Source: Chiloscyllium plagiosum | Taxonomy: Eukaryota | Direction: 5' to 3' | Length of the DNA stretch: 20,000 bases | Assembly: GCF_004010195.1 (NCBI RefSeq) | Contig: NC_057718.1 | Coordinates: forward strand, 88,442,894 to 88,462,893 | In this document: positions 1 to 20,000 of the stretch, piece after piece | How the letters are laid out: the number at the start of each line of letters is the position of its first letter | How positions within the stretch are numbered: position 1 is the stretch's first letter | Made by a program: the position numbers and the translations under genes | Notes under the pieces: generated by a model | Told to the model about the DNA's origin: nothing | Databases searched by the model: none | Seen by the model: only the letters and a program-made list of their open reading frames with translations

Positions 1-957
1 ATGTTGTTTTTCATTCCCTAATTACTTGCTATACATACACACTAACCTTCTGTTAATCATGCACAGATCCCTCTGCATCGAGCTCTAAAATTTCACTATT
101 TAAATAATACTGTCTGCCAAAATTAGTGGGTGGCACAGTGGTTAGCACTGCTGTCTCACTGCGCCAGAGACCCGGGTTCAATTCCTGCCTCAGGCGACTG
201 TGTGGAATTTGCACATTGTCTGTGTGGGTTTCCTCCGGGTGCTCCGGTTTCCTCCCATAGTCCAAAAATGTGCAGGTTAGGTGAATTGACCATGCTGAAT
301 TGCCCGTAGTGTTAGGTGAAGGGATAAACATAGGGGAATGGGTCTGGGTGAGTTGCGCTTCGGCAGGTCGGTGTGGACTTGTTGGGCCGAAGGGCCTGTT
401 TCCACACTGTAAGTAATCTAATCTTAAAAAAAATTAAGCAATTTCACATTTTTCCAAATACTACGTTGGCAGATCTTTGCTCATTCACTTCACCTATCTA
501 CTTAATTTTGTGGCCTCCATCACAACATCTCTGCATTGTCAGTAAATGTACTTAGCATACCTTCAGGTCCCTTCGTCCAAGTCATTGAGATAAATTGTGA
601 ACAGTTGAGGACCCAGCTCTGATTCCTGTGAAACACCACGTGTAACATTTGACTAACCTAAAGAAGACCCACTTATGCATGCTGTTGGCTGACTAGCAGG
701 AAGACTTTTCTTCCATCCAGGCCAACATGCTGTCCCTTGGAACTCCATTATATGAAATCTAAATACAGTATATCCACTGGGTCTCCCTATTCACAACACA
801 TGTTACCTTAAAGAACTCCAATCATGTTTAGTCAATCTATTTCTCTTTCACAAAGCTAGGTTGACTTGGGCTGATTGTCTTGACCTTATCGAAGTGTCCT
901 GCTATAATTTTAATCACTGCTTCTAACATTTCCCTATGACACATGCTAACCTAACTG
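1..957 (-). mobile_element. Old, decayed CR1-clade LINE ORF2 (RT region), interrupted by the SINE at 126-433
   Basis: The minus strand around 608-638 (ggacccagctctgattcctgtgaaacacc) is a degenerate GVPQGSVLGP RT motif. Flanking sequence resembles the CR1 RT on both sides of the SINE. Many indels and stops. Continues at 1675. Confidence 0.75.
126..433 (+). mobile_element. HE1-type tRNA-derived V-SINE, near full length
   Basis: Pol III A box TGGCACAGTGG (131-141) and B box GGTTCAATTCC (175-185). V-domain GTGGGTTTCCTCCGGGTGCTCCGGTTTCCTCCCA. HER1/CR1-like 3' tail GGGCCGAAGGGCCTGTTTCCACACTGT followed by TAATC repeats and an A-run. Possible TSD AAAATTA (119-125 / 430-436). Confidence 0.93.
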
Positions 958-1674
958 TGCATTTTGAAAAAGCAAAACAGAGCAGGACTTTAATGGTAAA
1001 GACCTGGGGACTGTTGCTAAACAGAGAGACCTTGGAGTGCAGGTTCATAGCTCCTTGAAAGAGTAGGGCTACATGGTAGATAGGATAGTGAAGAAGGCGT
1101 TTGATATGCTTTCCTTTATTGGTCAGAGTATTGAGTACAGGAGTTGGGAGGTCATTGGTTAGGCCACTTTTGGAATGTTGTGTACAATTCTGGCCTCCTT
1201 ACCGGAAGGATGTTGTGAAACTTGAAAGAGTTCAGAAAAGACTTGCAAGGAGGTTGCCAGGGTTGGAGGGTTTGAGCTGTAGGGAGAGGCTGAATAGGCT
1301 GGGGTTGTTGTCCCTAGTGCATTAGAGGCTGAGGGGTGACCTTTTATAGAGGTTTATAAAGTCATGAGGATACAATAAATAGGTCTTTTCCCTGGGCTGG
1401 GTTAGTCCAGAACTAGAGGATGAGAGGGGAAAGATATAAAAGTGATCCAAGGGGCAATGTTTTGACACGGTGGTGCGTGTATGGAATAAGCTGCCAGAGG
1501 AAGTGTTGGAGACTGGTACAATTAGAGCATTTAAGAGGCATCTAGATGGGTCTATGAATAGGAAGGGTTTAGAGGGATAAGAGCCAAATGCTGACAAATG
1601 GAACTAGATTATCTGGTTAACACAGATGAGTTGCACTGAAGGATCTGGTTCCATGCTGTGTACATCTATGACTT
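958..1674 (+). mobile_element. 5'-truncated HER1/CR1 LINE 3' end, inserted into the older minus-strand CR1
   Basis: Translation gives the CR1 ORF2 C-terminus (RDLGVQVHSSLK; LVRPLLECCVQFWPPYRKDVVKLERVQKRLARRLPGLEGLSCRERLNRLGL). The 3' UTR ends in CATCTATGACT. Confidence 0.92.
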
Positions 1675-1960
1675 TGTTTCTGGTCTCCCTATTGAATAAA
1701 GGAGTTGCATTTGCTATTTTCCAATCTAATGGGATTGTCCCACATGCAAGGGCATCTTGCAAAGTCAAAACCGACCTATCAACTATCCCACTAGCCACTT
1801 CTTTTAAGAGCTAAATATGAAGTTCATTAAGACTTGGGCACTTGCCAGCCCTCCGCTGGCGTAATTTATTCAGTACTACTTCTCTGGGGGCTGAATGTTC
1901 AGACTCCCCCCACCTCTTGTCTCCTAATTTATCCCTGGTTCTGGGATGTTACTTGTATCT
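1675..1960 (-). mobile_element. Continuation of the older minus-strand CR1 ORF2
   Basis: ORF-track peptide GTIPLDWKIANATPLFN matches the CR1 motif IPEDWKxANVTPLFKKG. Collinear with the 1-957 fragment. Right boundary is approximate. Confidence 0.8.
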
Positions 1961-2268
1961 TCAAGAGCAACGACTGCTGCTAACCCCGCCCAACTATTAC
2001 GTCAATGTTATTAACTAACAGAGCCACTTTCCACCTTTTGTTTTCTAGTTTCGTGTAGGATTCCTGTAATCCCTTCAGCATTACTGTCCCAATTCAGTCA
2101 TTCAGCAGTTATGCCTTTGTAAAAGATGCTACCAGATCATATATATTTACTTCTGTTTGTAGTCTGTTCATCTCTTGTTTCAAATTCCACGAGCACTTCA
2201 ATACAGAACCACCTTTGAGTTTGATCCTTTAGTTCATGTACGGTTAAAAGATCTATGGAGAACAGAAG

Positions 2269-2328
2269 GTTTGCATTCACACAGTGCCTTTCATCATCTC
2301 CAGGTTATGCTAAAGCGCTAACAGAGCC
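2269..2328 (-). mobile_element. Short L2-type / Deu-SINE 3' tail fragment
   Basis: TTGCATTCACACAGTGCCTTTCATCATCTCCAGG..CTAAAGCGCTAACAG resembles the reverse complement of the L2-type SINE tail. Degenerate. Confidence 0.5.
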
Positions 2329-2374
2329 CTGATGAAATTCCACCAATAGTGGAGTTCCTCCTTTAAACATTTCA

Positions 2375-2540
2375 TCACCCTGCTCCTTTTTAAAGCACTG
2401 TATTTTTAAAAAAATCCTACACGTTCTGTCTTGACATCTTTCCCTTTGACCCATGTCTGATTTCGGCTGATGCGTCCCTGTAAAGTGCCTGGATTTGTTT
2501 TGCAGTCTTAAAACAGCTATGAGTTCAAATTGTGGTGGTG
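2375..2540 (+). mobile_element. Decayed L2 LINE 3' end
   Basis: CCTGTAAAGTGCCTGGATTTGTTTTGCAGTCTTAAAACAGCTATGAGTTCAAATTGTGGTGG resembles the L2 terminus (CCTGTGAAGCGCCTTGGG...AAAGGCGCTATATAAATGCAAGTTGTTG). Confidence 0.55.
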
Positions 2541-3940
2541 GTGAAGAGAGCTGGTTGATCTGAGGTCATTTTCCAGTGTAGTGCCATCGCGTCTAGTTTG
2601 ACCACTGGACCCTCTTCCTCCCTCCCCCACCCCACCAAAGTTCTATGTAACCCTTGCAAGGGCAAATCTGGTAAGTGATGTGAATCTTGCCCACTGGAGC
2701 TGTCGAAGATAGATAGACTGGTTTGTGCCTTTTATTTAGGCTTAATATCCTGTCACCTCCAGCTGTACTTGGTCTGAATTGGGTAGTGTGCAGTTGGGAG
2801 AAAGAGTTGCCTTGCTAACTGGGGGTGAGTGTACAATGGATGTCACAAGGGTCATGATGTGATCGTGTTTGCAGTGTGAGTACAAACTAATCTAAACATT
2901 TGGAAGAGAAAGGAGTGTTGAAAGAGAATGTCTTGAACCTTTTTAAGGGTGTAATGATCAAACATAAGTTAGTGACATTTTTAAAAAAAAATGTTAAATC
3001 TGGCACCAAGACATCAGTATGATTTCAGGGTAAACATACTCTGATTTATTTTTGAGTTCACTGGTAAGTGAGTGTTAACACTCTGCAGTGATTAGATTTG
3101 TTATCTTGTGCTTTTGAGTTTTCCTGTGAACCACAGGCGAAGGATCGAGACTTATGATCAGTACTGGTACATTCAAATTGAAACTGAGATTGTGTGCTTC
3201 ACAATTCCAAAAAAAACTGCATCACTTTGAGTCTGGAGACAATACTAAGGAAAAGGAAGGTGGTTTCACCCAGGAAATTTAGCAGAGGAATTTGAGGGAC
3301 ATTCAAGAATAAAATTTGATGGAGCAAATTGTCATGTTTACCTCAAACCTGTTCCATAAGTAAACATTGGGGGGGGTGGGCTGGCTACCAAATTCCATCA
3401 AGTGTTTGACTTACAAAGCAGTGGGGTTGATCTGCAGAGAATTGTGCCAAATCATGTCTGGACTTTCAGCTCAACAAGGGACAATGCTTTTCGAGAATGC
3501 AAACAGGACAATACCAGCTCCTATCCTCCTATGCTTTTTAAAGTTTATTTTGATTCTACATGTCTCTGTGAGACCATGCTCTCCCTAAATGCGGATAATC
3601 AAGTCCTAGTTTCACACCCACTTCACAGATACGCAGGTGATGCATTGTATGCAACTAACATCTCAAACTACAACTTGGACTTCAAGCCTGTGGTAGATAA
3701 TGTGCAGTCGCATGTATTATATTGAGACTCCATGAGAATAGAGCTTGGATTGCACTTAAGATCACTTCTCCAATTTAAAAAGTTGGAGTCCTTGCTGTAG
3801 GAGATTAGAAATGGGGTGAGGCTAGACTCCAAACTAATGAATAGATAACAAACTCGTTATGGAGATCCATTTCATTTTCGTGTAACATCCAGTCACTGCT
3901 TGACTTTTGGATCTAGTGGAGCGTTTTTTTTTAAATAGAG

Positions 3941-4131
3941 ACCTGGCAGGTCCATCTGCGGAAACTAAAATGTGTAATGTTTTGGTCCAGTGACCCTCTT
4001 TCAGAATGCCCTTCTGGTGAAGGGTCACTGGATCTGAAACGTTAACTCCTGTTTTCTCTCCACCCATGCTACCAGACCTGCTGAGTTTCTCCAGCCATTT
4101 GTTGCTTGCTCAGATTTCCACATCTGCAGTT
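3941..4131 (+). mobile_element. Penelope-terminus-type imperfect palindrome (family B) with decayed hammerhead cores
   Basis: Inverted arms TCCAGTGACCCT (3986-3997) and AGGGTCACTGGA (4021-4032). The plus core reads CTGGTGA-AGGGTCACTGGATCT-GAAACGTTAAC, with CUGAnGA mutated to CUGGUGA. Confidence 0.75.
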
Positions 4132-4179
4132 CCCCTCTTTTTTTGTGTGTAGAGAATTTGGTCAGGTCTGTCACCTACA

Positions 4180-4320
4180 AAATTTTAAACTCTGTCCTCA
4201 CACAGTTTAAGCCGCAGTTGGAATATTAAGCACACATCGTAGGATGCTGGAACAATGGAAAGTAGGCAGTGAAGATTCTGTAAGGATGCCACCCATGAAG
4301 AGGTAGCTAATTATGCTTTG
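4180..4320 (+). mobile_element. Very old CR1 ORF2 C-terminal fragment
   Basis: GTTTAAGCCGCAGTTGGAATATT and CAGTGAAGATTCTGTAAGGATG resemble degenerate VRPQLEY and QRRFTRM motifs. Confidence 0.4.
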
Positions 4321-4861
4321 CCTTACATGGGACTGGCGAACTATGGCCAACATAATGTCGCCAATCACTGTCGATTGTCATCCCCTTCACTCCAGCACAG
4401 GTTGTCATCTGCGCTAAGTGTAGTTGCCAGGCCGACTCCTAGCCAGCCCATCAGTGTTTTCTGCCTGGTGGTGTCCATTCTATTTCCTCTGGTGGAGGTG
4501 GATATCCCAAAAGGTGAAATATATTTGCTGCTAGCCTTCGCTATCTCTATCCATCACAATATCCAGCAAGCACCTCTGATCTGTCTCCAGTGGCGTTTTG
4601 GGGGTGATGTTTTAGGATATAGTTAGGAAGAAATGCTGATGTTCAATGACTTTGTGGTGGTGGGGTGGGAGGTGGAGTTAAAAGGAATGAGTTCAGATAT
4701 TTGGCAGTTTAAGACCGTTTCCATAAAACCAAAGTGGGGTAGTTGACATTTCTGCATTTATCAAAAAAAAGCCTTGGGCTCCTGAGCTGTAAATAGAACC
4801 TTCAAATGTTTAAAAAGGTACAGGGGTGTGGGATCCTTAAGTAGGCCTTTCATTTATGTTC

Positions 4862-4960
4862 AAAACAAAAGCTCAAATTGCTGGGAAAACTCAGGTCTGG
4901 CCACATCTGTGGAGAGAAAGCAGAGTTAATATTTTGGGTCCAGTGAACTTCCAACAGAAC
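4862..4960 (-). mobile_element. Solo half-copy of family B Penelope-terminus-type element
   Basis: The reverse complement aligns by eye to 4012-4110 (TCACTGGA, TTAACTC, TTTCTCTCCAC, CCAGACCTG). The hammerhead core is degenerate. Confidence 0.7.
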
Positions 4961-4962
4961 AG

Positions 4963-5245
4963 GATTTGCATTTATGTAGCATCATGTGCAGCCTCAACAT
5001 CCTGAACCTTTAGCCTCCTCCATTATGAACAGGTGAAATGTAACTTGCAACAGCCATTTGGTGCACCACAAGTTGTCACAATCAGTAATTACAGCACCAC
5101 CGTTACTTGGTAACATTGAATATTAAGTGTTAGCCTGGACCTTAGGGGAGAGATGTGACACCTCTGACAGCGTAGCACTTCCCTGCAGAACTGCACAGAG
5201 GTGTCGGCCTGAGTTTGTGCTCAAGTTGAGAGTGAGACTTGAATG
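4963..5245 (-). mobile_element. Deu-domain tRNA-derived SINE (SacSINE1-like), decayed
   Basis: CACCTCTGACAGCGTAGCACTTCCCTGCAGAACTGCACAGAGGTGTCGGCCTGAGTTTGTGCTCAAG..GAGTGAGACTTGAA matches the reverse of the Deu-SINE head/core. L2-type tail TTGCATTTATGTAGC at the left end. Confidence 0.75.
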
Positions 5246-5273
5246 TAGCATAGCCTTTGGTTTGGTGAATGGA

Positions 5274-5494
5274 GGAGAAAGTGAGGTCTGCAGATGCTGG
5301 AGATCAAAGTTGAAACTTTATTGCTGGAACAGCACAGCAGGTCAGGCAGCATCCAGGGAACAGGAGATTCGACGTTTCGGGCACAGGCCCTTCTTCAGGA
5401 ATCAAGAAGGGCCTGTGCCCGAAACGTCGAATCTCCTGTTCCCTGGATGCTGCCTGACCTGCTGTGCTGTTCCAGCAATAAAGTTTCAACTTTG
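5274..5494. mobile_element. Young Penelope-terminus-type fold-back element (family A): 31-bp unpaired tail plus perfect 91-bp inverted repeat with 8-nt loop
   Basis: Arms 5305-5395 and 5404-5494 are exact reverse complements, and the ORF track gives the same peptides on both strands. Loop CAGGAATC. A 13-bp TSD TTTGGTGAATGGA lies at 5261-5273 and 5491-5503. Confidence 0.93.
5366..5403 (-). ncRNA. Minimal type I hammerhead ribozyme motif, complete core
   Basis: The minus strand reads GAUUC CUGAAGA A GGGC-CUGU-GCCC GAAA C GUC^GAAUC. It has a 5-bp stem I (GAUUC/GAAUC), both conserved core boxes, a 4-bp stem II, a palindromic ACGU mini-stem III and a GUC cleavage triplet. Predicted cut between 5371 and 5370. 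Confidence 0.85.
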
Positions 5495-5682
5495 GTGAAT
5501 GGACCAAAACTGAGGTAGAATTGTTGGACTGGCTGAGTCCTGAACGCCTTATTTGATTTCCAGCTCTGCACATAATTCATGGTTTATGTCTTCATACTCT
5601 CTATTTTATACTGGCTTTCAATCTTTTGTACTTTGGCAATTGATGTTGAACTGTAGTTTTTCATCCCTCGTCACCACCCTTC

Positions 5683-5744
5683 CCAGTGCAGATTTAATGG
5701 GCTGAATGGCCTCTTTCTGCACTGTAGCGATTTAGTCATTCTAT
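5683..5744 (+). mobile_element. HE1/HER1-type 3' tail fragment
   Basis: CAGTGCAGATTTAATGGGCTGAATGGCCTCTTTCTGCACTGTAG..ATTCTATG is similar to the SINE tail at 365-412. Confidence 0.7.
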
Positions 5745-6781
5745 GTCTGACCCTTATTGATTCCAGACCCACGCATCAGCTCTTCTGAAGTGTCTCAGCA
5801 AGCCTTTCTGTATCCTCCGAATGGACAATAAATTCAGACCTTGCCAGCATGTCATCCACATTCCGGGAATCAATAGGAACAAGATAATATACTGCTTCAG
5901 CTATTTACCCCATCTTCCCTGCAAATGGTTTCTGCCTTGAGAGATTTGTTGTCTGTCTGTCTTGGTTTTCATCAAATAAAAACTGATATTTAGCAGCTAT
6001 TTGTCACACACCAGTGGAGGAGATGAGATGCGCTGGGTGCCTTTGAGGCACATTGCAATATGCAAATCTTATCAATAATCAGGAGTCTGAATGTCTGTGG
6101 ATCCTTGCATTTAAAAGGGAATTTTTTTTCGCTTGTTGAATCAGGCTCAAAGGTCCTGTGGCCCCTAAGGGATTTACCAGCTCCCTATCTTAAACCCACC
6201 TAAACAATGGGTGTTGCTACACTCTGCTGATTATATGTCCTTATGCTCAGACTGGCTGGAAGGTCTAGCCTCCATCTTCCAGTAGTTACTTGTAAGTCTT
6301 TGGTGTTCTCCCTACAAAGAGGTTTCTGTTAATGGTAACACAGAATATCTCACCCCCTTCTGCAAAGAACGATGTGGTTGCAAGAATTAAAGCAGCAGGC
6401 TGAATAAAAACCAAAATGAATGAGAGAAGTACAAGGTTACTGAAGTAAACATGAGATTTTCTGCTTGGAGAGAAAAATATGGGCCATGTTAGAATCCATC
6501 TTGTGCCTGTGGTTAAATAAAACTCCACCTGAATCTGGTTGAGATGTTTGTATCTAGTGGCAGTCAGTTGAAGATGTAAATTTAGCAGGAGCACATTAAT
6601 CAGGGATAGTTTGTGTAGTCCCAGCTATGTTAGTTTGATTGTTTAATGGTGTATGTACTGGTCGTTGTTCCAGTTTGCTTTCTGAAATTTTGCTCATACA
6701 GAGTGTAAAATCCTAAGTGTGGAAGGATGTGTGTGTGTGCGCTGAAAGAGCTACCCAACGAATTGCAGTCCCTGGAAGGAC

Positions 6782-6870
6782 AACAGGAACATGGGCCATT
6801 CAGCCCATCAAACCTGCTCGACCATTGCTTAGGATCATGGTCAATCTATGTCAATTCCATTTGCTCACCG
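6782..6870 (-). mobile_element. CR1 LINE 3' terminal fragment
   Basis: GGCCATTCAGCCCATCAAACCTGCTCGACCATT..GATCATGG is the reverse of a CR1 3' UTR. Confidence 0.65.
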
Positions 6871-7069
6871 TGATTTGATTTACTATTGTCACATGTACCT
6901 AAGTATAGCTCCACTGCTGTTCATGTGGAAAATGCCTTTCCCAATTCCATTCTTTAGTCTAATGTTAAGATCTGATTTGCTCACATATTTAAAAATAACA
7001 AATTTAAAATGCTTTATTCACATCAACCCACTGTAAATTTCTATACTTCAGGCAATGGAAGCCAAGGTT

Positions 7070-7330
7070 ATTCGGTTTTTTAACTCTTCAACTCCAATAG
7101 CATTTTCATCCCTATACCTTTAATTCCAAATCAATCTCATTTCCCTTTTGGTATTTGAATTTGCTTCTGACACTTTTTTTTGAGGCAGCAATCCAAATTC
7201 TCAGTAGCTGTTACAATCTTTTTATTATTCTTCTCTTTTTTTGCTAATTATCTTGAATCTGTGTCCTCTAGTTTTCAGTCTCCTGACTGAAAACTATTTC
7301 TCATTTTATTTCATTGAAAGCTCTCATTGG
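7070..7330 (-). mobile_element. Old CR1 3' region fragment
   Basis: CTAATTATCTTGAATCTGTGTCCTCTAGTT is the reverse of the TRGH-type motif. Heavily decayed, boundaries approximate. Confidence 0.45.
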
Positions 7331-7620
7331 AATATCACATTCCCTGCATTCAGACTTGAGCAGAGATGGGTGTGACAGAACCAGAGCATCTTGGAATGTA
7401 GAATGTGTCACTTGAGTGTGTTTCTGTCCTTCAAAAGATTCACTGTTTCTCTTCAGAAACATGAGCAACATGTCAACAGGAAGAGAATATCTGCTCCCTA
7501 TAGCCTGTCTCTCTCAGTCCTGATAATCTTGTGCGTAAATAAACTGCTCTCTCTACCCCTGTCTGAAACTGTAGGATCCCTTAGCTGAGAGAGGCAAATT
7601 ATAAGCCTTGAGGTTTATGT

Positions 7621-7800
7621 AGAGTCCCTACAATGCAAATAGAGGACATTTGGTCCATTTGAGTCTGCATCAATCCTCTGAAGAGCATCCCATCCCATCC
7701 CCCATAACCATGTATTTACCATAGTTACCATATTTACCATAACCATGTAGTCTGCACGTCCCTGAATGCTCTGGGTCAATTTAGAATGGCCAGTCCACTT
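7621..7800 (-). mobile_element. HE1-type SINE, 3' half
   Basis: Aligns by eye in reverse to about 285-415 (CAATTTAGAATGGCCAGTCCAC, CCTCTGAAGAGCATCCCA, tail AGAGTCCCTACAATG). Contains short internal TTACCATA/ACCATG duplications. Confidence 0.75.
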
Positions 7801-8039
7801 CAGGTGAGGGCCTAGTCTTGGATATTATTCTGACCTGCTTTAGGTGACAGAGTAACCTGAGTGAGCACTCTTTTCCTGATGATTCTATTGTTTGCTGTTT
7901 TGTATAAGGTCATCCCTACCCTTTCCAGTAACCGGCCCAGCTCTGAGAGATGTGAAACTTTGGGTGAATGTAGTGTATGTCATTGTTAAAGTGTAAAACT
8001 AAAATGAATCTACCCTCACTCACTTCCCTGTTTCAACAG

Positions 8040-8151
8040 CCTGCTCAGGAGAATGGCCAGATTTCCGGAATCCATAGTAAATCAGAAGATCAAGAGCCGC
8101 TCGATGGAAAAGTGGAGCATCTCAATGTCCAGGAGGAAGCCGTTCGTGAAG
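8040..8151 (+). CDS. Probable internal coding exon (112 bp) of an unidentified host gene; likely peptide PAQENGQISGIHSKSEDQEPLDGKVEHLNVQEEAVRE (phase 0 to 1)
   Basis: Branch-like CTCAC, pyrimidine tract and acceptor CTTCCCTGTTTCAACAG| on the left. Consensus donor AAG|GTGAGT on the right. The sequence is stop-free, purine-rich, retains CpG and resembles no repeat. Confidence 0.75.
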
Positions 8152-8206
8152 GTGAGTGAATGAGACTTTTTTTTGTTTCAAAAGGGGTTGAGGGGAAAGC
8201 AACGTC

Positions 8207-8478
8207 AGAGTCATAGAGCATGGAAATAGACCCTTCAGTCCAATCAGTTCACACCGATCATTTTCCAAACTAAACTTGTCTGACTTGTCTGCATTTGGCC
8301 CATATCCCTCCAACCTTTCCTATTCATGTACTTATCCAAATGCTTTTTAATGTTGTTACAGTACCTGCATCTGCCACTTCCTCTGGTGGTTCATTCCACA
8401 CACGAATCACCCTCTGTGTAAAATTGCCCTTCGTGTCCATTTTTAAACTTACTTCCTCTCACTCGAAAGATATGCCCC
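8207..8478 (-). mobile_element. HER1/CR1 LINE 3' end, 5'-truncated
   Basis: Tail AGAGTCATAGAG, ORF2 end MEGYGPNA, and similarity to 1430-1674 and 9236-9510. Confidence 0.88.
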
Positions 8479-9106
8479 CAGGCAATTGGAGGCAGCTCTG
8501 CTGTGGTGGGTGTGACCTTTTGCTACTGAGTTTGGAGGTCAAATTGGCCCAGACTGGATGAAGATTGCCTCTTGTTTCACCACTAAGAATTGTATGTATC
8601 TTAAAACAAAACTAAAGGGACAGAATCAATTCAGTCCCCACTGAGCACATGCCAACAAAAACACACTGCCAACTTGTTTTAATGACTGGATTACTATTTA
8701 CTGATGAGTCAGTGTGAAAACGGTGGAGGATGAGATTAGTCTTTTTACTTGGACCAGAGGCGTTTGAAAAGTCGGTGTAAAGTCAGCTTTACTCTGCATC
8801 AATTTGCTGGATTTAACCTGGGATTGAGATGCCGGAAATCGATAGATATCATTGGCATAATACTTTCCTTCCTTATGTGCAATTTGAGTAAGAAAATGAG
8901 TGTTAAGACTTGGGTGGGGGGAGTGGGGAGAAACCTGTTTCAATGGTGATTTGAAAGCTTTTCAAAATTCCTTGTCTTGACATTTTGGGAAACTGCTTAT
9001 GTGGGTTATTCTTTTCAGAAGGAATTGAACTGCTCTCTGTACTTGTAAATCCATGCAAGTTGAGACTGCTTTGAAGTTGTTTAGGGTATCATGGAATGCG
9101 GCTCTT

Positions 9107-9230
9107 AGAGTCGTAGATTCATACTGCACAGAAACAGACTCTTTGGTCCATAGACTCACCACCCTCTGCATGAAAAAGTTGCCCCTTGGGTCCCTTTTTA
9201 AATCTTTCCTCTCTCACCTTCAACCTATGC
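9107..9230 (-). mobile_element. Short, internally deleted HER1/CR1 3' end
   Basis: The tail AGAGTCGTAGA..CACAGAAACAGAC is joined directly to CACCCTCTGCATGAAAAAGTTGCCC..ACCTATGC, which is similar to 9439-9508. Confidence 0.8.
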
Positions 9231-9235
9231 ATTCC

Positions 9236-10190
9236 AGAGTCATAGGGATGTACAGCACAGCCACAGGCCCTTCGGTTCAACTCATCCATGCCGACCAGAT
9301 ATTCCAACACAATCTAGTTCCACCTGCCCCATATCCCTCCAAACGCTTCCTGTTCATATACCCATCCAGATGCCTTTTAAATGTTGCAATTGTACTAGCC
9401 TCCATCACTTCATCTGGCAGCTCATTCCATACACGTACCACCCTCTGTGTGAAAAAGTTGCCCGATAGGTCTCTTTCATATCTTTCCTCTCTCACCCTAA
9501 ACCTATGCCCTCTAGTTCTGGACTCCCCCCACCCCAGGGAAAAGACTTTGTCTATTTATCCTATCCTTGGCCCTCCTGATTTTATAAATGTCTATTAAGG
9601 TCACCCCGCAGCCTCCGATGCTCCAGGTAAAACAGCCCTAGCCTATTCAACCTCCTTTCTATAGCTCAACTACTCCAACCCTGACAGCACCTTTTGTAAA
9701 TCTTCTTTTTTTTTTGAATCCTTTCAGGTTTCACAACATCTTTTTGAAAGGAAGGAGATCAGAATTGCACGCAATATTCCAAATGTGGCCTAACCAATGT
9801 CCTGTACAGCCGCAACGTGACCTCCCCAAACCCTGTATTCAATACTCTGACCAATAAAGGAAAGCATACCAAACGCAGTCTTCACTATCCTATCTACCTG
9901 CGGCTCCACTCAAGGAGCTATGAACCTGCACTCCAAGGTCTCTTTATTCAGCAACACTCCCCAGGACCTTACCATTAAGTGTAGAAGTCTAGCTAAGATT
10001 TGCTTTCCCAAAATGCAGCATCTTGCATTTATCTAAATTAAACTCCACCTGCCACTTCTCAGCCTATTGTCCCACCTGATCAAGATCCCATTGTAATCAG
10101 AGGTAACCTTCGTTGTCCACTACACCTCCAATTTTAGTGTTATCTGCAAACTTACTAACTATACCTCTTATGCTCACATCCAAATCATTT
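9236..10190 (-). mobile_element. HER1/CR1 LINE 3' ~950 bp (end of RT, ORF2 C-terminus, 3' UTR)
   Basis: Peptide RDLSGNFFTQRVVRVWNELPDEVMEASTIATFKRHLDGYMNRKRLEGYG. The reverse of the RT motif SKFAD(D/N)TKIGG is at about 10125-10155. Frameshifted. Confidence 0.93.
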
Positions 10191-10191
10191 A

Positions 10192-10235
10192 CAGGGGAAC
10201 CTCGAATATCCAAATGAGATGGGCAGCCACACATT
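10192..10235. mobile_element. Single Tigger/pogo-like terminal inverted repeat remnant
   Basis: TA followed by CAGGGGAACCTCGAATATCC resembles pogo/Tigger TIRs (CAG..RAACCTCGATWATCC). No partner TIR was seen. Confidence 0.5.
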
Positions 10236-11592
10236 CATCTTCTCTATCCTCCTATTCCTGCCCTCACTAGCTTGTAGCACCGGGAGTAATCCAGATATTA
10301 CTACTCTCGAGGACCTCCTTTTTTTAAATTCCTGCCTAACTCTTTGTAATCTCCCTTCAGTATCTCAACCTTTTCCCTTCCTATGTTGTTGGTTCCAATG
10401 TGTACAATGACCACATGCTGGTCCCCCTCCCCCTTGAGAACATACTGCACCTTCTGAGACATCCTTGATCCTGGCACCAGGGAAGCAACACCCCATTGAG
10501 TTTTCACTGCTGGCCACAGAAACATCTGTCTGTACCTCGGACTAGAGAGTTCCCCAACACAATCGATCGCTTGAAACCCGATGTACCCCTCATTACATTA
10601 GAGCCAGTCTCCATACCAGAAACTTGGCTGTTCATGCTACATTCCTGTGAGAATCCATCACCCCCTACATTTTCCAAAACAGCATACCTGTTTGAAATGG
10701 GGATAGCCACAGAAGACTCCTGTACTACCTGCCTACCTCTCTTACCTTTCCTGGAGTTACACTCACATAGAGGAGTTATCTGTGACTCCCCCCGCCCCCC
10801 CCATCACCACCACCCCTTCCTATGACTGCCATCCATCATATCCCCATGATCTTGTAAATTCCTCATTGCCTCTAACTGTGTCTCCATCCAATCCGTTTGA
10901 TCTGATAGGATTCACAACCAACAGCATTTATTGCAGATATAATCCTAAGTAACCCGTAAACTCTCCTCAAACTCCCACATCTGACAAGAAGAGCATATCA
11001 CTCTACGAAGGGCCATTTTTGCTTCTTTCAATCTGTGGACCCAGAAAATAGCACTGTCTTACTCCTCTACAAAACACTGCTCCAGGTTAAATTAATACTT
11101 ATGGCTTATATTTTAAGTTTAATCGAGACCTATCTCAATAAAACAAAAAAAATCAACAAAGAACCCACTTTACTCACTACTGCAGATTTACTGTAAGACT
11201 ACGCTTAAAATATGCACTTATCTGTTTCTGTGCTGTGACTGCTCCCAGGCAGGTTTGTCAAAGATCCGTTGTGAAGTTCACTGTTTGTTAATTTTCCCAG
11301 ACACACTCCGACGTCCACTGATAAATGAATTTCAAACAGCAAAGTCAATAACTGCTAACGGTCAGTTAGCAATGTGGGTTTCTTTCTCTGTTCTTCTCCC
11401 TTTTAAAAGTGCTGTTGTTTTAACTTTTGTTTTCTCTCCAAAGTTCCAAAACAATGGAACAGCATATAAAGCAGTAATTGCTGCTCCTGGAATTCAAGGG
11501 AATCTCCTCCACAGCACCTAAAATACCTCAAAAAAGGAGCAGCTGTTACAGCCAGAAAATTTTCCCGTCCTCCATCTTGGATTACCCAGAAT
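10236..11592 (-). mobile_element. CR1 LINE 5' UTR and decayed ORF1 (zinc-finger/coiled coil plus SGNH/GDSL esterase domain)
   Basis: Peptides IPISNRYAVLENV, SIVLGNSLVRGTD (the GDS motif is decayed), VVIVHIGTNNIG and VVISGLLPV. Cys-rich CSSC..ICNKC segment near 10925-10995. A 5' end resembling GATTCTGGGTAATCCAAGATGG lies near 11592. Confidence 0.88.
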
Positions 11593-11689
11593 CTAGATCT
11601 GTCCACTGAAATCAACTTGCGTGCTTTATTGAAGTTGTTTCCTTTGTTGTACTGAAACCTGTGCTAGTGATAATCTCTAGAGTTATATT

Positions 11690-12361
11690 TGTTATGGACC
11701 AGGCCAGAACCCCACCCCTCCCCAAAAAAAACATTTCAGGAAAGTAGCCCAAACCCTATCTTTGCTAGATGTTTGAAGCAGGTGTAGAGCAGAGATTCCA
11801 GGAGGGATACAGCTGGCCCAATCACTTGGTTTCAAACAAAACAATTTATTTACACGATTATTGAATGCAACACCAAGAACAACAGAATACGGAATAACTT
11901 AACCTGTCTGAAAACCCAACACACAATCCCAACTTAATGATGCTGTTCCAAATTCCTGCAACAATTTCCATAAACACCCCTTGGCAAAAAAGATCAAATC
12001 AAACACTGGGCCTTTTAGGAGACAGATGGCAGAGGGTCTCAGCATGGAACATCTTCTTCCATGTAGCTGTTTCTTGGACCAGCGGCCTCACTGCCTGCTT
12101 TCAGGGAACAGCCAGACTGCTAAAACCAAACCAAATTAGAAAAACTGAGCTGGGGGAACTGGCCACTCCTCTTTCATTGAACAAATGTATTTTTCTAAAA
12201 GCTTGTAAGCCTTTTACCTGAGGGGAGTATCTGTTAGCTATAATCAAACTGATCCCAGAACCCTTCAAACCTAGACTTTTCGGAATTGCTGCTTTTATGA
12301 CCTCTGGGGAGGAAAAATGCCAAGGATAGTATAAAGTTGTTAAAGGAGCACTGTTGTCACA
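11690..12361 (-). repeat. 3' LTR (TG...CA)
   Basis: Starts TGTTATGGACCAGG and ends GTCACA. Direct repeat of 15588-16517. Minus-strand AATAAA at 11845-11850. Confidence 0.92.
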
Positions 12362-12372
12362 TCTCCACTCTT
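12362..12372 (-). promoter_or_regulatory. Polypurine tract
   Basis: Minus-strand AAGAGTGGAGA directly abuts the LTR start TGTGAC. Confidence 0.75.
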
Positions 12373-12544
12373 GTTTTTAAAAAAAAATGAACCATCAATA
12401 TCCAAAGATGGCTTCATTTTAAAACCCCTTAATTTTAAATTGTTAGTACACTACAACACACATGCGTTAGGTTGAAATAATCATGCAAACATGAACTATC
12501 ACATTGTTGTCTATTTTAATCCCAACACCAAATGCCTCTGTTTC

Positions 12545-13016
12545 TCATTCACGTCTCGGCAATGCGTCGGCAATCACAATTTCTCGTCCTGCCACATGCA
12601 CAATTGCCAAATTGAATGGCTGTAACAACAAGCTCCATCTAAACAGTCTGGCATTTTTGTCCTTCGATTTCTCAACAAACTTCAATGGGTTACAATCAGT
12701 GTATATGATTGTCTCCAATACATCACTGGTAACATAACTGAAATGTTGTAACACCAGCACCAAGCTCAGTCTCCTCCTCAACTATCAAATATTTCTGATG
12801 AATGTTCAAATTCCTGGAGAAATATCCAATAGGTCTTTCTGTGGTTCTCGTCTTCCTGTCAGAGCTCAGTACTGACACCCATATCACTAACTTCAATAGC
12901 CCCTTGAATGGCTTTGTGTAATTAAGTATGGTTAATACTGGGGCAGTGGTTAACACAGCTTTCAGGCTGTCAAATGCCTTCAGGCAGTCCGCTGTCCCAC
13001 TGAAACTACTTGCCAT
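12545..13016 (-). pseudogene. Gypsy RT connection and RNase H remnant (C-terminus of pol)
   Basis: Peptides AFDSLKAVLTTAPVL, RPIGYFSRNLN, IIYTDCNPLKF, ARLFRWSLLLQPFNLAIVHVAGREIVIADALPR, followed by a stop and then the 3' UTR and PPT. Confidence 0.92.
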
Positions 13017-13830
13017 TCTTTAGCAATTCAGTGAGGGGAGCAGCCACACTGCTAAAATTTGGTATGAATTTTTCAATAAAATCCACTCAATCCCAGGAAT
13101 TGTGGTACTGTTCTTTTTGTCAGTTGGTATGGGAAAATCCCCAGTTACCTCTTTTTTTTGTTTTTGTATCCTGTGGGTCCATTTGTCCATGTGCAATAAC
13201 ACAGCCCAGGAAGATGACTTGGGCTTTAGCAAGTTCACTCACTTTTAGCCAGGTTTATCACCAAGCCTGCCTTCCGAAGTTGATAGAACAAGTCTGATAA
13301 ATGTTGCAAATGTTCTTTCCATGTGTGACGAAAAATCACCAGGTCATCAATATATATGACACAATAGGATAATCTAGCAGTGACTTTATTGGTTAGTCTC
13401 TGAAATGTGGCTGGCATGTTTTTCATACCAAATGGCATGACTTTAAACTGATACAGTCCATTTGGCGTGATGAAAACAAATTGTCTTTGCTCCTTCGGAC
13501 AAAGGCATCTGCCAGTATCCTTTGGGCAAGTTCAACTTAGAAATAAGTTGCGTGTCCCACTTTTTTTCAACAGTCTTCCAAACGTGGAATCAGATTTGCA
13601 TCAGCCTTTGTACCTGCATTGACTTTGCAACAGTCCAAACAACCGTTGGGTACCATCTGGTTTTGGCAGCATTACATTGGGTGAGCTCCAGTCACTGTAA
13701 CTCACTTCAATTATATCGTCCTGGAGCATGCGTTCAATCTCCTTTTGAGCCTGTACCAACTTTAGAGCTTTATGTCTATAAGGATGTTGCTTAATTGGAA
13801 CAGCATCTCCTGTATCTACATCATGCATAA
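13017..13830 (-). pseudogene. Gypsy reverse transcriptase remnant
   Basis: Peptides HDVDTGDAVPIKQHPYR, IIEVSYSDWSSP, MPFGMKNMPATFQRL and the catalytic YIDD. Frameshifted. Confidence 0.95.
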
Positions 13831-14618
13831 CTAGGGTAGTACTTCCCAGCCTATTTCTACATATCTCTCCATGTGACAGTAATAACTCTTTCAGGTCATT
13901 TCAATTTTCCTTTGGAAGGTAACTCAACAATTTTATCCCAATTTTCGATAACTTCCTCACTGTCTAATTTAATAAGGAATGTCCAATTCCGAATCCTCTG
14001 AACTTGGTTCTTCCTGCTGTGTTGTCACCTATAACAGTCTTCTCTGGCTTTCCTTCCCTGTCAAAATATCTTTTGAGCATACTCGCATGACAGCCTGAGA
14101 TTTCTTTCTGTCTGGAGTCCTTATCAAATAATTCATCTCATGCAATTTCCTTTCAACTTGATATGGTCCACCTAACGTTGGAAGTAACACTAATACCTTA
14201 TCCCTAATCACAAAATTGCAAGTTTTTGATTTTTTAAAAAATCTGCTTGTTGTTTAATTGTATGCTGTGATACTTAAAGTGCTGTCTAGCCAACTTCCCC
14301 GTTCTACTTAAATCATTCCCTAAAGGTTTGACACATGGTCCAAATATGTGGTCTCTGAATTCTGATTTACCAATTTCTCCTTAATCAATTTTAACAGTCC
14401 TCTCACTTCATGCCCAAAATCTAATTCACTTGGACTGAATTTGGTCAATTCATTTGGTGCATCTCTGATCACAAAGTACAAATGGAATTCCCCTATCCCA
14501 ATCAGCTGGATAGTCTTGGCAAGAAGCCTTCAACGTGGTCTTTAATGTATGTTGCTACCTTTCTGGATGATATGCAGTAGATTTGAATTGCTTTATTCCT
14601 AAGCTGTCCATAACTTAA

Positions 14619-14811
14619 ATGATTTGGAGATGCAGGTGTTGGACTGGGGTGTACAAAGTTAAAAATCACACCACCAGGTTTAATTAGAAGCACACTAGCT
14701 TTTGGAGCGTCGCTCCTTCACAATCGCCTGATGAAGGAGCAATGCTCCAAAAGCTAGTGTGCTTCCAATTTATCTTGTTGGACTATAATCTGGTGTTGTG
14801 ATTTTTAACTT
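14619..14811. mobile_element. Penelope-terminus-type fold-back element (family C) with apex hammerhead carrying a GAAA to AAAA mutation
   Basis: Arms about 14656-14720 and 14732-14811. The plus strand 14725-14759 reads CGC CUGAUGA A GGAGC-AAU-GCUCC AAAA G CUA GUG. TSD-like TAACTT(A/G)AAT at 14611-14620 and 14806-14815. Interrupts the integrase frame. Confidence 0.85.
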
Positions 14812-14972
14812 GAATATTTTTTGTTGTAGCGTTTGACCCTTGATCTGATTCTATCTCTGTGGGTAGTCCATATCTGGTGAAATATTTGAGGAATTCCCCT
14901 ACGATTCTTTTAGCTGTGATATTGCGTAATGGTACGGCCTCTGGAAGTCTAGTGGACACATCCATTATTGTT

Positions 14973-15109
14973 TAAAAATGCCTTCCTGAAGAAGGGCTTA
15001 TGCCCGAAACGTCGATTCTCCTTCTCCTTTGCTGCCTGACCCACTGCGCTTTTCCAGCAACACATTTTTAAGTCCTGATCTCCAGCATTTGCAGTCCTCA
15101 CTTTCTCCT
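14973..15109 (+). mobile_element. Solo (non-palindromic) family A element with hammerhead core and 15-bp TSD
   Basis: TSD ACATCCATTATTGTT at 14958-14972 and 15110-15124, duplicating the integrase codons TIMDV. The body is the reverse-complement homolog of 5274-5400. Confidence 0.9.
14984..15015 (+). ncRNA. Minimal hammerhead ribozyme core, catalytic nucleotides intact, weak stem I
   Basis: UC CUGAAGA A GGGC-UUAU-GCCC GAAA C GUC^GA. Only 2 bp of stem I pair next to the core. Confidence 0.65.
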
Positions 15110-15184
15110 ACATCCATTATTGTTAACAAATACTGATTCCCACTTTTTGTTGAGGTAGGGGGTCTTATGCAATCAATCAAGACT

Positions 15185-15450
15185 GTTTCCTTTCTGTTGC
15201 TCTTTACTTGTCTTTTGCCTCTAACTCAAGCTGTTTCATTTTCACGTGAACTTTAGCCATCTTCAAAGATTCTGCTGGTATTTCTGGCAAACTTAAATGC
15301 TGAACTATTGCAGTAATTATCTCTCCTTTCCTCATGGAAGGAGGCAGCTCCAACCCCAGCTTGTCGGCTAATTCCAGCAGCTTGGCCTTAATCACCTTTT
15401 ATAAAATCCCCAAGGTCACTACTTCTATCCCCAGAAAACTCTTGATGACT
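15185..15450 (-). pseudogene. N-terminus of Gypsy gag, truncated by the internal deletion
   Basis: KAKLLELADKLGLELPPSMRKGEIITAIVQHL followed by coiled-coil MKQLELEAKDK, fused directly to the integrase VLIDC. Confidence 0.75.
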
Positions 15451-15569
15451 GAAGCAAGCACTGATTTTAAACCAACTGAATTTAACACCTGGAACAAAAG
15501 ACACTAAGACCTACAACTCGCTGCCTATGAGCCCAGGAACCATAATCCCAAATCTGAACTATAGGACAA

Positions 15570-15587
15570 ATCCTAGCCAAGCCCCTG
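15570..15587 (-). promoter_or_regulatory. Decayed tRNA-Pro-like primer binding site
   Basis: Plus-strand ATCCTAGCCAAGCCCCTG versus the tRNA-Pro 3' end ATCCCGGACGAGCCCCCA, 12 of 18 by my count. Adjacent to the 5' LTR. Confidence 0.55.
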
Positions 15588-16517
15588 GTTTATGGACCAG
15601 GCTAGACCCCCTCAAAACATTTCCAGAAAGTAGCCCAGACCCTAACTTTGTTTTTAAGCAGGTGTAAGTGAATATTCCAAGAGTGATGCAGCTGACCCAA
15701 CCACTGGATTTTAAACAAAACAGAATTTATTTACACGATTATCTGATGAAACACAAACAAAAGAGAACAGAAAACAGAATAACTTAACCTATCTGAAAAC
15801 CCAGCAGACTATCCCAATTTAATAATGCTGTTCCAAATTCCTGCAACAATCCTGTAAATGCTCCCTTGGCAAAAAAGTAACATCAAACACAGGGTCTTAC
15901 AGGAGACTGAGATGGCAGAAAGATTCAGCATGGAACACCTTCCATGTAGCTGTTTCTTGGTGTTGTGGAGTTTTTAACCTAATTGCTTCTAGCGTCTATT
16001 GCACTTCCCATTCGTGGATTTGGATTTCTCTTCACACATCTTTGTGCACATTGTCAAGAAAGTCACCCTCCATTCATAAAACATCTCTTTCCGACCCCCT
16101 CCCACCTTCTCTTGCTGACTTATTTTGGGAAAGTTAAAATATCTTCCATGATTATTCTAGGCCTTTCACTCATTTGTTTACAGATTCCTTCCTTTGAGTG
16201 GACTATCTGCAGACTAGCCTATCAGTCCACATGACAATAAAGGAAAGCAGCTTCTGAACTGCCTGCTTTCAGTGAACAGCCCGACTGCTAAACCAAACCA
16301 GAGAAAAGCTGAGCTGGGAGAACTGGCTGTTCCTCTTTCATTGTACAAGTTTTTTTTAACTTGAAGGCCTTTTGCCTGAGACAGTATCTGTTAGCTATAG
16401 TCAAACTGGCCCCAAATACCTAGACCTTTTGGAATTGCTGCTTTTGTGACCTTTTGGGGAGGGGGCGGAAAAAAGCCAAGGACAGCATAACATTGTTAAA
16501 GAAGCAGCATCGTCAAA
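15588..16517 (-). repeat. 5' LTR, containing a foreign ~290-bp insertion
   Basis: Aligns to 11690-12361 on both sides of 15961-16247. Ends GTCAAA (versus GTCACA) followed by the TSD TATT. Confidence 0.9.
15958..16247 (-). repeat. Inverted copy of 17134-17425 inserted into the 5' LTR
   Basis: Reverse-complement match with about 10 substitutions and one 2-bp indel (manual count). Absent from the 3' LTR. Confidence 0.95.
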
Positions 16518-16811
16518 TATTACAGCCAGGCAGGATGCTGTAGCCAGTCAGGAAACACCATTAGTTTTGGCTTTGACTGGGTAGAGCATTAGATTTTAAT
16601 GAAAGTCACCAGCATTCATCAGTTGTAGCCAGCACAACTGACACCATTGTTTCAGCCACTAAGCAGTGGGTCCCAATCATGTGAAATGAGCATAGGATTT
16701 AGGTGATTTTGTTCTTAAGCCTGACTGTGCCTGTGCAGAAGATTTCTTCAACTCATTTGCTAAGCGAATATGTCACACAGTCTTTATTGTAAGTGTTGAA
16801 TTTTTAATTTG

Positions 16812-17058
16812 GCTCTTACTGCTTCTGAGTTAGAAGGTAATGGATTTAAGTACCACTCTGGAGACTTGAGCATGAAATTCAGGTTGACGTTGCAGCACAA
16901 GAACGGAGTGCTCCTTTCTTCAGATGGTATGTTATTACCAAAGTGAGACAGATTTGCAATATTAATTCTTCAACCAGTAATACAAGATGACCTCATTAAT
17001 CTCATTGTCCTTTTTAGGAGTTTGCTATGCAAAAATTGGTTGATGCATTTCCTACAGT
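16812..17058 (+). mobile_element. Deu-domain tRNA-derived SINE (SacSINE1-like), decayed and internally deleted
   Basis: Head CTTCTGAGTTAGAAGGTAATGGATTTAAGTACCACTCTGGAGACTTGAGCA and 3' part GGAGTTTGCTATGCAAAAATTGGTTGATGCATTTCCTACA. Same family as 4963-5245 in the opposite orientation. Confidence 0.7.
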
Positions 17059-17133
17059 TGGAGCATGCTCCTATTTGGACCCAAGGCATAGATATTATGT
17101 TCCCATGTCATTGACTAGTTAACCTGAGCGATT

Positions 17134-17425
17134 CTTTCCTTTATTGTCATGTGGACTGATAGGTTAGTCTGCAGGTAGTCCACTCATAAAGGAAGGAATC
17201 TGTAAACAAATGAGTGAAAGGCCTAGAATAATCATGGAAGATTTTTTAACTTTCCCAAAATAAGTCAGCAAGAGAAGGTGGGAGGGGGTCGGAAAGAGGT
17301 GTTTTATGAATAGAGGGTGACTTTCTTGACAATATGCACAAAGACGCGTGAAGAGAAATCCGAATCCACGAATGGGAAGTGCAATAGACGCTAGAAGCAA
17401 TTAGGTTAAAAACCCCACAACACCA
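17134..17425 (+). repeat. Source segment of the inverted duplication (unique DNA plus the first 22 bp of the hairpin insert)
   Basis: See 15958-16247. Confidence 0.95.
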
Positions 17426-17524
17426 GGTTATGGTCCAACAGTCCAAATAAACCTGTTGGCTATAACCTGGTGTGTATGATTTCTAACTTTGTCCAGCTCA
17501 CTCCAACACCAGCACCTCCACATC
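17404..17524. mobile_element. Family C fold-back element lacking the hammerhead-containing apex; 11-bp TSD
   Basis: TSD AGAAGCAATTA at 17393-17403 and 17525-17535. Arms ACACCAGGTTATGGTCCAACAG and CTGTTGGCTATAACCTGGTGT. The tail TCCAACACCAGCACCTCCACATC is the reverse homolog of 14620-14645. Confidence 0.85.
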
Positions 17525-17603
17525 AGAAGCAATTAAAGTGAACATGTTGGCAATAATAACTGTAACAAAAAAGATTTCTGGTCAGATCATGTCAATTTGA
17601 GTA

Positions 17604-17817
17604 CAGGCCATTTTGCTAAAACAAGCATTTCATTAACGCAAATTCACTAATGGGATTGATGAATTGGGGACACTATTTCGAAAGTGTGAACCTTTAAAAC
17701 GCATTGGCTGTAACGCAATTGCATCACCAACACTCTAAGCACTGTTTCGAAAGTGTGATTTTTCAATAACATGGGGTTGCATAAGAACGCAACCATCACG
17801 TTAGGAATATCTGCATG
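17604..17817. mobile_element. Tigger/pogo-like MITE
   Basis: Flanked by TA on both sides. Decayed TIR-like ends CAGGCCATTTTGCTAAAAC and CGTTAGGAATATCTGCATG. Internal 19-bp direct repeat CACT(A/G)TTTCGAAAGTGTGA at 17671-17689 and 17740-17758. Confidence 0.6.
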
Positions 17818-17969
17818 TATCCATCACTGTCATTGACAATATCCCCACTGTAGTGGGCCAACAGTGTTCTTGACCACCCGCTTTCCCTTTATATTACTGT
17901 AAAACTTCTTATTGATTTGGGTATCTCTGGCAAGCTTTTGGTTTCATAATCCTTTTTCTAAAAACTCAT

Positions 17970-18141
17970 AAGATGGGACAGTAGATTGCTGGGGCATTTT
18001 AAGGAGTTGAGAGACAGAATTATTTTATTGGTTATTGGGAGCAGATAAGAGTTGAGGTTGAGGTGAGATCACCCATGATTGTATTAAATGGTGGAGTGAG
18101 CTTGGACCTGAATTGCCTATTCCTGCTACATGTTCTTATGT
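17970..18141 (+). mobile_element. CR1 LINE 3' end, decayed
   Basis: AGATCACCCATGATTGTATTAAATGGTGGAG..CTGAATTGCCTATTCCTGCTACATGTTCTTATGTT is a CR1-type 3' UTR and tail. Confidence 0.7.
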
Positions 18142-18479
18142 TGTTATAACAGGATAACTAAGAGATTTTCAAGAGAAATATTCAGTTTCAGAAAAATGTA
18201 ATGGATGAACCAAGACCCATGGATAAAATCTAAGCATTAAGGAAGGAAATAGAGACAGAAATTAGAAAGGTTTTAACAACTGAAATTAAATCAGTTGAAT
18301 ATTTATTGCAAGGTGGTGAACGTAAATAACAAAAGAAAATTCAAACGGGATAGAATCATTAAAAGTCACCAGATTAAACTCTTGAATGCTGATTTGAAAT
18401 TCAGAAAGATTGAGTTATTTTGCCTCTGTTTCCACCAAGAGGGACTTAACAGGAGGGACAAATGTGATATTATAAAGAA

Positions 18480-18930
18480 ATAACAATTGAGTGAAAGAAA
18501 GAAGTGGTGATTGACAAACTAATCAAACTGAAGAAAGGATGAAAGCCCTTGCTTGTGCATAATAAAATATGTATAAAGATAGAAAATGGAGTAGTGCAGA
18601 GAATTAACAGACAGCTGGTGGAATAGGGAGATGGAATAGGTTCAAGGAATCATAGGTGAACATTGGTCATGTGGACTGATGGAATCTTCACTTAAAGATG
18701 TAATAAAACATATCAAGAACCTATAAAGACCAGGGTAGTCAATGTGGATTTCTAAACTAGATTTTGTTAACTACAAAAAAAAGCTAAAGCACAATGTAGC
18801 TAGACACTATATTTGGATTTCAAAAGTCCTACAGTAATGTTCTTCATAGAAAATTAATGAGTCCAGGACAAGTAGCAGAATACATTGTACACTGGCTACA
18901 AAATAGTTGATAAGCGTTGAATGTCTGGAT
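18480..18930 (+). mobile_element. Very old CR1-like ORF2 remnant
   Basis: ATATTTGGATTTCAAAAG..TCTTCATAGAAAATTA resembles YLDFQKAFDKVPHRRL in A-rich sequence. Boundaries are uncertain. Confidence 0.4.
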
Positions 18931-19131
18931 TAGTAAAATATTTATGTTGGAATCCGTTTGCCCTTCATTTCAAAACATGACAATGTCATGTCAGTATTTT
19001 AAAAGCATGGAAGACTGTCTACAAGACAAAATTAATCACCTTTTGGAACAGCAAGTAATTGGTAAATGTGTTCTAATACAGTAAAATATTCCAATGAGCA
19101 AAAGGCACAGAAGAATAATGGAAGCTTTTAA

Positions 19132-20000
19132 TTTCCTAGCTTCCAGCCCTGCTGTATTTTCACCATCCCTCCAGACCTCCCCCTCTCTGAGGATGAAAGA
19201 TCAGTCCTCAGCAGAGGCCTCAACTTCGTCCCCCTACGCTCCCGGACTAACGAATTCAACACACGGCGAGATGTCAAACAATTCTTCTGCCGCCTTCGCC
19301 TCTGCGCCTACTTCTTCAACCAGGACTCCTGCCCACCCTCTGACGACCCTTTCTCCCGCCTCCAACACACCCCATCCACCTGGACACCCCGTGCTGGCCT
19401 CTTATCTGCCCTCGATCTCTTCATAGCCAACTGCCGCCGTGACATTGACCGCCTCAACCTGTCCACCCCTCTCTCCCACTCCAACCTCTCACCCTCTCAA
19501 CGTGCAGCCCTCCACTCCCTCCACTCCAACCCCAACCTCACTGTCAAACCGGCAGACAAAGGAGGCGCGGTAGTAGTTTGGCTCACCGATCTTTATATTG
19601 TTGAGGCTAAACGCCAGCTCGCGGACACCTCCTCCTACTGCCCCCTTGACCATGACCCCACCTCCCACCACCAAACCATCATCTCCCAGACCATCCGTAA
19701 CCTCATCACCTCAGGGGATCTCCCATCCACCGCTTCCAACCTCATAGTCCCACAACCCTGCACCGCTCGTTTCTGCCTCCTGCCCAAAATCCACAAACCT
19801 GACTGCCCCGGCCAACCCATTGTCTCAGCCTGCTCCTGCCCCACCGAATTCATTTCTGCATACCTTGACACGGTCCTTTCCCCCTTAGTCCAAGAACTCC
19901 CCACCTACGTTTGGGACACCACCCACGCCATCCACCTCCTCCATGATTTTCGCTTCCCTGGCCCCCAACGCCTTATCTTCACCATGGACATCCAGTCCCT
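19132..20000 (+). mobile_element. Penelope-like retroelement reverse transcriptase ORF, N-terminal part, stop-free to the window edge
   Basis: My translation of frame +1 after the TAA at 19129-19131: IFTIPPDLPLSEDERSVLSRGLNFVP..FFCRLRLCAYFF..STWTP..SNLSPSQRAALHSL..TVKPADKGGAVVVW..FCLLPKIHKPDCPGQPIVSACSCPTE..LPTYVWDT..IFTMDIQS. This carries the PLE-diagnostic DKG motif and RT motifs 1-3. No in-frame ATG near the start, so it is probably 5'-truncated. Confidence 0.93.

Follow-up and report, generated by a model that had tools for sequence, protein, structure and literature searches.

Penelope-like elements (PLEs) of the EN+ group, Neptune/Nematis type, are described as carrying a single ORF with a reverse transcriptase (RT), a CX4CxxC linker and, at its C-terminus, a GIY-YIG domain, together with a pseudo-LTR (pLTR) hammerhead, 5'-truncated copies, a 5'-truncated copy in inverted orientation and, at one end, a tail of 30-40 bp (PMC8557442), all of which recur in the shark genome considered here. 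What sets the shark apart is that its insertions, mostly 95-250 bp long, have one narrow start and number an estimated 0.8-0.9 million in the genome; a fixed 5' end and an extra G are absent from the accessible part of that account. Minimal PLE hammerheads have the core boxes, an extra base before stem II, a palindromic 15.2-16.2 element and a short helix I, and occur, as here, mostly as single motifs from truncated PLEs and as opposite-strand pairs (PMC4209133, as far as its accessible text goes). In the anole Poseidon element PAc, RT was reported in vitro to start at two internal sites 30-40 nt apart, which makes the tail, and to extend both target strands; insertion had no need of hammerhead cleavage, and a dimer was predicted (PMC11167929). 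PAc belongs to a different clade, however, and the shark ORF starts at +162 (position 0 being the C of the CUGA box throughout), not in stem II. Nor, in the accessible portion of that paper, are the two sites paired within one fold-back or run-off products described as genomic inserts.

Two further known systems are close to the shark one. In the rotifer Penelope capture, as in the shark, pLTRs are the cis signal that mobilises host sequence, and an inverted pLTR carries a tail on one arm, with a target-site duplication (TSD) of 8-10 bp; the accessible account there covers few events in a low-copy genome and invokes self-priming, whereas the shark has a young non-coding passenger with 199 junction copies, for which twin priming is favoured (PMC3846280). 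Retrozymes are, like the inserts here, non-coding, hammerhead-bearing and PLE-derived (PMC7229834; bioRxiv 10.64898/2026.07.22.740005), but are described as tandemly repeated, with processing at the cleavage site (PMC7229834), whereas the six shark inserts stand solo or head-to-head, with ends placed without regard to that site.

Short inserts in the window and their parent elements

The window, meaning the whole 20,000-nt stretch of Chiloscyllium plagiosum DNA analysed, contains all six short inserts proposed in an earlier sequence-only reading. These fall into family A (3941-4131, 4862-4960), family B (5274-5494, 14973-15109) and family C (14619-14811, 17404-17524), the terminal piece being a pLTR with a hammerhead motif and an optional 35-nt tail.

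4012-4132 within 3941..4131, plus strand: family A terminus with tail, -2..+120, preceded by a decayed inverted arm at 3941-4006
4862..4968, minus strand: family A terminus, single arm -4..+97; degenerate core; 9-bp TSD at 4851-4859 / 4969-4977
5274..5494, fold-back without a single strand: young family B, minus arm -4..+125, plus arm +3..about +90
14619..14811, fold-back without a single strand: family C, minus arm +4..+121 with tail, plus arm -14..+85 without tail
14973..15109, plus strand: family B terminus, -3..+125; intact core 14986-15009; 15-bp TSD at 14958-14972 / 15110-15124
17404..17524, fold-back without a single strand: family C without hammerhead core, minus arm +45..+83, plus arm +36..+121
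19134..20000, plus strand: 5'-truncated family B PLE ORF; N-terminal part of RT, 90% identical to a natural copy (L140)

Four TSDs had been proposed, of 13, about 10, 15 and 11 bp, and were recovered as 13 (5261-5273 / 5491-5503), 9 exact, 15 and 11 bp (17393-17403 / 17525-17535); the 9-bp repeat carries the family A insert from 4862 to about 4968. No TSD was found in the flanks of 3941..4131 or 14619..14811. TSDs of these termini range from 9 to 16 bp, and since 35 of 144 sampled insertions had one of at least 9 bp, against 0-3 in 20 flank shuffles, they are not due to chance. The inverted segments are likewise real, with arms at 5305-5395 / 5404-5494 (100% identity) and 14671-14720 / 14732-14781, and the first 8-9 nt of 14973..15109 read, by eye, as a tiny inverted arm corresponding to its own +82..+90. 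The minus arm of 5274..5494 is identical to a long copy over 130/130 nt. No tandem arrays were found in the window.

The density of inserts, which had been thought special, is the genome average. We counted 52 insertions in the 195 kb upstream (5.3 per 20 kb) and 98 in scattered sequence totalling 393 kb (5.0 per 20 kb); overall, 589 kb were sampled at about 5 per 20 kb, and 10 of 30 20-kb bins held six or more. An insertion hotspot was accordingly rejected, and the window represents an average sample with nothing special about it as a locus.

Families A, B and C are each the 3' terminus of their own RT/GIY-YIG PLE. On its sequence features, family B classes as an EN+ PLE, having an ORF with RT and GIY-YIG, a pLTR, inverted 5'-truncated copies and a tail. 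Past position 20000, where a GIY-YIG domain and a terminus were to be sought, the window ORF enters a 1,116-N assembly gap, and a family B terminus lies on the same strand about 1.35 kb beyond the window; L140, a gapless natural copy, has RT and GIY-YIG ending in that terminus. Its 649-aa open frame matches RVT_1 (E 1.3e-08) and GIY-YIG (E 2.9e-04, just under the curated cutoff, the motif being visible by inspection), and its linker before GIY-YIG, CX4CxxC, fits the Neptune clade CX2-5CxxC, which is common to Nematis too. The family B tail is joined to further sequence in 370 copies, where the ORF opens at +162, placing a pLTR before the ORF start. This arrangement was pieced together from several copies, no single complete gapless element occurring among those read; at 30 tail-to-ORF junction loci, few 5' pLTRs were readable to -4, many being gap-cut or rearranged. 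The family A terminus follows a decayed ORF end at one locus (L081; 33-71% amino acid identity to the B ORF, in pieces), and the family C terminus follows decayed ORF ends at two (L099 and L097; about 34% for L099).

A PLE RT as mobiliser of these termini is thus supported, but not the window ORF as helper for all three families: A and C follow their own ORF remnants, and the ORF at 19134-20000, a 5'-truncated family B copy that is missing the 5' pLTR and no fewer than 300 N-terminal codons, was rejected as a local helper because it lacks its 5' part. A Pfam search with this ORF alone returned no match because the ORF ends where the RT core begins.

The hammerhead motif was evaluated at two levels. 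The minimal type I features (core boxes, stem II, palindromic stem III, NUH site and helix I) are present at family level but in only two of the six window inserts. The claim that all three families keep the boxes therefore holds for the families and not for the window, where an intact core with stem II occurs only at 5375-5398(-) and 14986-15009(+); both A copies, including the degenerate core of 3941..4131, have altered boxes, the C copy at 14729, in 14619..14811, has lost G12, and 17404-17524 begins at +36. Exact-core patterns matched 46,176 times for B, 17,799 for C and 130 for A, with none for a reversed-pattern control. Together these three narrow patterns give 64,105 matches in the genome, compared with the 4,000 in coelacanth and 9,000 in Xenopus found remarkable in the accessible text of PMC4209133; axolotl retrozyme hammerheads are put at up to 120,000 (PMC7229834). 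Extrapolated from the sample, intact cores number an estimated 0.25-0.3 million.

Structural conservation, also proposed earlier, is borne out by compensatory helices across families, helix I pairs differing between families yet remaining paired. Helix pairs were counted per family; a joint 18-row alignment was set aside, with stem II out of register and host DNA in helix I of many rows. The commoner RNA-read variants listed sit at N7, loop II and one helix I base. An Rfam scan of the window gave no hammerhead match at E up to 10 and only weak hairpin matches below gathering scores, and single-strand folding of four inserts scored only the C arm better than shuffles (z -3.8), with helix I not predicted. 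The sequences are PLE termini bearing minimal type I hammerhead motifs. The hammerhead appears to be conserved in active masters, yet would not be what defines these inserts, and most dispersed hammerhead-terminus copies are likely inert.

Ends of the copies and the origin of short inserts

With tens of thousands of near-identical young insertions, the mechanism can be read from their ends. These were mapped in one young B subfamily, on 100 arms selected by +48..+82 alone. Their 3' ends formed two clusters, +84..+100 (46 arms) and +121..+125 (54 arms). The 5' ends lay at -6..0 in 46 arms, spread across that interval and not at a single base, further upstream over a wide range in 20 and at +1..+45 in 34; they thus concentrate at hammerhead helix I. 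Among arms without a visible inverted partner, 20 of 45 begin at -6..0. Genome-wide, 1,297 arms start exactly at -4 and 34 at -13. An extra G often precedes the start: by hand count of the listed rows, in 51 of 100 at -4 versus 5 of 34 at -13, a small and T-rich control (Fisher p 2e-4). After two recurrent junctions were collapsed, the -4 count was 51 of 85 (p 4e-5 versus -13; background G share 0.26), and excluding rows that looked like fold-backs by eye it was 35 of 60. A scripted count on a subset of loci showed a less clear excess for B (14 of 33 at -4), to which the upstream letters of other B subfamilies contribute T; in the same type of count G preceded family C starts at -8 (5/5) and -5 (4/4) and two of four family A starts. 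Separately, an inverted arm can itself supply the G before a -4 start.

The hammerhead cleavage site marks no insert end. None of the 100 arms starts at +28, where the cleavage product would begin, and four start at +26..+30, while the 3' ends lie 60-100 nt beyond the site. In RNA-read run X22, 82 reads exit the element at -4 into unrelated flanks; the run, from a library not made for that purpose, showed no peak of molecule starts or ends, a point against the capped start proposed below, and none at the cleavage site.

The concentration of 5' ends at helix I, frequently behind an additional G, suggests that copying ran off the start of a capped RNA rather than being truncated at random. We consider it probable that the six inserts are terminal pieces of three PLE families and that most such inserts arose when RT began about 90 or 125 nt inside the capped element RNA and ran off its 5' end. 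Transcription would start at the A of a CA step, -4 in B and -8/-5 in C, and the extra G may be a copied cap or a run-off addition, an untemplated G having been attributed to the cap in L1/SVA (PMC3287187). Eight of the ten haplotypes with at least three copies (258 arms) are common to short and long copies, and a ninth is found at the terminus of a locus that bears an ORF. Most of the short inserts probably arose as by-products of autonomous elements.

More tentatively, and with less than even confidence, we propose that these elements replicate through a strong stop like LTR retroelements, RT starting in the 5' pLTR, running off the capped end at helix I and jumping to the 3' pLTR. The jump may land on a hammerhead-cut end repeating -4..+27, and the pLTR would be regenerated.

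Ordinary 5' truncation, in which RT copying the full mRNA from the 3' pLTR stalls or falls off at the hammerhead fold so that the pile-up marks a pause site and not an RNA end, is unlikely, even though truncation is usual for PLE copies (PMC8557442, PMC8969392), the pile-up in B and A falls on helix I's 5' strand, and the 20 arms that continue upstream do so over a wide range. A hairpin stall should leave ends on the 3' side, not just past the hairpin; the C ends at -8 and -5 fall outside its 3-bp helix I; and a pause predicts no extra G.

Fold-backs and a non-coding passenger family

The fold-back architecture had been thought poorly described, but its fold-back-plus-tail form is already in PMC8557442 and PMC3846280. 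Here, one tailed and one untailed arm were found in 41 of 43 sampled pairs and in 22 of 22 young pairs, two of which share one lineage. Either arm can be longer: the untailed one goes further 5' by 10 nt or more in 12 of 41 pairs, and by up to 221 nt among young pairs; copying of the tailed strand cannot make such an arm, and the pattern fits twin priming. Synthesis would begin at the distal site from one target end and at the proximal site from the other, the cDNAs probably being joined by microhomology. Junctions are mostly distinct from one another, many lying on the short near-palindrome -4..+7.

One family B junction outside the window has 199 genome copies. Of the 28 that were examined, host DNA is present in 17 (up to 3 kb, about 99.9% identical), eight are units of exactly 440 bp, each with its own TSD, and 21 of the 28 have a TSD. 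Translation of 1.28 kb of the carried DNA gave no long ORF. The family is thus a non-coding unit present at many sites, with a PLE-type 3' end, a variable 5' end and new TSDs. Its source locus was not found: 16 of 25 loci are gapped at a GT tract, where the shared sequence ends in the other 9. The junction with its host DNA and the re-mobilised units show that termini can mobilise non-coding passengers, so the independent mobility proposed earlier holds for this other fold-back elsewhere in the genome and not for any of the six window inserts. If RT start sites are internal, any terminus-containing transcript could be copied, which would account for non-coding passenger families.

Snap-back self-priming of one cDNA or antisense RNA, with the endonuclease trimming the tail from one arm, was proposed for rotifer PLEs (PMC3846280), and the many junctions on the near-palindrome would suit it. 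We regard it as improbable here, given the untailed arms that reach further 5' than their partners. Moreover, the left arms of single TSD-bounded passenger insertions reach -147, -177, -228, -518 and -567, where the passenger sense arm offers only -76, and the left arm of two of the eight regenerated units contains the sense-arm variant, a point that we also count against it.

It is somewhat less probable still that 95-130 nt units with their own internal promoter propagate like SINEs as the main source of new short copies. The Drosophila Penelope pLTR has an internal promoter (PMC2377424), which a unit beginning at the transcription start would retain; re-mobilised units exist, and the junction and both ends of 5274-5494 are common to three copies. 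Against this stand the haplotypes common to short and long copies, the general dissimilarity of junctions, and the rarity of the window junction itself, of which 21,376 arms yielded only five cases, one having its tail on the opposite arm. A SINE with a Pol III RNA-gene head was rejected, the inserts aligning end to end with PLE termini with no Rfam family at gathering score. Non-LTR retrozymes, freed by self-cleavage, circularised and reinserted, have their origin in PLE pLTRs and are known from one chondrichthyan (bioRxiv 10.64898/2026.07.22.740005), and other parts of this genome contain hammerhead units of 194-224 bp in tandem, but with none of the six in tandem and no end at the cleavage site the earlier suggestion of retrozyme-like units fails and this origin is very improbable.

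A literature search, thin for subscription papers and Repbase/Dfam notes, found no match for the 5'-end pile-up with extra G, the tailed/untailed pairing or the 199-copy passenger junction, and no report of shark PLE hammerheads, its coverage stopping short of the retrozyme preprint supplements that list chondrichthyan families. Within the accessible texts, pLTR and twin priming appeared together in no paper, and Penelope-like with strong-stop only in one fungal Copia paper.

Run-off from internal start sites makes exact predictions: the RNA should start at -4, priming should occur at +90 and +125, and the cleavage site should have no role. Strong-stop replication, if true, would mean that failed jumps left near a million mini-inserts in this shark, and that a mini-insert inside a host transcript could found a new retroposon family using two RNAs per insertion. 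The passenger family provides a vertebrate case in which a dead terminus has made kilobases of host DNA part of a very young repeat family.

Window inserts and their genomic background

All six inserts described in the sequence-only reading were present in the window, and target-site duplications (TSDs) of 13, 9, 15 and 11 bp were found on the four said to carry them. The inserts derive from three Penelope-like element (PLE) families, an element class that is already known.

3941-4131, family A, decayed
4862-4968, family A, decayed
5274-5494, family B, intact hammerhead core and stem II
14619-14811, family C, core at 14729 with G12 missing
14973-15109, family B, intact hammerhead core and stem II
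17404-17524, family C, without hammerhead core
19134-20000, + strand, ORF

TSDs of at least 9 bp (9 to 16 bp) flanked 35 of 144 insertions in an unselected sample, versus 0 to 3 in 20 shuffles. Density was determined in 588,665 non-N bases, made up of 200 kb adjoining the window plus 40 pieces of 10 kb scattered over 23 other large contigs. The 150 insertions recorded (5.0 to 5.3 per 20 kb) covered 4.7% of sampled bases, and 10 of 30 bins held six or more, so the window matches the genomic norm, and six inserts in 20 kb are no special density. Among core-spanning arms in this sample, intact cores occurred in 35/70 (B), 14/29 (C) and 0/18 (A). Scaled to 3.56 Gb, an extrapolation from large contigs only, these values correspond to some 0.8-0.9 million insertions, and to about 0.25-0.3 million intact cores. 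PLE expansion has been noted in the whale shark, in the accessible text of 10.1101/443036.

The earlier observation on the six inserts was partly right. Conservation of the hammerhead boxes stood for the families, with 46,176 (B), 17,799 (C) and 130 (A) exact core matches and none for any reversed control, but not for the window copies, only two of which have intact cores. The motif is solid at the family level. Helix I pairing was kept although base pairs vary from family to family, as read in 30 loci per family selected on the core.

Helix I pairs by family
B: C:G, U:A, U:A or U-U (a mismatch in the commonest subfamily), A:U
A: U:A, U:A, G:C, A:U
C: C:G, A:U, C:G

Other repeats were also found in the window. 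An inverted duplicate of ~290 bp (15958-16247 / 17134-17425, 97% identical) includes the left flank, TSD and first 22 bp of the family C insert at 17404; its other copy, 0.9 kb upstream, interrupts another repeat. Segments 11690-12310 and 15590-16460 (~85% alike) are two copies of an unnamed repeat, and 990-1676, 9235-9978 and 8312-8423, with copies on opposite strands, are presumably CR1-type LINE 3' ends.

Parent elements and insert ends

Beyond base 20000, a 1,116-N gap leads to a family-B terminus oriented like the window ORF; a gapless copy spans the corresponding interval in 1,450 bp. The expected GIY-YIG domain and terminus were recovered at the gapless locus L140, where a single open frame encodes RT, a CX4CxxC linker and GIY-YIG before a family-B terminus. 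The named proteins nearest to the family-B ORF belong to Chiloscyllium punctatum (84%), whale shark and rays, which makes the host a cartilaginous fish. Since family-B ORFs begin at +162 (0 being the C of the CUGA box) and the window copy begins only at 19134, it is missing at least 300 codons as well as the 5' pseudo-LTR (pLTR). This copy is a dead sibling, and we rejected it as the proposed helper RT. Family A and C termini are preceded by their own decayed ORF ends. A terminus of one family has often inserted beside or into one of another family (loci L097, L118, L176:8099-8669).

Insert ends were analyzed in one young B subfamily of 21,376 arms, using the first 100 listed, selected on +48..+82 only. 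The 3' ends formed two clusters (46 near +90, 54 near +125), as expected from the two RT start sites of an anole PLE (PMC11167929, accessible text). Of the 5' ends, 46 lay at -6..0, 20 further upstream and 34 at +1..+45, one of this last group (+34) being an ungapped-extension artefact; none of the 100 began at the cleavage product (+28). Across the genome, 1,297 copies started exactly at -4 versus 34 at -13. The base preceding -4 was G in 51, A in 33 and T in 16 of 100 listed (hand count), 13 A and 4 T rows coming from two recurrent junctions, whereas G preceded -13 in 5/34 (hand count; p 2e-4). By scripted count of read loci, G preceded B starts at -4 in 14/33, C starts in 5/5 at -8 and 4/4 at -5, and A starts in 2/4. 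We take these starts to resemble a Pol II initiator. We infer that the short inserts are run-off cDNA of RNA beginning at helix I. In L1 and SVA, an untemplated 5' G is ascribed to the cap (PMC3287187, accessible text). The -4 boundary also appeared in RNA reads of transcribed copies (82 reads, mixed flanks), a library with neither a start peak nor a cleavage peak.

Fold-back arms and junctions

In fold-backs, which pair two inverted terminus arms, the optional 35-nt 3' tail was on one arm only in 41/43 sampled pairs (p ~1e-10 versus independent ends), 22/22 young pairs and 3/3 paired window inserts; 3941-4131, its inverted arm being decayed, was counted among the single tailed arms. A tail at one end is already described (PMC8557442, PMC3846280, accessible text). 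Either arm may extend further 5'. Snap-back copying of the tailed strand could produce inverted arms, but such a copy cannot exceed its template, and the untailed arm reached at least 10 nt further 5' in 12/41 pairs. Two primings on RNA therefore fit better.

Fold-back junctions were mostly unique, and 8/10 common haplotypes occurred in both short and long copies (258 arms; passenger loci excluded). Over 130 nt, the minus arm of 5274-5494 matches the long copy L022 without a difference. For these six inserts, the notion of a non-autonomous system of their own, served by a helper in the window, was not supported. The 5274-5494 junction had five occurrences: three share their ends but differ in TSD, one has its tail on the opposite arm, and one is short. 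Recurrence by chance is plausible; it may also reflect re-mobilisation.

Further junctions recur: one in 13/100 and another in 4/100 rows starting at -4, a fold-back at -166/-75 containing 49 bp of ORF, and a -676/-897 fold-back (loci L307, L308, L310, L368, L370, L374; L222 and L270); these are probably further re-mobilised masters. Head-to-tail units of 194-224 bp, each a family-B terminus plus ORF start, occur up to five in a row (L292-L295, L311-L313, L317-L318, G000:C8:24157653-24158520), and one of their junctions recurs at unlinked loci. The definition of a retrozyme suits them better than it does the window inserts.

A passenger family outside the window

One family-B junction, met by chance in the young set, had 199 occurrences in the genome, of which 28 were read. 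Identical upstream host DNA of up to 3,072 bp (~99.9% identity) was carried by 17/28, with differing 5' cut points and TSDs in 10/17; 8/28 were bare 440-bp fold-backs (TSDs 13-19 bp; left end +88..+90, master arm reaching +100) and 3/28 were cut within the left arm. A GT tract marks the start of the carried DNA, the first 356 bp of which are present in at least 40 identical copies. Among 25 passenger copies, five (L351, L355, L358, L363, L369) stop where an older family-B terminus within the carried sequence ends, as though that terminus too had acted as an RT start site.

In several TSD-bounded copies the left arm enters PLE UTR or ORF past the extent of the sense arm, and 5/12 were joined 5' to same-direction ORF pieces, which means either two RNAs per insertion or a read-through RNA that includes an upstream PLE. 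These copies suggest that a terminus is enough to mobilise non-coding RNA; pLTR sufficiency was also concluded in rotifers (PMC3846280, accessible text), and the shark case is at family scale.

Much of this setting is already described in the accessible text of earlier reports: minimal pLTR hammerheads, single motifs scattered through genomes and pairs on opposite strands (PMC4209133), inverted PLE copies, tails and non-autonomous Chlamys elements (PMC8557442), pLTR-driven DNA capture (PMC3846280) and PLE-derived retrozymes, one chondrichthyan included (PMC7229834; bioRxiv 10.64898/2026.07.22.740005). In the accessible literature, no earlier description was found of a fixed 5' end bearing an extra G, of arm lengths as an argument for twin priming, or of a passenger family in a vertebrate. 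The end patterns seen across the families, together with the passenger family, provide testable evidence on the mechanism.

Follow-up and report, generated by a model that had tools for sequence, protein, structure and literature searches.

A perfect palindrome with an apical hammerhead motif in Chiloscyllium plagiosum as a probable double stub of a Penelope-like element

Why would a flawless 91-bp palindrome carry, exactly at its apex, a hammerhead ribozyme motif that its own hairpin would bury? The question is raised by a locus in a 20,000-nucleotide stretch of the Chiloscyllium plagiosum genome (NCBI RefSeq assembly GCF_004010195.1, contig NC_057718.1, positions 88,442,894 to 88,462,893 of the forward strand), which we call the window and in whose coordinates the features of the locus are given. 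An earlier, sequence-only reading had described the apical hammerhead as complete and masked by the hairpin. We asked what the arms of the palindrome are, where else they occur, and how two inverted copies could have come to meet at the edge of a ribozyme.

Architecture of the palindrome and its apical motif

The inverted repeat consists of two 91-nt arms (5305 to 5395 and 5404 to 5494) that are 100% complementary, with 0 mismatches, separated by an 8-nt loop, CAGGAATC, at 5396 to 5403. On either side lies a copy of a direct repeat, TTTGGTGAATGGA, which we read as a target-site duplication (TSD); the left (5261 to 5273) and right (5491 to 5503) copies are identical at 13 of 13 positions. The sequence-only reading was therefore correct in describing mismatch-free arms and a perfect 13-bp duplication. 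The final 4 nt of the right arm, TTTG at 5491 to 5494, are also the initial 4 nt of the right direct repeat. As they are common to both, the palindrome includes 4 bp of microhomology, and the insert proper, of 217 bp, spans 5274 to 5490. The insertion is probably young, as had been suggested (recent or homogenized): the arms have no mismatches, the two copies of the duplication are identical, and the exact 30-mer and 35-mer found in both arms are the commonest of the repeat family described below.

Alignment with other copies in the genome resolves the insert into two copies of the 3′ end of one Penelope-like element (PLE). The long arm is a 129-nt copy on the minus strand (5274 to 5402), which aligns with natural long copies (e.g., L005) to their 3′ end. 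In its own sense it begins at ATTC, 4 nt before the CUGA box of the hammerhead, and its last 35 nt (5274 to 5308, minus strand; TTTGATCTCCAGCATCTGCAGACCTCACTTTCTCC) form an optional PLE tail terminating in ...CACTTTCTCC. This tail is present in the long arm only, and the family has two 3′-end classes. The short arm is an 87-nt copy of the same 3′ end on the plus strand (5404 to 5490), recognized by its sequence and by the alignment of copies; it begins AAGAAGG and terminates in ...AATAAAGTTTCAAC, the tail-less 3′ end. Both arms thus consist of family sequence, and their 3′ ends face outward, one tailed and the other stopping at the second family end. Relative to the CUGA box, their 5′ ends lie at −4 (ATTC) and +3 (AAGAAGG), with position 5403 unmatched between them. 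This junction nucleotide (C on the plus strand and G on the minus strand) fits the continuation of neither arm: in an alignment of the window with the long copies L005, L008, L021, and L030, these read C-ATTC at the junction position.

On the minus strand, 5366 to 5403 holds a minimal type I hammerhead motif, identified by its sequence, by the fold of the isolated piece, and by its agreement with the published architecture of minimal hammerhead ribozymes (min-HHRs) (PMC4209133). In the 5′-to-3′ direction of that strand, it comprises the 5′ strand of helix I (GAUUC, 5403 to 5399), the CUGAAGA box (5398 to 5392), a bulged A (5391), helix II with its loop (GGGC, 5390 to 5387; CUGU, 5386 to 5383; GCCC, 5382 to 5379), the GAAA box (5378 to 5375), a C (5374) preceding the cleavage triplet, the GUC triplet (5373 to 5371), and the 3′ strand of helix I (GAAUC, 5370 to 5366). 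All three elements of the type I core (CUGAAGA, GAAA, and GUC) therefore lie within 5398 to 5371, and the predicted cleavage site, 5371/5370, is the one named previously. The loop does supply GAUUC and CUG to the minus strand, as claimed, and the plus-strand mirror copy, starting AAGA at 5404, lacks C3-U4-G5: because the short arm begins at AAGAAGG, its hammerhead is without CUG. Helix I has 5 bp at the locus and 4 bp in long family copies, and helices I and II close the core with a G10.1-C11.1 pair in the fold of 5362 to 5403 (minus strand). An ATG 18 nt after the predicted cleavage site opens a frame that runs through the tail and is a putative ORF start.

The description of this hammerhead as complete does not hold: helix III is missing within one molecule of the minus-strand sequence, which makes the motif a minimal hammerhead. 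GAAAC runs directly into GUC, so that no helix III loop is possible, and because ACGU is palindromic (a concept from PMC4209133), a helix III could form only between two molecules. Min-HHRs, which sit in PLE terminal repeats without helix III, have low activity, and only as dimers; self-cleavage of a single motif was undetectable in published assays (PMC4209133). For the PLE hammerhead of Anolis, cleavage required the protein of the element (PMC11167929). Cleavage of RNAs that start near the loop, which had been thought possible, is therefore unlikely when they carry a lone copy.

Folding of the whole 230-nt minus-strand RNA gives a single 91-bp hairpin at −195.5 kcal/mol, compared with −64.6 ± 4.5 kcal/mol for shuffled sequences (z = −29). 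The isolated 42-nt apex (5362 to 5403, minus strand) reaches −11.2 kcal/mol with 5 bp in helix I and 4 bp in helix II, which is only z = −1.9 relative to shuffles. The two folds are mutually exclusive, as the sequence-only reading had it, and masking of the ribozyme by the hairpin holds as a thermodynamic fact, but not as a function of the locus. When two 42-nt motifs were cofolded, only a strand-swapped duplex was returned (−26.5 kcal/mol versus 2 × −11.2 kcal/mol); the nonnested topology of a dimeric hammerhead is beyond the energy model. A 22-nt hammerhead core occurs three times in the window at ≤3 mismatches versus 0 expected, which together with the z score of the hairpin excludes a chance origin of the palindrome and its hammerhead. 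Among the 13 Rfam matches at an E value of ≤10 between 4800 and 6000, there was no hammerhead family, and no family in the window reached its gathering score. The best microRNA look-alike was mir-3158 (54.9 bits versus a gathering score of 97), with the others at ≤30 bits, and such scores are what any perfect hairpin gives.

An abundant endonuclease-positive Penelope-like family

To identify the source of the arms, we followed longer copies of the family upstream, where they extend into a single open reading frame (544 aa in L054, where it is cut by the end of the locus, and 649 aa in L061). In both copies (L054:2-1633 and L061:5646-7592), Pfam RVT_1 is matched at 35.7 and 35.3 bits, respectively (cutoff, 29.6), followed by GIY-YIG at 21.2 and 21.5 bits, just under the cutoff of 22.6. 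The RT carries a DKG-type KPADKGG motif and a YIDD box. Further motifs were read in the translations: a C-NRRR-C-NT-C linker (C-x4-C-x2-C) and, for the endonuclease, IIY-C-IR-C-SR-C-GLL-YIGET, RFREH, EEERLIF, and GMN. The frame terminates ∼165 nt before the hammerhead. According to PMC8557442, the hallmarks of endonuclease-positive (EN+) PLEs are cysteines between GIY and YIG (CCHH), conserved R, H, E, and N residues, and an optional CX2-5CxxC linker, the last being typical of the Neptune and Nematis clades. The motifs of the ORF match that description, including the PLE-type endonuclease motif. The succession of RT and GIY-YIG in one ORF, together with the Penelope-type cysteine motifs, marks the family, on its predicted protein, as an EN+ PLE. 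The form of the insertion is that of an EN+ PLE as well, with a one-sided 35-nt tail, an adjacent inverted 5′-truncated copy, and a short TSD of variable length.

Toward the 5′ end, the longest frames reach a proline-rich N-terminal region, and the upstream walk found no upstream tail or hammerhead, many of the loci being masked with N. Among ∼90 longer loci, many of them likewise masked, there was no copy with an upstream direct repeat (direct pseudo-LTRs), nor was a full-length copy with an upstream terminal repeat recovered from long copies that are often N masked. As no full-length copy was recovered, where the hammerhead lies with respect to ORF start and promoter is inferred. One upstream hammerhead, in L110, was rejected as a family terminal repeat, as it belongs to an unrelated mini-palindrome of another subfamily.

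The size of the family was estimated by pattern searches of the 3.56-Gb genome, exact unless stated otherwise, with reversed words as controls. The hammerhead-core 30-mer occurs 12,252 times, and the 35-mer just downstream of the hammerhead occurs 21,376 times (reversed controls, 0 for each). The 33-mer from the ORF's C terminus has 1,230 occurrences, a 35-mer upstream of the RT domain has 512 at ≤2 mismatches, and a 37-mer still further upstream has 47. This steep drop in word counts toward the 5′ end of the element indicates heavy 5′ truncation, as predicted for such copies. Among aligned copies, the 5′ ends vary and the 3′ end, which they share, takes two forms, a short one ending ...AATAAAGTTTCAAC and a long one with 35 further nt ending ...CACTTTCTCC, and duplications of 8 to 15 bp with unrelated flanks were read by eye at other aligned family sites.

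The palindromic form is the usual habit of this PLE family. A search for both helix-II anchors, exact and in inverted orientation with ≤30 nt between them, found at least 2,270 head-to-head mini-palindromes genome-wide. Of the first 100 matches of the 35-mer, 44 fall in 22 head-to-head pairs, and in 12 of the 22 the start-to-start spacing is 126 to 141 (both counted by eye); at our locus it is 133. At about half of 50 listed head-to-head sites, each strand has a CUGA box, and at the remainder one strand or neither does; the state seen here, one complete and one incomplete hammerhead, is one outcome among many. The window itself contains a separate, tailed solo mini-copy of a related subfamily (14983 to 15108, plus strand; helix II loop, UUAU), with 10 nt of filler before the copy and a 15-bp duplication, ACATCCATTATTGTT, at 14958 to 14972 and 15110 to 15124. 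In a Pfam scan of eight ORFs of the window, only two had matches, both to fragments of LTR retrotransposons (RVT_1, 13235 to 13531; RT_RNaseH_2, 12723 to 13019).

Perfect palindromes can also be created by fold-back during library preparation or by the assembly itself, and the inverted structures of PLEs are a known source of trouble in assemblies (PMC8557442). The center of the palindrome is not crossed by short-read contigs: those of four public runs break inside the repeat and leave the center unbridged, and among the joints listed from these contigs there was no empty-site joint. The sequencing runs listed for this stretch included no RNA run. The outer junctions, on the other hand, are crossed by contigs covering 4917 to 5294 and 5472 to 5714 (X1, records 1 and 7) and 5483 to 5631 (X2, record 14), which come from two samples and two studies, although X1 may be the assembly's own sample. 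Given also the perfect 13-bp duplication, the asymmetric arms with their one-sided tail, and the 2,270 sister sites, an artifact is extremely unlikely, in agreement with the earlier assessment.

Copy starts, outer ends, and the origin of the inverted arms

To see why the hammerhead stands at the apex, we examined where copies of the family begin. Thirty arms, including those of solo copies, were sampled through a word outside the hammerhead, the precision of the BLAST ends being a few nucleotides; in 21 of them the copy starts within −11 to +6 of the C of CUGA. At the 50 listed head-to-head junctions, no arm extends past −6 although the pattern permitted −14. When shared bases are credited to the longer arm, this arm ends at −3 to −6 in 44 of the 50 junctions, and the inner end of its partner ranges from −5 to +8 (both read by eye). 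The hammerhead is at the apex because family copies usually start 3 to 6 nt before it, and nearly every stub of the family bears it at the inner end. The apical position, far from being peculiar to this locus, thus follows from the usual copy start of the family.

Two ways in which the ribozyme might set the copy starts were considered and rejected. Stalling of RT at the ribozyme fold is expected 3′ of the fold and not after passage through it. Self-cleavage after GUC would shift the starts 29 nt downstream, where there is no such cluster, and the spacing near 75 that self-cleaved starts would give was seen in only 1 of 22 head-to-head pairs. Long copies read TCATTC at the copy-start point, with TTTTAT ∼30 nt upstream. 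These sequences resemble an initiator preceded by an A/T-rich box. Rotifer pLTRs have been described as containing a TATA box and a motif similar to Inr (PMC3846280). The simplest reading of the copy starts would be that the template RNA begins at this point, with its 5′ end at −3 to −6.

The sequence-only reading had proposed a conditional ribozyme switch. A locus of that kind would be maintained for hiding the hammerhead in read-through RNA and exposing it in short RNAs, or for supplying dsRNA or microRNA. The two folds are indeed mutually exclusive, and the perfect hairpin does yield microRNA look-alike matches, all of them below threshold. However, thousands of insertions at unrelated sites show this same structure, with variable junctions, and the CUGA box is found on both strands at about half of the 50 listed sites and on one or none at the others. 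The hammerhead lacks helix III and has no Rfam hammerhead match at an E value of ≤10; single min-HHRs were inactive in published assays (PMC4209133), and that of Anolis needs the element's protein (PMC11167929). Any promoter would lie upstream of the start of the stub, in sequence that the stub lacks. A maintained switch or small-RNA source is, on this evidence, most improbable.

The outer ends of the arms follow a strict pattern. Exactly one arm is tailed in 23 of 24 distinct head-to-head sites, and two tailed arms occur in 0 of 24. The outer end of the second arm falls at reference position 107 to 117 in 19 of 23 sites, where position 110 is the short end used by most second arms. Solo arms, by comparison, are tailed in 8 of 16 cases and shorter in the other 8, and the short end at 110 is used by 8 of the 16. 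This bears on a rival account of the same double stub, in which two independent cDNAs, each primed on one nicked strand from a separate RNA, were joined midway by repair. The outer ends of both arms are the two 3′ ends that solo copies also use (8 tailed versus 8 shorter; n = 16), and the clustering of the second arm's end at 107 to 117 in 19 of 23 sites fits such an account. Yet an independent choice at ∼1:1 predicts about half mixed pairs, and 23 of 24 were mixed with none tail/tail; the one-tail rule thus speaks against initiation having occurred twice, independently and at random. Asymmetry extends to the inner ends, one being fixed at −3 to −6 and the other ranging from −5 to +8.

The two-cDNA account also has to accommodate changes that are private to a site. 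At C1:31161770-31161859, an 8-nt deletion is common to both arms and is found nowhere else in the genome (two matches in all), and at two independent sites with the same junction both arms carry the variant CTGAGGA. The shared deletion, the shared CTGAGGA, and the one-tail rule would together favor a single coordinated event, in which one arm templated the other or both copied one RNA. The deletion, seen at one site, favors templating of one arm by the other or a later gene conversion between the arms, and a second RT initiation site would be the simpler explanation of the discrete tail-less outer end at 107 to 117. We regard two separately primed cDNAs as unlikely, though clearly less so than a maintained switch. 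A single event agrees with the self-priming by which palindromes at the inverted junction are explained in PMC3846280, and it is compatible with the two-strand priming of the Anolis element in vitro (PMC11167929).

A further alternative is a nonautonomous fold-back or MITE-like element that was copied as a whole palindrome. Some junction types do recur among the 50 listed sites (TTCTTC joined to CTGAAGAA, six times; GGAATTCC, five times), and the two sites with CTGAGGA in both arms share a junction while being independent. Against this, junctions are very diverse (∼25 types per 50 sites), and 1 to 3 bp of microhomology are involved in the recurrent ones. The outer ends coincide with those at which RT starts on the autonomous element; they are asymmetric, with the tail on one side, and solo copies with the same ends are about equally common. 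A 91-bp RNA hairpin would, moreover, be a poor template for RT. Wholesale copying of a palindromic element is accordingly highly unlikely.

We conclude that the 217-bp insert at 5274 to 5490 is very probably a pair of head-to-head, extremely 5′-truncated copies of the 3′ end of an abundant EN+ PLE, flanked by a 13-bp TSD and likely produced in a single event of target-primed reverse transcription. In such an event, the GIY-YIG endonuclease of the element would nick the target 13 bp apart, and cDNA synthesis would begin at the element's internal initiation site or sites. The template may have been a short RNA starting 3 to 6 nt before the hammerhead, with transcription probably beginning at the initiator-like TCATTC of the terminal repeat. 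Synthesis of the second arm would belong to the same event, its template being either the first cDNA (by self-priming or a template switch at the 5′ end of the RNA) or the same RNA, primed on the other nicked strand. A narrower proposal, which we put forward tentatively and hold to have somewhat less than an even chance, is that the mini-palindromes record, as complete cDNAs, a short transcript from TCATTC, with RT turning back at the end of the RNA and copying its own product. If so, each of the at least 2,270 palindromes would mark a PLE transcription start and a self-priming step in the unsolved transposition cycle, and the tail, being on one side only, would record the point at which the hairpin is resolved by the endonuclease or a second start site.

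For the locus, a target-primed double stub means that the apical placement of the hammerhead and its masking by the hairpin are likely a consequence of the copying geometry and not a function. As the stub has no upstream promoter region, it could be transcribed only by read-through. As a retroelement stub that is most likely inert, the locus itself has little significance. In annotation, such perfect hairpins with a ribozyme core should be recognized as PLE footprints and not taken for microRNA genes, fold-back transposons, or assembly errors. The broader interest lies in the family: its discrete copy starts just before the ribozyme, its strict one-sided tail, and the private changes shared between arms bear on the unsolved insertion mechanism of PLEs. 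A large young family is material for testing how PLEs build inverted repeats, a step described in the literature as still undefined (PMC8557442).

Relation to known retroelements

The structural features of the locus are all in print, and its layout has already been described for PLEs. The published hallmarks include a minimal hammerhead without helix III, an inverted 5′-truncated partner, a tail on one arm, and a variable TSD (PMC4209133, PMC3846280, PMC8557442, PMC11167929). Pen2a_Av of Adineta vaga has an inverted pLTR, a 31-bp tail on one of its inverted repeats, and a TSD (PMC3846280). The general PLE scheme likewise has an inverted 5′-truncated copy and a one-sided tail of 30 to 40 bp, in a transposition cycle with "still undefined features" (PMC8557442, including its Fig. 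2). Our locus shares with them the head-to-head copies with 3′ ends outward, the one-arm tail (35 nt here versus 31 bp in Pen2a_Av), a short variable duplication, extreme 5′ truncation, and a hammerhead in the repeated terminal region. It differs in being reduced to 129 plus 87 nt without an ORF or direct repeat, in belonging to a family of tens of thousands of stubs, and in that its arms meet at the 5′ edge of the hammerhead.

Twin priming of LINE-1 elements also yields an inverted segment and a TSD in one retrotransposition event, through the use of both nicked strands. The locus resembles its products in the inverted segment, the TSD, and the proposed single event involving both nicked strands. 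Twin priming, however, inverts a more 5′ region of the RNA and hence creates no palindrome, whereas both arms of the locus copy the same region.

Among metazoan min-HHRs (Cervera and De la Peña 2014, PMC4209133), most are single motifs from truncated PLEs, and some form close pairs on opposite strands. The motif described here is like them in being of type I, with CUGANGA and GAAA boxes, a G10.1-C11.1 pair, a helix I of 4 to 5 bp, no helix III or loop 3, and a palindromic ACGU at the cleavage site. Its helix II, with 4 bp and a 4-nt loop, is unlike the 7 to 8 bp of the Schistosoma families (PMC4209133).

The PLE PAc, a Poseidon element of Anolis carolinensis studied in vitro by Frangieh et al. 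(2024; PMC11167929), offers a mechanistic comparison. In PAc, two internal RT start sites bracket the tail, so that the sequence between them equals the genomic tail, as in the two 3′ ends seen here, and both target strands are cut and extended. The PAc hammerhead, which overlaps the ORF start, is protein assisted and is dispensable for insertion in vitro. It lies ∼85 to 92 nt before the RT starts; at our locus, 62 and 97 nt separate the cut site from the two ends. PAc is a member of the Penelope/Poseidon clade, which lacks a CX2-5CxxC linker, whereas the family studied here has such a linker, like Neptune and Nematis.

Animal non-LTR retrozymes, as presented in a preprint (bioRxiv 10.64898/2026.07.22.740005), are tandem hammerhead repeats with a proposed derivation from PLE terminal repeats. 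In common with them, the stubs are short, noncoding, hammerhead-bearing sequences related to those terminal repeats. Retrozyme tandems, unlike the stubs, are head to tail and can yield dimeric ribozymes and circular RNA. The copies at our locus are head to head, and a transcript of it would therefore contain one sense and one antisense motif.

The tail-less 3′ end and the right flank of the insert

At window positions 5468 to 5490, as in other copies of the family, the tail-less 3′ end of the Penelope-like element (PLE) is predicted to lie within a small stem-loop (AAAGUU..CUUUGA around UCAAC), which is immediately preceded by the word AAUAAA. This predicted structure resembles the "AC-rich stem loop" at which reverse transcription begins in the Anolis PLE (PMC11167929). 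In the right flank of the insert, contigs from two public sequencing runs (X1 and X2) differ from the assembly by four extra nucleotides, TGAA, behind position 5529, and a further run (X7) has a T>C change at position 5565. Each of these represents either a polymorphism or a difference in assembly.

A second mini-copy, pol fragments and an open frame in the window

The window also holds a solo PLE mini-copy of a related subfamily, with a tail, on the plus strand at positions 14983 to 15108. Its hammerhead has a weaker helix I, and the helix II loop is UUAU in place of CUGU. The mini-copy is flanked on both sides by a 15-bp duplication, ACATCCATTATTGTT, with a 10-nt filler, TAAAAATGCC, separating the left duplication from its start (whole unit, 14958 to 15124). 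On the minus strand, frame-broken pol fragments of an LTR-type retrotransposon occupy positions 12723 to 13900 and match RVT_1 (60.7 bits; 13235 to 13531) and RT_RNaseH_2 (34.7 bits; 12723 to 13019). The sole GC-rich part of the window (19001 to 20000; 54% GC) contains a Ser/Thr/Pro-rich open frame of 113 aa on the plus strand (19085 to 19426), which had no match in Pfam and may be a host-gene exon.

Related loci elsewhere in the genome

In one mini-palindrome (L125; G000:C1:31161450-31162150), both arms (C1:31161770-31161859) carry the same 8-nt deletion, through which the hammerhead has lost its predicted cleavage site together with the helix I 3′ strand. The two arms account for both occurrences of this shortened version in the whole genome. 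Internal segments of the PLE open reading frame have been amplified as head-to-tail tandem arrays at two C1 loci. One array (L043-L047; G000:C1:42047353-42047841) repeats the endonuclease C terminus with a period of 114 bp in at least 5 units, and the other (L132-L142; G000:C1:136150329-136152495) repeats the N-terminal region with a period of 213 bp in at least 11 units. The reading frame stays open across the units of both arrays.
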